Shown: in pieces, positions 1 to 64,000 of the stretch
Position numbering within the stretch: position 1 is the first letter of the stretch
How the letters are laid out: the number at the start of each line of letters is the position of its first letter
Source: an uncultured Rhodothermales bacterium
GTDB taxonomy: Bacteria; Bacteroidota; Rhodothermia; Rhodothermales; JABDKH01
DNA length: 64,000 nucleotides
NCBI GenBank assembly: GCA_965367755.1
Contig: CBDUKH010000001.1
Span: 1 to 64,000 of the forward strand
Direction of reading: 5' to 3'
Notes under the pieces: model-generated
The model's input: only the letters and a program-made list of their open reading frames with translations
Database searches by the model: none
Told to the model about the DNA's origin: nothing
Translations under genes and position numbers: made by a program

Positions 1-2
1 TG

Positions 3-1085
3 GCGATCTTCCTCGAACCGCCGCTGCACTCTTTTTATGTGGGTGCTGGATTTTCGGAGACGGCAACTGATGTCTCTATTTTGATTACCCAGACTTTTCT
101 TGCGTCATCAATTGTGCTTTTATTCGGGGAGATAATTCCGAAGTCAATTCTGCGAGAAGTCCCGTCTCGTACGGTCATTGCCTTCGCCGTTCCTCTCAGA
201 ATCACCTACTACCTCTTTTCGCCCCTGATTAAAATCGCCGGGTGGACCGCTTCGGGTATCATCAAATTGTTCGGTGTGGAAGCCGAGACAATGACGCAGA
301 TGATGAAACGTGATTTCGAGATTATCATTCGAGAGAGTGCAGAGAGCGGTGAACTGGAACTTGACGAGGAAGAAAGCGAATTCTTGAACCGATTGTTCGA
401 GATGGAATCGATGAAAGTGAAGGAGTCGATGGTACCGCGGACGGACGTGACGGCTGTTGATGAAAAGACCTCTATCACCTCTCTGCGCCAACAGTTCATC
501 GAGTCCGGTTTTTCGAAACTTCCTGTCTATCAGGAAAACATAGACAACATCGTAGGTATTGTGATGGCCTACGACCTTTTTGAATCGCCCGGAGAATTGT
601 CAGAAATCATCAGGCCCGTTCAGTTTGTACCGGAATCTAAAAAGTCACTCGAGTTGCTACGCGAGTTTCTCGATGCTAACATTTCTCTAGCAATCGTCCT
701 CGACGAGTATGGGGGGATGGCCGGGCTTGTTACTCTTGAGGATCTTCTTGAAGAGCTAATTGGCGACATCCAGGACGAGTTTGACGTCGAGGATAACGTT
801 ATTCGGAAGATTTCCGATGACACGTTTGTTGTGAGCGGGCGCGTTGAATTGGATACTCTGAAAGATCGTCATGGTATTGAGATGCCGGCGGGAGACTACG
901 AAACGATCGCGGGCTTCATCCTTGAACATCTCGGAACGATTCCAACTACGCGACAGGAATTTGAGGTTGCTGGATACAAGCTAATTGTCCTGCAATCCTC
1001 TGCAAACAGGATTGACCTTGTTCGGTTGACCCTGCCCCCTTCATTGGGCCCACTTACGAGTGAATTGGACGTTCCGGCCGTATAG
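3..1085 (+). CDS. CNNM/CorC/HlyC-family protein (C-terminal part of DUF21 membrane domain, CBS pair, CorC_HlyC transporter-associated domain); 5' end lies outside the window
   Basis: The reading frame of ORF 39..1085 stays open back to the window edge. It contains a GEIIPK motif typical of the last DUF21 transmembrane helices, two CBS-like segments, and a C-terminal CorC/HlyC-type domain. Confidence 0.75.
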   Translation, partial: AIFLEPPLHSFYVGAGFSETATDVSILITQTFLASSIVLLFGEIIPKSILREVPSRTVIAFAVPLRITYYLFSPLIKIAGWTASGIIKLFGVEAETMTQMMKRDFEIIIRESAESGELELDEEESEFLNRLFEMESMKVKESMVPRTDVTAVDEKTSITSLRQQFIESGFSKLPVYQENIDNIVGIVMAYDLFESPGELSEIIRPVQFVPESKKSLELLREFLDANISLAIVLDEYGGMAGLVTLEDLLEELIGDIQDEFDVEDNVIRKISDDTFVVSGRVELDTLKDRHGIEMPAGDYETIAGFILEHLGTIPTTRQEFEVAGYKLIVLQSSANRIDLVRLTLPPSLGPLTSELDVPAV

Positions 1086-1170
1086 TCGTGTGATATGCGA
1101 TGCGCTTGCCGTTCGTTTCTAATGCAATGCTAATCCTATCCTCATGAAGGTTAGGCTGAAACGAGTTAGC

Positions 1171-1207
1171 TTGCTACTGGGGAGGAGGAGTGGTGGCCCC
1201 CGCGCGA
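1171..1207. other. conserved intergenic element, copy 1 (TTGCTACTGGGGAGGAGGAGTGGTGGCCCCCGCGCGA)
   Basis: About 35 of 40 nt are identical to a second copy at 48165..48203. Both copies lie downstream of minus-strand genes. Confidence 0.5.
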
Positions 1208-1243
1208 TTTGAAACGATTAACGACATTCGTACCATTTCTTTC

Positions 1244-1816
1244 CTACTCAGATTCCCCAAGCTGTTGCCTGGCGAACTCGCGCACAAGTTTGAGATGTCG
1301 ATTCAGGACAGCAACGACCTCCAGGCGCTCGAGTCGCTGAATCGGATGTTCGTGTAGACCCGGCGAACTGATTCTACCCATCCACAACGCCATCTTCTCG
1401 TTGACGATCTTTGGCCCGGGATAGGAGCCCGGTACAAAGTGTGAGAAATAGAAATTCATCTTGCGGGAAATTCGATCGAAGGTTGTCTGCACTTCTGGTA
1501 TTGCGGTTCCTTCCGGTGCCTGCAGGACTTCCGAGCCAAGAATGTAGTCGAGATACGTAAACGGCACCTTCAATATTGTGGGCAATACATTAGCGGCCAC
1601 CTCCGATCTCCCCTTGCCTTCAATCTCAAGAACTCGCGCAGTTGTTACAGAAGCTAATGCAAGCGACTCTTCGGCGATCAGCTCCAGATCATCCGAGGCT
1701 TCACCGGCAACAGCGTGGGTCAACTGTTGTGTCGTAGTAGCGATACCGATAACACTGAACGAGATTAACTCCGAAAGATTAACCGCCGCAGCGCTGGTCA
1801 TAACGTTTTCAGCCAT
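1244..1816 (-). CDS. hypothetical protein, translationally coupled to floA
   Basis: 190-aa ORF. Its ATG lies 2 nt after the floA TAA stop (TAAGGATGG), consistent with co-transcription. I did not recognise a family. Confidence 0.5.
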   Translation of the reverse strand: MAENVMTSAAAVNLSELISFSVIGIATTTQQLTHAVAGEASDDLELIAEESLALASVTTARVLEIEGKGRSEVAANVLPTILKVPFTYLDYILGSEVLQAPEGTAIPEVQTTFDRISRKMNFYFSHFVPGSYPGPKIVNEKMALWMGRISSPGLHEHPIQRLERLEVVAVLNRHLKLVREFARQQLGESE

Positions 1817-1818
1817 CC

Positions 1819-2802
1819 TTACTCGTCGGAGTCATCGTCGGACCCGATCGAATCGCGCATTTTTGTATCTGCCTGGATATTGCGGATGTTGTAGTAGTCC
1901 ATGACACCGAGGTTACCTGAACGGAACGCATCTGCAATTGCCCGGGGAATTTCTGCTTCAGCGCTGACAACACTTGCCCGAGCCTCCTCGACTGCGGCAC
2001 GCATTTCCTGTTCCTTCGCAACGGCAGCAGCCCTGCGTTCTTCTGCTTTCGCCCTCGCTACCTGCAAGTCGGCCTCAGCCTGGTTGGTCTGCAACTTGGC
2101 GCCAATGTTGTCTCCAACATCGACGTCAGCAATGTCAATCGACAGAATTTCGAAAGCCGTTCCAGAATCCAGACCTTTGGACAAAACCACTTTCGATATC
2201 GAATCTGGATTCTCAAGGACATCTTTGTAGGAGTTTGCAGAACCGATTGTAGAAACAATCCCCTCGCCCACTCTTGCAATGATCGTCTCTTCACCCGCAC
2301 CCCCGACCAGCCTGTCGATGTTGGCTCGGAGTGTTACGCGAGAAACAGCCCTCAGTTGAATACCGTCCTTCGCAACTGCGGAAACAGGAGGTGTCTCAAT
2401 AACTTTCGGGTTGACCGATACCTGGACAGCTTCATAAACATCGCGACCTGCAAGATCGATGGCAGCAGCCTGCTCGAACGAGAGGTCGATGTTTGCCTTG
2501 TCCGCCGAAATTAAAGCATTCACAACTTTGGCGACATCACCACTCGATAGATAGTGAGCTTCAAGTTGCGGCATACTCAAATTGAGGCCAGCCTTGTGAC
2601 CCGTAATGTGCGTTCGCACGAGTCCGGCGGGCGGCACCTTCCGGAGTCTCATACCAACCAGGTCACGAACCAGCTTGAGTTTTACGCCAGAGAAATACGC
2701 AGTGACCCAGAGGCCTACCGGAATGAAATACAAGAAGATAATAAGACCGATTATCAGCAAAGCGATAATCAGAATACCTGGTGCAAGCAAAATGTCTTCC
2801 AT
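1819..2802 (-). CDS. floA: flotillin-like protein FloA (SPFH/band-7, YqfA/UPF0365 family)
   Basis: It matches Bacillus FloA/YqfA along the full length: N-terminal transmembrane helix, then [33 protein letters not shown] and [19 protein letters not shown] blocks, a coiled-coil segment ([28 protein letters not shown]), and an acidic tail. Confidence 0.9.
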
Positions 2803-2813
2803 TGGAGCCGCGG

Positions 2814-3308
2814 TTAGTTATCAGAGCGCAGATAGTCGCCGCTCTGGCCACCCGTCTTTGCTCGCAGATGAATATTGGTAATCTCTATATCTTTGGAGAC
2901 AGACTTGCACATGTCGTATACCGTCAGCGACGCTATCGACACTGCAGTGAGTGCTTCCATCTCGACGCCAGTCGGCCCGAAGCTCTTCGTAAATGCTCGT
3001 ACGTCGATACTGAAATCTTCTTCGTTGAGCGTCAACTCGACATCAACCCCCTTCAGGGAAACGTCATGGCACAGCGGAATAAGCTTACTCGTTTGCTTGG
3101 CACCCATGATGCCCGCGATTTGAGCCAATGACAGGACATCTCCTTTGGCAATTTTGTTTTCGCTTATTCGTTGATAGGCCAGTTCGCCTACGATTACTTT
3201 ACCAGTGGCAACAGCAGTTCTAACGCTCTCCGGTTTTGCAGAGACGTCCACCATTTTCACTCCCCCGTCTGGATCGACGTGGGTCAAGTATGGGACTTCA
3301 TCCATCAC
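2814..3308 (-). CDS. moaC: cyclic pyranopterin monophosphate synthase MoaC
   Basis: 164 aa, MoaC-family conservation including the IPLCHDV...LKGVDVE block and DMCK motif. It is adjacent to moaA. Confidence 0.9.
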
Positions 3309-3415
3309 TATGTCTTCACTATAGGTTTGTTCGTGTAAAAGAGAGCCAGATCAAGATAGTATGACCGGACGCCTTGGGCAAGCTGCAAAGTCTGTCTTTG
3401 TACAAGCATCATTTG

Positions 3416-4396
3416 CTAGCCGCCTATTAATATCATTGGGCGATTATCCTCACGGGCAAGATTATCCATGCCATTGTGCGACGCCTTCTTCCTGGTAACT
3501 GCAGCCTGAATAGCATCGGAGATATCATCATCCGACGAACCAGACCGCATCATTTCCATTAAGCTTACTTCCGCGTTTCCGAATAAGCATACCTTCAAGT
3601 GCCCATCAGCAGTGAGCCGTACGCGATTACATGAACCGCAAAAGTGGTCACTCATGGATGATATGAAACCGACTGAGCCCAGGCCGTCCTCAACCCGATA
3701 ATTTTTGGCCGTATCGTTCGGTGAATCGGAAATGCGCTCCAGAACAACACCATCCGTGGCGATAAGCGTCTTCATGTCCGAGTAGGAAATAAATCTGTCG
3801 CGATTCCATTCATTACCCTGAAACGGCATAAACTCGATAAATCGAATATGCAATGGTCGATCGCGCGATAACATCACAAAATCAGAAAGCTCATCTTCGT
3901 TCACTCCCCGAAGAACGACACAGTTGATTTTCACCGGGGAAAAACCAAGCTCAAGCGCGACGTCAATAGCCCGCAACACCTTGTCCAAACCCTTCCTTCG
4001 AGTAATGCTCTCAAAGCGTTCGGCCTTTAGCGTATCGAGACTGATGTTCAGCGACTGCAGCCCGTTCTTTCTGAGCTCTGTAGCTTTGCGCTCCAGCAGC
4101 ATGCCGTTTGTCGTCATCGCCAGATGCTCAAGACCATCGATCTTCGCAATCATTCCAACGAGACTATCGAGATCTTTGCGGACCAGTGGTTCACCACCTG
4201 TCAAACGAATCTTGGTAACTCCGCCCTTCACAAAAATGTTGGCAAGACGGACTATTTCCTCAAACGAAAGCACCTGATCGCGGGGTGTCAGCGCAACTCC
4301 GTCTGCGGGCATGCAATATTTGCATCTCAGATCGCAACGCTCCGTGACCGAAATCCGGAGATAGGTGTGCTGCCGTCCAAAATCGTCTGTAAACAA
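3416..4396 (-). CDS. moaA: GTP 3',8-cyclase MoaA (radical SAM)
   Basis: CDLRCKYC radical-SAM CxxxCxxC motif near the N-terminus, a C-terminal second cluster CGSCNRVRLTADGHLKVCL, and a GG tail typical of MoaA. 326 aa. Confidence 0.9.
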   Translation of the reverse strand: MFTDDFGRQHTYLRISVTERCDLRCKYCMPADGVALTPRDQVLSFEEIVRLANIFVKGGVTKIRLTGGEPLVRKDLDSLVGMIAKIDGLEHLAMTTNGMLLERKATELRKNGLQSLNISLDTLKAERFESITRRKGLDKVLRAIDVALELGFSPVKINCVVLRGVNEDELSDFVMLSRDRPLHIRFIEFMPFQGNEWNRDRFISYSDMKTLIATDGVVLERISDSPNDTAKNYRVEDGLGSVGFISSMSDHFCGSCNRVRLTADGHLKVCLFGNAEVSLMEMMRSGSSDDDISDAIQAAVTRKKASHNGMDNLAREDNRPMILIGG

Positions 4397-4487
4397 GTGA
4401 AAAGCCCTAAATGAGTTGTCTCGACTGGTTCATCTCTACGAATGGGAGATGCTATGGTTCAACCGCTGATCAATCTTCTAACACCGC

Positions 4488-4937
4488 CTATCCGGCTTTT
4501 TTCTCCACCCAAATCGTGACAGGACCATCGTTGATCAGTTCCACATCCATCATGGCGCCAAACCGGCCGGTTGGGACCTTCTTGTTCAGAAGCCTTTCCA
4601 TTTCGCTGACAAATGCTTCGTACAGCGGTACGGCAACATCAGGCGTTGCAGAAGACTCGAATGATGGCCGATTCCCGCGTTCGACGGAACCGTACAGGGT
4701 AAACTGCGACACGATCAGGGCGTTGAGACCAACATCGATCAGGGACCGGTTCATCTTTCCGTCGTCGTCGGAAAATATCCTGAGTGCGGCGCACTTCCTG
4801 GCAACCCACTGCACTTCGCGTTGAGAATCGTCTCGATGAATGCCGAGCAGGATGCACAGGCCGCCATTGATTTGCCCGACTATTTCCCCATCGATTGACA
4901 CTGACGCCGAGCGCACCCTTTGAACCAGCGCGACCAT
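4488..4937 (-). CDS. dtd: D-aminoacyl-tRNA deacylase
   Basis: 149 aa, starts MVALVQRV, has SQFTLYG and a C-terminal NDGPVT(I)W motif characteristic of Dtd. Confidence 0.9.
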   Translation of the reverse strand: MVALVQRVRSASVSIDGEIVGQINGGLCILLGIHRDDSQREVQWVARKCAALRIFSDDDGKMNRSLIDVGLNALIVSQFTLYGSVERGNRPSFESSATPDVAVPLYEAFVSEMERLLNKKVPTGRFGAMMDVELINDGPVTIWVEKKAG

Positions 4938-5527
4938 TAACTTTCTCTGTCAATAAATTCTACGAATCGCGCGAGTGCCCGTGCGCGATGGCTCACTGCA
5001 TTCTTTTCCTCGACAGACATTTCGGCGAACGACAACGTCGACGAAGCTGGCCGAAAGAGAGCGTCGTACCCGAAGCCGCCTGCGCCTCGCTCACCTTTTA
5101 AAATGAAACCGTCGCACGAACCTTCAAAAACATGCGTCTTCTCGCTGTCGACAAATGCCAGCACAGTTCGAAACCTTGCACTTCGATCATCCTGGGACAT
5201 CATTTCGGATAACAATAGTCTTCTGTTTGCCTCAGCGTCTTCGTCAGGACCGGCGAATCGGGCAGAGTAGACTCCAGGCCTTCCACCAAGCGCCGTCACT
5301 TCGAGACCCGTATCGTCTGCCAGCGTCGGGATACCAGCGATAGCGTGCAAGTGAGTCGCTTTCTTGCGAGCATTTCCCTCAAGCGTCTCAGAATCTTCGT
5401 CAGCAAAACTCGTTATCCCAAGATCCTCTGGAGATACTACTTCGATACCTCTTGATCCGAGCATATGCCTGACCTCCCGAAGTTTTCCCTTATTGGAGGT
5501 AGCCATCAAAATCTTCGTTATTGCCAT
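4937..5527 (-). CDS. rdgB: non-canonical purine NTP pyrophosphatase (RdgB/HAM1 family)
   Basis: 196 aa with the ATSNKGKLRE N-terminal motif, FGYD and EKN motifs of the Ham1 family. It shares 1 bp with dtd (start 4937). Confidence 0.9.
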   Translation of the reverse strand: MAITKILMATSNKGKLREVRHMLGSRGIEVVSPEDLGITSFADEDSETLEGNARKKATHLHAIAGIPTLADDTGLEVTALGGRPGVYSARFAGPDEDAEANRRLLLSEMMSQDDRSARFRTVLAFVDSEKTHVFEGSCDGFILKGERGAGGFGYDALFRPASSTLSFAEMSVEEKNAVSHRARALARFVEFIDRES

Positions 5528-5648
5528 TTTTCCATCCTCACGACCGATTCCACCGTGTTTTAAATTTTGTGTTTAGAAGGAGATTTGTTTGCTGACCTAT
5601 GTATAAGGGCGTATATTACCATGCTAGATCAAAAAATGGAGGTTTACA

Positions 5649-5843
5649 TTGTCAGTAGGCGTAAAAGTAAGAGATAACGAATCAATCGATCGCGCATTGC
5701 GTCGATTCAAGCGTGCGGTAAACCGCAGTCGCGTCCTTCGTATTTACAGAGCTAATATGGCCTACACTAAACCTTCGGAAGAGCGTCGCCTTGCCCGGCA
5801 GAAAGCCGCTCGTAACTCGCACAAGCGATCCCGGATGTACTAG
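5649..5843 (+). CDS. rpsU: 30S ribosomal protein S21
   Basis: 64 aa with the S21 signature (IDRALRRFKR...SEERRLARQKA). It has a TTG start with GGAGG 7 nt upstream. Confidence 0.85.
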   Translation: MSVGVKVRDNESIDRALRRFKRAVNRSRVLRIYRANMAYTKPSEERRLARQKAARNSHKRSRMY

Positions 5844-5871
5844 GCCAATTTTGATCTTTCCGATCTCGAAA

Positions 5872-5898
5872 GGTTCTCCCTCCCGGAGAGCCTTTTTT
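5872..5898 (+). terminator. rho-independent terminator downstream of rpsU
   Basis: GGTTCTCC-CTCCC-GGAGAGCC hairpin (8 bp with one G-U pair) followed by TTTTTTG. Confidence 0.6.
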
Positions 5899-5905
5899 GT
5901 TTACC

Positions 5906-8900
5906 CTATTTTTCGAACGCCAGTGCCTCGGCAATGATAGCGGCCTGCTCCAACTGGTGGACTTTGGCGCTGCCCGTACTTGGACTCGCAGCTTTGCGTC
6001 GTCCATGATACTTCAACTGCACACAATCCTTGTTCCATCGACTTTCAAGGATCTCTTCTATTAACGGCTGTATGAAAGACCATGCTCCCATATTGGCTGG
6101 CTCCTCCTGAACCCAGGCGACATCGCGTACTGACGCATACCGGTCCAGCTCTGCATTAACGTCTGCTTCAGGGAACGGATAAAACTGCTCGACCCGCGTG
6201 ACAGCCACAGCATCACGCGCGGCATCATTATCTTCCAACGCCGCCATCAGATCAAAGTAAATCTTTCCACTGCAGAAGAGCACCTTCTTCACTGTCGACG
6301 GATCCGCCGACGCCGGGATGACTTCTTTTACGCCACCTGACATAAAATCTTCGCGTGTCGAAACAACACTCGGATGGCGGAGCAAGCTTTTTGGCGACAT
6401 GACTACCAATGGCGACTTTGCAACGCGCGCCACCTGGCGACGTAAAGCATGAAACAGGTTAGCCGGTGTCGTAAAGTTGCAGACATTCATGTTGTTCTCT
6501 GCACACAACTGCAGGAATCTTTCAAGGCGTGCGGAAGAGTGCTCCGGTCCCTGACCTTCGTACCCGTGTGGCAACAGTAAAACCAGGCTGCTGGACGTTC
6601 CCCATTTCTCTTGTCCGGAAGAAAGGAACTGGTCAAACACTATCTGCGCCCCATTCGCGAAGTCCCCGAACTGTGCTTCCCAGATTACCAGAGCAGATTT
6701 GTCGACGACCGAAAAGCCGTACTCGAAACCGCAGGCAGCATATTCTGACAGGAAAGAATCATGTGTCATGAAGAGGCCTTGCTCGTCCCGGATGTGATTC
6801 AACGGAACGTATTCTTCTCCCGTCTTCTGATCCACAACGACTGAATGTCGGTGACTGAACGTTCCACGGCGTGAATCCTGGCCTGCCAATCGGACATTGG
6901 TACCCTCCAGAAGTAGCGACCCAAACGCAAGCGCCTCACCGAAGCCCCAATCTATTTTGTTTTCATCAAAGGCTTTTGCACGACGCTGGAATTGCTTCAG
7001 CAACTTCGGATGCGTGTTGAAGCCTTCCGGCTGATGAAGGATAGCCGCCTTTATCGACTCCAACACATCGGCACTGACACCCGTTTCGACAACTTCCAGT
7101 GGTTCGTCCTCCGCGTCATCATCTAGTACGACTTCTCGCTCAGCGTCCTTGTCATGAATCTCTTTTGTCGCTTCGAAGGCTGCTTGCATGTGCGATCGAT
7201 AATCCGCCAACATTTGCTCCGCCTCTTCCGGCTCCATCTCACCGCGACCTAGCAAGGCCTCGGTATAGAGCTTCCTGACCGAACGTTTCGCCTCGATCTT
7301 TTTGTACAGGAGTGGCTGCGTATACGTCGGTTCGTCGCCTTCGTTATGACCGTGAACCCGATAGCACAACATGTCGATAACGACATCCTTATTGTATTCC
7401 TGTCGATACTCAAGCGCGAGCTTTACGACACGAATACATGCTTCAGGATCGTCACCGTTAACATGGAATATCGGTGCCTGAATCATTCGCGCAACATCGG
7501 TCGCGTACGTCGAGCTGCGGGCCATCTGGGGGGTCGTCGTAAAACCGATCTGGTTGTTAATAACGAGATGGATGGTCCCACCCGTTCGATACCCTGGAAG
7601 CTGACTAAGATTCAGGGTTTCAGCAACGACACCCTGACCTGCAAAGGCCGCATCACCGTGAATGAGAACGGGGATTACCGCATCGATATACTCAAGATCG
7701 GCACCATCTCCTTCTTCCAGACTAATGCGCGTCTGCTTGGCCCGAACCATACCTTCGACAACGGGATTCACTGCTTCAAGGTGGCTCGGATTGGATGCGA
7801 GTGTCAGCTCAACATTCCTGCCATCTGGCGTCATGTGGACGCCGTTGAATCCGAGGTGGTATTTAACGTCACCTGAACCCTGCGTGGTATTGGGGTCGAT
7901 GCTCCCTTCAAATTCCGAGAAGATTACTTCGTACGGTTTCTGGAGAATATTCGCAAGCACGTTCAGTCGCCCGCGGTGAGCCATTCCGATAACCACCTCT
8001 CTAACTCCGGCTTTCGCGGAGTCATTCAGAATGGCGTCGAGCATCGGAATCATTGTCTCCGAACCCTCCAGAGAAAATCTCTTGTGTCCGATAAACTTGG
8101 TGTGGAGAAATTTCTCGAAAGCTTCGGCAGCATTCAGCTTGGCCAGGATCCGACGTTTGTCGTCAGACGTGAGTCCACTCTCTTCCGCAATTGGCTCAAG
8201 ACGCGTTTGGATCCACTTCTTTTCGCCCGGGTCCGAAATGTGCATGTACTCGATACCGACCTTGTGAGCATATGTCGACCTGAGAATGTCAAGAATCTTC
8301 CGTAAGGGCAGAACCTCCTCGCCACCGAGACCTCCAGTAACAAACTGACGGTCCAGATCCCAGATGGTAAGTCCATACGTAGCCGGGTCAAGTTCCGGAT
8401 GATAAATCCATTCGTAGCCAAGTGGATTGATATCGGCCTGCAGATGCCCTCGGACTCGGTAAGCACGAATGAGTTGGAGGACGCGTGCTTGTTTGCGCGT
8501 CATCTCCATCTCGTCGGTCGCCGAACCCGGTCCTATTTGCGGCGTCGTGTCCTTTGCGAGCTTATAGGGAGCGTACGGAACACCCAGTTCCGCAAATATT
8601 TTCTCATAGAACCCATCTTCTCCCAGCAACAGTCCTGCGATGTGCGCAAGGAAGGCTCCGCTGGTCGCGCCCTGGATGACACGGTGGTCATACGTGGAAG
8701 TGATCGTCATCACCTGCGACACGCCCGTGCGGCTGACAACTTCCGGAGGGAATGCGTAGTAATTCTCGGGATAGCCGATGGCACCGACGCCAATAATAAC
8801 ACCCTGCCCTTCCATGAGCCGCGGAACGCTGAGTGAAGTACCGATCATTCCCGGATTCGTCAACGTAGCCGTAGTGCCGTCGAAGTCCGCGATCTCCAGC

Positions 8901-9592
8901 TTGCCATCACGGGCTCGCTTCACCAAGTCATTATAAATTCCAAGGAACTGTGGAAATGTCATCGACGCCGCGTCTTTCACATTCGGAACCATGAGACTTC
9001 GGCGACCACGCCGCTCGATATCAATGGCTAATCCCAGGTTGACCCTGCTCGCAATGATGTGCTGCGGCTTGCCGTCCTCTACTCGATATGTAGAATTCAT
9101 AGCTGGATATTCGGACATTGCACGAACAATAGCCCAGCCGATGAGATGAGTGAAAGACACTTTCTCACCGCCGACAGTCTTCTGATAAGAGTTGATGAGG
9201 CCTCTATTCTCAGCCATCAGCTTGACCGGGAACGTCCGGACCGACGTGGCGGTCGGTACGCCGAGACTTGCCTCCATATTCTCGGCTATCTTCGCTGCCG
9301 GCCCCCGCAACGGGATAACCTCCGCGTCGTCTGGAATCGGCGACTTGCTGACTTCCGGTTCTGCAACCGAACCATCACCGCTTTGAGCGGGCGCCCCTCC
9401 GGCAGGAATCGCAGTTACTGTTGCGCTTGCCGCCTTTTGAACGATCTCGTTTCGGGCATCGGTGGCTGCCTGAAACGCTTCGCTCGGTTTATAATCGGCG
9501 AAAAACTCTTGCCAGTTTTCACTGACACTGCCTTGGTCTTCGAGATACTGCCTGTACAATTCCTCGATGTAACCGGTGTTGAATCCTAACAT
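5906..9592 (-). CDS. sucA: multifunctional 2-oxoglutarate dehydrogenase: E2-type acyltransferase catalytic domain fused to the E1 component (Kgd/OdhA-like SucA)
   Basis: 1228 aa. The N-terminal ~350 aa carry a 2-oxoacid dehydrogenase acyltransferase catalytic core with the DHRVIQGA His motif and no lipoyl domain. The rest is a canonical SucA E1 with a ThDP-binding region. There is no sucB next to it. Confidence 0.85.
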   Translation of the reverse strand: MLGFNTGYIEELYRQYLEDQGSVSENWQEFFADYKPSEAFQAATDARNEIVQKAASATVTAIPAGGAPAQSGDGSVAEPEVSKSPIPDDAEVIPLRGPAAKIAENMEASLGVPTATSVRTFPVKLMAENRGLINSYQKTVGGEKVSFTHLIGWAIVRAMSEYPAMNSTYRVEDGKPQHIIASRVNLGLAIDIERRGRRSLMVPNVKDAASMTFPQFLGIYNDLVKRARDGKLEIADFDGTTATLTNPGMIGTSLSVPRLMEGQGVIIGVGAIGYPENYYAFPPEVVSRTGVSQVMTITSTYDHRVIQGATSGAFLAHIAGLLLGEDGFYEKIFAELGVPYAPYKLAKDTTPQIGPGSATDEMEMTRKQARVLQLIRAYRVRGHLQADINPLGYEWIYHPELDPATYGLTIWDLDRQFVTGGLGGEEVLPLRKILDILRSTYAHKVGIEYMHISDPGEKKWIQTRLEPIAEESGLTSDDKRRILAKLNAAEAFEKFLHTKFIGHKRFSLEGSETMIPMLDAILNDSAKAGVREVVIGMAHRGRLNVLANILQKPYEVIFSEFEGSIDPNTTQGSGDVKYHLGFNGVHMTPDGRNVELTLASNPSHLEAVNPVVEGMVRAKQTRISLEEGDGADLEYIDAVIPVLIHGDAAFAGQGVVAETLNLSQLPGYRTGGTIHLVINNQIGFTTTPQMARSSTYATDVARMIQAPIFHVNGDDPEACIRVVKLALEYRQEYNKDVVIDMLCYRVHGHNEGDEPTYTQPLLYKKIEAKRSVRKLYTEALLGRGEMEPEEAEQMLADYRSHMQAAFEATKEIHDKDAEREVVLDDDAEDEPLEVVETGVSADVLESIKAAILHQPEGFNTHPKLLKQFQRRAKAFDENKIDWGFGEALAFGSLLLEGTNVRLAGQDSRRGTFSHRHSVVVDQKTGEEYVPLNHIRDEQGLFMTHDSFLSEYAACGFEYGFSVVDKSALVIWEAQFGDFANGAQIVFDQFLSSGQEKWGTSSSLVLLLPHGYEGQGPEHSSARLERFLQLCAENNMNVCNFTTPANLFHALRRQVARVAKSPLVVMSPKSLLRHPSVVSTREDFMSGGVKEVIPASADPSTVKKVLFCSGKIYFDLMAALEDNDAARDAVAVTRVEQFYPFPEADVNAELDRYASVRDVAWVQEEPANMGAWSFIQPLIEEILESRWNKDCVQLKYHGRRKAASPSTGSAKVHQLEQAAIIAEALAFEK

Positions 9593-9708
9593 GCCGGAAG
9601 TACTATTATAGTGTTGTGTGGTGCGGCATCGGGTTACGACCCAGCCAATGGCTTGATCCGAATCATTTCCTTGACCGCGTTATATTCTATGTCAATTTAC
9701 ACGCTGCA

Positions 9709-10719
9709 TCATAGCCAGTCATTCTTCTGATACCACTCAATGGTATCCTTCAATCCAGCTTCCAATGAAATATTCTGTTGGAAACCGAAATCGTTGACTG
9801 CCTTGGCCACGCTGCACATCTTGCACGCCTTAAGAATTTCGGTTGCTTTCTCTTCGTTTAATGGCGGGTACTTTCCAAGCACCCTACCCCCAAACTCGAC
9901 TACCGACCCTACCGTCGTCACCATATCCCTTGGAACCGGGATCGTCAGCGCCCTTTTCTTTCCCAGAGCCGCCAGGGTGGCCGTTTTCACATCCTGCCAG
10001 CTGTACTGGTCTTCGCTGCCAATAAAATACGTCTCGCCTCCGGTATTTGGATGCTCAGCAGCCTGGATCATTCCATCAACCAGATCCTGCACGTGTACCA
10101 GGCTAATCTCCGGTTGAGAACCCGAACCCACCATTGGGACTATGCCTGCCGCAACCATTTTGAAAAACGTGAAGATATCTTTTTCGCGCGGGCCATAGAC
10201 GGCGGGTGGGCGGACCACCACTACCGGTGGACGTGAATGTTGAGTCTGCTCTTTTAGAAGCGAGGCAATAGCTTGCTCCATGCGGGCCTTACTCCTTCCG
10301 TACGCTGATATCGGTCTCAGTGGACTCGATTCAGTTGCTATCAACCTTTCACTGAACCCGACTGCCGCAAGCGAGCTCGTTACCAGAATTTTTTCCGCTC
10401 CCGGCGCGCATCGAAAAACAGTTTTAAGAAAATCGATCGTTCCCTTAACATTCGCTGCATCCAATTCTGCTTCATTCCGCGCACGAGTCAAGCCGGCAAC
10501 ATGGAAAACATGCGTAGTGTCGCGAAGCGCCTGACACAGTATTGCACTCCCCGACAGATCTGCTTTAACGAACGTTACGGGCAGGCCATCCAGCCACTTC
10601 GGTTCGCTCCGAACCAGGCATGAGACTTCGTAGCCACGTTTGAGCAAGGCCTCGACAAGGTGGCTACCCACAAAGCCGGTTCCCCCGGTGACAAATGCTC
10701 TTCTCGGTGCCCTAGTCAT
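9709..10719 (-). CDS. NAD-dependent epimerase/dehydratase family protein (extended SDR)
   Basis: Rossmann GGTGFVGSHLV motif at the N-terminus, a YGRSK catalytic Tyr-x3-Lys, 336 aa. Confidence 0.75.
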   Translation of the reverse strand: MTRAPRRAFVTGGTGFVGSHLVEALLKRGYEVSCLVRSEPKWLDGLPVTFVKADLSGSAILCQALRDTTHVFHVAGLTRARNEAELDAANVKGTIDFLKTVFRCAPGAEKILVTSSLAAVGFSERLIATESSPLRPISAYGRSKARMEQAIASLLKEQTQHSRPPVVVVRPPAVYGPREKDIFTFFKMVAAGIVPMVGSGSQPEISLVHVQDLVDGMIQAAEHPNTGGETYFIGSEDQYSWQDVKTATLAALGKKRALTIPVPRDMVTTVGSVVEFGGRVLGKYPPLNEEKATEILKACKMCSVAKAVNDFGFQQNISLEAGLKDTIEWYQKNDWL

Positions 10720-10720
10720 A

Positions 10721-12124
10721 TCAGGTTCGCGGAGTCATCAGGACAACATTTTCGACATGATGGGTATGAGGAAACATATCGACGGGTTGAGATTCTCCAA
10801 CATGCCACCCATCTCCAAACAATTCTATGTCGCGTGCCTGGGTCCGTGGATTGCAGCTGACATAAACCAACTTCGCAGGCCTCAAATCAGACAATCGTTG
10901 AACAACTTTGGGATGCATTCCTGAACGAGGAGGATCCACGATGACAACATCCGGTTTCCCGTGTTCTTCAAAGAAACCCGCATTCAACACCTTCAACATG
11001 TCGCCCAGTACGAAGTCACAGTTCTTTACATCATTCAACTTGACATTCGAAATGGCGTTGTCGACAGCTGACTTTATGACTTCAACACCGGTGACGCGTT
11101 TCACGAATTCCGAAACGTACAGTGAGATGGTTCCGGCCCCGCAATAGAGGTCATAGACATGATCGTCGGGCTGCAGATTTGTGACTTGTAAAACAGCGTT
11201 GTACAATTGTTCAGCCTGAGCGGTATTCGTCTGGAAAAATGCCGCGGGAGAAATTTCAAACGAGTACTTGCCAATCTTGTCGACGATCTTTCCGGATCCG
11301 AAGCGTACGATCGTTTCCTCGCCGTATGACGTCTGCGCGAGGCCGGTGTTAATTGTATTGACGAAAGTCGAAACGCGAGGATATTTCTTTTTAAGAAGAT
11401 TATCCACGAGAAGCATTCGCTCATCATTGGCGCCATTCGTCACGAGGTTAATCATGACCTCTCCTGATGATGCACTCGTACGCACCACAAGGTGACGCAG
11501 GAAACCCGTTTGGTCTCGCACGTCCCATGCCGTCCATCCTTCAGCGCGAGCCAGTGCCCTGACTTCAGCCAGCACTTCATAACTGATAGTGTCTTGCAGA
11601 TGGCACTCGTTCAGGTCCAGAATTTTCTCATAATTACCCGAGACGTGGAAGCCACCATAAACGGATACGTCAAATCGGACACCAGACTCGATTTCCGCAT
11701 AGGTCAACCAGCGTCGGCTGCCGAACGAGTACTCCATTTTATTGCGGTAGTAGTAAATCTCCTTCGCTCCTACGGGCTTATGAACCACAGGGTCAACAAC
11801 TTTCCCCATGCGCTCGAGGGCATCATGAATCCCTGTTCGCTTCGCTTCCAACTGAGCTTCATATTCAACATGCTGCCATTTGCAGCCACCGCATGTCCCG
11901 AAATGCTGACACCGCGGGTCGGTCCTGAGGTTGCTCGGCGTTAAGACCTTGACAATTTCTGCCTCGGCGTACCGACGCTTCTTGCGCCTGATCTTGATGA
12001 CAACCTTATCACCCGGGACACCTCCGTTCACCATAATGGCGAGACCGTCGACGTGAGCTATCGATTTCCCTTTGTCGCCGAATCGTTCTATCTCAACCGT
12101 TGTGGTTGCTCCTTGTTGAATCAT
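10721..12124 (-). CDS. rlmD: 23S rRNA (uracil-5)-methyltransferase RlmD/RumA (TRAM + 4Fe-4S + SAM-dependent methyltransferase)
   Basis: N-terminal TRAM domain, Cys cluster CQHFGTCGGCKWQ, class-I MTase motif DLYCGAGTISL, and a C-terminal catalytic Cys (YVSCNP). Confidence 0.85.
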   Translation of the reverse strand: MIQQGATTTVEIERFGDKGKSIAHVDGLAIMVNGGVPGDKVVIKIRRKKRRYAEAEIVKVLTPSNLRTDPRCQHFGTCGGCKWQHVEYEAQLEAKRTGIHDALERMGKVVDPVVHKPVGAKEIYYYRNKMEYSFGSRRWLTYAEIESGVRFDVSVYGGFHVSGNYEKILDLNECHLQDTISYEVLAEVRALARAEGWTAWDVRDQTGFLRHLVVRTSASSGEVMINLVTNGANDERMLLVDNLLKKKYPRVSTFVNTINTGLAQTSYGEETIVRFGSGKIVDKIGKYSFEISPAAFFQTNTAQAEQLYNAVLQVTNLQPDDHVYDLYCGAGTISLYVSEFVKRVTGVEVIKSAVDNAISNVKLNDVKNCDFVLGDMLKVLNAGFFEEHGKPDVVIVDPPRSGMHPKVVQRLSDLRPAKLVYVSCNPRTQARDIELFGDGWHVGESQPVDMFPHTHHVENVVLMTPRT

Positions 12125-12164
12125 TATTACTCGGTAGGCGGATGTAAGTGAGGCCTGTTATTCG

Positions 12165-12770
12165 TCAATTCTGAGATGACACTGAACCACTCGCCGCCTT
12201 GGCCTCAATTTCCATCAGAGTGTCGAGGACGGTGGCTGAATCTGTTGATGCTGACAGGCGCTCGACAAAAGAGACATGAAACTCTGCGATGTGCTGAACC
12301 AGCAGTAGCAGCACGGCCGCGCCGAGAGCGGGTTTACGCCGAATTACAGACTTCAACTCCGGTGCAAATAAGCCAAGGACCGAAGTCTGAGTTACTGCTC
12401 GGGCTGTCTCCTGCCTCCTGATATCACCATACGTGGAAACGATCCCGAATGTCTGGTTTGGCCCAAGTGTAATAGCATCGTAAACATCGCCGGTACCTTC
12501 TTCAAACGCGAGCGTTACCGAACCTGATTCTACTACATACAGACCCAATCCCGGATCTCCCTGATAGTAGATAACTTCGTCGCGCTTGTAATGTCTGCGA
12601 TGGAAAGCCGGGGCCAGGCCCAACAGTTGCCTTCGTGTCAATGGATTAAAAAGATCAACGTTCTGCAGGGTATTCAGAATCTGTATTGTTTCTTCGTCCT
12701 CCTTCGGAGCGAAGAACTTGCCATAGATTGCTCGAATGGAAGCAGGAATTCGTTTTGAGTACGAAGGCAT
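12165..12770 (-). CDS. cyclic-nucleotide-binding domain protein with no recognisable DNA-binding domain
   Basis: Single CAP-family cNMP-binding domain (YYQGDPGLGLYVVESGSV...FGIVS...RRQETARA). The 201 aa include no clear HTH. Confidence 0.65.
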   Translation of the reverse strand: MPSYSKRIPASIRAIYGKFFAPKEDEETIQILNTLQNVDLFNPLTRRQLLGLAPAFHRRHYKRDEVIYYQGDPGLGLYVVESGSVTLAFEEGTGDVYDAITLGPNQTFGIVSTYGDIRRQETARAVTQTSVLGLFAPELKSVIRRKPALGAAVLLLLVQHIAEFHVSFVERLSASTDSATVLDTLMEIEAKAASGSVSSQN

Positions 12771-12798
12771 AGGACTGACGATATTACTTCAGCTGATC

Positions 12799-15246
12799 TT
12801 AGAAAGTGTGACCGATACCAAAATGTAGCACGGGATCGGAAAATCCATCTGGGTAGAACCCACGCACAGAGCGGGAAGGATCGTATACTTTATATCCAAG
12901 GTCAATTCGCGCTATAAAATACTCCCACGCGATTCGGATACCTAATCCGGATCCGACACCTATTTCGCGATAGACGTTCTGAATGCGGAACAGTCCATCA
13001 TCAGCCCCGGGCTCAGCGACATCAACACCCGGATTTCGCGGACCCAACCAGATATTGCCGGCATCACCAAAAAGGGCAAATATCCAATCCGCTGCCAGCA
13101 CGTTTCGGAGAAATGTTGACCGCATTTCTACCGAAGCCTCGAGTTTGATATCACCTCCGAGAATATTGGTCGTTTCTCCTGAAGTAGTTTGCCCCGCGGA
13201 AAATAGATCAACAGGTCCCGGCCCCAACTCCCCGAGCTGCCAGCCTCTCACCGAAAAAGCCCCGCCGCTAAAGAATCGGCGATCAAAGGGAGCAACGTCC
13301 GAGTCGCCTGTCGGATGCACGATACCGCCAAGAGCCTTGAAGGCAACGACCGTCATTCGATTCATACGGTGGTATTGACGAAGGTCGGTAACAAAGCGCA
13401 CGTACGGGCGATATATCAAACGCGGGTCCGACCCATCAGAACTAAAAATCGGTAGTGCCGGGAGGCTTCCTTCGGTCGAGTCTGGAGTGAACACATACCG
13501 GTCGAGCAGTGACGGAATGGTGCCACCGATCTCGCCGGACATGTCATAGCTGTATCCGCTTTCACGACGCAACGGATTTACGCGTGCTGATCTAACCGTA
13601 TATCGGAATGCATTATTGATCTGAGGAGATGTATAATCTTCAAGGATGCGCGCGCGTTGTATTGGGTCGTCGCCAATCGACAATAAAAGTGGATCGAGGA
13701 ATTCACTTGCAAATCCACTGAGCGTATCCGGGTTACTAACACTGAAATCGATGAGATCGATTAGCGAAGCGAGAGTACGCGAGTGTTGCATCTCGAGACG
13801 AAAACGCATATTACCCCGACCACGAATGACCAGCTTCAGCTGGTCTCGTCGCGCTGCCAGCAGTGTCAGGCTTACGCGTGTCCTGGATTCATACAGATTG
13901 ATGCTGTTGTCGATCCACCGGAATGGGGATACGAGGTACGGGTACAAGATCGAAGCCGATACCTCCCCCTGGGTTGATGTAAACAATCGAAAATCGCTGT
14001 CCGCTGCTATAGATCCTGATGCCCGTAGCCGAAAATTTTCACCGCCACCGAGCAGGTTCAGGTTTCTGTAGGAAACGCCAACACCGGTTCCAAGCTCAGT
14101 GTCTGCACCACCCAGGACTCCACCCCGCTGGAGCATAAACGTTTCCAGTCTGATCTGGTGACGTCGCCGCGTGCGGAGTTCAATCCGATGTCGCAACGCT
14201 CTACTTGCCGAGAGCGAATCGGTCGTTTCAGTGGGTTCAATATTCGTATATGAGAAAATTCCACTTGCTTCGAGTCGACGTTTCGTAGCGGTCAACTCTT
14301 CCTGATTGTACCAGTCACCAGGACTGAACTGAAGGGCACGATCAAGAAGGGTAGACTGTAGCTGACTTTCATTCTCATATCGCGCTGTGACAAATCGCTC
14401 GGTATCGATCGAACCCGGCTGTACGGATTTCAAAGTGTCCTGTCGCACCCGCGGCCGAACTTCAGGGCCCGTGACCTCGAAGTTGACGTCGCTATACCTG
14501 AACTTGTCGCCGGCACCTACCGTGAGAGTGACGTCGAAGGAGTCCGGTGAAAACGGATAAACGATAGCCTTGATAGAGTCTCTGCTTACTCCGGCGTATC
14601 CCGAGTTTCGAAGGACGTTCAGGATACGAGTGCGTTCTGCAATCAGACCCGGTTCCGAGTATCGATCACTTGACCCGGTCGCTGCATCATGAATGAGAGT
14701 CTCGTTGACAATCTTGCCTCTGACTCCTGAATCAAGCGAATCGAGACCTACGAATTCGAGGTTCCGAATAAAGGTGGGCGGTCCGCGCTCGATTGTATAC
14801 CTCAGAGTGACCCACGGATCGTTATTGGGTTCGATGGCATAAGTAATCTGAACCCTTCGAAACCCCTCTTGAAGATAGAAGACTCGAAGACGCTCGACAT
14901 CGGCCTCGATGGTTTCCCGCTGCAAGATCGCCGGAGGTTCGCCAGTAGACATTAGCGCTCTTCCGAGGACCCCGTTTCCCGGGGCACCAAGCTGGTAAAG
15001 CCATAACCACCACCGAAATCCCGGGATCTGTAAGAACTCCCGATTTGCCCTCGTACGTGTCAGAGACAGCAGTTCGAAATCGGTAAATAGAGAATTGCCG
15101 GAAAACTTGATATCGCGGATGCGCTTCTCGGCAACAAACGATGAATCCGTTTGGGCATTGGCGGGAAGAGCGGCTGCGGCTGCGACGAGAATGCCAACGA
15201 GCATCCAGGCGCCGACCATCCTTAGAAGAGGGCGGGGAATTATCAC
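12799..15246 (-). CDS. Omp85/BamA-family outer membrane protein assembly factor
   Basis: 815 aa with a signal peptide, several POTRA-like repeats, a C-terminal surface-antigen (D15) beta-barrel, and a terminal ...GIGHTF aromatic residue. Confidence 0.75.
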   Translation of the reverse strand: MIIPRPLLRMVGAWMLVGILVAAAAALPANAQTDSSFVAEKRIRDIKFSGNSLFTDFELLSLTRTRANREFLQIPGFRWWLWLYQLGAPGNGVLGRALMSTGEPPAILQRETIEADVERLRVFYLQEGFRRVQITYAIEPNNDPWVTLRYTIERGPPTFIRNLEFVGLDSLDSGVRGKIVNETLIHDAATGSSDRYSEPGLIAERTRILNVLRNSGYAGVSRDSIKAIVYPFSPDSFDVTLTVGAGDKFRYSDVNFEVTGPEVRPRVRQDTLKSVQPGSIDTERFVTARYENESQLQSTLLDRALQFSPGDWYNQEELTATKRRLEASGIFSYTNIEPTETTDSLSASRALRHRIELRTRRRHQIRLETFMLQRGGVLGGADTELGTGVGVSYRNLNLLGGGENFRLRASGSIAADSDFRLFTSTQGEVSASILYPYLVSPFRWIDNSINLYESRTRVSLTLLAARRDQLKLVIRGRGNMRFRLEMQHSRTLASLIDLIDFSVSNPDTLSGFASEFLDPLLLSIGDDPIQRARILEDYTSPQINNAFRYTVRSARVNPLRRESGYSYDMSGEIGGTIPSLLDRYVFTPDSTEGSLPALPIFSSDGSDPRLIYRPYVRFVTDLRQYHRMNRMTVVAFKALGGIVHPTGDSDVAPFDRRFFSGGAFSVRGWQLGELGPGPVDLFSAGQTTSGETTNILGGDIKLEASVEMRSTFLRNVLAADWIFALFGDAGNIWLGPRNPGVDVAEPGADDGLFRIQNVYREIGVGSGLGIRIAWEYFIARIDLGYKVYDPSRSVRGFYPDGFSDPVLHFGIGHTF

Positions 15247-15342
15247 ACCAGGTCGAATACTAGCGATACAACAGCTCCCGAGACAGAGGTTAATGAAACA
15301 GGGTTCTAACCGTCAAGCAAGGATTATTGTTGCGGAACCCGG

Positions 15343-15561
15343 CTATTCGTCCTCGTAGTAAAAGTCGTCATCTGCGGTGGGGAAATCCGGCCAGACTTCT
15401 TCAATACTTTCGTAGGGTTCACCATCGTCCTCCATCGCAGCAAGGTTGTCAATCACTTCCAGAGGAGTTCCTGTTCGCTCCGCATAATCGATAAGTTCGT
15501 CTTTGGTCGCGGGCCAGGGAGCATCTTCCAGATAGGAAGCTAGTTCGAGTGTCCAGTACAT
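15343..15561 (-). CDS. DUF2795-family small acidic protein
   Basis: 72 aa with an ATKDELIDYAERTGTP motif typical of DUF2795. Extremely acidic C-terminus. Confidence 0.6.
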   Translation of the reverse strand: MYWTLELASYLEDAPWPATKDELIDYAERTGTPLEVIDNLAAMEDDGEPYESIEEVWPDFPTADDDFYYEDE

Positions 15562-15744
15562 GGTCTAGGGAACGCAGACAAAGCTGCAGAATACGTTAAT
15601 TTTGGTCATTTACAACGGTGCAGTTGCACAATAGGATGTCGAGCCTAGAAAAGCAAGTGCCTTGTTGAGGTCTAAAAGCGTTGACTAGACGCAGGGAATG
15701 AGGTTCCCGGGAGGCGTGAGCTTATGAGATAATTTGCAGCAGGA

Positions 15745-16746
15745 TCAGTCGAGCGACCCATGACCGGCTTGTGCATCCGTGAGCATCTTCTGATATGCTT
15801 GAGGAGTCAGGCTCGGAGCAAAGAAGTAGATTGGATTAACCGGCTTACCTTTGAGGTCTCGAACCTCATAGTGCAAATGCGGAGCCTGTGATAGTCCCGT
15901 GTTACCACTTCGACCTATCAGGTCGCCGCGGTTTACTTTGACACCGCGCTTGATATTATCGGGAATTGCTGAGAGATGGGCGAATGTAGTTACATAACCC
16001 ACATTCTCGTGTTTGATGCGAACGTACTTGCCGAGACCACCGCCTCTTCCAGCTTCCTGAACGACGCCATCGCCGGGAGCGACCACAGCGGTTCCGGTCG
16101 ATACAAGAATATCAACGCCGTTATGCGGTCGGTAGATATTCAGGATTGGATGGAGTCGTCTGCCAAAGCTGCTAACCACCGGTCCGTCGGCTGGCAAGAG
16201 CGCAGGCATTTCTGCCATCTGAATGTGATTTGATTTTGCCAGAGTTTCCAATTCGCGGTAACTGGCATTCTGGAGGTTGATCTGTCGCTCTAGCTGATCC
16301 AGCGAAGCCGACGTGCTTCTAAGAAGTGAGGCAGTCCCTTCCGAATAGCTGTCGAACTGAGCATATGGATCCGATCCACCTATACCGACCTGGCGAATAT
16401 CGTCAGAAATTGGTTCGGTCTGGAGAAGTGTACGGTACAGATCCTGGTCCATGTCGGAGAGTTGGTCCAACCGACCTTCAATCTCTGCCATTCGGTCGCC
16501 GACATCCAACAAATGATTCTGGAGAGTGCTGTTCTCACTGATCAGAGCCATTTCTTCAGGTGTCTTGACAAATCTGTCTAACCCGATAGTGATAATGACG
16601 CCAAGGATAACGGCGGCCGACGCAATGTAGAGCCAGGACTTGTACTTATCTCGTTTGTCCTCTACAAGTTCTACGAACTGGCAGAGTTCTTTATCGTAAT
16701 AATACTTCTTCAATGCTGACATTCTTTGAAACGTCTTTGGTTGCAA
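15745..16746 (-). CDS. M23-family peptidoglycan DD-endopeptidase (EnvC/NlpD-like, coiled-coil N-terminal region)
   Basis: HNGVDI...GNTGLSQAPHLHYEV LytM/M23 zinc-binding motifs. N-terminal transmembrane helix plus a coiled coil. Confidence 0.85.
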   Translation of the reverse strand: MQPKTFQRMSALKKYYYDKELCQFVELVEDKRDKYKSWLYIASAAVILGVIITIGLDRFVKTPEEMALISENSTLQNHLLDVGDRMAEIEGRLDQLSDMDQDLYRTLLQTEPISDDIRQVGIGGSDPYAQFDSYSEGTASLLRSTSASLDQLERQINLQNASYRELETLAKSNHIQMAEMPALLPADGPVVSSFGRRLHPILNIYRPHNGVDILVSTGTAVVAPGDGVVQEAGRGGGLGKYVRIKHENVGYVTTFAHLSAIPDNIKRGVKVNRGDLIGRSGNTGLSQAPHLHYEVRDLKGKPVNPIYFFAPSLTPQAYQKMLTDAQAGHGSLD

Positions 16747-17101
16747 ACCGCCGACGATTACCAGGGACCTGATTCAACACGTATCCACGATGGATACCGC
16801 CTGCTCTACAGACTTGCTTATACCGATTACGGTCAGGTGCCTTAAACTGAGATAATATAGGAGGGGTTTGTACCTATGTCAACCGAGTCCAGGCCGAGCG
16901 ATGGACGCAATTGAACGGATTTTCAAAGATTTCTAATGAGCCAGGACGCGGGTCATATCTCCCCGGCCACGACTCAACTCGGTCACTGTCTTATATCTAT
17001 CGGATGACGCGTTTCTGATATTAAACAAAAGTGCTCAATCTTCTCCATACATCAACAAACTGATTATTAGAGACTTAGCAAGGCTGTGGGAGACAATGAT
17101 T

Positions 17102-17506
17102 TCAGGATTTGATCGACAAATCGCCTGGAAGGTCATTGCGTTGCGGATTTGGATTCAATAGCGGACCGGTCATTGGAAGCTCAAAGGCTGTTACGAAATG
17201 GGCGATCGTCGAAAAGAAGAACTCCTGCTGAAATTCCACAAAATCGTCATCGAACTCATGCCGGTCACTATGGTGCCCATTGATCTCCAGAAAGAATTGT
17301 CTCGGCCAATCAGGGTAATCGGCCTGTGCCCTCTTGACCAATGCGAAGCAATCAGCCGCAGCCTTCTCAAACGAATCGTCTCTTTCGACTACGTGAAGTA
17401 ACGACACAGTGTTATCGAAATTCATGGCGATCCCGGGAGTATCCGGACGCGAGTAGTCTGGTACGATAGGCGCCTGGCCTTCAGGCCCGTTCAGTTTGTC
17501 ATTCAT
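17102..17506 (-). CDS. hypothetical acidic protein overlapping the uvrA stop
   Basis: 134-aa ORF whose start overlaps the uvrA stop by 8 nt. I found no recognisable domain. Confidence 0.4.
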   Translation of the reverse strand: MNDKLNGPEGQAPIVPDYSRPDTPGIAMNFDNTVSLLHVVERDDSFEKAAADCFALVKRAQADYPDWPRQFFLEINGHHSDRHEFDDDFVEFQQEFFFSTIAHFVTAFELPMTGPLLNPNPQRNDLPGDLSIKS

Positions 17507-20450
17507 CTGCAGCTTCCAATTCTAATAATTCGTCTTCGTCCACTTCTTCGTCGGTTTCGTCTTCGGCTTCGTCTGTACCCCCGAAGCCATAACTCAAGTC
17601 CAGATCTTCCTCCGACCCTACGACACTCCGGGCAAGTTCTTCTTTCAAGAATTTCCCGGTATATGAATCCAGTTTGGCAACCGCTTCAGGAGTTCCGGTG
17701 CCGACTATTCTCCCCCCTCGTTCACCGCCTTCCGGTCCCAGATCGATGACGTGGTCAGCGACCTTCACCACATCCAGGTTGTGCTCGATGACGAGTACCG
17801 TGTTGCCCTTCGCGACGAGCGCTTGTAACACGAGGAGCAGGTGGCGAACATCTTCAAAGTGGAGGCCGGTCGTCGGTTCGTCGAGAATGTACAGGGTATT
17901 GCCCGTTCCCGGCCGTGACAGTTCCTTTGCCAACTTCACTCGCTGAGCTTCTCCACCCGACAGGGTCGTTGCTTGCTGCCCGAGTCGGATATAGCCCAAA
18001 CCGACCATTTCCAATGTTCGTAGTTTCCGGTGAATCCGTGGAACGTTCTGGAAAAATTCCAGTGCCTCGGTGACTGTCATTTCCAGGACATCAGCAATAG
18101 TCTTCTTTCGAAATCTGACTTCAAGCGTTTCGGCATTGTATCGTTTGCCATTGCATGTTTCGCATTCGACATACACATCGGGCAAGAAATTCATCTCCAA
18201 CTTGACGATGCCTGCCCCCTTGCAAGACTCACAACGCCCGCCCTTTACGTTGAAAGAAAACCTGCCTGGCTTGTAAGCCCGAATCTTAGACTCAGAGAGA
18301 TCCGCAAAAATATCGCGGATCAAACTGAAGAGTCCGGTATACGTCGCGGGGTTTGACCTCGGAGTTCTTCCAATCGGCCGTTGATCTATCTCAATCACCT
18401 TGTCGACGTTGTCCAGACCCTTGATGTCCGTGTACGGAAGTGGTTGCGTTCGCGCCGAGTGATAGTGTGCCGACAGGATCGGATAGAGTGTTTGATTTAT
18501 CAGACTGGATTTCCCCGAGCCGGATACTCCGGTGACTGCGATGAACTTGCCGAGTGGTATTTCGAGCGTCTCGCCTTTGAGGTTGTGCCCGGTACTACCC
18601 TCCAGAATAATCGAAAGCCCGTTTCCTTTTCGGCGATGGGTCGGCAATGTTATGTGCCGGCGTCCAGTCATGTATTCCACCGTCAAACTGTCCGTCATCT
18701 GATGGATCTTCGACGGATCTCCAGCCGCCATTACCTCGCCTCCATTCTCTCCGGCAAACGGTCCCAGGTCGACTACAAAGTCTGCAGCTTCAATCATCTC
18801 CCGATCGTGCTCGACTACAATGACGGAATTGCCAAGGTCCCGGAGCTTCTTAAGAGATTCGATAAGCTTAACGTTGTCGCGTGCGTGAAGACCAATACTC
18901 GGTTCGTCCAGGACATACAGAACGCCAACGAGCTGAGTACCGATCTGCGTTGCAAGTCGAATCCGCTGACTCTCTCCTCCAGAAAGCGTTCGTGCTGAAC
19001 GATCAAGACTCAAATAGTCAATCCCTACGTCCAACAAGAATCCAAGTCGATCGCGTATCTCTTTAATAATCGGGCGCGCTATGATTTCCGAGCGACCGGT
19101 CAACGACAACGTATCTATGTACTTGTAGAGAGTTGCTATGTCCATGTTTACCAGGTCGGCGATATTTTTATCACCGATCCGATAAGACAAACTTTCCTTT
19201 TTCAGTCGACCGCCCCTGCATTCGGGACACACGACACTGCTCAGGTATGCTTCCGACCAGGCCCGCGACGAAGCAGAGTTTGTCTGCTCGTACGTATGCC
19301 AGACGTGTCCGAAGACGCCACCGAAACGATGCTGGTAAACAACATCCCGATCCTTATAGGAATACACGATGTCAAATTGACGATCGCCGGCACCTTCGAG
19401 AATCACTTCCTTTTGCTCGTCGGACAAGTCTCCGAATGGGGTGTCGAAATCTATCCCGTATTCTTTCGCAACAGCGCGAAGCTGACTGAAAATCCAGATA
19501 TCCCGTGGCTTGCCGATCGGATCCAGGGCACCCTCCCCAATACTGAGCGACGAATCGGGAACAACCAGATCTTCCGAAACGACTTTCTTGACCCCGAGGC
19601 CATTACATGCCTTACAAGCACCATAGGGAGAGTTGAACGAAAAACTGTTTGGTGATGGATCATCATACGAAAGTCCATCCTCGGCAGAATACAGGTGGCG
19701 ACTAAATATTCTGTCTTCACTTTCACCGTCATCCTGGAGTACCGACACAACAAGTACTCCTCCCCCCATGTTCAATGCAGTGTCAACAGACTGGGCAACG
19801 CGCGGGCGTATACCATCCTTGATTACCAGCCGATCGACAACCACCTCAATGTCATGAGTCTTATAGCGATCTACCTTCAAACCCTTGGTTAGCTCGAGAG
19901 TCTCACCATCGACGCGAACGCGTTCAAATCCCTGTCGCGATATCTGTTCAAAAAGCTCCCGGTAATGTCCTTTCCTACCGCGAACAATCGGACTCATGAT
20001 GAGGATGCGAGAGCCCTCCGGTAAATCAATAACGCCATCAATTATTTCGTCATCAGATTGCCGGCGCATCTCTTTTCCCGATACGTAAGAGTATGCGGTC
20101 GAAGCTCGTGCATAGAGAAGTCGGAGAAAATCGTAAATCTCCGTCACGGTCCCAACGGTAGATCGAGGGTTGCTGCTGACGCTCTTCTGTTCTATGGAAA
20201 TGACGGGCGAGAGTCCGTCAATAAAATCTACATCCGGGCGCTCCATCATGCCGAGAAACTGGCGCGCATATGCACTCAGGCTCTCCATGTATCGGCGCTG
20301 GCCTTCAGCATAGATTGTATCGAAGGCGAGGCTGGACTTACCGCTGCCAGAAAGACCAGTCACGACGACCAGGCGATTTCGCGGTATGTCTAGATCAATA
20401 TTCTTCAGGTTGTGTTCGCGAGCACCCCTGATGACAATTCGTTGATCCAT
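17499..20450 (-). CDS. uvrA: excinuclease ABC subunit A
   Basis: 983 aa with two ABC ATPase modules ([10 protein letters not shown] and [10 protein letters not shown] Walker A motifs, LSGGE signatures), zinc-finger Cys clusters, and a ~60-aa Asp/Glu-rich C-terminal tail. Confidence 0.95.
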
Positions 20451-20544
20451 GCTGGTCGTCTACTGAAGAAGTAACAAACAATGAGTTACATAAAACCGCC
20501 TACTTCGTTCCGATCATTCTGCATCTTCCACTCAGACCATCGGC

Positions 20545-21123
20545 CTATGCAGCTGTGCCAGTTCGTTTCAGTTTGCGCGTTTCGTTGACGACCAGATACG
20601 GCTCCAATCGCGGAGAACCGTCACCTTCAAAACCGGGCTGGAAAGAGGGAGGAATCGCAGGTTGGCGCTGAAACCTACCCTTGCTATCTACAGCTTCCCA
20701 TCTCGCGGGCATTCGGTACAAATACCTTCCAATGCCCCATTGGACCGCGGCTCTTCGCAGGCTGCTTGTCAAACCTCCTTTGACAGCTTCGATGTCGGTA
20801 TTGCTGGCACCATCCCATTTTGTGATCCACTCGCCGTCGACTCGAATCGATATGCCGCAAAGGACACCACCATCAGGACCGACTGTATACTCGTTACGCC
20901 AATTGGCTGGCCCACATACCTCATCCAGTCTATCCATTATCGCGCGACTCGAAATGTATGCTACGGCCATTGCTCGCGTCTTGTCCTTCGTAAATACAAT
21001 CGGTTTCCACTCAACATCTGTAGCTGAGAAATACCGCTGTAAACGCCTGAAATCGATTGCTTTTGACATTTGCTCCCTCCTTTCGTGTGGTGTTAGCAAA
21101 TGATAACGACAGGGGGGTGACAA
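20545..21123 (-). CDS. Rad52/Rad22-family single-strand annealing protein (phage Sak-like)
   Basis: KGGLTSSLRRAAVQWGIGRYLY matches the Rad52-family signature. The N-terminal region is also consistent (YISSRAIMDRLDEVCGPANW). The true start may be the internal Met at 21069. Confidence 0.7.
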   Translation of the reverse strand: MSPPCRYHLLTPHERREQMSKAIDFRRLQRYFSATDVEWKPIVFTKDKTRAMAVAYISSRAIMDRLDEVCGPANWRNEYTVGPDGGVLCGISIRVDGEWITKWDGASNTDIEAVKGGLTSSLRRAAVQWGIGRYLYRMPARWEAVDSKGRFQRQPAIPPSFQPGFEGDGSPRLEPYLVVNETRKLKRTGTAA

Positions 21124-21130
21124 CTATATG

Positions 21131-21766
21131 TCACACCAATACTGCTTCCTTTATTTCCGCAGAATCCGTGAGTACCTGCATCATATCCTGACGGTCAACC
21201 CGGTTGTACTCACCTGATGAGTCGATTACAACGTGGGAGGAGGAAGGAAAACGGCAGGAGTATTCCAGCCAGTCATCATAAATCCTGGCAAGGCTTTGCG
21301 GATTCCGATACAATTTGCGCACGCGGACGAGGCACAACATCAAATTGATTAGTGACCCCGGGTGGCGTCCCGTTTTTCGGACCATTTGGCTCACCGACCG
21401 CGCTGACAATCGGACGCGGAGTTGCTCCGACGACGTCAGTAGCGTAACGAAATCGACGGTTTCGCACTTGTCCAGGACCTCCAGGACCGGGTCCTTATCA
21501 AATTGACCACCTAAGCCTCCAAACTTCCAGACACGGAGAAAATCATAATGAAATAGTGCGTGATCCAGATGCTCTGAACAGTCGGGTGGCAGCCATCCCG
21601 GAGCGAAGGCTGGCCATTCCTCTGGACTTGAAATCCCAAGAATTTCTGCCAGACGCTGGTTTGTGCCGTTTTGAAGTCCTTGCATTGCGTACGTCTTCCC
21701 TGAACAGGGAGGACCGGCGACACAGACGAGGTGTCGAACCGAAGGATAGTTGATTTGCCGCGCCAC
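21131..21766 (-). CDS. P-loop NTPase/kinase-like protein of unknown function
   Basis: Walker A GPPCSGKT near the N-terminus, 211 aa. It lies immediately upstream of the Rad52-like gene on the same strand. Confidence 0.5.
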   Translation of the reverse strand: MARQINYPSVRHLVCVAGPPCSGKTYAMQGLQNGTNQRLAEILGISSPEEWPAFAPGWLPPDCSEHLDHALFHYDFLRVWKFGGLGGQFDKDPVLEVLDKCETVDFVTLLTSSEQLRVRLSARSVSQMVRKTGRHPGSLINLMLCLVRVRKLYRNPQSLARIYDDWLEYSCRFPSSSHVVIDSSGEYNRVDRQDMMQVLTDSAEIKEAVLV

Positions 21767-21913
21767 GAGCTGTTGCGATGTTTGCCGATAAATCCGAAAT
21801 CGCCCATGTTTCTCATGGATTAACTTATCGTTATCAAAAATTCGTGATTCACCTTTTGAATTATTAATGCGTTACGCAACTGCAGCTACCGGGTATTTCG
21901 TATTGTATAGTAA

Positions 21914-22510
21914 TTGTCTTGTGTACCTATGGATTCGATCTACATAATTAGCCTGATTGTCGGAGGATTCTTCGTCTTGCTTTCGCTGTTCGGCGGTGCC
22001 GACAGCGACGCCGATTTTGATGTTGAAGCAGATTTCGATGCAGATTTTGACTCGGACCTCGATCTCGACGGCCCTGACTCGGACATTGGCGCAGGTACTG
22101 GACTCGTCGATCTATTCTCAATACGGGCTCTCTTTCTTTTCGGTGCTTTTTTTGGCCTCACAGGACTTCTGCTTGGGATAGCGGGAACGGGCGAGCCCCT
22201 ACGCGCCATCCTCTCGATTGTAACGGGTGGGCTCGTCGGCCTCGGCGGAAACTACGTTATTCGCAAGGTGGGCTACAAAGTCGTCTCCAGTGACATCACT
22301 ATTGCTGACTTGAAAGGTCAGACGGGTAAAGTGCTGCTTCCATTTGACGGAGACGAAAAAGGTAAGATTACCGTTGTCGCACGCGGGCAGCGCCATCAAC
22401 TGGTCGCCAGGTCTGTTGTCGAAACCAAGTCGGAACGCTTCAACAAGGGTGATGAAATTGTCATCGTCAATATTGATGGGCGAGTTGTAGAAGTTGTAAA
22501 ACCAAACTGA
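21914..22510 (+). CDS. NfeD-family membrane protein (YuaF-like, OB-fold C-terminal domain)
   Basis: Two-transmembrane-segment N-terminal region, Gly-rich membrane segment and a C-terminal OB-fold. It sits directly upstream of a flotillin gene, as in yuaF-floT. It also has an unusual (D-x-D-F/A-D) acidic repeat insert. Confidence 0.7.
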   Translation: MSCVPMDSIYIISLIVGGFFVLLSLFGGADSDADFDVEADFDADFDSDLDLDGPDSDIGAGTGLVDLFSIRALFLFGAFFGLTGLLLGIAGTGEPLRAILSIVTGGLVGLGGNYVIRKVGYKVVSSDITIADLKGQTGKVLLPFDGDEKGKITVVARGQRHQLVARSVVETKSERFNKGDEIVIVNIDGRVVEVVKPN

Positions 22511-22516
22511 GATAAC

Positions 22517-23770
22517 ATGGAACTCTTTGTCATCCCCTTTGTGCTGATCGTAGCATTTCTGACGGTCCTCGGTATCATTCGGTCCAACCTGAAGATTTGC
22601 CAGCCCAACGAAGTCCTGATCTTTAGTGGCCGCCAGCGAAAACTTGCTACTGGCGAAGAGGTTGGCTATCGGGTTATCCGCGGTGGCCGTGGCTTCCGGA
22701 TTCCGATAATTGAAAAAGTCGACAGGCTTCAACTCAATACGATTCCCATTGATCTCACCGTGACGAACTCATACAGTAAGGGTGGAATTCCTCTTGCGGT
22801 AAGAGCCATTGCGAACGTAAAAATTGGCTCTCGAGAAAATGAGCTGAACAATGCGGTCGAACGCCTTCTCGGCAAGAACCTGGATGAGATCCAGATGATT
22901 GCCAAGGAAACACTCGAAGGGAATCTCCGCGGCGTACTCGCATCGTTGACACCTGAAGAGGTAAACGAGGACAGGCTGAAGTTTGCTCGTGAACTGCTGG
23001 ACGAGGCAGACAACGATCTTGGAGTCCTGGGACTTCAACTCGATACGTTGAAGATTCAGAGCGTCGAAGACGACAGGGGATATCTGGACGCCATCGGGCG
23101 GCAGAGCTCCGCGAATATTATCGCTGCAGCAGAAATCGTCGAAGCACAAAAGCGTGAAAGCGCGAAGCTGGCAGAAGCGAAAGCAGACAAGGCAATAGCC
23201 GAGGCAGAAAACGAAGTCCGAATTGTCCGCGCCAAGCTTGCTGCAGAAGCAGAAGCTGAAGAAGCAAAGATTTCTATTTCGGCGAAAGTGGCTGAAGCCA
23301 TCGCCGCACAGGAACTGGCCGAAGAGGAAATCACCCTCTCAGAAAAACGACAGCGAGCAACCGTAATTGTCGCGGCAGAAGCACAGCGCCAGGCAAAAGA
23401 AGAGATCGCCAAAGGTGACGCCGCTCGAATTCTCGAAGACGGCCAGGCCGAGGTAGCCGTCATTGCCAAAAAGCTTGAACTTTGGAAAAATGCAGGCGCC
23501 GATGCGGAGCGACTATTCCTCATCCAGATGCTACCCGATATTCTAAAGCAAGTCGTCCAGACCGTCGACAATCTTAAAATAGATAAGATCACGGTCGTGG
23601 ATAGTGGAACAGGTGGCGGCAACACGGGCGTTCCAGCAGTCTTCAGTCAGATTGCCGGAGCCACACCGGCGCTCCTTGAAAGCCTGAAGGCATCAACAGG
23701 TGTCGATATTGCAGGGATGCTGCAACGATCTGCAGATGACAAAGAAAGACCGTCTAATCAGTCACAGTGA
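22517..23770 (+). CDS. flotillin (SPFH/band-7 family, FloT/YuaG-like)
   Basis: N-terminal transmembrane helix, SPFH domain, long Ala/Glu-rich coiled-coil 'flotillin' repeats, 417 aa. The start lies 7 bp after the NfeD gene. Confidence 0.8.
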   Translation: MELFVIPFVLIVAFLTVLGIIRSNLKICQPNEVLIFSGRQRKLATGEEVGYRVIRGGRGFRIPIIEKVDRLQLNTIPIDLTVTNSYSKGGIPLAVRAIANVKIGSRENELNNAVERLLGKNLDEIQMIAKETLEGNLRGVLASLTPEEVNEDRLKFARELLDEADNDLGVLGLQLDTLKIQSVEDDRGYLDAIGRQSSANIIAAAEIVEAQKRESAKLAEAKADKAIAEAENEVRIVRAKLAAEAEAEEAKISISAKVAEAIAAQELAEEEITLSEKRQRATVIVAAEAQRQAKEEIAKGDAARILEDGQAEVAVIAKKLELWKNAGADAERLFLIQMLPDILKQVVQTVDNLKIDKITVVDSGTGGGNTGVPAVFSQIAGATPALLESLKASTGVDIAGMLQRSADDKERPSNQSQ

Positions 23771-24116
23771 CAATCACTGGTCCAGTCTGCGGTATGAAGA
23801 ACCCCGCCCCTATGCCAGTCAGCGCTGTACGACCTTCTCTCACAACTGCAGAGAAATGACCATTACCATTTTCCATTACGGATAGAGATCTACCGGATTG
23901 CAATCTCCTACTGGACGACGCAATCAATTTTCCTGGCGCTTTATTTGTCGCAATGGTAACCCGTTCCTCGCCGTTGTGCGAGATCGTTGCCACTGAATCC
24001 ACACTGGATGTAAAGCGAGGGACGATGATTGTCACGTTGTGCGTTGCAGACGTCTGCGCAGCTGCCGGAAGTGAGCTGAAAACGATTACTAACGAAGCCA
24101 GAAAACGATATTGCAT
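23754..24116 (-). CDS. small secreted subunit-like protein (paralog of 28824..29303)
   Basis: Signal peptide, then AAAQTSATHNVTIIVPRF, nearly identical to the mature N-terminus of the 174-aa protein. Its C-terminus, VIVTVTD, has alternating hydrophobic residues. Confidence 0.6.
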   Translation of the reverse strand: MQYRFLASLVIVFSSLPAAAQTSATHNVTIIVPRFTSSVDSVATISHNGEERVTIATNKAPGKLIASSSRRLQSGRSLSVMENGNGHFSAVVREGRTALTGIGAGFFIPQTGPVIVTVTD

Positions 24117-24165
24117 GGTAGTAGCAGATCTTGTCTACTACTACTGTACGATAATTTTTTCCTGC

Positions 24166-27100
24166 TTAGTCGTTCGACAGAGGCAAGCTCGTTTCCAGGA
24201 ATTTTATTTCTATTCCAGAAAGCGTTCCAGCCGGCGGCACCTGCACAACCATTCCCGGGTAGATTAAATCAGGATCTGCAATGTTCCTACGGTTAACCAA
24301 CCATATCCTGGGCCATTGTTGCACGTCACCGTAGAAGGATCCGGCCATGATTGACAGGGTTTCACCAGTCTGGACCACATAGGCAAGTGATGTGTCGCTG
24401 TCATGTGATGGTTGGGCGTCAGTTGGATTCACACCTAGTCCGGGGATAATAATTTCCGTGTTAGCTCGTGTAATCCGAGCTGTTGTCAGCGCTGCCCTGT
24501 TGCTCAACCAGATGCGTGGCCAGTAAACTGGGTTGCAATAATAGCGCTCGACGATGCTGCCGAGAGTAGCCCCCTCGTCCAGAGAATGCAATAAGGGAGC
24601 CGGTCCAACATAGGCAGTGCAAGATTCCTCAACGTCGTCTACTTCTGAAACAATAGCGGGCTCTGATGCGATTGAATCGGCCACTACTTTTCCTGCTACC
24701 CCGGACGCGACGAACTTGATTCGTTTAGATTTCTGAGCAAATCCGATAGTGACTGGCGCGATCGTTCCCGGCTCTACGTTAATCACATAGACATCGCTAG
24801 TACTTTCATAACCGGATTTAACACGCGCATAAACAACCTGAACTCTCCACTCGCCCGGTCGTAGTTTATTAAATGTGAACGAGCCAGTCTCATCTGTGAT
24901 GACACGGTATTTTCCGACTGAATCAGAAATCTCGACGACGGCCCCGCCGATAATGCTTTCTTCGACAGACGAGGCATCCGCGTACATTACTTCTCCCGCG
25001 ATCCCACCACTTCTGGAAACATAAATAGTTGGCAGGCCCTCCGTCTCCTTTCTGATCGTAATCGGAATCGGATTGGCTACGAGTGTAGTGCGATCAATAC
25101 CAATAGACGTCTGGTCGACCATGAGATACCTCTTCCCGTTGTTCGGTCGGTCGAAGGTGAACTCGCCATCTGCATTTGTAACAGCTACCTGACTGTCCAG
25201 GTTAACGCGCACTCGCTTTATACCCTCACCTGTTTCTGCGTCGACAACCTTGCCGGTGATGCGTAACTTTTTAGAACCGATTCGTGGCAATCCCAACGGT
25301 ACCTGGTAAGAGAAGCTTACGTCCGGTTGCGACTGTCGTAGCCATGAATCGAGGGCACTCGAGCTTGCCTGCAAAGTGGCAATGTGGCCAAACGAAAACT
25401 GGTGCTCAATCCCAGCCTGTACAAAACTATACTGTCCGAAATGGTATCCGGGGTCGTGAATCGAGAAAGCATCTATATGCACCTTGGTCTGCCTGTTAAT
25501 TCTGGCATCCCCGCCAAATCGTAAGACCGTCACATTGTGATCTTGCAACCGGTATAGTGATGCTCCATTTTGCTGCTCGACACCAATATTGTAGTTGAAT
25601 CTTCCCATACTTGCCCCGGTCGATATCTCATATCGTCGGGCGTTTATTTTTTGCCCGAGTGACAGGGAAGAGACATTACCCGTCTCTACGTTTGCACCTA
25701 CGGTAAACTTCCAGAGATTCACTCCAGCATTTACCTTAAACAGTGTTTCTTTCTGGTCAATTGTAGTGACTGTCCCGGATGAGGTGTTAGACCTCACTTG
25801 ATAGTTGGCTGCAAATTGAAGAGGCACTCCGAGTGCATCGGTTTCGAATGCAGGTCCCACTTCGAAATAGTCATTAGAACTCGAAACCGACCCGGAAAGA
25901 CCACTGTCGAACGACCGGGTCTGCATCTGAACGAAACCCCGAAGTCGCAAAGATTTTGATGCCTTCAGTATCACCGATGATGCAAGGTTCTCGTAGTTCG
26001 AGTAGTTCCCAGGGAATTGCGGTCCAGTATGGATAAAGCGTCCATTGTAGGAGAACCATTTGCTTGAACTTTTGATGGAAAGAGCATACCCACTACTTCG
26101 GACATTCGCGCGTGCTCCATCTCCGACTTCGAGATCCAGTTGAGTGTTTTCTAGCGGATAAATTCTCGTCCTAACCGATATTGATTGCCCATTGACGTCG
26201 CCATCTTTATTCAGGTAGTTCGCGGAGAAGTCTGCATATTTGTTGAGCTCGAATGTCACCGACCCACCGATCTGGTTCTCTCGAGGAAAGATCACCCTGT
26301 TTTTACTTGCGAACAACTCTGTCCAGACTTTCCCCGAGCCCAGTCCGATTCCAATGCCTCGACCCAGTCGTCCGTACTCGGTCAATGGTGAGAGAGCGAA
26401 GGGATGGTCACCCAGTCTCACGTAAAAATTGGTCGTGCTGTATGTTAGTCTATACTCGTCCCTCCTGCCGTAGAGGTAATTCGATGCGAGGTCGGGAGTT
26501 CTAATCAAGAGGTCGACAATCTGATCGGACCCTTCGACGATGATGCCCCGTGCTCCAATCTCCAGCTGCCCGCCCTGGCCCGTCTCGTTGTATAAACCCG
26601 TTGCCTTCACGTACGCCGGAATGGTCGCCTTTTGATCGGGTCGCCTGCCCTTTGGTATTACCTCAGTCCAGATGGATAGCGTCTCGGACTCTGTGCTCGC
26701 TTCCGGCGTCGTCGTAAACTGTAGCAGCTGCCGGGTTTGGTCATACAAATCCGAAGGCGCTTTCATGTTTATTGTTGCAAATACTTCCGAATTCGGTGCA
26801 AGCGTAATACTTGACGGGTCGATGGTGATCTTACTGTGCGGAACTGCGGTCGCGGTACTTATCAGTTTGACGGGTGCATTTCCTCGGTTCACAATAAGCA
26901 CTTCAACAGCATACTCATCGCCGGCAACTGCAAAGGCGGGCGAGTTGAACAGTGTCAGTGATAGATTGTCTCTCCTTTGAACAGCGACGACCAGATCGCT
27001 TGAATCATTTTCGTCTGGATTGTCGGTGTCTGTGACGCTGAATTTTACCGTATAATCTTTGACTGAAGCATTCTGATCAACCATGATCGACACGAGGATC

Positions 27101-27396
27101 GTCTTGGATTCTCCGGGGCCGATTGCATTCTCCCCGGCTCTGGAAGATATCAATCGCCAGCTGGGAGGCAGCTCCGTCGTGGACACAACGGTTCGATGCT
27201 TGTCGCTCGTATTGGAAATAACAAACGCAGCGGTAACAACAGTTCCCGGAAGCGCTTCAAGGCTGTCGCTACTTGCCAGCGCCACGCGGACTGCATCACC
27301 CGAGTGGGCAGACACAGAGAATGGTTGCGCTACTGAGACTAAACTCAAAAACGCAACCAGAAAAGCCAAACGATCTGTCAGGCGGTGCCGACGCAA
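24166..27396 (-). CDS. large outer-membrane beta-barrel protein with N-terminal Ig-like (DUF11/CARDB-like) repeats, carboxypeptidase-regulatory-like domains and two C-terminal LysM domains (usher-like candidate)
   Basis: 1076 aa with a signal peptide. The middle ~430 aa are rich in amphipathic beta-strands. Two CarbopepD_reg-like segments contain GKVVDAETGEGIKRVRVN and GEVMYADASSV. The C-terminal LysM motifs include YVVQTGETLSIMA...YPGMVVQVP. Confidence 0.6.
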   Translation of the reverse strand: MRRHRLTDRLAFLVAFLSLVSVAQPFSVSAHSGDAVRVALASSDSLEALPGTVVTAAFVISNTSDKHRTVVSTTELPPSWRLISSRAGENAIGPGESKTILVSIMVDQNASVKDYTVKFSVTDTDNPDENDSSDLVVAVQRRDNLSLTLFNSPAFAVAGDEYAVEVLIVNRGNAPVKLISTATAVPHSKITIDPSSITLAPNSEVFATINMKAPSDLYDQTRQLLQFTTTPEASTESETLSIWTEVIPKGRRPDQKATIPAYVKATGLYNETGQGGQLEIGARGIIVEGSDQIVDLLIRTPDLASNYLYGRRDEYRLTYSTTNFYVRLGDHPFALSPLTEYGRLGRGIGIGLGSGKVWTELFASKNRVIFPRENQIGGSVTFELNKYADFSANYLNKDGDVNGQSISVRTRIYPLENTQLDLEVGDGARANVRSSGYALSIKSSSKWFSYNGRFIHTGPQFPGNYSNYENLASSVILKASKSLRLRGFVQMQTRSFDSGLSGSVSSSNDYFEVGPAFETDALGVPLQFAANYQVRSNTSSGTVTTIDQKETLFKVNAGVNLWKFTVGANVETGNVSSLSLGQKINARRYEISTGASMGRFNYNIGVEQQNGASLYRLQDHNVTVLRFGGDARINRQTKVHIDAFSIHDPGYHFGQYSFVQAGIEHQFSFGHIATLQASSSALDSWLRQSQPDVSFSYQVPLGLPRIGSKKLRITGKVVDAETGEGIKRVRVNLDSQVAVTNADGEFTFDRPNNGKRYLMVDQTSIGIDRTTLVANPIPITIRKETEGLPTIYVSRSGGIAGEVMYADASSVEESIIGGAVVEISDSVGKYRVITDETGSFTFNKLRPGEWRVQVVYARVKSGYESTSDVYVINVEPGTIAPVTIGFAQKSKRIKFVASGVAGKVVADSIASEPAIVSEVDDVEESCTAYVGPAPLLHSLDEGATLGSIVERYYCNPVYWPRIWLSNRAALTTARITRANTEIIIPGLGVNPTDAQPSHDSDTSLAYVVQTGETLSIMAGSFYGDVQQWPRIWLVNRRNIADPDLIYPGMVVQVPPAGTLSGIEIKFLETSLPLSND

Positions 27397-27398
27397 TG

Positions 27399-28223
27399 TT
27401 ATAACCCGACCGTGTATTGGGCTCCGAAGACATTTTCACCACCGGCATCCACGACAATGAGGGCTTCGTACTCTCCTGGGGAAATATCCTGGATGTCAAA
27501 CCAGTAGCTGACTGAAGTACCCGGATATACCCTGGCCGGGTTGGCTTCCCTGCGGGCGGTCTTCTTGCCTGCTTTGTCGAAGAGCTCCACCCAAACTTCA
27601 GGCTTAACGAACATATTACCTGTGTTGTCCACGCTCACTTTGAGGGCTTTTTCTCCAGAGCCAGGATCAGCAATTGCTACGTCGGCGAACGAAATAGAAT
27701 AATCTTCCGATCCGCGAATATGGGTTGCTATCTGTACGCCGTATCGGAATATCTGTATCAGTCCGACCTTGGGCTCGTCGCTGTCGTCGAGGACGGATTC
27801 GGGAGATTCCTCTGGAATCCCCTCGACCATAAGCATACTCCAGTACGTACCGTCTAACGTAGTGTCAGGAATCGTTACTACGTAGCTAACCATTACGGAT
27901 TGGCCGGGCGGCACGATAAATCGTTCTGGGCTGAAGTCGACCCAGGCTGCGTTGGACCGAACTTCGGTACCTGGAGGACTGAATCGGTTCGTACCGTCAT
28001 GAAAAAACATGTAGTCCGATTTATAAACTTTAGCCTCGCGATCAACCGGCGAGCCATTGTGAACCTCGATCTCACCTTTGATCACTTTTCCTGGACTACC
28101 ATCAATGTCTCGAGCCAGCTCTCCTACGACGGATATCTGGCCGAACACTGATAACGGAACGATCAATGAGCAAACAACTAGAAATACTATTCGGGAGTAA
28201 CGCATTTTTATTGTACTGTCCAT
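27399..28223 (-). CDS. secreted two-domain Ig-like protein (periplasmic chaperone-like candidate)
   Basis: 274 aa with a signal peptide. Two beta-sandwich-like halves. An RFIVPPGQSVMV segment is reminiscent of the PapD-like chaperone N-domain. Its end overlaps the next gene. Confidence 0.5.
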   Translation of the reverse strand: MDSTIKMRYSRIVFLVVCSLIVPLSVFGQISVVGELARDIDGSPGKVIKGEIEVHNGSPVDREAKVYKSDYMFFHDGTNRFSPPGTEVRSNAAWVDFSPERFIVPPGQSVMVSYVVTIPDTTLDGTYWSMLMVEGIPEESPESVLDDSDEPKVGLIQIFRYGVQIATHIRGSEDYSISFADVAIADPGSGEKALKVSVDNTGNMFVKPEVWVELFDKAGKKTARREANPARVYPGTSVSYWFDIQDISPGEYEALIVVDAGGENVFGAQYTVGL

Positions 28224-28684
28224 GTATAGATGACGGTGTGAACATCGTTTCCATTGGCCGAGCTGTTCCCCAGCTCTGCCGGAGCTTCGGCGCGGTATGA
28301 TAGATCAGCACTACCATTCGGTCGAAGTAATCTGCTTATACCGATAACAAAATCCTGGGGAAGCATCCCTTCGGTAAGCTGTACTTCCGGTGCCGCAAAC
28401 CCACCTCGAATATTCGTCGCCTGGACGTACAACTCGAACGATTGACTGATCACTTGCGACGAGACGATAATTTTCGTTTGTAAAAACGGGAGTTGATTCC
28501 ACCTCAATCGCGTACGGGAGTCGAAGGCCGGCTCAGGGTCGAGCCCAGCAGCAAGGGGTGCCCCTATAGTCAGCGTAACGTTCCCGCCATTCATGCGCAG
28601 TCTCTGGGAATACGAAGTATCCGGATTCGTCAAAAAGACGAACCCGGCAATTATTCCGGAAATAATGAAGGGTCCAATTCGCAT
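28208..28684 (-). CDS. small secreted subunit-like protein
   Basis: 158 aa with a signal peptide. It has an NGGNVTLTIGAP motif that parallels GDVTITVGAP in the 174-aa paralog, and a C-terminal strand VIYTWTVQ. Confidence 0.55.
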   Translation of the reverse strand: MRIGPFIISGIIAGFVFLTNPDTSYSQRLRMNGGNVTLTIGAPLAAGLDPEPAFDSRTRLRWNQLPFLQTKIIVSSQVISQSFELYVQATNIRGGFAAPEVQLTEGMLPQDFVIGISRLLRPNGSADLSYRAEAPAELGNSSANGNDVHTVIYTWTVQ

Positions 28685-28823
28685 AGTAGACGGGAGGAGA
28701 GCGAACTGCTAGTTTCGTCCCAAACAGATACGTCTTAAGACATTTGTCTCAAAAAGAGAAAAGGACCTGCGAACAAATTCACAGATCCTTTCCTCGAGCC
28801 TTACAGGAGTTCTACGCCAACTT

Positions 28824-29303
28824 TTAGCTGGTTAGCGTATACGTTACTGCTCTTGTTTCTCCTGCTCCGTTAGCCGCAGCAGCTGCTGTTGCCGAAGCTA
28901 CATAATTAATCGTTCCTGTTGAAGAAACGGCACTTATGCCGGTGAGGAGGTCAACTGCTGTGGTCGACAATGCAGTCGAACCAGCGGCTGTTCCACCACC
29001 GATAGAAGAAAGAGAACTTGAGAGGGTAAGTCCGGCTGAATAATCAGCGCTCAGTTGAGCAGTGATTTTCTGGCCAGCTTCGTTCGTAGTAACGGAATAG
29101 GATCCCGACGCGGTTCCGTCTGTCGGGTCGCTACCTGCGCTGCCAGGTGCGCCAACTGTAATCGTGACATCACCGCTAACCGAAATCAAATTGAAAGTCG
29201 GGACGATAATTGTAACGTTATGGCTGGCTGTCACTTGAGCAGAAGAGACGTGCGCGAAGCCGAAGAACACAACGGCAATCGCCAGTATTTTTAGATACTG
29301 CAT
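28824..29303 (-). CDS. small secreted Ser/Thr/Gly/Ala-rich subunit-like protein (first gene of the operon)
   Basis: The start at 29303 has a perfect AAGGAGG 5 nt upstream. Signal peptide, then SSAQVTASHNVTIIVPTF. C-terminal AVTYTLTS. Confidence 0.65.
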   Translation of the reverse strand: MQYLKILAIAVVFFGFAHVSSAQVTASHNVTIIVPTFNLISVSGDVTITVGAPGSAGSDPTDGTASGSYSVTTNEAGQKITAQLSADYSAGLTLSSSLSSIGGGTAAGSTALSTTAVDLLTGISAVSSTGTINYVASATAAAAANGAGETRAVTYTLTS

Positions 29304-29470
29304 TTTTCCTCCTTTAGAAAGTTGGTTACGTTTTTTGATGTGCGGCAAATTTCGTGGTTGTTCGCACTCGGGAGGAGATTGATAACCTAGTCACACTTCA
29401 AATCCGCTATCGGACAGGAATTCTGTTGCTTAAGGACAGCATTCGAAAATCGCTGTAAAGAAAGTGAGAA

Positions 29471-30055
29471 TCACGCAGCAAGGATCATTTCTGACGCCAT
29501 AGGAGATAATGCATGGACAGCCGTTCGTCTGCTAACATCCAGATTGTATCTAACAACAGCGGGATATATCACAGAGATTCTGTCGGATAGTGCACCTGCC
29601 ATCGCAGCTCGAACTTCCTTTGAGGCGCGTGCCTTCAATACGTTCGCTGCTGACCTAACAAACAATGACGGATTGGCAATCGAAAGCAGATAAGCGAAAT
29701 CATCCAGGTGGAAGAACAAACTGGACGCCGGAACGGCTAGAATGTCTGTCACGAGGCCCATTGGATACTTGGGATCCCAATCGCGAAATTGGCGGCTGTC
29801 CGTTTCAGACAGTATTATCGCGACCGTCTCGTATTCACTTACAAGAAGGACGTCAGCATAAATATCGAATTGCTGCCCGGGAACAGAAATACCCTCAACA
29901 GCCATTACACTGTCCTTTAAGAATGGCGCCAACACTTCCAGAAGTGTCTTCGTAGCAGGGTTGTTCGAGGCAGAAATGCCAACCGCTGTTTTATTAGGAG
30001 CCGTGTTGAGTACTTTATTCATGTGACGTGCCCGATTATTTGTTATCGATACCAC
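29471..30055 (-). CDS. hypothetical cytoplasmic protein
   Basis: 194-aa ORF with no signal peptide and no confident family assignment. Confidence 0.4.
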   Translation of the reverse strand: MVSITNNRARHMNKVLNTAPNKTAVGISASNNPATKTLLEVLAPFLKDSVMAVEGISVPGQQFDIYADVLLVSEYETVAIILSETDSRQFRDWDPKYPMGLVTDILAVPASSLFFHLDDFAYLLSIANPSLFVRSAANVLKARASKEVRAAMAGALSDRISVIYPAVVRYNLDVSRRTAVHALSPMASEMILAA

Positions 30056-30195
30056 AGTTTAATCTCCGGGGTGTGACATCTATGTGTCATAGCCACCCAC
30101 TCGTGGTGATATTTTTTTCGAGTTTGCCTCACCGCACCCCAAGAATTCGCTTCCCCGGCCGATTACCAGAATTTACCAGAGGAGATTGAAGCCCT

Positions 30196-33144
30196 GTGTA
30201 CGAACATCCACGTAAATATTGCCAGACGTTTCCTACACTCCTCGCTTTATTGATGGTCTCGTTGCTCGTCACCACCGATAGCAATGGCCAAGGATTTAGC
30301 AGTCTCAACGGCAGGAACCATCCTGAGCTAAAATGGCAGGTCGTCGAAACCGCCCACTTTGAGATAATTTATCCAGAGCACCTCGCCGGTCTCGAAAATG
30401 AAGTCGCTGCAATAGCCGAGGAGTCGTACTCTGCGCTGTCAGCAAACCTGAACGTTTCCTTCGACAAGAAAATCCGCATCTACCTGTCAGATGAAGACGA
30501 GATTGCTAACGGCTTCGCGATGTCTGTCGGCACTGGTCACACCAACATCTGGGTACATGTCAACGATGTCGCCGAGTACTGGACCGGTAGCGATAAGTGG
30601 ATACGTAAAGTGGTTGCTCATGAGCTTGCCCACATCTTTCACTATCAGGCCGTTCGATCTCCCCTTCGACCCCTCGACAGAATCCTCGGAAACCCGTTGC
30701 CCCGCTTCTGGACTGAAGGGCTCGCTCAGTATCAAACCGAAACGTGGGATGCATTTCGTGGAGAACAATGGCTACGCACAGCTGTGCTCGACGATCGCCT
30801 CTCCTATTCAGATGGCCTGTCTCGCTGGAACGGAAATCTGTTATACTCAATCGGTAATTCGCAAGTACGTTACTTTGCTGAACAGTATGGAGATTCTACT
30901 CTTGCCAACCTTCTGACAATTCGCAAACGGACAGCATTCGGCATACTGCGGACACACGATTTCTTCTATGCTTTCAAAAAATCGACAGGAAAATCGTACA
31001 GCCAGTTCCGAGAAGAGTGGCGGCGACACATCAATATCCAGTACAACGCTCTCGCTGCAACAATGGAATTAAGCGACTCGCTTGGAACCAATCCGCTGGC
31101 AATTCCGGGGCAGTATATAGATGACGTCCGCACGGATAGATCCAGTGGCAGACTCTATTCCGTTTCGCTTCAATCCATCAGTCGTCCGGTAACCCGCATT
31201 ACCAGTTTCGAGACTGATACTGGGAATGCCGAGGTCCTAACCGACGGCGCCATCGGGTCGCAGATTTCTGCAGTCGGAAATCTGGTTGCATTCACTCGCC
31301 GCTCCCGGGGTGAAGCAGGATCCATCGTGTACGACCTGTACCTGCACGATATTGACAGTGGAAAGTCGCAGAGAATAACGTCTAATCGACGCGCGTCGTA
31401 TCCAGATCTCTCTCCTGATGCGACAAAAGTTGCGTACGCCGTTTCGTCTGGCGGCACTACCAATATTTTCGAGATGGACCTCGGCACCCGGGCAGAGCGA
31501 CAGTTGACGTTTTTCACTGGTGATGTCCAGATCGCGCGACTCAGATGGCGACCTGACGGAAATGCTATTGCCTTTTCAGCTTTTGACGCCGACGGCACGC
31601 GAAACATAAAAGTTCTCTCACTCCCCGACCGTGATGTAAACGAATGGACGGATGGTTCGCACGACGATCGGGGGCCAGTCTGGTCGCCTTCAGGTCGGGA
31701 GCTTGCATATACATCTCTAAGAGACGGAGTCCCGAATGTATTTATAACGGATGGAACAGGGTCTTCGAGACGCATCACAAACGTGGTCACTGGAGCATCA
31801 GTCGTTGACTGGATTGGACAGAGCCTGTCGGATTCACTGGCAGCAAACAGGTTAATTGTGATAACGATGCAGTCGAAGTCATCCGATGCTGTCTTCGCAA
31901 TAGACCCGGCAAGGGTACCATTCTCTGCTGAAAGCACTCCTCGCACTGACTTATGGGCGTGGACAACTCACCGACCTCCAACTGTTGTTCCTTCGCAGAT
32001 TGATGAAAGTCCTGTCGTTGTCGAAAACCGTAGACCGTATAGTTCTCTTGCAAATATGACGCACACGTTAAGCGTCGCCTCCCCATACTATACCAATGGA
32101 AACGATTGGGGACTGATGGGATTGACGACGTGGATGGAGCCGCTTGGGAAACATCTTTTACTTGCATCGGGTGGTGTCTCGATCCCGTCTCCTGGTGCAT
32201 CATCATTTGTTTCACTGGCATATGTGAACCGCCAGTTTACTCCGACAATCCAGGTGAGCCTGTTCCACATCCCAACAGCCGTTCGTCCTTACGGAGACAC
32301 GGTCATCGAGGAACGTTCCAGCGGTGGTTCCCTGACAGCTTTCTGGCCGCTGGACAGATACTCGCGGCCGTATACATCTACGACATCATTTGCCCGACTT
32401 CGAACAATGTTTGTAGAACCTACCAATCCGGAATCCATACCCGTGTTCGAAAACCTTCCCGCACCGGAAGATGGATCCCAAACAGATCTGAGGGTCGGAG
32501 TCTTGCGCAGAAAGCAGAAGCCCTATCGTCACAACGTGGTGCATCCGTTGGACGGATTCGGAATCCGACTTCGAGCAACCGTAGGAATACGCAATGACGA
32601 GATTGACCGGCCGTTCGTCATCGGCGACCTCGCTGCTTACAAGATCTTTCCGGCGCCTGCGATGACGAGGTTTTTCGTTTACGGACGGATTCAAGGTCAG
32701 CAGGGTCGTTCACTGGCGCAGAATTACATCGGCCTCTCCAGGTACGATGAAATCAGGATCTCGTCGCCGGGCATTTTTGAATTAACTTTTTCGGATGTCG
32801 ATCGTGTACGTGGCTATCGTGCGTTTGCTGTCGGCAATCGACTCGCTTTCGGTTCGATTGAATACCGAATTCCTGTAGCTCCCTCGTTGGAAACTAGAAT
32901 CCTGGGTGTAATTTCTCTGGGTAAGACCACTGCCTCATTGTTTGCTGATGGAGCATTCGTATTAACTGACGCCGAATTCGACAAGGCCGTCAAGCGACTT
33001 GGGTTGGGTATCGAATTGAAGAACGCCATCGCGATCGGCGGACTCACCCTGATGCATGCATTCGGCGCGTCGCAGCCTGAACACGAGTTGTTCACCTCGG
33101 ATGTCAGCTATTATTATCGCATTCGAACAGCCATCCCATTCTAG
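30196..33144 (+). CDS. outer-membrane protein with N-terminal HExxH metallopeptidase-like domain, TolB-like PD40 beta-propeller repeats and C-terminal beta-barrel (paralog of 56767..59844)
   Basis: Signal peptide. HELAHIFHYQ...WTEGLAQY (gluzincin-like HExxH plus a downstream Glu). Repeated SPDG/DG-containing propeller blades. A C-terminal region rich in amphipathic strands that ends in a Phe. Confidence 0.65.
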   Translation: MYEHPRKYCQTFPTLLALLMVSLLVTTDSNGQGFSSLNGRNHPELKWQVVETAHFEIIYPEHLAGLENEVAAIAEESYSALSANLNVSFDKKIRIYLSDEDEIANGFAMSVGTGHTNIWVHVNDVAEYWTGSDKWIRKVVAHELAHIFHYQAVRSPLRPLDRILGNPLPRFWTEGLAQYQTETWDAFRGEQWLRTAVLDDRLSYSDGLSRWNGNLLYSIGNSQVRYFAEQYGDSTLANLLTIRKRTAFGILRTHDFFYAFKKSTGKSYSQFREEWRRHINIQYNALAATMELSDSLGTNPLAIPGQYIDDVRTDRSSGRLYSVSLQSISRPVTRITSFETDTGNAEVLTDGAIGSQISAVGNLVAFTRRSRGEAGSIVYDLYLHDIDSGKSQRITSNRRASYPDLSPDATKVAYAVSSGGTTNIFEMDLGTRAERQLTFFTGDVQIARLRWRPDGNAIAFSAFDADGTRNIKVLSLPDRDVNEWTDGSHDDRGPVWSPSGRELAYTSLRDGVPNVFITDGTGSSRRITNVVTGASVVDWIGQSLSDSLAANRLIVITMQSKSSDAVFAIDPARVPFSAESTPRTDLWAWTTHRPPTVVPSQIDESPVVVENRRPYSSLANMTHTLSVASPYYTNGNDWGLMGLTTWMEPLGKHLLLASGGVSIPSPGASSFVSLAYVNRQFTPTIQVSLFHIPTAVRPYGDTVIEERSSGGSLTAFWPLDRYSRPYTSTTSFARLRTMFVEPTNPESIPVFENLPAPEDGSQTDLRVGVLRRKQKPYRHNVVHPLDGFGIRLRATVGIRNDEIDRPFVIGDLAAYKIFPAPAMTRFFVYGRIQGQQGRSLAQNYIGLSRYDEIRISSPGIFELTFSDVDRVRGYRAFAVGNRLAFGSIEYRIPVAPSLETRILGVISLGKTTASLFADGAFVLTDAEFDKAVKRLGLGIELKNAIAIGGLTLMHAFGASQPEHELFTSDVSYYYRIRTAIPF

Positions 33145-33247
33145 GCGAAATCACTTGCATCCTCTCCGCCTGAATTCTTCAATGGCCCGTACGGGCATAT
33201 TTTCGCCGGGTACTATTGGTTGACGTCGCATTTGCCTATTTTCGGTT

Positions 33248-34525
33248 ATGACATCAATAACCAGCATTCTGGAAATGCGCTTCAGGAGTCGGCAGATGGT
33301 TCTGACCAAACCAGTCTTACTCGCAGCATGTCTGATAGCAGTTTTGTGCGGAGCCTGCCGCGACGGTAGTTCTCCAGAGATTGAGCAGCAGGCCCAACTA
33401 CCGGATTCGACATCAGTCGAATTGACGACTGGCATTGATTCAACAGTCCTCGCGCGACGAGACACGATTATCGTCGTAGACACGCTGTATGTGGATACTC
33501 TCTTTGTTCAGACACCAGCACCACCCGCAACGGTCCGTACGGACACCACTGAGACTGAAGCAAGATTTGATGCCATTGAAGAGCGCCTGGACCGAATTGC
33601 CACCTCAATTGCAGCCTTATCGACGGAACAACCACAAGAAGCCAGAAGCGACACGATATCAACGGCGTCCCCACGCGAGACCTTGGAATCCGCTGCCGAC
33701 AACTTGAGTAATTTCGGACTCAAGTTTTTCGTCTCACTCATGTTTCTCTTCTTCACCTACTTTGTGATACGCATCGTAGTGTGGATTCTCGACACCGCAT
33801 CTGAACGAAGTGCGAGCCGACGGCTCTTCTTCAAGAAGCTCATACCTATCGTTCGCATCGTTGCATGGTCATTCATTATCTATCTGATAATCGCGAAAGT
33901 CTTCAACGTGGACAGCCAGGGATTACTTGCAGCCGGAGCTGCTCTGGGTGTTGCTGTTGGTTTTGCTGCGCAGGACGTCCTCAAAAATATCTTTGGCGGG
34001 ATTCTGATTATACTGGATCAACCATTTCAGGTGGGTGACAAGATTAGCGTTGCCGGCACCTATGGCGAGGTTGTTTCGATTGGTTTACGATCGACACGAA
34101 TTGTCACACCTGACGACAACCTGGTTTCAGTTCCCAATACTCAGGTTGTGGATGGCCAGGTCGCGAATGCAAACGCCGGTGCATTGCACTGTCAGGTTGT
34201 TACTACGTTGTTCTTACCGGGTGACGTCGACGTTGCCCGTGCTAAGAAGATTGCTTATGAAGCGGCAGCAAACTCCAAGTACGTTTATCTGGACATGCCA
34301 ATTGTCGTCCTCGTGAAAGATCACTTCGAGTATCGTTTTCTGACGAAGATTGTAGTCAAGGCGTACGTCCTTGATACTCGATATGAGTTTGTTTTCGCAA
34401 GCGAAATTACGGAGACGGCCAAGCTGGAGTATTTACGACAGGGCCTTATGGATGCGTACGACGACGGCACCGTTTATGACGAACGTTCGGGCCGTACTAT
34501 CAATGGTTCACCATCTGAAAATTGA
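33248..34525 (+). CDS. MscS-family mechanosensitive channel with an N-terminal periplasmic extension
   Basis: MscS core (LKNIFGGILIILDQPFQVGDKISVAGTYGEVVSIGLRSTRIVTPDDNLVSVPN). N-terminal signal or lipoprotein-like segment and a coiled region. Confidence 0.85.
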   Translation: MTSITSILEMRFRSRQMVLTKPVLLAACLIAVLCGACRDGSSPEIEQQAQLPDSTSVELTTGIDSTVLARRDTIIVVDTLYVDTLFVQTPAPPATVRTDTTETEARFDAIEERLDRIATSIAALSTEQPQEARSDTISTASPRETLESAADNLSNFGLKFFVSLMFLFFTYFVIRIVVWILDTASERSASRRLFFKKLIPIVRIVAWSFIIYLIIAKVFNVDSQGLLAAGAALGVAVGFAAQDVLKNIFGGILIILDQPFQVGDKISVAGTYGEVVSIGLRSTRIVTPDDNLVSVPNTQVVDGQVANANAGALHCQVVTTLFLPGDVDVARAKKIAYEAAANSKYVYLDMPIVVLVKDHFEYRFLTKIVVKAYVLDTRYEFVFASEITETAKLEYLRQGLMDAYDDGTVYDERSGRTINGSPSEN

Positions 34526-37500
34526 TGCAAGTTACCAATCACGAAAGCGACTCACTCGTCACTAATGGCATCGCCAGGAGTGACGACTCGACACGTCCGA
34601 GCGAACTTGCGGGCGTGTATGATCGGGTATTCGACTTCGCGTCAACACAGCACGAAGAATTCGTGTCGGCGGTATCAGATCGTGTCCTGCTCCCGATGAT
34701 GTCTCTTGCGAAACGCCTTGCTGACGCCCATCGTAAAATTCTGGCCGGGTTGCAGGAGAACGGTGATCAAGAGGACTACTGGCAATTTCAAAGGCAGTAC
34801 CGTGAACGCGTTGAGTCTGCCATTATTGAACCGCTCCAACAATACTTGCAGACAGAGCAGCCTGCACAAACTATCAACGAACTATATTTTTCGCTGTTAC
34901 CAACGCTTGAATCCATTGCTCGAGATGTACCCGCTTCGATCCGAATCAGTGAGCCACCGGATTTATTCGAACCGGACAATACGGACTCTACGGGGATTGC
35001 ATTTCGAAAGATGGGAGTCCGAGTCTCGAGAGGCGTAAAATCCGCCGCTGACAAGGTCACATCCATGTTCGGAGATCGTGCTAAACCTGAACGCATGATT
35101 GACGTGCCAGTTGGCGACATCGTGACGTATCATGTTCGACGGAGGTTACCGGCAGCCGCATCCACCACATTTAAAGCGCTCCACAATCAGCTAGCCGAAC
35201 GCACCGCGATTTTCGAAGCTGGAGTTTCCGACTGGTTTGCCGGCGTTCTAAGGGCGGATCGTGAGCTGGATAGACATACTGTTGAGAGTGAGCCAGAAAT
35301 AGTTGAGAGTGAAGATGCTGCAGTAGAAGAAGTACACGAAATAAATACACTGTTCGCGGGAGTTATAGAAGCCGGTACTCGACTCCAGACCGCTCTAGAA
35401 ACCGCAGCTCAGCAGTTGTACGAGATCGACGCTAAAGCAGAAAAGGATTGGGCATTTGCGTGGCGCATGTTTGAGCTAGACCTTGATGGTTGTGGAGCTC
35501 TGGTGTCGTCCACACCTGTACCTATCTCAGAACTCGGCCCCGCCAATATTGTGGGAGGGGCAGCCGATACTGCTATCGAATGGACACAGTGGCACGAACA
35601 GGTTGTGGATCGGCTCACCATGGTGAATGCCCTGATCGACATCCGTGATGAGATGTTATCTCTTGAGGAGGACCTGAAGGCTACCATCAAACAGTCGACG
35701 ACCGTTCCGTTCAAGAAAGCTTTTCAGAAATTGTCTACTGACCTCGAGACGGCATTTCGAACAGCGAAGGCAGCCAGTGAAAATATCTCGTCAAAAACTG
35801 ACCTGAAGGAGTTCGCAAAGACGCTCATAGAATTACGTAAAACGCTGCTGAAGCGGACTAAGTGGCTATCTACAATGCCAGGCTTTATTGCGACGGACGG
35901 TATTCTTGATAATCCGGGCGATGCGGAGTGGAAGAAGCTGTTAGAGATAGCAGACCAGTTGCCGGAGGCCCTGCAAATCCACCCCGTACCAAGGCCGCAT
36001 GCTGTTGATTCGCGAGCCGGAATTCGGACCGTTAAAATGCGGGAGACTGTGAAGCAAACGCTGCACATGAATCTCGCGACACGACTTGAAGACAAGGCTC
36101 TTCCGCTAAAACGCGAATTGGTTAAAGCCTGGAGTTCTACAGAGACCATCGACAACATCATTACCTTCAATATCGATGCTGCTCTGGAAGAAATTGAAAA
36201 CTTCCTGTCGCCCCCGCCTCCTTCAGATGATGAGACTGAACTTCAGGTAGATCCTCCCACGCTGAAAAGTGTTCGAGACACAAGTTTCGAGCTTGCTGGC
36301 GAGGCGCTCCAGCGCGCTGACGACAGCATTGAGGAGATGGTGAAACATCTTGAGGCTCACGTTGCCGAGGTATCAGACGAAATAAACTTCGTGTTCCTTG
36401 ACGATTGGACAGCGATCCATAAGACTGTAAGGACACGTGATGACGCATCCGACCAGTGGGCTGAGGTTTTCTCGCGTGCAGGCCAGCGATGGGAAGCTCT
36501 GCGCTTTGCAGGTGAGAAGTGGTTTGATAAAGCTACAGCCGCAGTTAAACAGTGGGTCCGCGTCGGTGAGCGAAGCGCTCGCGGCCTGATTCGCAAGGGA
36601 CAGACTGCAGTCGGGGTTATCGACCAGAGCGACACCCTGCGATCGGAAACGGTAAACAAAATAGCCAGCGTTGCGTCGTTTAAGAAGACACTGCCCGTGG
36701 TGTATCGCAGATTGTTTTCGTTCGAGCCGCTGACAGGAGCAAGTCTGGCTGAGGCGCGCTCCAGGGACCTGGTATGGATCCGGTCGTTTGCAACCGGGTG
36801 GAAGGAGCGACGCAATGGTGGTGTTGCTGTGATTGCGGGCGACCCTGGCTCAGGAAAAACAAGCTTCCTCAACATTCTTGGCGAGTCTTCACTCAAGGGT
36901 TTCGAAACTATCCTCATCCGAATATCGGACCGCCCTAATTCTGAAAAGGAACTGGTCGCGGTGTTGGCCGAGCATATGGGAATCACCACTTCCGTTGATG
37001 ACCTCATGGGCCTTGAAGAGATTCTCAACCACAACACCGATCGTCGATGTGTGCTGATTGATGATATCGAACATCTCTTCTTGCAGGCCACCGGTGGCAA
37101 AGAGTTGCTGGAGCGATTTATGCTTTTTCTGTCCCGGACGGACAAATGGATCTGCTGGTTTCTGACAATTAACAAGCCAGCGTGGAAATATTTGGCGCGG
37201 ACTGCCCAACGCATCGTGGGCTTTGTTGTATCGTACGAGCTTTCAACAGTAGATCGATCCGGCTACGAAGCTATCGTCCTGAATCGCCATCGTCGAAGTG
37301 GGATGCCGATTGTTTTTGAACAGCCAAAAGATGGCGCGAACTACCTGAAAGACAAGGTTGGCCGGAAGAGGACGGAGTCTGAGATTCAGGATACGCTGAG
37401 GGAGAATTATTTCGACACGCTGCGGAAGCTGAGTGGTCAGAATATCATGCTGGCACTTTATTACTGGACGTTGTCTGCACAGTTTAAAGAGAGTGGCGAG

Positions 37501-37827
37501 TTATTGGTCAAACCGATAAAGCCCTTGTCATTTGATTTTCTTGGCAGATATGACACGGGGCTTGCTTTTTCATTGCGGTCGATCATTATGCACAAGACGC
37601 TAAGTGTCGAAGAGCACAACCGGGTATTCAGCTTTTCAAAAGACGAGACGACGTTTGTCCTTGAGCGACTCGTGAATGATCGTTTGATTTGCCTGGTTGA
37701 TTCGAACCCGGACACGATGGGCGTCGAACAGCCGGACTGGTATAGTGGGGATGTTCGATTCGAGATCCATCCGCTTGTCCAATTTCCTGTCAGCGAGATG
37801 CTATCCCGTAATAACTTGTTGCATTAG
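34522..37827 (+). CDS. large (1101 aa) P-loop NTPase, STAND/AAA-like, with a ~750-aa helical N-terminal region; translationally coupled to the MscS gene
   Basis: ATGA start/stop overlap with the MscS gene. Walker A GDPGSGKTS, Walker B-like VLIDDIEH, and a sensor-like WFLTINKP. Confidence 0.6.
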   Translation: MMQVTNHESDSLVTNGIARSDDSTRPSELAGVYDRVFDFASTQHEEFVSAVSDRVLLPMMSLAKRLADAHRKILAGLQENGDQEDYWQFQRQYRERVESAIIEPLQQYLQTEQPAQTINELYFSLLPTLESIARDVPASIRISEPPDLFEPDNTDSTGIAFRKMGVRVSRGVKSAADKVTSMFGDRAKPERMIDVPVGDIVTYHVRRRLPAAASTTFKALHNQLAERTAIFEAGVSDWFAGVLRADRELDRHTVESEPEIVESEDAAVEEVHEINTLFAGVIEAGTRLQTALETAAQQLYEIDAKAEKDWAFAWRMFELDLDGCGALVSSTPVPISELGPANIVGGAADTAIEWTQWHEQVVDRLTMVNALIDIRDEMLSLEEDLKATIKQSTTVPFKKAFQKLSTDLETAFRTAKAASENISSKTDLKEFAKTLIELRKTLLKRTKWLSTMPGFIATDGILDNPGDAEWKKLLEIADQLPEALQIHPVPRPHAVDSRAGIRTVKMRETVKQTLHMNLATRLEDKALPLKRELVKAWSSTETIDNIITFNIDAALEEIENFLSPPPPSDDETELQVDPPTLKSVRDTSFELAGEALQRADDSIEEMVKHLEAHVAEVSDEINFVFLDDWTAIHKTVRTRDDASDQWAEVFSRAGQRWEALRFAGEKWFDKATAAVKQWVRVGERSARGLIRKGQTAVGVIDQSDTLRSETVNKIASVASFKKTLPVVYRRLFSFEPLTGASLAEARSRDLVWIRSFATGWKERRNGGVAVIAGDPGSGKTSFLNILGESSLKGFETILIRISDRPNSEKELVAVLAEHMGITTSVDDLMGLEEILNHNTDRRCVLIDDIEHLFLQATGGKELLERFMLFLSRTDKWICWFLTINKPAWKYLARTAQRIVGFVVSYELSTVDRSGYEAIVLNRHRRSGMPIVFEQPKDGANYLKDKVGRKRTESEIQDTLRENYFDTLRKLSGQNIMLALYYWTLSAQFKESGELLVKPIKPLSFDFLGRYDTGLAFSLRSIIMHKTLSVEEHNRVFSFSKDETTFVLERLVNDRLICLVDSNPDTMGVEQPDWYSGDVRFEIHPLVQFPVSEMLSRNNLLH

Positions 37828-37853
37828 GTGAGGGATGAGGGATGAGGGATGAG
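37828..37853 (+). repeat. tandem heptamer repeat (GGGATGA) x3.5 immediately after the stop codon
   Basis: GTGAGGGATGAGGGATGAGGGATGAG read directly from the sequence. Confidence 0.8.
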
Positions 37854-37875
37854 TTTGTATAGATTTTAGTAAAGC

Positions 37876-37914
37876 AAAAAGGGTCCCCGAATAAAATTCG
37901 GTGACCCTTTTTTC
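37876..37914. terminator. bidirectional rho-independent terminator between convergent genes
   Basis: AAAAAGGGTCCCCGAAT-AAA-ATTCGGTGACCCTTTTTT: a 12-bp stem with one mismatch, flanked by an A-run on one side and a T-run on the other. Confidence 0.75.
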
Positions 37915-37955
37915 GTGTCTTTCGATGCATGAACCTCTGGTATCAACCAGCGGAA

Positions 37956-38795
37956 TCAACCGATATGCATCTGTAATTCTTCGCGACGATGTTTTTGACG
38001 AAGCTTGCGTAATGCTTTCTCCTTGATCTGGCGCACGCGTTCGCGGGTCAACCCGAAGCGCTGTCCGATTTCTTCAAGTGTCAGCGGATGCTCCCTGCCG
38101 ATCCCGAAATAAAGTCGGGTAATTTCCGCCTCGCGCGGGTGAAGGAGGCTAAGCGCCCTTTCGATATCAATCTTCAGAGACTCATCCATCAGAGTATCAT
38201 CTGGAGAAAGATCTTCGTCGTTAGGCAGAACGTCGAGCAATGAGTTATCGTCGTCCTCATTAAACGGCGCGTCCATCGAGAGATGACGACCCGTGTGCTG
38301 CATTGCTTCGCGCACCTTGTCGACATCTACCTCGAGTTCTTTTGCAAGCTCCTCAATGTTAGGCTGGCGCTCGTGTACCTGTGCTAGCTTTGCACTCGTT
38401 TTCCGGATCTTGGAGATCGTGCCGATACGATTGAGCGGCAGACGCACAACGCGACTCTGTTCGGCTAGCGCCTGAAGAATCGCCTGGCGAATCCACCAGA
38501 CTGCGTACGAAATAAATTTAAAGCCGCGCGTTTCATCAAATCGTTGCGCAGCCTTAATCAGGCCATAGTTGCCCTCATTAATCAAGTCGGCCAGCGTCAA
38601 ACCTTGACCCTGATACTTTTTGGCAACGGACACGACAAAGCGCAGGTTTGCGCGAGTCAGACGGTGCAACGCTTCCTGATCATTCTGCTTGATTCTTCTC
38701 GCGAGATCAACTTCTTCGGCGGGAGTAAGCAATGGAATCTGACCAATCTCCTGAAGATATTGGTCCAGCATGCGTTGCTGTCGTGGGACGTACAT
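37956..38795 (-). CDS. rpoD: RNA polymerase primary sigma factor, short FCB-group type (regions 1.2-4, no region 1.1)
   Basis: 279 aa with a region 2 [19 protein letters not shown]...[12 protein letters not shown] block and region 4 [28 protein letters not shown]. Confidence 0.85.
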
Positions 38796-39006
38796 AGGCG
38801 TTTAGCTGTTAAGCAGTAGTAGCGTTATTACGATATAAACAAGCTTATTTGTTGTTCCAGTAAAAACAAAAGCCTGCGTCAGAACTACCGGGCGGTAAGG
38901 TACTACGCGGCGTTCGTCCACGCGTGGTTGCGGATGTTGTTCCCAACTCAGCTCATTAAAAGCGCGAAATGACACGCCTGAAACATGTGTCGGTTAGTCG
39001 CACTTA

Positions 39007-40551
39007 TTACATGGAGGCAGTTTCAAGTACGCCATCGGCAACATCCCGTTCCTCACTCATTCTAGGAACCTTACTCTGGGCGCTGACCCTTTTCTTCGTC
39101 TTCTTCATCCATTTGTAGAAAGTGCCTTTCGGCAGGCTGATGATCTGCGGTGGGCCAAAAGCCTCAGCTTCACGTCGGATCATGTAGTGCCGGTTAATCT
39201 CCTGCAGGTATTTGTCCATTACTGAAGACATGGCATCCAAATCCGCCGGCGGCGTCTCAAACTCTATCAACCATTGATGGGCTGGCATTCGATCTACACT
39301 CGGCGGCGTGGGAGCCACATGATAATCAACGACAGTAGAAGAGAATTTTGCGCAGGCGATCTCCAAAGTTTTGCGAACTTCATCTGCAAAAACAGCCTCG
39401 CCATATTTGTCGATCATCTCACTCGTCCTGCCAGCTACCACAATCCTGTGTGGATACAACTGGGTAAACTTGATCACGTCATTAACCGGATAGCTCCACA
39501 ACCCACTTGCTGTAGAAACAAAAAGAGCATAACGGAGACCTGTCTCTACTTCATCAATGGAATACCGCCGGGCATTGGGGTCGCCCAGCTCTTCCATTTT
39601 GACAAACTGATAGTAAACTCCGCTATTCAGGTGGAGCAACATATCTTCTCGAGCCGGGTCATCTTGAAACGAGAAAAAACCTTCCGATGCACCGTACGTT
39701 TCCAGCAAAGCCACATCTGGATTCCCGATCTGATCATTCAGAACCTGGCGGTATGAGCTGAGCGCAACACCGCCGGTAAAAATCACTCGCAGGTTCGGCC
39801 AAATTTCTGAGATCGTGTATGCGCTCGCAATACCTTCATCCCGTGCGTACGCTAACAGCCGGGTAAACATAATCATTGCCCAGGTCGGTACGGTTGCAAT
39901 CGCCCGAATATCCATCCTTGCGACATGCTTTATAACGGCTGTCAGCTTCGCTTCCCAGTTTCCAATAAACAGAATCTCGTTTGGTACCGCCTGATAGTAG
40001 TCGGAAATTAGCCGAGGAGCGTGTCGCGCCTGAAGACCCGAAACTTCCCCGATGTAGTTGCCGGGGTACTCCTCATCTTCGTGCATCTGTCCCGGTAAAC
40101 TCAGAAACCTGCCAAACCAGAATTTGGAATTTCCGGACGTTGCGCTGTAAGTGAATGCACTGCCGAGACTGAACTTCAGATTGTTTTTCAGCGTCTCGCG
40201 ACTTATCGGAATGATCTTGCCGGCTGAAACTGTCCCGCTCGATACAGCAAAGTCTCTAAAGACACCGGGCCAGATAATGTCTGGTACTCCCTGCCGGATA
40301 CGTGCGACATCACTTACATAATCCTCGTAGGTATGTATGCGAACATTCGATTCGTAGTCCTTCCTTACGTCAGGGCTTTTGGAAAGCGAACTAAAATTAT
40401 AGCGTCTGCCCCATTCGGTATGAGACGCCGACGATAGCAATTTTCTAAGCAGCGAGGTTTGAACGCTGACCGGATCTTTGGTAAACTCGCTTATTGTATG
40501 CAGCGAGGTACCGGGAACCGCTCGGACAATGTTGCCAATTATTCTCGACAT
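39007..40551 (-). CDS. GH3 (auxin-responsive promoter) family acyl-adenylate-forming enzyme homolog
   Basis: 514 aa. Overall GH3-family architecture common in Bacteroidota (YSATSGNSKFW...GRTSEM region). The family assignment is from memory. Confidence 0.6.
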   Translation of the reverse strand: MSRIIGNIVRAVPGTSLHTISEFTKDPVSVQTSLLRKLLSSASHTEWGRRYNFSSLSKSPDVRKDYESNVRIHTYEDYVSDVARIRQGVPDIIWPGVFRDFAVSSGTVSAGKIIPISRETLKNNLKFSLGSAFTYSATSGNSKFWFGRFLSLPGQMHEDEEYPGNYIGEVSGLQARHAPRLISDYYQAVPNEILFIGNWEAKLTAVIKHVARMDIRAIATVPTWAMIMFTRLLAYARDEGIASAYTISEIWPNLRVIFTGGVALSSYRQVLNDQIGNPDVALLETYGASEGFFSFQDDPAREDMLLHLNSGVYYQFVKMEELGDPNARRYSIDEVETGLRYALFVSTASGLWSYPVNDVIKFTQLYPHRIVVAGRTSEMIDKYGEAVFADEVRKTLEIACAKFSSTVVDYHVAPTPPSVDRMPAHQWLIEFETPPADLDAMSSVMDKYLQEINRHYMIRREAEAFGPPQIISLPKGTFYKWMKKTKKRVSAQSKVPRMSEERDVADGVLETASM

Positions 40552-40616
40552 GTTACAACTTAATCAGACTCCACTCTCACAATCGAATCCCTAATATAAC
40601 GCGCAAGGCGCTGACG

Positions 40617-41531
40617 ATGGCGAACCATCCTTTTCAATTCAATTTTAGCCTCGCGTGTAGAGATAAGGTGCTCCAACTGGGTCGGGGAGCGTCTCGATCT
40701 GTCGTCATGGGCATCTTGAATGTAACGCCGGACTCGTTCTCCGACGGAGGCGATTTTATGGATCGAGATACCGCGGTCAGGCGGGCTGTCCAGATGATCG
40801 CCGAGGGTGCCAGGATAATTGATGTCGGTGGAGCGTCGTCGAGGCCTCCGGGCCGAGCTTACGGTGAGGGCGCCTCCCCGGTCCCGGCCCAAACAGAGAT
40901 CGAACGTGTCGTTCCCGTTATTTCAGCAATCCGTTCGACGAATACCGACATTGTTATTTCCGTGGATACCTATCGACCGGATGTCGCTTATGCGGCAATC
41001 CAGGCGGGGGCAGATATGGTCAACGATATTTCCGCCTTAACCTTTTCCACCGAAATGTTACCCGTCATATCGGAATCGCGCGCGGCGCTCGTTCTCATGC
41101 ATTCACCGCACCTTCCCGGGGCAGTATCGCATGAGGATGACGGATACGATGACGTCCTCGGTGAAGTCCTGGAGATCCTGTCGCAACAGATTCAGACTTC
41201 GTATGTGGCTGGTATCCACAACATATGTGTCGATCCCGGATTTGGCTTCGGCAAGACAATGGCGGCCAACTATCGACTTCTGAATAACTTACATCAGTTT
41301 CGAAGGTTTGGCGTGCCAATACTCGTCGGTATTTCGAGGAAGGCGATGATTGGAGCTGCCCTTGGGAGTCTCGACATACCTGTAGCGTCCAACCGGAGAC
41401 AGATCGGATCGCTTGCAGCTGCTGCCATCGCCATCTCGCGGGGGGCTTCGATTATTAGAACGCACGACGTTAAAGAGACAATGGATGTGCTAAAAGTTCT
41501 CGCGGCAACCGAAACGGAACATGTGACGTGA
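40617..41531 (+). CDS. folP: dihydropteroate synthase
   Basis: VMGILNVTPDSFSDGG opening motif, a pterin-binding fold, and GxSRK near the C-terminus. The start is chosen at MANHPF inside the longer ORF 40494..41531. Confidence 0.85.
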   Translation: MANHPFQFNFSLACRDKVLQLGRGASRSVVMGILNVTPDSFSDGGDFMDRDTAVRRAVQMIAEGARIIDVGGASSRPPGRAYGEGASPVPAQTEIERVVPVISAIRSTNTDIVISVDTYRPDVAYAAIQAGADMVNDISALTFSTEMLPVISESRAALVLMHSPHLPGAVSHEDDGYDDVLGEVLEILSQQIQTSYVAGIHNICVDPGFGFGKTMAANYRLLNNLHQFRRFGVPILVGISRKAMIGAALGSLDIPVASNRRQIGSLAAAAIAISRGASIIRTHDVKETMDVLKVLAATETEHVT

Positions 41532-41587
41532 AGTTATATATCTTGCGTCGTGTTCGATAATAGTATCGATACGCTCTAAACCATGCC

Positions 41588-42394
41588 GTGCCGTTGACGC
41601 TGTTTCAGTGGGTAATACCGATTCGATTAATAGATATCGTGGAGATATTGATCTTCGCGTATATCCTGTACAAGCTGTACGTGCTGATGCGAGGCACTAT
41701 TGCAGTACAGATTTTCATCGGCGTGATGGCTCTTTTCCTTGTCCAGTTTATTGTGACGATTCTGGATATGAGAATGCTCGGGTCGCTCTTCGCACTACTC
41801 AGCGAAGTATTTGTGCTTGCCGTCATCATCCTTTTCCAACCCGAGATACGCAGGTTATTGCTCGCGCTTGGACAGAATCCGCTGGTTCGGCGGTTCGTGA
41901 AATTACCAGAACACGAGCAGGTCATTACAGAAGTTGTCGAGGCGGTGTCTCATCTGAGCAGACAACGAATCGGTGGCCTGATTGCCTTTGAGCGATCGAC
42001 TGGACTTCGCAGTTATACGGAAACCGGAACGCTGTTGCAGGCCAGAGTGACCCATGACCTGTTGATTACAATATTCTATTCTCAGAATCCATTGCATGAT
42101 GGTGCCGTCATTATCCGCAACAGGAGGATCGAGGCTGCCCGCTGCATCCTACCGGTGTCGTCAAGTATGAAGCTAAGCCCACACCTGGGCCTTCGGCATA
42201 GGGCGGCGGTCGGCTTAAGCGAACTTACTGACGCATTCGTCATCGTTGTTTCGGAAGAAACGGGCCGTATTTCTTTTGCAACCGATGGCAATCTTGAAAC
42301 GGATGTTTCGATCGACGAGCTTCATGGGTATCTTGGACGTATCCTCCTGCAACAGGCGTCGGAATCCACTGAGCTGGCTGTTGCCGAAGTCTAG
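41588..42394 (+). CDS. cdaA: diadenylate cyclase CdaA (DAC domain, membrane-anchored)
   Basis: Three N-terminal transmembrane helices. DAC motifs DGAVII and RHRAAVGLSE...VVSEETG. Confidence 0.85.
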   Translation: MPLTLFQWVIPIRLIDIVEILIFAYILYKLYVLMRGTIAVQIFIGVMALFLVQFIVTILDMRMLGSLFALLSEVFVLAVIILFQPEIRRLLLALGQNPLVRRFVKLPEHEQVITEVVEAVSHLSRQRIGGLIAFERSTGLRSYTETGTLLQARVTHDLLITIFYSQNPLHDGAVIIRNRRIEAARCILPVSSSMKLSPHLGLRHRAAVGLSELTDAFVIVVSEETGRISFATDGNLETDVSIDELHGYLGRILLQQASESTELAVAEV

Positions 42395-42405
42395 AACTAC
42401 TTTCG

Positions 42406-43080
42406 ATGGAAACTGATGACTGGAAGTACCAACGCAGGCGTCGCCGGTTGGTAGATACCCTGTATGAGAAGGGAATTCGCGATAAGGCCGTTCTTGATGC
42501 CGTCGGACGAGTTCCTCGACACCTGTTCGTCGATCCTGGACTCATTTCCCGGTCATACGAAGACGAAGCACTTCCCATTGGATTGAAGCAAACGATTTCT
42601 CAACCGTATACCGTTGCGTATCAGACTTCCCTTCTGGAAATCTCGCCCGACGACAAAATTCTCGAAGTGGGCACCGGTAGTGGATACCAGGCTGCAGTCC
42701 TTGCCGAACTCGGTTGCATAATCTATTCGATCGAGAGGTTGCAACCATTGTACGATCGGACAAAAGAGCTCCTGACAAAATTGAACTACCGGGTAACGAT
42801 GAAATGCGGAGACGGAACGGCTGGATGGGATACTTTTGCTCCGTATGACGGGATAATTGTCACCGCTGGTGCAAACAGGGTTCCAGATGCACTGCTTGAA
42901 CAGCTACGAATGCCCTCGGACGACAAGCCTGGTGGTACACTCATCATTCCGGTCGGGGACCGAGATGGTCAGACCATGTATAAAGTCACGCGTACAGGAG
43001 AAAAATCTTTCTCACGGGAAAAGTCACACGACTTCCTGTTCGTTCCACTGGTCAAGGAAAGTGGCTCAGAAAGCCGCTAA
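42406..43080 (+). CDS. pcm: protein-L-isoaspartate O-methyltransferase
   Basis: SAM motif VLEVGTGSGYQAAVLAEL, 224 aa, PIMT-family order of motifs. Confidence 0.85.
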   Translation: METDDWKYQRRRRRLVDTLYEKGIRDKAVLDAVGRVPRHLFVDPGLISRSYEDEALPIGLKQTISQPYTVAYQTSLLEISPDDKILEVGTGSGYQAAVLAELGCIIYSIERLQPLYDRTKELLTKLNYRVTMKCGDGTAGWDTFAPYDGIIVTAGANRVPDALLEQLRMPSDDKPGGTLIIPVGDRDGQTMYKVTRTGEKSFSREKSHDFLFVPLVKESGSESR

Positions 43081-43379
43081 CTCTCGACTTGTTTATTGGA
43101 TGACCAGTGCCAGGCTTCGTGGTCGACAGACTCTACGATCCCAACGATTGTCGCATCTGTTGGTGTAAGACCTGGTTTGAACGGGATCGCTGCTTCAGCT
43201 GAGGTTGCGTAGAGAACCATGTCTCCCTGACCGGCATCGACGGTATCCAGAGCTATTATTGGCATTCCCCGCACGTGGCCGCTGAAAGTTAACGGCTGTA
43301 CCATCAGAAGGCGCTTACTTTCCAGGGCAGGATGTTTTTGTGTCGCCCAGATATTCCCGACTACTTTGGCAAGTTTCAT
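43077..43379 (-). CDS. EutN/CcmL/PduN-family bacterial microcompartment vertex (BMC-P) protein
   Basis: 100 aa. MKLAKVVGNIWATQK... aligns with the EutN/PduN N-terminus and central ALDTVDAGQGDMVLYATSAEA block. Confidence 0.65.
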   Translation of the reverse strand: MKLAKVVGNIWATQKHPALESKRLLMVQPLTFSGHVRGMPIIALDTVDAGQGDMVLYATSAEAAIPFKPGLTPTDATIVGIVESVDHEAWHWSSNKQVES

Positions 43380-43672
43380 GCGACATCCGCCATCATTTCC
43401 TCAAACTGGGAGATGTCCAGCTTGTCAACGATTGCTGTTATCACGGCATCCACGGGCTTCTTGTCCGTGAGCTCCGTCTGCCGCGCACTTGAACCCTGTG
43501 CGACGAGCACAACCTCTCCGACTCCAGCACCGACGCTGTCGACGGCGACTACAAACTTGTCTTTAAGACTATAGTCGAGCTCCACCTCTTGCACAATCTG
43601 GAACTTCATTCCGACAAGCTGGGCATCCTTGCGTGTAGCCCAAACCGTCCCGACGACTTTTCCTAATATCAT
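43376..43672 (-). CDS. EutN/CcmL/PduN-family bacterial microcompartment vertex (BMC-P) protein
   Basis: 98 aa. MILGKVVGTVWATRK...VVAVDSVGAGVGEVVLVAQGSSARQ closely parallels PduN/EutN. It shares 4 bp with its tandem partner. Confidence 0.75.
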   Translation of the reverse strand: MILGKVVGTVWATRKDAQLVGMKFQIVQEVELDYSLKDKFVVAVDSVGAGVGEVVLVAQGSSARQTELTDKKPVDAVITAIVDKLDISQFEEMMADVA

Positions 43673-43840
43673 TGCTTACAACGATTATTTACGCTCGCAT
43701 TCCACAGTAATATAGGAACGACGAAACGTAAAGCGAGACAACCTTAATGACTTAGTATCGTGATTATTTCGTGCCCTGGTTGCCTGATCGCATGGAAATA
43801 ATTACGTTTTGGCTCTTTTACATACAAAACCGTGTAGACA

Positions 43841-45109
43841 ATGCGAGGATTAACGGCACTCACGCTAAGCGTTATACTGCTTGGCGGATTAACCGGCTGC
43901 GAGAACAGCACAGAGGGTGGCGAAATGACCACCGATCAAATCGATGCTCTTGCCGCCGAAGTGCAGGACGAAATTATTACAATAGACACCCATATCGACA
44001 TCCCATTTACGTTCGCCACCGATGAGGCAGATCCGGGTGTTCGGGGCGATTACCAGGTCGATCTTCCGAAGTTAGATGAAGGAGGCCTCGATGCCGGCTT
44101 TTGGATAGTGTACGTCGGACAGACTGAAAGGACTGAAGAGAATTACGCCGAGGCAAAAGAACTTGCTATGACCAAGTTCGATGCAATTCATCGTATGACT
44201 GATGAAATGTATCCGGATCAAATTGGACTCGCGTATACCGCAGAAGATGTCATCTCCATCCACAACGAGGGAAAGAAGGTTGCACTCATCGGAATTGAGA
44301 ATGGCTATGTGATCGGAAAAGATCTTTCATTGCTGGAGAAATACCACGCGCTTGGTGCACGATATATCACGCTGGCTCACGGCGGTCACAACGACATCGC
44401 CGACTCATCGACTCCACGTGAAAATCTCGGTGACGGAGAAGAGGAGCATGGAGGCATCAGCGACTTCGGTGCAGAAGTTATCGAGGAAATGAATCGCCTG
44501 GGTATTATGGTAGATGTATCACACATCTCCAAGAAAGCAATGCTGGAAGCAGCGCAGCTGTCGGCAGCCCCGGTCATCGCATCTCATTCCAGTGCCCGAG
44601 CACTATGCGATCATCCCCGAAATATGGATGACGAGATGCTTCAAGCGCTGAAGAAAAATGGTGGCGTCGTTCAGACAGTTGCTTTTTCGTCATACGTAAA
44701 AGAATCTCCTGAAGAAAAGACTGCCGCAATGAATGCCCTACGAGAAGAAATGGGAATCACCAGCAGAGCCGCATGGTCGAATTTGACAGATGAGCAGCGA
44801 GAGGCATATCAGGCCCGCGTGGCTGAGTTGGACGAACAATGGCCACCAGCTAACGTCAGTGACTTTGTTGATCATATTGATTATATGGTTAACCTTATCG
44901 GTATTGACCACGTCGGCATCAGCTCTGATTTTGACGGCGGCGGCGGTGTTGTTGGATGGCAAGACGCCAGCGAGACTCTCAACGTGACCAAAGAACTTGT
45001 CAGACGAGGTTACTCGAAAGAGCAGATTGAGCAAATCTGGGGTCGTAACCTTCTTCGTGTTCTTCGCAGTGTCGAAGAAGTAGCGGCACAGAAACAGGCG
45101 GAAGCCTAG
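43841..45109 (+). CDS. membrane dipeptidase (peptidase family M19) lipoprotein
   Basis: Lipoprotein signal (LLGGLTGC). M19/renal dipeptidase motifs DTHIDIP, HNDIAD, and an SSDFDGGGG metal-binding region. Confidence 0.8.
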   Translation: MRGLTALTLSVILLGGLTGCENSTEGGEMTTDQIDALAAEVQDEIITIDTHIDIPFTFATDEADPGVRGDYQVDLPKLDEGGLDAGFWIVYVGQTERTEENYAEAKELAMTKFDAIHRMTDEMYPDQIGLAYTAEDVISIHNEGKKVALIGIENGYVIGKDLSLLEKYHALGARYITLAHGGHNDIADSSTPRENLGDGEEEHGGISDFGAEVIEEMNRLGIMVDVSHISKKAMLEAAQLSAAPVIASHSSARALCDHPRNMDDEMLQALKKNGGVVQTVAFSSYVKESPEEKTAAMNALREEMGITSRAAWSNLTDEQREAYQARVAELDEQWPPANVSDFVDHIDYMVNLIGIDHVGISSDFDGGGGVVGWQDASETLNVTKELVRRGYSKEQIEQIWGRNLLRVLRSVEEVAAQKQAEA

Positions 45110-45164
45110 CAGGCTGGACTCTTAGTTGCCAGACGGCCTCCGGGGCGATTCGAATACCATCGGT

Positions 45165-46343
45165 TTAGCCCCGGGGGTTTGTCAGGAATGACGTGCCTGG
45201 AATCTTGTGATCAGAGATTCCGAAGTAGTCAAGGACCGAACTGGCGTGGTCAGCAAATGAATCACGCAATCCGAGGTCGGTACACACTGCATCTCCAAAA
45301 AGCAGAAGCGGCACATATTCTCGGGTATGATCTGTTCCGGGGAATGTCGGGTCGTTACCATGATCTGCGGTCAACAGCATTCGACTGCCCTCCGGAAGCG
45401 CTGCAAGGATTGATGGCAGCTCCTGATCAAACTCTTCGAGCGCAGTTGCGAAACCTGCGGGATCGTTTCTGTGGCCATACTCCTGATCAAAATCGACGAG
45501 ATTGACCCACACATAGGTTTTTTCACCGCTGTGATTGTGGAGAGCGGATATTGTCCGGGCTATACCATCAGCGTTGGAAGCTGTTTTGAACGATTTGTCA
45601 AATCCGACACCGCCGAACAGGTCTGCTACCTTTCCGATTGAGATGGTCTCAATCCCATTATTCTGAAGAATGGTTTGGAGGGGGTCGACGACAGGCAGGT
45701 ACGAATAATCTTTACGGTCTTTCGAAACGCGAGAAAAATTGCCAGGTGTTCCGATAAACGGCCGGGCAATCACGCGTCCTACTCCATGATCATCGACGCA
45801 GACGTGCCTGCGAGTAAGGTCGCACATCTCGTACAGAGACATCAGTGGAATAATGTCGGTGTGGGCTGCAATTTGGAAAACACTGTCAGCCGAAGTGTAT
45901 ACGATCGGGAACCCGGTCGCGATATGCTGCTCACCCAGTTGGTCGATAATTTCGGTCCCAGATGCGGCCTTGTTACCGAGGATGCCTTCGGATGATGTTA
46001 CCTCCTTGAATCGCTGTATCAGCGCTTCAGGAAAACCGTTGGGATAGGTGGGGAACGGTTTTTCCAGATTGATTCCTCCAAGCTCCCAATGACCCGTTGT
46101 AGAATCTTTGCCAGCGGACTTCTCCATCATTTTCCCCCATGATGCCCCAGGTGAGTCTGTGGGAGGAATCCCCGGGAGGGTGATAATGTTGCCGAGCCCT
46201 GCACGCTGAAGGTTAGGCAGGTTGGGTCGCTGTTGTTCGACAACATGAGCAAGCGTATTTGCGCCGACATCGCCGTAGTCTGACGCGTCAGGTTGGTACC
46301 CAACGCCTACGCCATCCAGAACAATCGTAATACAGAAAGGCAA
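45165..46343 (-). CDS. deoB: phosphopentomutase
   Basis: 392 aa in the alkaline-phosphatase-superfamily DeoB arrangement (ILDGVGVG..., TADHGND, metal-binding Asp/His). Confidence 0.8.
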   Translation of the reverse strand: MPFCITIVLDGVGVGYQPDASDYGDVGANTLAHVVEQQRPNLPNLQRAGLGNIITLPGIPPTDSPGASWGKMMEKSAGKDSTTGHWELGGINLEKPFPTYPNGFPEALIQRFKEVTSSEGILGNKAASGTEIIDQLGEQHIATGFPIVYTSADSVFQIAAHTDIIPLMSLYEMCDLTRRHVCVDDHGVGRVIARPFIGTPGNFSRVSKDRKDYSYLPVVDPLQTILQNNGIETISIGKVADLFGGVGFDKSFKTASNADGIARTISALHNHSGEKTYVWVNLVDFDQEYGHRNDPAGFATALEEFDQELPSILAALPEGSRMLLTADHGNDPTFPGTDHTREYVPLLLFGDAVCTDLGLRDSFADHASSVLDYFGISDHKIPGTSFLTNPRG

Positions 46344-46354
46344 TTTGATCTGAG

Positions 46355-47848
46355 TTATTCCAGGATGGTGCAGGCACCTGTTTCGAGTGCTTCTTCCAGG
46401 GCCGTCGACGCATCTGTTCGCAATTCATCAGCGCCGTGATGCCGATCAGTCAACATGGCAACGCCGACGCTGACGCCACCTGACAATCCGTTGCCGCTTT
46501 TTGAAGCTTCATTCTGGATTCGGATTGCCCAGCGTTCAACATCATTAACATTGCCTCGGTACAGGACGCCAAAAGTCAGTTCGCCGAAATGCTCAACGCG
46601 TCCTTTGTCAGTTGATCGCCTTAGAAGCTTGTCCAGTTGCTCTTCGATTTTGGCAATGTCTTCTTTACTTTTTTGTGATACCGCCTCGGCATCATTGAGA
46701 TAGATCAGGGCAAGGGCGAGTTCTTTACTGGCGGCCCGGGCATTCGAAATTTCGTCAGCGATAATTTCCCGTCGCGGCCTAGATCCATCTGACTCGACAT
46801 CGCCAGACCCGAAATGCATGTCCAGCATTGGACCAATTACCTGGGCATAGCGATCAAACAGGCGACAGGACGTTGCATCTCCGACGAATGATTCGTCGAA
46901 GGAATCTGCGAGTAGCAGGTAACGTTCGGCGTCCGAACTGGCATAAATTCTGGCTGTTGCCACGTTCCTGACGGCGATATTTTCGCGGTAATACCCGACA
47001 GCATCTTCAAGCAGACCTTCTGGACCGACACGCATGACCTCTACTGTATTACGGTTCTTCGTAGAGGAGATAAGTGGCATTGGAGAGATAAATGATCCTG
47101 ACGTTCGTGCGTAGCCGTTCTTGCTGACGACACCTACAATCGAATACTTTGTCGTATCCAGTTTGTACGAAAGGACGCAGACAGTATGAGCGTTTATTGC
47201 AGCTCGTAAGGATACGAGGCATGGGAGCAAGACCTGTCCCAGAGATTCGTCCTGGGCCTCTTGAACAGCGATATAATTCTCGTCTGCCCTGGGCTTGGCT
47301 TTCGAAGGATTAGGCCTGCTGGATGACACACGGGAGCCTCTGTCGAGCTCGCTTGCGTTGTCGGTTGTCGACTTGGTTTTCTTGGAAGTTACAGGTCTGG
47401 CAACCGACACTTCTTCACCGGGCTCAAACGGAATGTGATCTTCATCCATATCATCAGCAAACATTTCTACCGTATCTCCCGCCGGCTTCGTTGCGGCTGA
47501 TTTTGAAACAGATTTATAGGCGGCTGTCTTGCCTTTCTTCGACGTGGTAGGCCGGTGCTCAATCTCATCTGATGGTTGAGTGCTACTGCCTGTCGATGGA
47601 GTGGCCGATGTTTTCGGTTTGATTTCTAGAATGCCCAGCGACTGCAGGTCATCTACTTCTTTTGCGTCGCTCCTCATCTCCCGCCCAGATTGACCTGACG
47701 GAAAAAACTCTCGTCTCTTGTCGAGCAAGTACGAGACGACGGTAAGGCCCAGAAAAAGAATGGCCAGGCCGTACAGAATATTCAGCTTAAGTACGAACGC
47801 GAGCAGCAGTGAAAGGACAGCAAGCGTTACAAATAGGATTCGGGACAT
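46355..47848 (-). CDS. membrane-anchored protein with GAF-like middle region and degenerate GGDEF-like C-terminal domain
   Basis: Two N-terminal transmembrane helices and an S/T/K-rich linker. The C-terminal domain shows the GGDEF fold pattern (LALIYLNDAEAV...HFGELTFGVL...VGVAMLT...ADELRTDASTALEEA), but the GG(D/E)EF motif is degenerate (GELTF). Confidence 0.5.
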   Translation of the reverse strand: MSRILFVTLAVLSLLLAFVLKLNILYGLAILFLGLTVVSYLLDKRREFFPSGQSGREMRSDAKEVDDLQSLGILEIKPKTSATPSTGSSTQPSDEIEHRPTTSKKGKTAAYKSVSKSAATKPAGDTVEMFADDMDEDHIPFEPGEEVSVARPVTSKKTKSTTDNASELDRGSRVSSSRPNPSKAKPRADENYIAVQEAQDESLGQVLLPCLVSLRAAINAHTVCVLSYKLDTTKYSIVGVVSKNGYARTSGSFISPMPLISSTKNRNTVEVMRVGPEGLLEDAVGYYRENIAVRNVATARIYASSDAERYLLLADSFDESFVGDATSCRLFDRYAQVIGPMLDMHFGSGDVESDGSRPRREIIADEISNARAASKELALALIYLNDAEAVSQKSKEDIAKIEEQLDKLLRRSTDKGRVEHFGELTFGVLYRGNVNDVERWAIRIQNEASKSGNGLSGGVSVGVAMLTDRHHGADELRTDASTALEEALETGACTILE

Positions 47849-48094
47849 TCGGCGAGCTCGTTGCCAAACAATTTTCCAGCCGCGCGTGGGTTAAACAAAG
47901 ATAATTAATGCCTGTGTAACCCAAAAGTAATCATATGGTTCTATTTTTCCAGTCTTCCGGCATTATAGCCTGCGGGTGATGCAGCGAGGGCGCATATCGA
48001 TTGATTCTATTCTTTCGAAACGCCTCGATCCCGGGTGAGGTGGAGGCGAGTTGAAACGGCACTGCAACTAGTCTGTCCGACTTTCAGCGTGCCA

Positions 48095-48126
48095 TTTCCT
48101 AGGATTTTTCCTAGAGTTTTTCCTAG
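48095..48126. repeat. three direct TTTCCTAG repeats with exact 12-bp periodicity
   Basis: TTTCCTAG at 48095, 48107 and 48119. The last two units are the 12-mers GATTTTTCCTAG and AGTTTTTCCTAG. Confidence 0.7.
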
Positions 48127-48164
48127 CATTTGTTCATTGGCGCACGACAGCAATTGGTATTAAG

Positions 48165-48203
48165 TTGCTGACGGGGAGGAGGAAGTGGTGGCCCCCGCTC
48201 GAA
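48165..48203. other. conserved intergenic element, copy 2 (TTGCTGACGGGGAGGAGGAAGTGGTGGCCCCCGCTCGA)
   Basis: See copy 1. It lies in the 506-bp gap between ftsX and the GAF/GGDEF-like gene. Confidence 0.5.
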
Positions 48204-48354
48204 AAGTGGCACATTCGACCCGCGAACTGGATGGATCCCAACACCCGGTGACCGGCATCTAACGCGACGCGACAAGAGACGCATTAGGGCGGGCAAACGA
48301 AAGAGCACGAAAAAAAGCGCTCCGAACTGACAGTCAAAAACCAGCTAACGCCGG

Positions 48355-49239
48355 CTAGTGTAGCTCGATATTCTTGATAAATCGCCGGACAGCGAAGAAC
48401 GACCCTGCCCATCCGAGTAACCCACCTAGCAGTAGCATGACAATAGCAAGGAGTGCTGACAAGTCAAGGGTCGACATTGCGCCAAACTGAGGTATGTACC
48501 CACGTAGAAGCGTGTAAAGGAATATCAATACCACCGACGCCAACACTGCCGCTATCAAACCCTGTACGACGCCCTCGACAAGGAAAGGTCGTCGGATGAA
48601 AGAATCAGTTGCCCCGACCAGTTTCATGGTCCGGATCAGAAGGCGCCTGCCGTGAATGGAAAGCCGGATGGTATTGGCAACAAGAAAGACCGACGCGAGA
48701 ACAATCAGTATGCCCACCCAGATACCAATGCGACGGAACGTCTGCATATTGCGCATGACCTTCGTCAACAACGATTCGTTGTAGACTACCTCCTCCACTC
48801 TGTTCCAGGCTCCAAAGTACTCCTTCAAGCTGTTGAGACTATCACTGTTCGCATAGGCCGGCAGGACCCGTACCTTCACAGAAGCAGGCAAAAATGGTTC
48901 GTCGAAAAATACGTCACCATCCTCACCGAACTCCTCTTTAAAGATGCGCACCGCTTCTTCTTTCGAAATGAATTCAGCTGATTCTATACCCGGTGTCACG
49001 AGAGCCCGGTTATAAACGGCTTGACCCAGATTGTTGTCTGCTGAATCGTCCAGAAACAATTCCAACTCGCCTACTCGTTGGCGCAACCAATCGGACACGG
49101 TCTGTGCTTCATAACTCATCAGAATAAATATTCCGATCATTACGAGAGCGACAGCCATAGAACCTGTCGTAGCTATCGACGCAAACTTCGCCCTGGAAAA
49201 ACCGGCGATCCCCTCCTTAAAAGTATACGAAAATGACAC
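48355..49239 (-). CDS. ftsX: cell division permease FtsX
   Basis: 294 aa, four transmembrane segments with a large periplasmic loop after TM1, FtsX-family conservation. Confidence 0.8.
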   Translation of the reverse strand: MSFSYTFKEGIAGFSRAKFASIATTGSMAVALVMIGIFILMSYEAQTVSDWLRQRVGELELFLDDSADNNLGQAVYNRALVTPGIESAEFISKEEAVRIFKEEFGEDGDVFFDEPFLPASVKVRVLPAYANSDSLNSLKEYFGAWNRVEEVVYNESLLTKVMRNMQTFRRIGIWVGILIVLASVFLVANTIRLSIHGRRLLIRTMKLVGATDSFIRRPFLVEGVVQGLIAAVLASVVLIFLYTLLRGYIPQFGAMSTLDLSALLAIVMLLLGGLLGWAGSFFAVRRFIKNIELH

Positions 49240-49282
49240 GGCAGGGCCTGAATTTAAATGGTGGTTGACAGGATAATACCCA

Positions 49283-50122
49283 TCACTCGACTACTGTTCC
49301 AATCGGATACGATCCTAGTATTTTAAGGTCGTCAGAAAGTTCTAAAAGATGGTCCAACGCCTTCTCCACAAGAGAATCCGAGGCAGAACCCTCTATATCG
49401 AAGTAAAACACGTATCTACCGGGGCTTCCAACCAGAGGACGGCTCTCAATCTTAAATAAATCAATCTCTCTCAGAGCAAACACCGCGAGGCTCTTGAATA
49501 GCGCTCCGGGGACGTTTTCCTTTAACGTGTACACAAGGGACGTTTTGTATTGCGAATTGACATCGTCCCCGGGCCACCTGTTCGCCTCCTCTTTTGTCAA
49601 CATGAGAAAGCGGGTATAATTCCTGTGATTACTCTCGATATCTGTAGCAACAATCTCAAGTCCATATTCTTCGGCCGCCTCCCGGCTCGCGATTGCTGCT
49701 ACGCCATGCTTCTCCTCTTGCGCGACCATCTTTGCAGCCCCGGCCGTATCGTAAGCCGAGACCAACTCCGCTGACGGGTAATTTTCGCGCAGATATTTCT
49801 TGCACTGACCCAGCGCCTGCGGATGCGACATTATCTTGACTATCGGCCCTCCTCCACGCACCTGCATCAAGTTGTGCTTGATCCTCAGGCTCACTTCGGA
49901 TCTGATTGCTAGATCATGTTCGAGTAACAAATCGTAATTAACGTGGACACTCCCGAAGAGAGAGTTTTCGATTGGCACGACTGCTGCCTCACATGCACCA
50001 TGGGAAACCGATTCAAATACCTCCTCGAAACTAGCCATGGGAACGAGGTCAGCCTGCGGGAGCAACGACCTCGCCGCAGCTTCCGAATACGCCCCTACCT
50101 CACCCTGAAATGATACTCGCAT
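49283..50122 (-). CDS. pheA: prephenate dehydratase
   Basis: The PDT domain starts VSFQGEVGAYSE, has a TRF/ESRP catalytic region (LFKIESRP), and a C-terminal ACT domain. 279 aa. Confidence 0.85.
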   Translation of the reverse strand: MRVSFQGEVGAYSEAAARSLLPQADLVPMASFEEVFESVSHGACEAAVVPIENSLFGSVHVNYDLLLEHDLAIRSEVSLRIKHNLMQVRGGGPIVKIMSHPQALGQCKKYLRENYPSAELVSAYDTAGAAKMVAQEEKHGVAAIASREAAEEYGLEIVATDIESNHRNYTRFLMLTKEEANRWPGDDVNSQYKTSLVYTLKENVPGALFKSLAVFALREIDLFKIESRPLVGSPGRYVFYFDIEGSASDSLVEKALDHLLELSDDLKILGSYPIGTVVE

Positions 50123-50133
50123 TTTCGTAGAGT

Positions 50134-51825
50134 CTACATTCGCTCCGGTGCACTGATTCCGAGAACAGCCAATCCATTCTGTAGAACTATTCGCGTTGCT
50201 GATGCTAACTTCAACCTGGCCACGGCAATACTTTCGCCTTCACCAATGATCCGGCACTTGCCATAAAAATCGGTGAATGCTACAGCTACTTCCCTCAGAT
50301 ATGTCGCTACTTTGTGTGGTTCGAGCGACTCCGCGACATCTTCGATTACCGCCGGGAATCGGGCAATCGACTTGATAAGACTTATCTCTGCTTCGTGCTC
50401 TAACAAGGATAAATCCGCTTCCTCGTCATACGATATTTCAAGCTCATCCGCCTTCCGAAGAATCGAACAAATTCGGGCATGTGCATACTGAAGATAGAAG
50501 ACAGGATTCTTGTCGCTGGCTTCCCGCGCCAGGTCCAGGTCGAATTCCAGATGCGTGTTTGGCGATCTCATCAGGAAGAAAAATCGGACCACATCCGCAC
50601 CGACCTCAGCAACAAGATCGTCCAACGTTTCATAGGTTGCTTTCCTCGTACTCATCTTGACAGGTTTACCACTTCGCACGAGAGTCACAAATTGATAAAT
50701 GACAACCTCGATGCGAGATGAATCGTAACCCAATACCTCAACGCCAGTAAGGACATCGGGGTATGTCGCAATATGATCGGCACCGAAGATATCTATGATA
50801 CGGTCGAAGGATCTCTCCAACTTATTCACGTGATAGGCAATGTCGGGTAATCGATATGTTGGTTCTCCTGAGCTTTTGACAAGGACCGTATCTTTCTCCT
50901 TCCCGAATTCAGTCGTCTTGAACCAAACCGCGCCCTCGCTATCGTAGGCGAGTCCCTTCTCTCGCATCCTGTCAACTACATCCCATACGCTACCGGAATC
51001 GTAAAGAGACCTCTCGTTGAAGTAAGTATCCTGCTTGATCCCAATCGTGGCAAGCGATTGTTCTATCTCAGCGAAAATTGCGGATTCGGCCACCTCTTTG
51101 AAAAACTCGTCGGCAGCGTCATCTTTCTTTGAATCGCCATGCGTGTCATAGACCGATTGAGCGATGTCGGTTATATATTCTCCCAGATAACCGTCTTCGG
51201 GGAAATCTTCCGGCACCCAAACTCTACTTCCGCCTCCTTCGACTTCCTTGACTCCAAGGCTCGAATCCAACATAGCGCGATAACGAGACTTGACGGATTC
51301 ACCCAGTACCCGCATCTGCCTGCCGGCATCATTAAAGTAGTATTCGCGCGACACCGTGTAGCCTGCCCAATCCAGTATGTTGGCGATGGTATCTCCGAGC
51401 ACAGCGTTTCGACCGTGACCTACTGTCAGGGGGCCGGTCGGGTTGGCACTCACATATTCTACCAGAGCAGTTTTTGGAGATGCCAGTCTTCGCCGACCGA
51501 AAGATCCTCCATCTTCAACAATCATCTTCAGGACGCTCCGCCAGTACCCGTTGGAAATCCGAAAATTAATGAAGCCTGCACCGGCTACCTCAGCCGACTC
51601 CACTATTGAATCGTCAAGTACGGTCGCAAGCGCCAGTACTATATCATCTGCAATAGCTCGCGGGGATTTCCGTAGATGACGGGCTAACTGAAGTGCCGCG
51701 TTGGTGGACCAATCCCCATGATCAGGATTATTTGGCACATCCAACTCTGGGGTAAAATCATCCGGGACCCCCTCGAAGGACGCCAATGCTGCCTTGATAC
51801 TGCTTTGTAAATAATCCGTTACCAC
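50134..51825 (-). CDS. argS: arginine--tRNA ligase
   Basis: ArgS N-terminal add-on domain, class-I catalytic core (SANPTGPLTVGHGRN HIGH-like), and a C-terminal DALR domain. The ORF extends to 51972, but the ArgS-like N-terminus begins near a GTG at 51825. The start is uncertain. Confidence 0.8.
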   Translation of the reverse strand: MVTDYLQSSIKAALASFEGVPDDFTPELDVPNNPDHGDWSTNAALQLARHLRKSPRAIADDIVLALATVLDDSIVESAEVAGAGFINFRISNGYWRSVLKMIVEDGGSFGRRRLASPKTALVEYVSANPTGPLTVGHGRNAVLGDTIANILDWAGYTVSREYYFNDAGRQMRVLGESVKSRYRAMLDSSLGVKEVEGGGSRVWVPEDFPEDGYLGEYITDIAQSVYDTHGDSKKDDAADEFFKEVAESAIFAEIEQSLATIGIKQDTYFNERSLYDSGSVWDVVDRMREKGLAYDSEGAVWFKTTEFGKEKDTVLVKSSGEPTYRLPDIAYHVNKLERSFDRIIDIFGADHIATYPDVLTGVEVLGYDSSRIEVVIYQFVTLVRSGKPVKMSTRKATYETLDDLVAEVGADVVRFFFLMRSPNTHLEFDLDLAREASDKNPVFYLQYAHARICSILRKADELEISYDEEADLSLLEHEAEISLIKSIARFPAVIEDVAESLEPHKVATYLREVAVAFTDFYGKCRIIGEGESIAVARLKLASATRIVLQNGLAVLGISAPERM

Positions 51826-51977
51826 CAGGTCTTTTTCTCGTTTTTTCTCAGGAACTCCAGAATACAAAAAAAGCCTGTCTGCGATGGTCACGCATATCCG
51901 AATGCAGTAAATCTTTATGTCACCAGAGCAGAATGCAAAGCCGTTGTTAGTGCGACTGACGCCGTATGGCATGAAAC

Positions 51978-52724
51978 GTGCGCCGTAAGGATCTATGCTT
52001 ATGTACCGAAACGGTGACTACAATGGCTATACTGTTTATTATCATGCTACTGGCATGGGCCGTTCTGGCGTTTGCGCCATCTTATATCGAGCGTGCTGTA
52101 GCTCAAAAACTGCCGCCAGAGGAAAATCTTTTCGTCAGGAAGTTTCCCTTCCTGGTCCCCACATTTTCCGATTTTGAGCTGACCAAGTCCGGCGTATCTT
52201 CGGCCCGTCCATTTGCGCTTGATCAAAACCTGGAGCAACAGCAAACTCCTAACCATAGCCATGGATCGATTCGACATATCACGTTTATGCCGCCGGAGCT
52301 AAGTATCACGGACGCCGTCTCTCGACCAGGAGAATTGACAATTTTGGATCGGGACTTCGTCCTCAAGCAGGGTCGTCACTTTGCTGGAAATATCTCCGTC
52401 AACGGATCAGTGCGGATTGAAACAGACGCCTCGTTTTCCGGAAACATTACCTGCTCAGGTCATGTCGTCGTCAGTCAATCTGCCGCAGTAGATGGAGATA
52501 TCGATTGCAAAGAAGATATCAGGATAGAAGCCCATGCAAGGGTTAATGGGTCCCTCACAACAGACGGTAACGTCTGGATCTATGAGAACGCGAAGATCGG
52601 GGAAACCGATGCGCCATCAAATATTCGTGCACTTGAGGTCGTCGTCGCTCCTAACTCTCGGGTCCATGGGTCGATCTGGGCGCGCCGTAATGGCATTCGG
52701 ATGACTCGAACTCGCGCCGCCTAG
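51978..52724 (+). CDS. bactofilin-family polymer-forming cytoskeletal protein with an N-terminal membrane anchor
   Basis: One N-terminal transmembrane helix followed by a repetitive beta-helix pattern (GNISVNGSVRIETDASFSGNITCSGHVVVSQSAAVDGDIDC...NGSLTTDGNVWI) typical of DUF583/bactofilin. The start could be the internal Met at 52023. Confidence 0.6.
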   Translation: MRRKDLCLCTETVTTMAILFIIMLLAWAVLAFAPSYIERAVAQKLPPEENLFVRKFPFLVPTFSDFELTKSGVSSARPFALDQNLEQQQTPNHSHGSIRHITFMPPELSITDAVSRPGELTILDRDFVLKQGRHFAGNISVNGSVRIETDASFSGNITCSGHVVVSQSAAVDGDIDCKEDIRIEAHARVNGSLTTDGNVWIYENAKIGETDAPSNIRALEVVVAPNSRVHGSIWARRNGIRMTRTRAA

Positions 52725-52757
52725 TCAGCATCCATCGAGAACCAGTACCTGAACGAG

Positions 52758-52797
52758 TTGACAAAACATTATACTTGCATTATATTTGAGTACTCAA
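52758..52797 (+). promoter_or_regulatory. putative promoter/operator of the marR gene
   Basis: TTGACA (52758) - 17 bp - TATATT (52781). The -10 is extended to TATATTTG, the FCB-type -7 motif. It overlaps a perfect 12-bp palindrome TTGAGTACTCAA (52786..52797). CAAGTATAAA direct repeats sit at 52806 and 52824. Confidence 0.5.
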
Positions 52798-52833
52798 TGA
52801 TTATTCAAGTATAAATGTATTTCCAAGTATAAA

Positions 52834-53253
52834 ATGCCTTCTCCAACAAAAATAGAAATGGTACTGAAGCTTCACGGCATGCAGTCACAGCTTCACAAGA
52901 GATTGGATCACGCCTTGATGGTACATGGCATAAGTTTCACCGAATTCATGGTCATGTACCATCTAAACAACTCGGCCAGCAGCAACATGCGTCGAATCGA
53001 TCTGGCTGACAGTGTAGGCTTGAGTGCATCGGGTGTGACGAGACTCCTCAATCCGATGCAGAAAATCGGCCTCGTCGACAAAGAGGAAAGCGCTCGCGAT
53101 GCCCGAGTAAGCCTCGTGAAGCTGACACGCTCCGGAAAGAACATCTTTAAAGATGCGCAGCAATCAATTAACCAATTTGCTGAGTCATTTCTTGAGCCAC
53201 TCGATGCGAAACGGCTGACAGAACTCGCAAACATTGTAGAGGACTTGCTTTGA
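52834..53253 (+). CDS. MarR-family transcriptional regulator
   Basis: 139 aa with a winged-HTH region RIDLADSVGLSASGVTRLLNPMQKIGLVDKEES...RVSLVKLTRSG. Confidence 0.85.
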   Translation: MPSPTKIEMVLKLHGMQSQLHKRLDHALMVHGISFTEFMVMYHLNNSASSNMRRIDLADSVGLSASGVTRLLNPMQKIGLVDKEESARDARVSLVKLTRSGKNIFKDAQQSINQFAESFLEPLDAKRLTELANIVEDLL

Positions 53254-53304
53254 AGTTACATGCCAATTGTATCCCGGCACAGCCGGCCCGCCATTGGCTA
53301 ATTA

Positions 53305-54564
53305 CTAATAACCATAAATCGAAAGATCGTCCTTTTTCATATGCAGCGAAAGCAGTATCGCGAGCATAGCTGTCTGCGCAAGCAGCGCCGACCCTCCATA
53401 AGAGATGAAAGGAAGTGGAATCCCGATAACTGGAAGCAGCCCGGTGGCCATCCCGATGTTTACAAAGATGTGAATCAAGTAAACACCGACGGTCCCGGCT
53501 GCGACCATAAGTCCGAACGGATGCTTCATCTGTACACCAAGCGATATCAGTCTGAGAAGCAAGACCGTAAACAAGATGAGCACAACCATTGAACCAATAA
53601 ATCCAAATTCTTCACCTATCACGGAAAAGACAAAGTCCGTCGATTGTTCAGGCACGTAGGCACCCTGCGTCTGGGTACCTTCCATAAATCCTTTGCCGAG
53701 GAGTCCGCCACTGCCAATGGCAGCTTTAGATTGAACCAGGTGAAATCCGACGTTGTCTCGAAATTCCTCAGCCTCCGGGTTGGTAAACGACAGGAGCCTG
53801 GCGACCTGATGAGGTTGCAGAAGCTTGTTGAGCGCCAGCGTAATGACAAGCGTTGTACCCGCAGTTAACATCGCCGCGAGGGTTGCCATTCGATACTCCT
53901 TCGTCTGCACATAGACGAACCCTGTCAACACGACAGCGAACACGAGTCCAGCGGGGAGAAAAATGATCGACAGATAGCCGGCAATGGCGGGTGAGACGAT
54001 CAGTATCAGATTCATGAGTGGCAATCCACTCCAGAACAACATGATCGGAACGAGGGCAAAGAATACTAGTGCCGTCCCCGTGTCGTTTTGGAGAACAATC
54101 AGTATTCCGGGAATAGTGATGACGAGAGCAGTTAGAAATGCATATCGTACCGTATCAATCCTCGCCCGTTTGGCAGAAAGCAGCTGAGCTACAGCCAGGA
54201 TGGTGCCCACCTTGGCCAGTTCCGAGACTTGTAGCTGAGCGGGGCCGATTCGGATCCATGATTTAGCTCCATTGATCTCGGTCCCAAAAAGCAGAGCGGC
54301 GACGAGCATCAAGAGGGTGACGATGTATACTGGCCAAGCCGCTGTCTGAAAAAATCGTACTGGCAGAAGCATGGCGAAGATTAGACCCGCGGTGCATATC
54401 AGCGCCCAGACAAACTGCCGGATGAAGTTGGACCGTACGCTTTCGAGCAAGTATTCAGATGCCGGACCGTTGGTCGTGGAGTATATGGCCACGAGTCCGG
54501 TGCCGACCAGAGCCATCCAAACGAGAATGACATCGATACTTAGATTCCTGTACCAGACCCTCAT
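53305..54564 (-). CDS. rodA: SEDS-family peptidoglycan glycosyltransferase RodA (paired with PBP2)
   Basis: 419 aa, ~10 transmembrane segments, FtsW/RodA-family loop motifs. It shares 4 bp with the PBP2 gene. Confidence 0.85.
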   Translation of the reverse strand: MRVWYRNLSIDVILVWMALVGTGLVAIYSTTNGPASEYLLESVRSNFIRQFVWALICTAGLIFAMLLPVRFFQTAAWPVYIVTLLMLVAALLFGTEINGAKSWIRIGPAQLQVSELAKVGTILAVAQLLSAKRARIDTVRYAFLTALVITIPGILIVLQNDTGTALVFFALVPIMLFWSGLPLMNLILIVSPAIAGYLSIIFLPAGLVFAVVLTGFVYVQTKEYRMATLAAMLTAGTTLVITLALNKLLQPHQVARLLSFTNPEAEEFRDNVGFHLVQSKAAIGSGGLLGKGFMEGTQTQGAYVPEQSTDFVFSVIGEEFGFIGSMVVLILFTVLLLRLISLGVQMKHPFGLMVAAGTVGVYLIHIFVNIGMATGLLPVIGIPLPFISYGGSALLAQTAMLAILLSLHMKKDDLSIYGY

Positions 54565-56390
54565 TGATTCTCGTCGAGTGGCTGGCTCTGTAGTGTCATG
54601 ACCTGGGTTTTTCGCCAGTTACCTGTCGCCGTGAGTTTCCGGTTGAGATAGTACTCTGCAACTACGCTGGCAATTGGAGCAGCTTGCGTTGCTCCGAACC
54701 CACCATTTTCGACCATGACGGATAGTGCGATTTGAGGATTATCAAATGGAGCGAACATGACGAACAAGGAATGGTCGTCCCTGTCGCCTGGTGCCTGTGC
54801 CGTTCCTGTCTTGCCGCCACTGTCGATCCCGGGGATCTGAGCCCATCGGCCGCTCCCATTCTCCATTACCATCTTCATTCCGTCTCGCACGATTTCGAAG
54901 TTGCTGCGATCAATCGGAATTCGATGGTCATCCGCAAGGCTGAGTTCCACATGTTCTCCGGTCTCTGAATGAATGATGGAACGCACCAAATGCGGCGGCT
55001 TCATCAATCCGAAGTTTGCGACGGCAGCCGTGTATCGTGCGAGTTGAAGGGGGGTAACCAGCATATCCCCCTGCCCGATGCCGAGGTTGATAGAGTATCC
55101 CGCCGTCCACCCCCGCGGATAGACTCGATTATAGTACGCCGAATCTGGCATCAAGCCGCCATCTTGTTCGGCGATGTCCAGCGCGACGGTTCTGCCAAAT
55201 CCAAATGTTGTGCCCCAGTCGTGGAAATCGTCAACGTCGATCTGCATCATCAAATTAAAGAAGAACGAGTTGCACGACTCCTGCAGCGCGCGCTTCACGG
55301 AGATGGGTCCGTGTACTTTGCCGTTGTGATCCTTGAAGACTCGATTGCCAAGTCGATAACCACCCCGGCACCGATAAACCGTATCCTCGGTGATAAGACC
55401 TTTTTGTAATCCAACAAGTGCCATGAATGGTTTCCAGGTAGATCCCGGGGGGAATCCACTCATCGTGGCGCGGTTAAACAGTGGATCTTCTCTTGTGTTT
55501 ACCATCGCCGACCACTCATCGGCTGTCACTGGTCGAGAAAAAATTCGTGGATCAATGTCAGGCTTGCTCACGAAAGCCAGGATTTCTCCAGTGGCTGGCT
55601 CGATCGCCACCAGTGATCCCCGTTTACCTACAAACAGCGATTCGGCAAGCGCCTGTATCTCGCTGTCGAGAGTCAGGTGCAAATCATAGCCGCTTACCGG
55701 TTCCTCGTCTTCTGCCCCATCCCGATAGGATTTTACTTCTCGGCCATGAATATTAACCAGCTTGAACTCACTGCCGATCTCGCCTCGCAGATAAGGTTCA
55801 TACGTTTTTTCAATGCCGGCAATACCTACCAGATCACCCGGACGATATCCGTCGGCACGCCTTCGATCCAATTCGCGGCGGGAAATTTCTCTAACATATC
55901 CAAGCCCATGGCCCATATGCCCTTCGCTTAGATAGCGACGGCGCTGGGTAGTCTCATACGTCACACCGGGAAGCAGGTATCTATTTTCTTCGACACGGCT
56001 GATTACGTCCAACGTAACGTTGGCAAACGCGGATGACGGTTGGAATGGGCTCCATTCACGAGCATCCTGCAGCCGCGCCACTATGACCGAGTCTTCCACT
56101 CCGACAAGGTCAGCCAGTAACGAAATACGGCTCTCATCGAAATAGCGCGGGGTCAGCATGATTGTATAGGTCGGCTCGTTGTCGACCATAAGGATTCCAT
56201 TCCTGTCGTAGATTACCCCGCGAGCTGGCGCGACTCGCTTTTCGCGAACAGCATTGTTTCTGGACTCACCGGTATACTCTTTCGTATCCAGAATCTGGAG
56301 CTTCGCAAGTCGCAATCCCAGGCCGGTAACGACTAGCAGTACGATGACCACAAATAGTCTCAACCTTGGTTTGGGATCGTACAGGCTCAT
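54561..56390 (-). CDS. mrdA: penicillin-binding protein 2 (elongasome transpeptidase)
   Basis: N-terminal transmembrane helix, PBP dimerisation domain, and transpeptidase motifs STWKPF (SxxK), SCN (SxN) and KTGTA (KTG). Confidence 0.9.
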   Translation of the reverse strand: MSLYDPKPRLRLFVVIVLLVVTGLGLRLAKLQILDTKEYTGESRNNAVREKRVAPARGVIYDRNGILMVDNEPTYTIMLTPRYFDESRISLLADLVGVEDSVIVARLQDAREWSPFQPSSAFANVTLDVISRVEENRYLLPGVTYETTQRRRYLSEGHMGHGLGYVREISRRELDRRRADGYRPGDLVGIAGIEKTYEPYLRGEIGSEFKLVNIHGREVKSYRDGAEDEEPVSGYDLHLTLDSEIQALAESLFVGKRGSLVAIEPATGEILAFVSKPDIDPRIFSRPVTADEWSAMVNTREDPLFNRATMSGFPPGSTWKPFMALVGLQKGLITEDTVYRCRGGYRLGNRVFKDHNGKVHGPISVKRALQESCNSFFFNLMMQIDVDDFHDWGTTFGFGRTVALDIAEQDGGLMPDSAYYNRVYPRGWTAGYSINLGIGQGDMLVTPLQLARYTAAVANFGLMKPPHLVRSIIHSETGEHVELSLADDHRIPIDRSNFEIVRDGMKMVMENGSGRWAQIPGIDSGGKTGTAQAPGDRDDHSLFVMFAPFDNPQIALSVMVENGGFGATQAAPIASVVAEYYLNRKLTATGNWRKTQVMTLQSQPLDENQ

Positions 56391-56766
56391 GAGTATCGTG
56401 TATTAAAAGTCACAATGGATGTCGTCGGTAGAGGACAAAGACTGGCATATAGAAGAACCGGACGGGTCTGACCAGAAACCACTCTACCAGTGGGCTCCTT
56501 TATGGATCCGGTCGGCCCCGTGTTTGTTCCACTTACCAAGTACGCATGCCAATATGGTTTGTTTATTGCTGTAAATTGGAGTATCGATAGTGGGGGACAA
56601 TCCCTTAGCTCGCAACACCTTCTTGCCTGGTGAGTTCGTTTATGATCAATGGCAAGATGTGGAATCCGGCTATTTTATCAGTTATTACTGTTAGTCTCTC
56701 CATGTAGGAAACTATCGGTCTGTCCGATATTTCTGTAACCTTCACCGTAGCCAGAACCTGAAAAGT

Positions 56767-59700
56767 ATGCGCTTCGCATTTAACGGACTTCGCTTCGCTT
56801 CCATCTTTATCCTAGTGGGCCTCATGGCGATGCCCGTTTCAGCCCAGTATTTTGGCCGGAATAAAGTACAGTACGACAATTTTGACTTCTCGGTGCTGGA
56901 ATCGGAGAGATTCGACATCTACTTCTACAAAGAAGAGGAGACAGCTGTCCGCGATGCGTCCAGAATGGCAGAGCGTTGGTACCGACGTCATTCTAGAACA
57001 TATCTCCGGGAGTTCAGCGAGAAGAAGCCGATCATCTTTTACGCAAATGACGCTGACTTTCAGCAGACCAACGCCATTTCCGGTTCAATCGGTCAGGGGA
57101 CTGGAGGCGTAACGGAAAGCCTGAAAGAGAGAGTGATTATGCCCTTGACCGGTTTGTACAAAGAGACTGATCACGTTCTTGGGCATGAGCTGGTGCACTC
57201 ATTTCAGTACGACATCGGCTTGTCCAGAGAAGACTCGACCGTGTTTGCATTTCAATACGTTCCCCTGTGGCTCGTCGAAGGCACAGCGGAGTACCTGTCC
57301 GTGGGACGTGAAGACCCGCACACCGCCATGTGGTTGCGCGATGCTGCAATTCGGGATGATCTCCCTACCATGGATCAGCTGACGAAGAGTAACAAGTATT
57401 TCCCGTACCGATACGGTCAAGCTTATATGGCCTACATCGGAGGCAAATATGGCGACACTGCGGTTGCGAACATTTTCAAATTAAGTGGCAAAGTCGGCCT
57501 CGACTCTGCACTTGTCTACACCATCGGTTTGAAACCGGACTCTCTTTCCAACGAGTGGATCCAGACAATCAAGGATACCTACCTCCCGCTTGTTGAAGGC
57601 CGCGCGCCTGCAGACTCGGCCGGGCGCCTTGTGCTAAACCGCGAGCGTACCGGTGGCGATATGCATCTGTCGCCTTCTGTCAGCCCGGATGGCAAATGGG
57701 TTGCATTCCTGTCCGAGAGAGACGTGTTCAATATTAACCTGTTTATCGCCGACGCCGAAACCGGAGAAATCGTAAAACGACTCAAGGGTACAAACTCTGA
57801 CCCTCATTTCGACGCCATTCGATTTATCAACTCGGCAGGGTCATGGTCCCCGGATGGACGGCAGTTCGTATTTGTAACATTCGTGGAAGGCGATAACGAG
57901 TTATCCATCCTCGACTGGAATACGGGAGCAATCGAACGCCGCATCGCCGTCAAGGGAGTAAGCGCCCTTTCGAATCCCTCCTGGTCACCCGACGGGAAGA
58001 GCATTGTTTTCTCCGGACTTGACGGAGGTATCAGCGACCTGTATCTGCTTAACCTCGAAACCAACGCAGTGCGACAGTTAACCAACGACCGGTACGGGGA
58101 TCTTCAGCCGGCGTGGTCTCCAGATGGCAAGAAGATTGCATTCGTATCGGATCGAGGCCCAAATGGTACCAACTTCGAAACCCTCCAGTACGCGGATGTC
58201 CGCCTCGCGATTTATGATATCGAGACTGACGGTATCTCGACAATTATTCCGTTTGATCGAGGGATGAGCACGAACCCGCAGTTCTCTCCAGATGGACGGA
58301 GCATCTTCTTTGTCTCAGATCACAACGGGTTCAAAGATATCTATCGGTATTCACTGGAAGATGAGAATGTTTTCCAGGTTACTAACGTAGCGACGGGAGT
58401 AAGCGGTATCACATCGCTTTCGCCGACAATGTCGGTAGCTATGCAAAGCGGCAAAATTGTCTATTCAGTGTTCTCGGAAAACAAGTATTCTGTTTTCTCA
58501 ATGGAGCAGAACGAAGCTGCGGGAGAACCTATTGATCCGTCGGACGGGGAAGCCATAGCTGATGCACGTCTGTTACCTCCAGCATCTGCATTGTATTCGG
58601 GGCTGGTAGGCAACTACTTGACCGATCCCAACACGGGTCTGCCTGAACCAAACCTGAGTGAAGCCAAAAAGTATGGCGCTGGCCTAAAGCTTGATTATGT
58701 CGCGCCTCCTACCGTAGGTGTCAGCACTGGAGGACCTTTCGGAACTGGCGTCTCAGGTGGAGTGGGTTTCTTCTTTAGTGACATGCTTGGAAACCATAAC
58801 CTCACTGTCATCGCCCAGGCAAACGGTACGTTCAAGGATATTGGCGGCCAGGTCGCCTACATGAATCAAAAGCGCCGCCTCAACTATGGTGGAGCTGTCT
58901 CTCACATACCGTACCTGATTACCTCGACGCGATTTGGCACTGATGAGTCGGGGTTTGTTAACACGATTCAATTTATTCGTCAGAGAATCTACCTGGACCA
59001 GATAGACTTGTTGGGTTCTTATCCGTTTTCTACAACAAAGCGAGTCGATGTCACAGGCGGTTTTGTCCGGTACGGATTTAGCTACGAGTTGGAGAGCTTT
59101 TCTCAAGAGTCATTCTTTACCGAACGTGAGGTAGAAGATCTGGCTGCTCCTGACCCAGTATATTTCTTCCAGTCCGGAATAGCCTACGTAGGCGACTTTT
59201 CCAATTTTGGCTTCACGTCTCCGGTATCAGGAGGCCGCTACAGAGCATCTCTGAATCCGTTCATTGGCTCTGAGAGTTTTGTCCGCCTGGTGCTAGACTA
59301 CCGGCGATACAAGTTTGTCAAACCGGTTACGTTCGCCGCCCGCGGCTTGCACGTTGGTAACTACCTGGCAAAGGATTCTTTCACTGATATCGAAAATCGG
59401 TCGCTCTTCAGTCAGGAGTATCTCGGATATAGCAATAGCTCAACGTTTATCCGCGGCTACAGCTTTGCTTCGTTCGAGCCAGCAGAGTGCCCGTCTGCAG
59501 CGTTCTGTGCGATCGACAATCTCCTTGGCTCCCGGCTTGCACTTTTCAGCGCAGAACTTCGTGTTCCGGTCCTTGGAACGAAAGACTTCGGGTTGTTAAA
59601 CTTCCCGTATCTCCCGACCGAAATTGCGTTCTTCGGGGATGCTGGAGTCGCATGGACGAGCGACGAAAAGCCAAACCTGGAATTTCAGAGAAACCCAACC

Positions 59701-59844
59701 GAGCGATCTCCTGTAGCTTCTGCCGGCGTTTCGAGTCGCTTCAATCTGTTTGGATATACGGTTTTGGAAATCTACTACGCCTATCCGTTCCAGCGTCCTG
59801 AAAAAGGAGCACACTTCGGATTCCAGATTATTCCGGGATGGTAG
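56767..59844 (+). CDS. outer-membrane protein with N-terminal HExxH metallopeptidase-like domain, TolB-like PD40 propeller and C-terminal beta-barrel (paralog of 30196..33144)
   Basis: Signal peptide. HELVHSFQYD...LVEGTAEYL. Five or more blades with SPDGK/SPDGR motifs. The C-terminal barrel ends ...FGFQIIPGW. Confidence 0.65.
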   Translation: MRFAFNGLRFASIFILVGLMAMPVSAQYFGRNKVQYDNFDFSVLESERFDIYFYKEEETAVRDASRMAERWYRRHSRTYLREFSEKKPIIFYANDADFQQTNAISGSIGQGTGGVTESLKERVIMPLTGLYKETDHVLGHELVHSFQYDIGLSREDSTVFAFQYVPLWLVEGTAEYLSVGREDPHTAMWLRDAAIRDDLPTMDQLTKSNKYFPYRYGQAYMAYIGGKYGDTAVANIFKLSGKVGLDSALVYTIGLKPDSLSNEWIQTIKDTYLPLVEGRAPADSAGRLVLNRERTGGDMHLSPSVSPDGKWVAFLSERDVFNINLFIADAETGEIVKRLKGTNSDPHFDAIRFINSAGSWSPDGRQFVFVTFVEGDNELSILDWNTGAIERRIAVKGVSALSNPSWSPDGKSIVFSGLDGGISDLYLLNLETNAVRQLTNDRYGDLQPAWSPDGKKIAFVSDRGPNGTNFETLQYADVRLAIYDIETDGISTIIPFDRGMSTNPQFSPDGRSIFFVSDHNGFKDIYRYSLEDENVFQVTNVATGVSGITSLSPTMSVAMQSGKIVYSVFSENKYSVFSMEQNEAAGEPIDPSDGEAIADARLLPPASALYSGLVGNYLTDPNTGLPEPNLSEAKKYGAGLKLDYVAPPTVGVSTGGPFGTGVSGGVGFFFSDMLGNHNLTVIAQANGTFKDIGGQVAYMNQKRRLNYGGAVSHIPYLITSTRFGTDESGFVNTIQFIRQRIYLDQIDLLGSYPFSTTKRVDVTGGFVRYGFSYELESFSQESFFTEREVEDLAAPDPVYFFQSGIAYVGDFSNFGFTSPVSGGRYRASLNPFIGSESFVRLVLDYRRYKFVKPVTFAARGLHVGNYLAKDSFTDIENRSLFSQEYLGYSNSSTFIRGYSFASFEPAECPSAAFCAIDNLLGSRLALFSAELRVPVLGTKDFGLLNFPYLPTEIAFFGDAGVAWTSDEKPNLEFQRNPTERSPVASAGVSSRFNLFGYTVLEIYYAYPFQRPEKGAHFGFQIIPGW

Positions 59845-59865
59845 AACTACAGAATTCTGTAAGAG

Positions 59866-59903
59866 AAAAAAAGGGAGTGCCTATTCGCGCTCCCTTTTTT
59901 TTG
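59866..59903. terminator. bidirectional rho-independent terminator between convergent genes
   Basis: A-run, then GGGAGTGC-CTATTC-GCGCTCCC hairpin, then T8. Confidence 0.75.
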
Positions 59904-59926
59904 TGCTTTCCGAGTAATCGCGTGAC

Positions 59927-60715
59927 TTATGCGTGGAGTTCACACGTCATTGTAGTGACTGCGCTACCTCCAATGCTTACCCTGTCTCCTACCATCGCGA
60001 CATCCAGCGTTCCACCTCTGGAAGACAACTGCCGCGCACGAAGTGAGTCTTTTCCAAGTTTGGCAGACCAGTAGGGTGTCAGGCAACAATGCGTCGAACC
60101 CGTGACCGGGTCTTCCAGAATACCAAACCGGGGTGCAAAATATCGTGATACAAAATCAAACTCGGTAGTAGATTCTGCCGTAAGAATCAGACCTCGAACG
60201 TCGAGAGCACTAATAGCAGAACTGTCTGGAACGAAGGAAGCGAGTGCATCTTCAGACTCCACTTCGACGAGATAGTCTAATCTGTTTCGACCGGCCGCAA
60301 CGATTTTCTGACCGACAGCGGCTTGCAGTTTTGCCGATGGCTCAATAGGCCGCGCAGGTTCCGAGGGGAAATCGAGAAAAACCTTCTCGTCGTCGACCTT
60401 CGCTGAAAGAGTCCCACTTGCTGTATTGAATAGAATCTGTCTGCCCCGCTTCTCCCTCCCGGTTTCTACCAGGACATGAGCAGATGCAAGCGTTGCATGA
60501 CCGCAAAGGTCTACTTCGGCGGCCGGTGTAAACCATCGGAGATGATATGCTCCATTTCCTCTAACCAGAAATGCCGTCTCCGATAGCGCCATTTCCGATG
60601 CGACGTTTTGCATCCAGTTGTCGGCGGCAAGTTTTTCAAGGATACAAACACCTGCAGGATTGCCACCAAAAGGCTTTGAACTGAATGCATCGACCTGATA
60701 AATGGTCACTGACAT
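59927..60715 (-). CDS. PhzF-family isomerase (phenazine biosynthesis-like protein)
   Basis: 262 aa with an N-terminal IYQVDAFSSKPFGGNPAGV and the catalytic-region motif ETAF...GHATLA of PhzF/DAP-epimerase-like enzymes. Confidence 0.8.
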   Translation of the reverse strand: MSVTIYQVDAFSSKPFGGNPAGVCILEKLAADNWMQNVASEMALSETAFLVRGNGAYHLRWFTPAAEVDLCGHATLASAHVLVETGREKRGRQILFNTASGTLSAKVDDEKVFLDFPSEPARPIEPSAKLQAAVGQKIVAAGRNRLDYLVEVESEDALASFVPDSSAISALDVRGLILTAESTTEFDFVSRYFAPRFGILEDPVTGSTHCCLTPYWSAKLGKDSLRARQLSSRGGTLDVAMVGDRVSIGGSAVTTMTCELHA

Positions 60716-60791
60716 GTTCCAATGCGATTTTCTTTCAAAACGACGTACGATTGTCTAATTTTACGAATTGCGGTAGCCAACTTAATGCGCA

Positions 60792-61937
60792 GTGTACGAA
60801 TTAATTAAACCCTTCCTCTTCAGGCTTGGTCCGGAAGTTGCCCACTCCGTGGTAGCCGGATCCATTAAAGCGACACAGCGGATATCGCCGTCGCTGGTCA
60901 AACCGGTATATGCGTTTGACAAACCTGAACTGAAGCAATTTCTGTGGCGCATCTTTCTATCCAATCCTGTTGGACTTGCTGCGGGCTTCGACAAGAATGC
61001 TACGCTGATACCGTTCATGAGTGCGCTGGGCTTCGGGTTCGTTGAAGTCGGCTCCGTGAGTGCAAGGCCAAGTAAAGGCAATCCGAGACCACGACTTTTT
61101 CGACTTGAGAGTGATGAAGCGCTCATCAACAGAATGGGACTGAATAATCATGGAGCTGAGAGAATCTCGCGGCGATTGTCTGGTATCGTCAATAAAGGTT
61201 ATGCACCCATCGGCATTAATCTTGCCAAAACACATGATCCTGATATAGTAGGTGCCGCAGCTATCGACGACTTTCGAGAGAGCTTCAGACTCCTGGCACC
61301 GCTCGGATCGTATGTAGCGTTGAATATCTCATGCCCCAACACCCGGGAGGGCACAACGTTCGAAGATCCCGGCTCGCTAACGGAACTGTTGGATGCCATT
61401 TTTGAGATGCGTCGCGAAATGAACAGTGAGGTCCCAATCCTCGTTAAATTGTCACCGCCGCTAACAGAAAAGGTAGTTTTTGACAGTCTCGTGGAAGAAA
61501 TCGTCTCCGTGTGTATCGAGAAAGGCGTCCACGGATTGATCGCATCAAATACCGCTCCCGATCGCACGGGGTTGACGACTTCACATGCGAAGCTGGACAA
61601 GATTGGCAACGGTGGCATGAGTGGGAGGCCGATTTTCGCCAGGTCCACCTTTCTGGTAAACTATTTACACACACGGGTTCGAGGAAAAATGCCTATCATC
61701 GGAGTCGGTGGTGTCGACTCGGCCGAATCTGCGTTTGAGAAGATTCTGGCTGGCGCCTCACTTGTTCAAGTGTATACAGGACTCGTATATCGTGGTCCGA
61801 AACTGGTAAAGAAGATAAAGACCGGGCTATTTCAGGAGATAAAAAAACACGGCTTTGCAACGATAAAAGAAGCCGTCGGAGCTGGCACCGAAATTATTCA
61901 GGAAGTAGCTTCCGACAATGCCAAAGCCGTTGGATAA
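60792..61937 (+). CDS. pyrD: dihydroorotate dehydrogenase (quinone), class 2
   Basis: N-terminal membrane-association helix, then GLAAGFDKN, NRMGLNNHG and GVGGV FMN-binding motifs. 381 aa. Confidence 0.85.
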   Translation: MYELIKPFLFRLGPEVAHSVVAGSIKATQRISPSLVKPVYAFDKPELKQFLWRIFLSNPVGLAAGFDKNATLIPFMSALGFGFVEVGSVSARPSKGNPRPRLFRLESDEALINRMGLNNHGAERISRRLSGIVNKGYAPIGINLAKTHDPDIVGAAAIDDFRESFRLLAPLGSYVALNISCPNTREGTTFEDPGSLTELLDAIFEMRREMNSEVPILVKLSPPLTEKVVFDSLVEEIVSVCIEKGVHGLIASNTAPDRTGLTTSHAKLDKIGNGGMSGRPIFARSTFLVNYLHTRVRGKMPIIGVGGVDSAESAFEKILAGASLVQVYTGLVYRGPKLVKKIKTGLFQEIKKHGFATIKEAVGAGTEIIQEVASDNAKAVG

Positions 61938-61950
61938 CCAGTAGAAATAT

Positions 61951-63831
61951 ATGCCAGCATTAGTCAAGTTCGACACGATCCCTGAGCTATTCTTGCGCAT
62001 TACCGAGCACTATCGTTCGAAGAATGTGCCGGCACTTGCGTACAAGGACAAAAAGACAAAAGAGTGGGTCAACATAACCTGGGAGGAACTCGAATCCCTC
62101 GTTCATTCTTTTGCCGGCTATCTGCATTCGATGGGATTCAAAGCCGGCGACAGGATTGCGATACTTTCTGAGAACCGACCCGAGTGGGCAATAGCCGACC
62201 TTGCCACACAAATTCTGGGTGGCATAAATGTTTCGCTTTACACATCACTTCCGGCATCTCAGGTAGAGTACATCCTTAACGATTCGGGGGCCTCTATTTT
62301 TGTAGTATCAACCAGCCTCCAGCTGAAAAAAGCCGAGGAAGTTTTTGATGCGTGTCCAGACTTACAGCAGATAGTGACGATGAGCGAGATGCGCAAAGAG
62401 CATCCACCGTATGTTACTGCATGGGAAGATGCACTGGAGGCGGGTCGACATATTTGGGAAAAAAATTCAGAGTCTCTTTCGGCTATTGCCGGTAATACCA
62501 AACCCGGCGATCTGGCTTCGCTGATATATACTTCTGGAACGACAGGCAATCCTAAAGGGGTCATGTTGACACACGAGAACCTGTGCACGAACACGCAGTC
62601 TGCACTCGACCTTGTACAGTTCGGTCCAGGCGACAGGCACCTCTCATTTTTACCATTGTGTCATTCGTTCGAGCGGACGGGCGGCTATCTGGCAGTGATC
62701 GCAGCCGGAGCACATATCAGTTATGCCGAAAGCATCGATACTGTTGCTCGCAACTTACCGGAAGTGCGACCGACGCTGATGATTTCTGTGCCGCGGTTGT
62801 TTGAAAAGATGTACAATGCAATCATAAAGAATGTCGCCGACGCGTCCACGCTTAAAAAAACAATTTTTGACTGGTCGTTGACCAGCGGCCGCAAGGCAGC
62901 CTCAGCCGCCAAGAACGGAGGGGTTGGTCCTATCCTGAAGCTTCGGAAGGCGATAGCACACAAGCTGGTTTTTTCAAAGTTGCATGACAAGCTCGGTAAC
63001 AACTTGCGTTTCGCGGTATCCGGAGGCGCGGCGTTGCCGCGTGATATCGGAGAGTTTTTCGAAGCCGCGGGTATCAAAGTAATTGAAGGTTACGGACTCA
63101 CCGAAACGTCTCCGGTCCTTACCCTGAATCCGATCAACGATCCTCGATATGGCACTGTCGGTAGAGTAATCCATGGTGTAACAATAGCAATCCAACGACT
63201 TAGCGATGGCGCCATAGTCGGACAGGTCGAGGGCAGTGATGTCAACTCCAATCTCACATCGGAAGAAGGAGAAATAATTGCGCGTGGCCCAAACATCATG
63301 AAGGGTTACTGGAACAACGAAGCCGCTACTCGTGAAGCAATCGACGCGGATGGATGGTATCACACCGGCGATGTCGGACGGTTTAAGGATGGGTATCTAC
63401 AGATTACGGATCGCATCAAACATATGATCGTCTCTAAGGGAGGCAAGAATATCTATCCCGGTCCTATCGAAGACGCTCTGAAGCAATATGGTCCCATTGA
63501 TCAGATTCTGGTCGTCGGAGAAGGCCAAGACTACCTGGGTGCACTCGTTGTCGTTGACATTGACATCCTGAAATCGTTCGCGCACGAAACCGGTGTCAAG
63601 TACACCGATGAGGCCGCGCTTCTTGAAACTCCGGAAGTGCAGAAACTCTTCGAAACCGAATTCAAGCGCTACTCCAAGGGTGTGGCCTCGCACGAGAAAA
63701 TCAGGAGATTCAAACTTATCCTGGATGGTTTCACTGTCGAGAACGGACTATTGACGCCGACACTGAAACCACGACGAAAGGCAATAACTGCACACTACGC
63801 CGACGTCATCGAAGAGATGTACGCATCATAA
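61951..63831 (+). CDS. long-chain-fatty-acid--CoA ligase (AMP-dependent synthetase/ligase, FACS type)
   Basis: AMP-binding signature YTSGTTGNPKGVMLTHEN, and TGD and GWYHTGD motifs. 626 aa. Confidence 0.8.
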   Translation: MPALVKFDTIPELFLRITEHYRSKNVPALAYKDKKTKEWVNITWEELESLVHSFAGYLHSMGFKAGDRIAILSENRPEWAIADLATQILGGINVSLYTSLPASQVEYILNDSGASIFVVSTSLQLKKAEEVFDACPDLQQIVTMSEMRKEHPPYVTAWEDALEAGRHIWEKNSESLSAIAGNTKPGDLASLIYTSGTTGNPKGVMLTHENLCTNTQSALDLVQFGPGDRHLSFLPLCHSFERTGGYLAVIAAGAHISYAESIDTVARNLPEVRPTLMISVPRLFEKMYNAIIKNVADASTLKKTIFDWSLTSGRKAASAAKNGGVGPILKLRKAIAHKLVFSKLHDKLGNNLRFAVSGGAALPRDIGEFFEAAGIKVIEGYGLTETSPVLTLNPINDPRYGTVGRVIHGVTIAIQRLSDGAIVGQVEGSDVNSNLTSEEGEIIARGPNIMKGYWNNEAATREAIDADGWYHTGDVGRFKDGYLQITDRIKHMIVSKGGKNIYPGPIEDALKQYGPIDQILVVGEGQDYLGALVVVDIDILKSFAHETGVKYTDEAALLETPEVQKLFETEFKRYSKGVASHEKIRRFKLILDGFTVENGLLTPTLKPRRKAITAHYADVIEEMYAS

Positions 63832-64000
63832 TAAGTACCGCTAAATTTTTGACGGCGGGCGATCAGTCACACCGCACGCGTACTCACTCCTTTCCATGGA
63901 TTCCAACGTATCAGTTACGCGAGTCGGCAAGAGATGGAAGTTGTCTGCCGAAGTTACAGTCCGTGAAAACATCAACGACGTGTTCGATTTTTTTTCGGAC

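What the first reader, a model, noticed from the sequence alone, without database searches (positions are those of the whole stretch)
43077..43672. Two tandem, overlapping EutN/CcmL-type microcompartment vertex genes with no shell genes nearby
Both small proteins (100 and 98 aa) align to EutN/PduN/CcmL pentamer proteins. The second shows VVAVDSVGAGVGEVVLVAQGSSAR, very close to PduN.

No BMC-H shell protein, signature enzyme or encapsulation-peptide-bearing gene occurs within the window. The neighbours are pcm and an M19 dipeptidase. Two divergent pentamer paralogs encoded away from any shell locus are unusual. They could serve a satellite locus or a non-BMC role.
Basis: partly seen in the sequence, partly recalled or inferred. 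Interest (0 to 1): 0.55.

Follow-up and report, generated by a model that had tools for sequence, protein, structure and literature searches.

The report
Satellite pair of microcompartment vertex genes
Two small back-to-back genes really do encode microcompartment vertex (pentamer) proteins far from any shell genes, but the same pair is kept in the same neighbourhood across Rhodothermales, Ignavibacteria and related phyla and matches the already catalogued "fragmented" FRAG1 microcompartment type, so it is a known oddity, not a new one.

Summary
Two minus-strand genes, A (43376-43672, 98 aa) and B (43077-43379, 100 aa), overlap by ATGA. Both are full-length PF03319 EutN/CcmL proteins, and their models match only solved BMC-P pentamer proteins. 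No BMC-H gene or signature enzyme lies in the 64 kb window or about 10 kb beyond either end.

The pair is not unusual for its lineage. It is present in 77 of 80 related genomes (Rhodothermales, Ignavibacteria, Kryptonia, Chlorobi, Calditrichia and Bacteroidota MAGs). It always sits in one conserved housekeeping block: GAF-GGDEF-like protein, phosphopentomutase deoB, A, B, primary sigma factor. None of the 80 loci has BMC-H within 10 kb.

This fits FRAG1, the shell-protein-only, scattered BMC type of Sutter et al. 2021. That catalogue explicitly includes Rhodothermaeota and labels a 99-aa Rubricoccus BMC-P as a FRAG1 satellite.

Most likely A is the canonical vertex pentamer and B a divergent paralog of a BMC-P triplet. 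The hexamers would be encoded elsewhere. I could not test whether this genome has BMC-H, so a shell-independent role is not excluded.

The recurrent deoB linkage is not mentioned in the literature I could search. It hints at a deoxyribose-phosphate (SPU-like) function.

The parts
43376..43672 (-). Gene A: 98-aa BMC-P (EutN/CcmL) protein. It is the canonical 'green/viridian3-like' paralog and carries GAGVGE, GSSARQT and IVD motifs.
   Evidence: PF03319 E 3.5e-29, full length. Best solved relative is the HO shell pentamer 5V74, E 1.6e-22. The model matches only BMC-P structures. It is 68-88% identical in 80 genomes of several FCB lineages.
43077..43379 (-). Gene B: 100-aa divergent BMC-P paralog. 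It has DAGQGD instead of GAGxGE, TSAEAAIP instead of GSSARQT, and IVE instead of IVD.
   Evidence: PF03319 E 1.5e-25. It is 35% identical to A. The model has pLDDT 80.8 and its top 46 PDB hits are all BMC-P. Orthologs follow A in 77 of 80 loci. B-specific residues are invariant among 56 orthologs.
43376..43379 (-). ATGA stop/start overlap of A and B, which suggests translational coupling in one operon.
   Evidence: Read directly from the sequence. The same overlapping or abutting arrangement is seen in relatives.
43673..43840 (.). 168-bp divergent intergenic region between A and the M19 dipeptidase gene. It presumably holds the pair's own promoter in this lineage.
   Evidence: Gene layout. No convincing sigma-70 or Bacteroidetes-type promoter consensus was found, so promoter function is inferred only.
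45165..46343 (-). deoB, phosphopentomutase. It is the conserved upstream same-strand neighbour of the pair, here separated from A by an inserted M19 dipeptidase gene.
   Evidence: NF003766 472.6 bits (cutoff 256) and TIGR01696 415 bits (cutoff 341). It lies upstream on the same strand within 1.6 kb in 47 of 74 evaluable loci, and within 160 bp in 22.
43841..45109 (+). M19 membrane dipeptidase gene. This is a lineage-specific insertion between deoB and A, not part of the conserved block.
   Evidence: PF01244. It is present at this spot only in the window's own population (L001-L008). Other Rhodothermales carry other inserts or none there.
46355..47848 (-). Protein X: membrane-anchored, with a degenerate GGDEF-like C-terminus. 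It is a conserved member of the syntenic block upstream of deoB.
   Evidence: No Pfam or NCBIfam hit. It is 35% identical (E 2e-70) to the gene directly upstream of A-B in Rhodocaloribacter litoris. Its C-terminus aligns to the GGDEF domain of the GAF-GGDEF protein at the same position in other phyla.
42406..43080 (+). pcm, protein-L-isoaspartate O-methyltransferase. It is convergent with B and their stop codons overlap (43077-43080). It is the first gene of a pcm-cdaA-folP block, specific to Rhodothermales, lying between B and the sigma factor.
   Evidence: NF001453 222.8 bits (cutoff 188). It is convergent and adjacent in 20 of 71 evaluable loci, all Rhodothermales-type.
37956..38795 (-). 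Primary-type sigma-70 factor (279 aa). In non-Rhodothermales relatives it is the gene immediately downstream of B on the same strand.
   Evidence: Sigma70 regions r1_2, r2, r3 and r4. It is directly downstream of B in 37 of 71 loci and within 10 kb in 62 of 71.

Best explanation
A and B are two bacterial-microcompartment vertex (BMC-P) paralogs. They form a satellite locus of a fragmented, FRAG1-type microcompartment system, which is ancestral and vertically inherited in the FCB group (Rhodothermales, Ignavibacteria, Kryptonia, Chlorobi, Calditrichia and some Bacteroidota).

A is the canonical pentamer that caps the twelve vertices of an icosahedral shell. The hexamers (BMC-H) of that shell are encoded elsewhere in the genome.

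B is a divergent paralog of the 'BMC-P triplet' kind, with altered edge and pore motifs. It probably forms alternative pentamers with a specialised, still unknown role.

The two genes are translationally coupled (ATGA overlap). In this lineage they are expressed from their own promoter, because an M19 dipeptidase gene has been inserted between them and their ancestral upstream partner deoB.

**Shown:** family, fold, tandem organisation, conservation and synteny, and absence of nearby shell genes or enzymes.

**Inferred:** pentamer assembly, presence of BMC-H elsewhere in this genome, the role of B, and any link to deoxyribose-phosphate catabolism.
For: **Fold and family.**
- Both proteins are full-length PF03319.
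- Both models match only solved BMC-P pentamer proteins.
- A keeps GAGVGE, GSSARQT and IVD exactly as in the H. ochraceum pentamer that sits in the solved shell 5V74.

**Conservation.**
- The A-B pair is present in 77 of 80 related genomes. A is 68-88% identical across lineages.
- B's own substitutions are invariant among 56 orthologs. Both are therefore under purifying selection.

**Literature.**
- Sutter et al. 2021 (PMC8217296, Suppl. Data 2) define FRAG1 as a shell-protein-only type. Its genes are scattered over up to six places. It occurs in Ignavibacteria, Kryptonia, Bacteroidetes, Chlorobi and Rhodothermaeota, with a BMC-P triplet plus two BMC-H.
- Their BMC-P tree labels the 99-aa Rubricoccus SG-29 protein and Ignavibacteria and Bacteroidetes orthologs as 'FRAG1 (sat)', clade viridian3. 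Path lengths in that tree are about 0.34 substitutions per site between the Rubricoccus and Ignavibacteriae entries. That fits A (about 75% identity) and not B (about 48%).
- Axen et al. 2014, Table S2, lists Chloroherpeton thalassium with 3 BMC-P and 2 BMC-H in three separate satellite-like loci. At least one FCB isolate therefore has dispersed BMC-P genes and also BMC-H.
Against: - No BMC-H was found anywhere I could look: 64 kb of window, about 10 kb beyond each end, and 10 kb either side of the pair in 80 relatives.
- No third BMC-P was seen in any locus.
- No DeoC, RpiB, aldehyde dehydrogenase or other metabolosome core enzyme lies near the pair.
- I could not retrieve a single BMC-H sequence from an FCB genome. 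Co-occurrence therefore rests on the literature, not on my own test.
- Sutter et al. found FRAG1 in only 'a few' Rhodothermaeota and marked some orthologs 'UA (sat) (omitted)'. Meanwhile the pair looks near-universal in the relatives sampled here.
- The pair sits in a housekeeping block next to the primary sigma factor. That is atypical for accessory, horizontally mobile BMC genes.
Confidence: 0.68

Rival explanations
1. Shell-independent pair. In this genome, and perhaps in many Rhodothermales, there is no BMC-H. A and B then act as free pentameric OB-fold-like assemblies with a conserved cellular role. That role might be tied to the genes they have travelled with for a very long time: deoB, the GGDEF-like membrane protein, or the primary sigma factor.
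For: - No BMC-H within 10 kb in any of 80 relatives, nor in about 84 kb around the pair here.
- Very stable vertical synteny in a housekeeping block.
- Across phyla A is more conserved (about 75%) than the adjacent primary sigma factor (about 63%).
- Rhodothermus and Salinibacter are absent from the 2014 list of BMC-containing genomes.
- Some orthologs are left unassigned ('UA, omitted') in the 2021 catalogue.
- The authors found no enzymes or encapsulation peptides for FRAG types.
Against: - A retains, unchanged, the edge motifs it shares with the pentamer seen in contact with hexamers in the solved HO shell. A free pentamer would have little reason to keep them.
- FRAG1 genomes in the catalogue do have BMC-H.
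- Dispersal of shell genes is itself the defining trait of FRAG types.
- The flat identity of A across taxa is partly a selection artefact, because the 80 loci were chosen as the best matches to A.
- I did not establish that Rhodothermus or Salinibacter carry the pair at all.
Confidence: 0.2
2. Functional deoB-linked module. The pair, with or without a shell, belongs to a deoxyribose/ribose-phosphate catabolic system like the SPU microcompartments. deoB would feed deoxyribose-5-phosphate to an aldolase that releases acetaldehyde inside the compartment. This refines the best explanation and does not exclude it.
For: - deoB is a bona fide phosphopentomutase.
- It lies upstream on the same strand in 47 of 74 evaluable loci across Rhodothermales, Ignavibacteria, Melioribacteraceae, Calditrichia and Bacteroidota MAGs, often 10-100 bp from A.
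- A's clade is named 'viridian3_mixed-spu' in the catalogue. The related FRAG3, FRAG5 and FRAG8 types carry the SPU aldolase.
- A thymidine-phosphorylase-like gene lies about 6 kb beyond the window's left end.
Against: - deoB is missing from the block in Kryptonia, Chlorobiaceae and several other loci, and in R. litoris.
- No DeoC, RpiB or aldehyde dehydrogenase is near the pair anywhere.
- deoB has no terminal extension that could be an encapsulation peptide: it matches the 396-position model over residues 5-387.
- The whole block is housekeeping (sigma factor, def, fmt), so the linkage may be inherited gene order and not functional coupling.
- In this window an inserted gene separates deoB from the pair.
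Confidence: 0.2
3. Decaying remnant. The pair is a leftover of a lost microcompartment locus and has no current function.
For: No shell or enzyme genes lie nearby.
Against: Both ORFs are intact in all population variants and in 77 of 80 relatives. A has 44 invariant columns and B has 26 among orthologs. The ATGA coupling is retained.
Confidence: 0.03

Closest known systems
FRAG1 fragmented bacterial microcompartment type (Sutter et al. 2021, Nat Commun 12:3809, Suppl. Data 2)
   Same: - The taxonomic range matches: Ignavibacteria, Kryptonia, Bacteroidetes, Chlorobi, Rhodothermaeota.
- Shell genes are dispersed with no recognisable enzymes nearby.
- The viridian3 BMC-P is labelled 'satellite', including the 99-aa protein of Rubricoccus SG-29.
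- There are multiple BMC-P paralogs.
   Different: - I could see only two of the three BMC-P, and none of the two BMC-H or the PduS/T pair that complete the type.
- The catalogue text does not mention the conserved block of GGDEF-like protein, deoB, A, B and sigma factor found here.
Haliangium ochraceum BMC-P (Hoch_5814; shell structure PDB 5V74) and the HO type I satellite locus with two BMC-P
   Same: - A is 57% identical over 83 aligned positions to the HO pentamer, with the same GAGVGE, GSSARQTE and IVD motifs.
- HO systems also split their BMC-P triplet between a main locus and a satellite with two BMC-P genes.
   Different: - In HO the canonical (A-like) pentamer is in the main locus beside BMC-H. 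The satellite holds the two divergent paralogs plus an aldolase.
- Here the canonical and one divergent paralog are paired, with no aldolase.
CsoS4A/CsoS4B tandem vertex genes of alpha-carboxysomes
   Same: Two adjacent BMC-P paralogs that always co-occur as a pair.
   Different: - CsoS4A/B lie inside the cso operon with shell hexamers, Rubisco and carbonic anhydrase.
- A and B score far below the CsoS4 equivalog cutoffs: 32-34 bits against 120.
SPU (sugar-phosphate utilisation) microcompartments
   Same: - A's clade is shared with SPU loci according to the catalogue's HMM name.
- The neighbouring deoB acts one step upstream of the SPU signature aldolase DeoC.
   Different: The SPU signature enzymes (pfam01791 aldolase, pfam02502 RpiB) and the aldehyde dehydrogenase are absent from the window and from all 80 related loci.

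Membership tests
BMC-P / EutN_CcmL (PF03319) vertex proteins | Full-length PF03319 domain above the gathering score | tested here: met
   A 101.6 bits and B 89.9 bits against a cutoff of 25. Both cover profile positions 1-82/83.
BMC-P / EutN_CcmL (PF03319) vertex proteins | Five-stranded beta-barrel fold of solved BMC-P subunits | tested here: met
   AlphaFold models have pLDDT 74 (A) and 80.8 (B). The top 46-47 Foldseek PDB hits are all BMC-P (CcmL, EutN, GrpN, HO BMC-P, CsoS4), with TM 0.65-0.76.
BMC-P / EutN_CcmL (PF03319) vertex proteins | Conserved edge and pore motifs. My recollection is that GAGxGE and I(V/I)D are the motifs reported at the pentamer-hexamer interface in the 2017 HO shell structure paper; this is from memory and was not checked against the paper. 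| tested here: inconclusive
   A has GAGVGE (48-53) and IVD (81-83), identical to the HO pentamer. B has DAGQGD and IVE. The interface role of these motifs could not be checked here.
BMC-P / EutN_CcmL (PF03319) vertex proteins | Assembly into homopentamers | not testable with these tools
   Only monomer prediction is available.
BMC-P / EutN_CcmL (PF03319) vertex proteins | Co-occurrence with BMC-H (PF00936) hexamer genes in the same genome | not testable with these tools
   No BMC-H in the window, in the 10-kb extensions, or within 10 kb in 80 relatives. Whole genomes could not be scanned. Attempts to retrieve an FCB BMC-H failed.
FRAG1 BMC type (Sutter 2021) | Host lineage among Ignavibacteria, Kryptonia, Bacteroidetes, Chlorobi or Rhodothermaeota | tested here: met
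   The closest relatives are Rhodothermales MAGs and Rhodocaloribacter. Orthologous pairs occur in all the listed lineages.
FRAG1 BMC type (Sutter 2021) | Shell genes dispersed, with no identifiable enzymes or encapsulation peptides at the locus | tested here: met
   No BMC-associated enzymes lie near the pair in the window or in 80 loci. Encapsulation peptides were not searched.
FRAG1 BMC type (Sutter 2021) | [quoted passage not shown] | tested here: inconclusive
   Two paralogs were found: A is green-like, and B's clade is undetermined. No third BMC-P lies within 10 kb in any locus. The authors' clade HMMs were not available.
FRAG1 BMC type (Sutter 2021) | Two BMC-H, one with a long C-terminal domain, elsewhere in the genome | not testable with these tools
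   See above. Supported only by the literature for relatives.
Named equivalogs CcmL, EutN, CsoS4A, CsoS4B (NCBIfam) | Score above the curated equivalog cutoff | tested here: not met
   Best scores are A 85.3 and B 56.5 against 125 for CcmL, about 48-49 against 118 for EutN, and 32-34 against 120 for CsoS4.
PduN | Membership of the PduN orthologous group, located in a pdu operon | not tested
   No PduN model or solved structure was in the libraries used. No pdu genes are in the window.
SPU microcompartment | pfam01791 DeoC-type aldolase and pfam02502 RpiB next to shell genes | tested here: not met
   A phmmer search with E. coli DeoC, RpiB, DeoD and EutE found none in the window or in any of the loci fetched by then (L001-L091), apart from one weak ALDH hit in L029.

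The most novel reading that the evidence does not exclude
The A-B pair is a core, vertically inherited module of the FCB group. It is held for a very long time between phosphopentomutase and the primary sigma factor.

Either (a) it gives the enigmatic, enzyme-less FRAG1 microcompartments their first functional anchor. That anchor would be deoxyribose-phosphate catabolism, as in SPU compartments, with the cargo encoded elsewhere.

Or (b) in many of these genomes it works without any hexamer shell, which would be the first non-shell role for BMC-P pentamers.
Probability: 0.2. Interest if true: 0.65.

Novelty: new member of a known kind. Interest (0 to 1): 0.32.

Why it matters
As it stands, this is one more example of the dispersed FRAG1 shell genes already catalogued in 2021, so by itself it changes little.

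Its value is as a pointer. FRAG microcompartments have no assigned function, cargo or regulation. This survey shows that their canonical vertex gene and one paralog sit in a single conserved block across at least five deep FCB lineages. That block runs GAF-GGDEF-like protein, deoB, A, B, primary sigma factor.

This gives a concrete hypothesis to test: deoxyribose-phosphate or nucleoside catabolism.

It also gives a simple genomic question: do all carriers of the pair have BMC-H? The answer would decide whether BMC-P proteins can have a life outside shells.

Tried and rejected
**1. Finding BMC-H in the same or related genomes.** All routes failed.
- A search with the H. ochraceum BMC-H returned only Myxococcota-like hexamers at 83-97% identity, with almost no taxon names.
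- A search of the 50%-identity representative library with a BMC-H query, looking for the long C-terminal-extension hexamer of FRAG1, returned mostly frameshift read-through artefacts with no names.
- The search with B found only Rhodothermales-type B orthologs.
- The isolate-looking hit P0503 turned out to be from a WGS set, not Rhodothermus.

**2. Extending the window** by 10 kb on each side via exact-protein look-ups found no shell genes. One look-up found no record.

**3. Promoter and terminator scans** of the A upstream region gave nothing above chance. This covered both the sigma-70 consensus and the Bacteroidetes TAnnTTTG motif.

**4. Literature.**
- No paper in the library links microcompartments with phosphopentomutase.
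- None discusses EutN-type genes in Rhodothermus, Salinibacter or Ignavibacterium.
- Krupovic & Koonin 2017 does not mention orphan BMC-P.
- The BMC Caller supplement holds no HMMs.

**5. Readings rejected.**
- The pair as EutN, CcmL or CsoS4 orthologs: scores fall below the equivalog cutoffs.
- The pair as part of an SPU locus: no signature enzymes.
- pcm or the M19 dipeptidase as functional partners: pcm adjacency is limited to Rhodothermales and is convergent, and M19 is a lineage-specific insertion.
Full report
**The observation**

The region 43077-43672 holds two minus-strand ORFs. A is 43376..43672 (98 aa) and is transcribed first. B is 43077..43379 (100 aa). A's stop and B's start share the four bases ATGA at 43376-43379. 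B's stop codon overlaps that of the convergent pcm gene at 43077-43080.

Both proteins match Pfam PF03319 (EutN_CcmL) over its whole length. A scores E 3.5e-29 and B E 1.5e-25. They are 35% identical to each other.

Neither reaches the NCBIfam equivalog cutoffs for CcmL, EutN, CsoS4A or CsoS4B. They are family members, not orthologs of those named proteins.

The best solved relative of A is the Haliangium ochraceum pentamer present in the intact shell structure 5V74 (E 1.6e-22). B is more distant (E 3.6e-11).

AlphaFold models reproduce the small beta-barrel (A pLDDT 74, B pLDDT 80.8). In Foldseek against the PDB, the best 46-47 hits for each are BMC-P proteins only, with TM about 0.65-0.76.

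**No shell genes or enzymes nearby**

A six-frame phmmer search of the window with PduA, CcmK2 and EutM found nothing better than E 0.09. It found only these two EutN-type ORFs.

Precomputed and fresh Pfam annotation of the window shows ordinary housekeeping genes. These include uvrA, bamA, sucA, ftsW, a PBP, argS, moaA/C and pyrD. There is no PF00936, aldehyde dehydrogenase, PduL or DeoC.

Exact-protein look-ups extended the view about 10 kb past each end of the window without finding shell genes.

The window comes from an uncultured Rhodothermales population. It is seen in several ENA and Logan assemblies with identical gene order.

**What relatives show**

A is strikingly conserved, at 75-95% identity among the best 120 database clusters. 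Many of these are named Rhodothermales, including Rhodocaloribacter litoris.

One scan of one genome per GTDB species returned 80 loci. A is 68-88% identical in Rhodothermales, Ignavibacteria/Melioribacteraceae, Kryptonia, Chlorobiaceae and Calditrichia. It is also found in MAGs labelled Bacteroidota or Chitinophagales.

I translated all loci in six frames and searched them with window proteins and four BMC-H queries. I then clustered all ORFs. The results:
- The A-B tandem is present in 77 of 80 loci. The other three are cut by contig ends or by ORF calling.
- No locus has a BMC-H or a third BMC-P within 10 kb.
- No locus has DeoC, RpiB, DeoD or an EutE-like dehydrogenase.

**A conserved housekeeping block**

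The pair sits in one conserved block. In order, the block contains:
- a membrane GAF-GGDEF protein, which in Rhodothermales is the degenerate 'X' at window 46355-47848;
- phosphopentomutase deoB;
- in 24 non-Rhodothermales loci, a small gene plus a PIN-like gene;
- A, then B;
- a primary-type sigma-70 factor;
- NlpC/P60, def and fmt.

The frequencies are as follows:
- deoB lies upstream on the same strand within 1.6 kb in 47 of 74 evaluable loci, and within 160 bp in 22.
- The sigma factor follows B directly in 37 of 71 loci and lies within 10 kb in 62 of 71.
- In Rhodothermales an inverted pcm-cdaA-folP block lies between B and the sigma factor. pcm is adjacent in 20 of 71 loci.

In the window itself, deoB (45165-46343) is a clear equivalog at 472.6 bits against a cutoff of 256. 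It is separated from A by an M19 dipeptidase gene on the other strand. Other Rhodothermales carry different insertions at the same spot. In this lineage the pair therefore probably has its own promoter in the 168-bp gap at 43673-43840. No consensus promoter could be recognised there.

Median identities to the window proteins:

| Protein | Rhodothermia-labelled loci | Other lineages |
|---|---|---|
| A | 77% | 75% |
| B | 59% | 48% |
| deoB | 59% | 52% |
| sigma factor | 96% | 63% |

The flatness of A is partly a selection effect, because the loci were chosen as the best matches to A.

**Comparison with what is known**

Sutter et al. 2021 (PMC8217296) describe 'fragmented' (FRAG) BMC types. Their shell genes lie in up to six places, often with no identifiable enzymes or encapsulation peptides.

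FRAG1 comprises 57 loci and is a 'shell protein only locus type'. It is most prominent in Ignavibacteria and also occurs in Kryptonia, Bacteroidetes, Chlorobi and Rhodothermaeota. [quoted passage not shown]

Their BMC-P tree lists several proteins as 'FRAG1 (sat)' in clade viridian3 (best HMM P_viridian3_mixed-spu). These are the 99-aa protein of Rubricoccus SG-29 (Rhodothermaeota) and orthologs from Ignavibacteria and Bacteroidetes. One Ignavibacteriae entry is marked 'UA (sat) (omitted)'.

The short path lengths between these entries amount to about 0.34 substitutions per site. That fits A (about 75% identity) and not B. A is therefore most likely the viridian3 'green' paralog, and B one of the divergent triplet members.

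B's distinguishing residues are invariant among 56 orthologs. They are DAGQGD for GAGxGE, TSxEAAIP for GSSARQT, and IVE for IVD. B is therefore a maintained, specialised paralog and not a decaying copy.

Axen et al. 2014, Table S2, lists Chloroherpeton thalassium with 3 BMC-P and 2 BMC-H in three satellite-like loci. It lists Ignavibacterium album with 2 BMC-H. FCB isolates with dispersed shell genes do therefore possess hexamers.

**Most likely mechanism**

A forms the canonical pentamer that closes the vertices of a shell built from BMC-H encoded elsewhere. B forms an alternative pentamer of unknown specialisation. The two are made together from a translationally coupled bicistron.

The steps that are shown:
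- family and fold;
- tandem coupling;
- purifying selection;
- conserved synteny;
- dispersal from other shell genes.

The steps that are inferred:
- pentamer formation;
- the existence of BMC-H and a third BMC-P in this genome;
- the role of B.

**What remains open**

A shell-independent role therefore keeps about a one-in-five chance. It is supported by three things:
- the total absence of nearby BMC-H;
- the housekeeping, vertically inherited context;
- the catalogue finding FRAG1 in only 'a few' Rhodothermaeota.

**The deoB clue**

The recurrent deoB-A-B arrangement is not mentioned in the text or supplements of the 2021 catalogue. No paper in the searchable library pairs 'microcompartment' with 'phosphopentomutase' in this sense.

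DeoB supplies deoxyribose-5-phosphate to the DeoC aldolase, which defines the SPU compartments. The related FRAG3, FRAG5 and FRAG8 types carry that aldolase. The linkage therefore hints that FRAG1 may serve nucleoside or deoxyribose catabolism.

The hint is weak, for four reasons:
- deoB is absent from the block in Kryptonia, Chlorobiaceae, R. litoris and others.
- It has no terminal extension that could act as an encapsulation peptide.
- No aldolase or dehydrogenase is nearby.
- The whole block may simply be preserved ancestral gene order.

**Verdict**

The 'unusual orphan' reading is largely explained by a known, if enigmatic, class. This is a new member (an uncultured Rhodothermales) of the FRAG1 satellite BMC-P loci.

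Interest is modest. It would rise if whole-genome scans showed carriers without any BMC-H, or if the deoB link proved functional.

Noticed in passing
window 46355-47848 (-): A 497-aa protein has no Pfam or NCBIfam hit. It has an N-terminal membrane helix, a long low-complexity region and a C-terminal segment of about 135 aa. That segment aligns (30% identity) to the GGDEF domain of a 646-aa GAF-GGDEF protein at the same position in Ignavibacteria-type loci. It looks like a degenerate, probably non-catalytic GGDEF protein conserved next to deoB and the BMC-P pair.
   Followed up: partly
L071 9211-9968 (also L038, L040, L056, L059, L076, L088 and others): In 24 non-Rhodothermales loci, a gene of about 100 aa plus a PIN-like gene of 130-150 aa sit between deoB and A. 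The best PF01850 match is E 8.8e-11. The pair looks like a VapBC-type toxin-antitoxin pair but is fixed in position across families, which is unusual for such modules.
   Followed up: partly
window 43841-45109 (+); L012 3623-4258; L014 8698-9465; L018 7241-7999; L050 7580-8131: The gap between deoB and A is an insertion hot spot in Rhodothermales. The window carries an M19 dipeptidase there. L012 has a small lipoprotein. L014 and L018 have secreted proteins that are homologous to each other and lie on the opposite strand; I guess from their C-termini that they are T9SS-sorted, but I did not check this. L050 has what looks like a TnpB-type transposon-protein fragment, judged by eye only.
   Followed up: no
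window 43077-43080: The stop codons of B (minus strand) and pcm (plus strand) overlap. The two convergent transcription units therefore have no intergenic space for terminators.
   Followed up: no
L093 16170-17504 (about 6 kb beyond the window's left end): A thymidine/pyrimidine-nucleoside phosphorylase gene (PF02885, PF00591, PF07831) lies just outside the window. The organism therefore has at least two deo-type nucleoside catabolic genes, encoded apart from each other.
   Followed up: no
window about 20545-21123 (-), next to uvrA (17499-20450): A small ORF with a Rad52_Rad22 family hit (PF04098) sits directly upstream of uvrA. That family is usually phage-derived in bacteria.
   Followed up: no
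window 39007-40551 (-): A 514-aa GH3 'auxin-responsive promoter' family protein (PF03321 plus its middle and C-terminal domains) lies between folP and the sigma factor gene.
   Followed up: no
L097-L100 (locus of P0503): In another Rhodothermales-type population the A-B pair has left the conserved block. It lies between a short-chain dehydrogenase gene and lepA, beside a variable region with a resolvase in one variant. The pair can therefore relocate as a unit.
   Followed up: no
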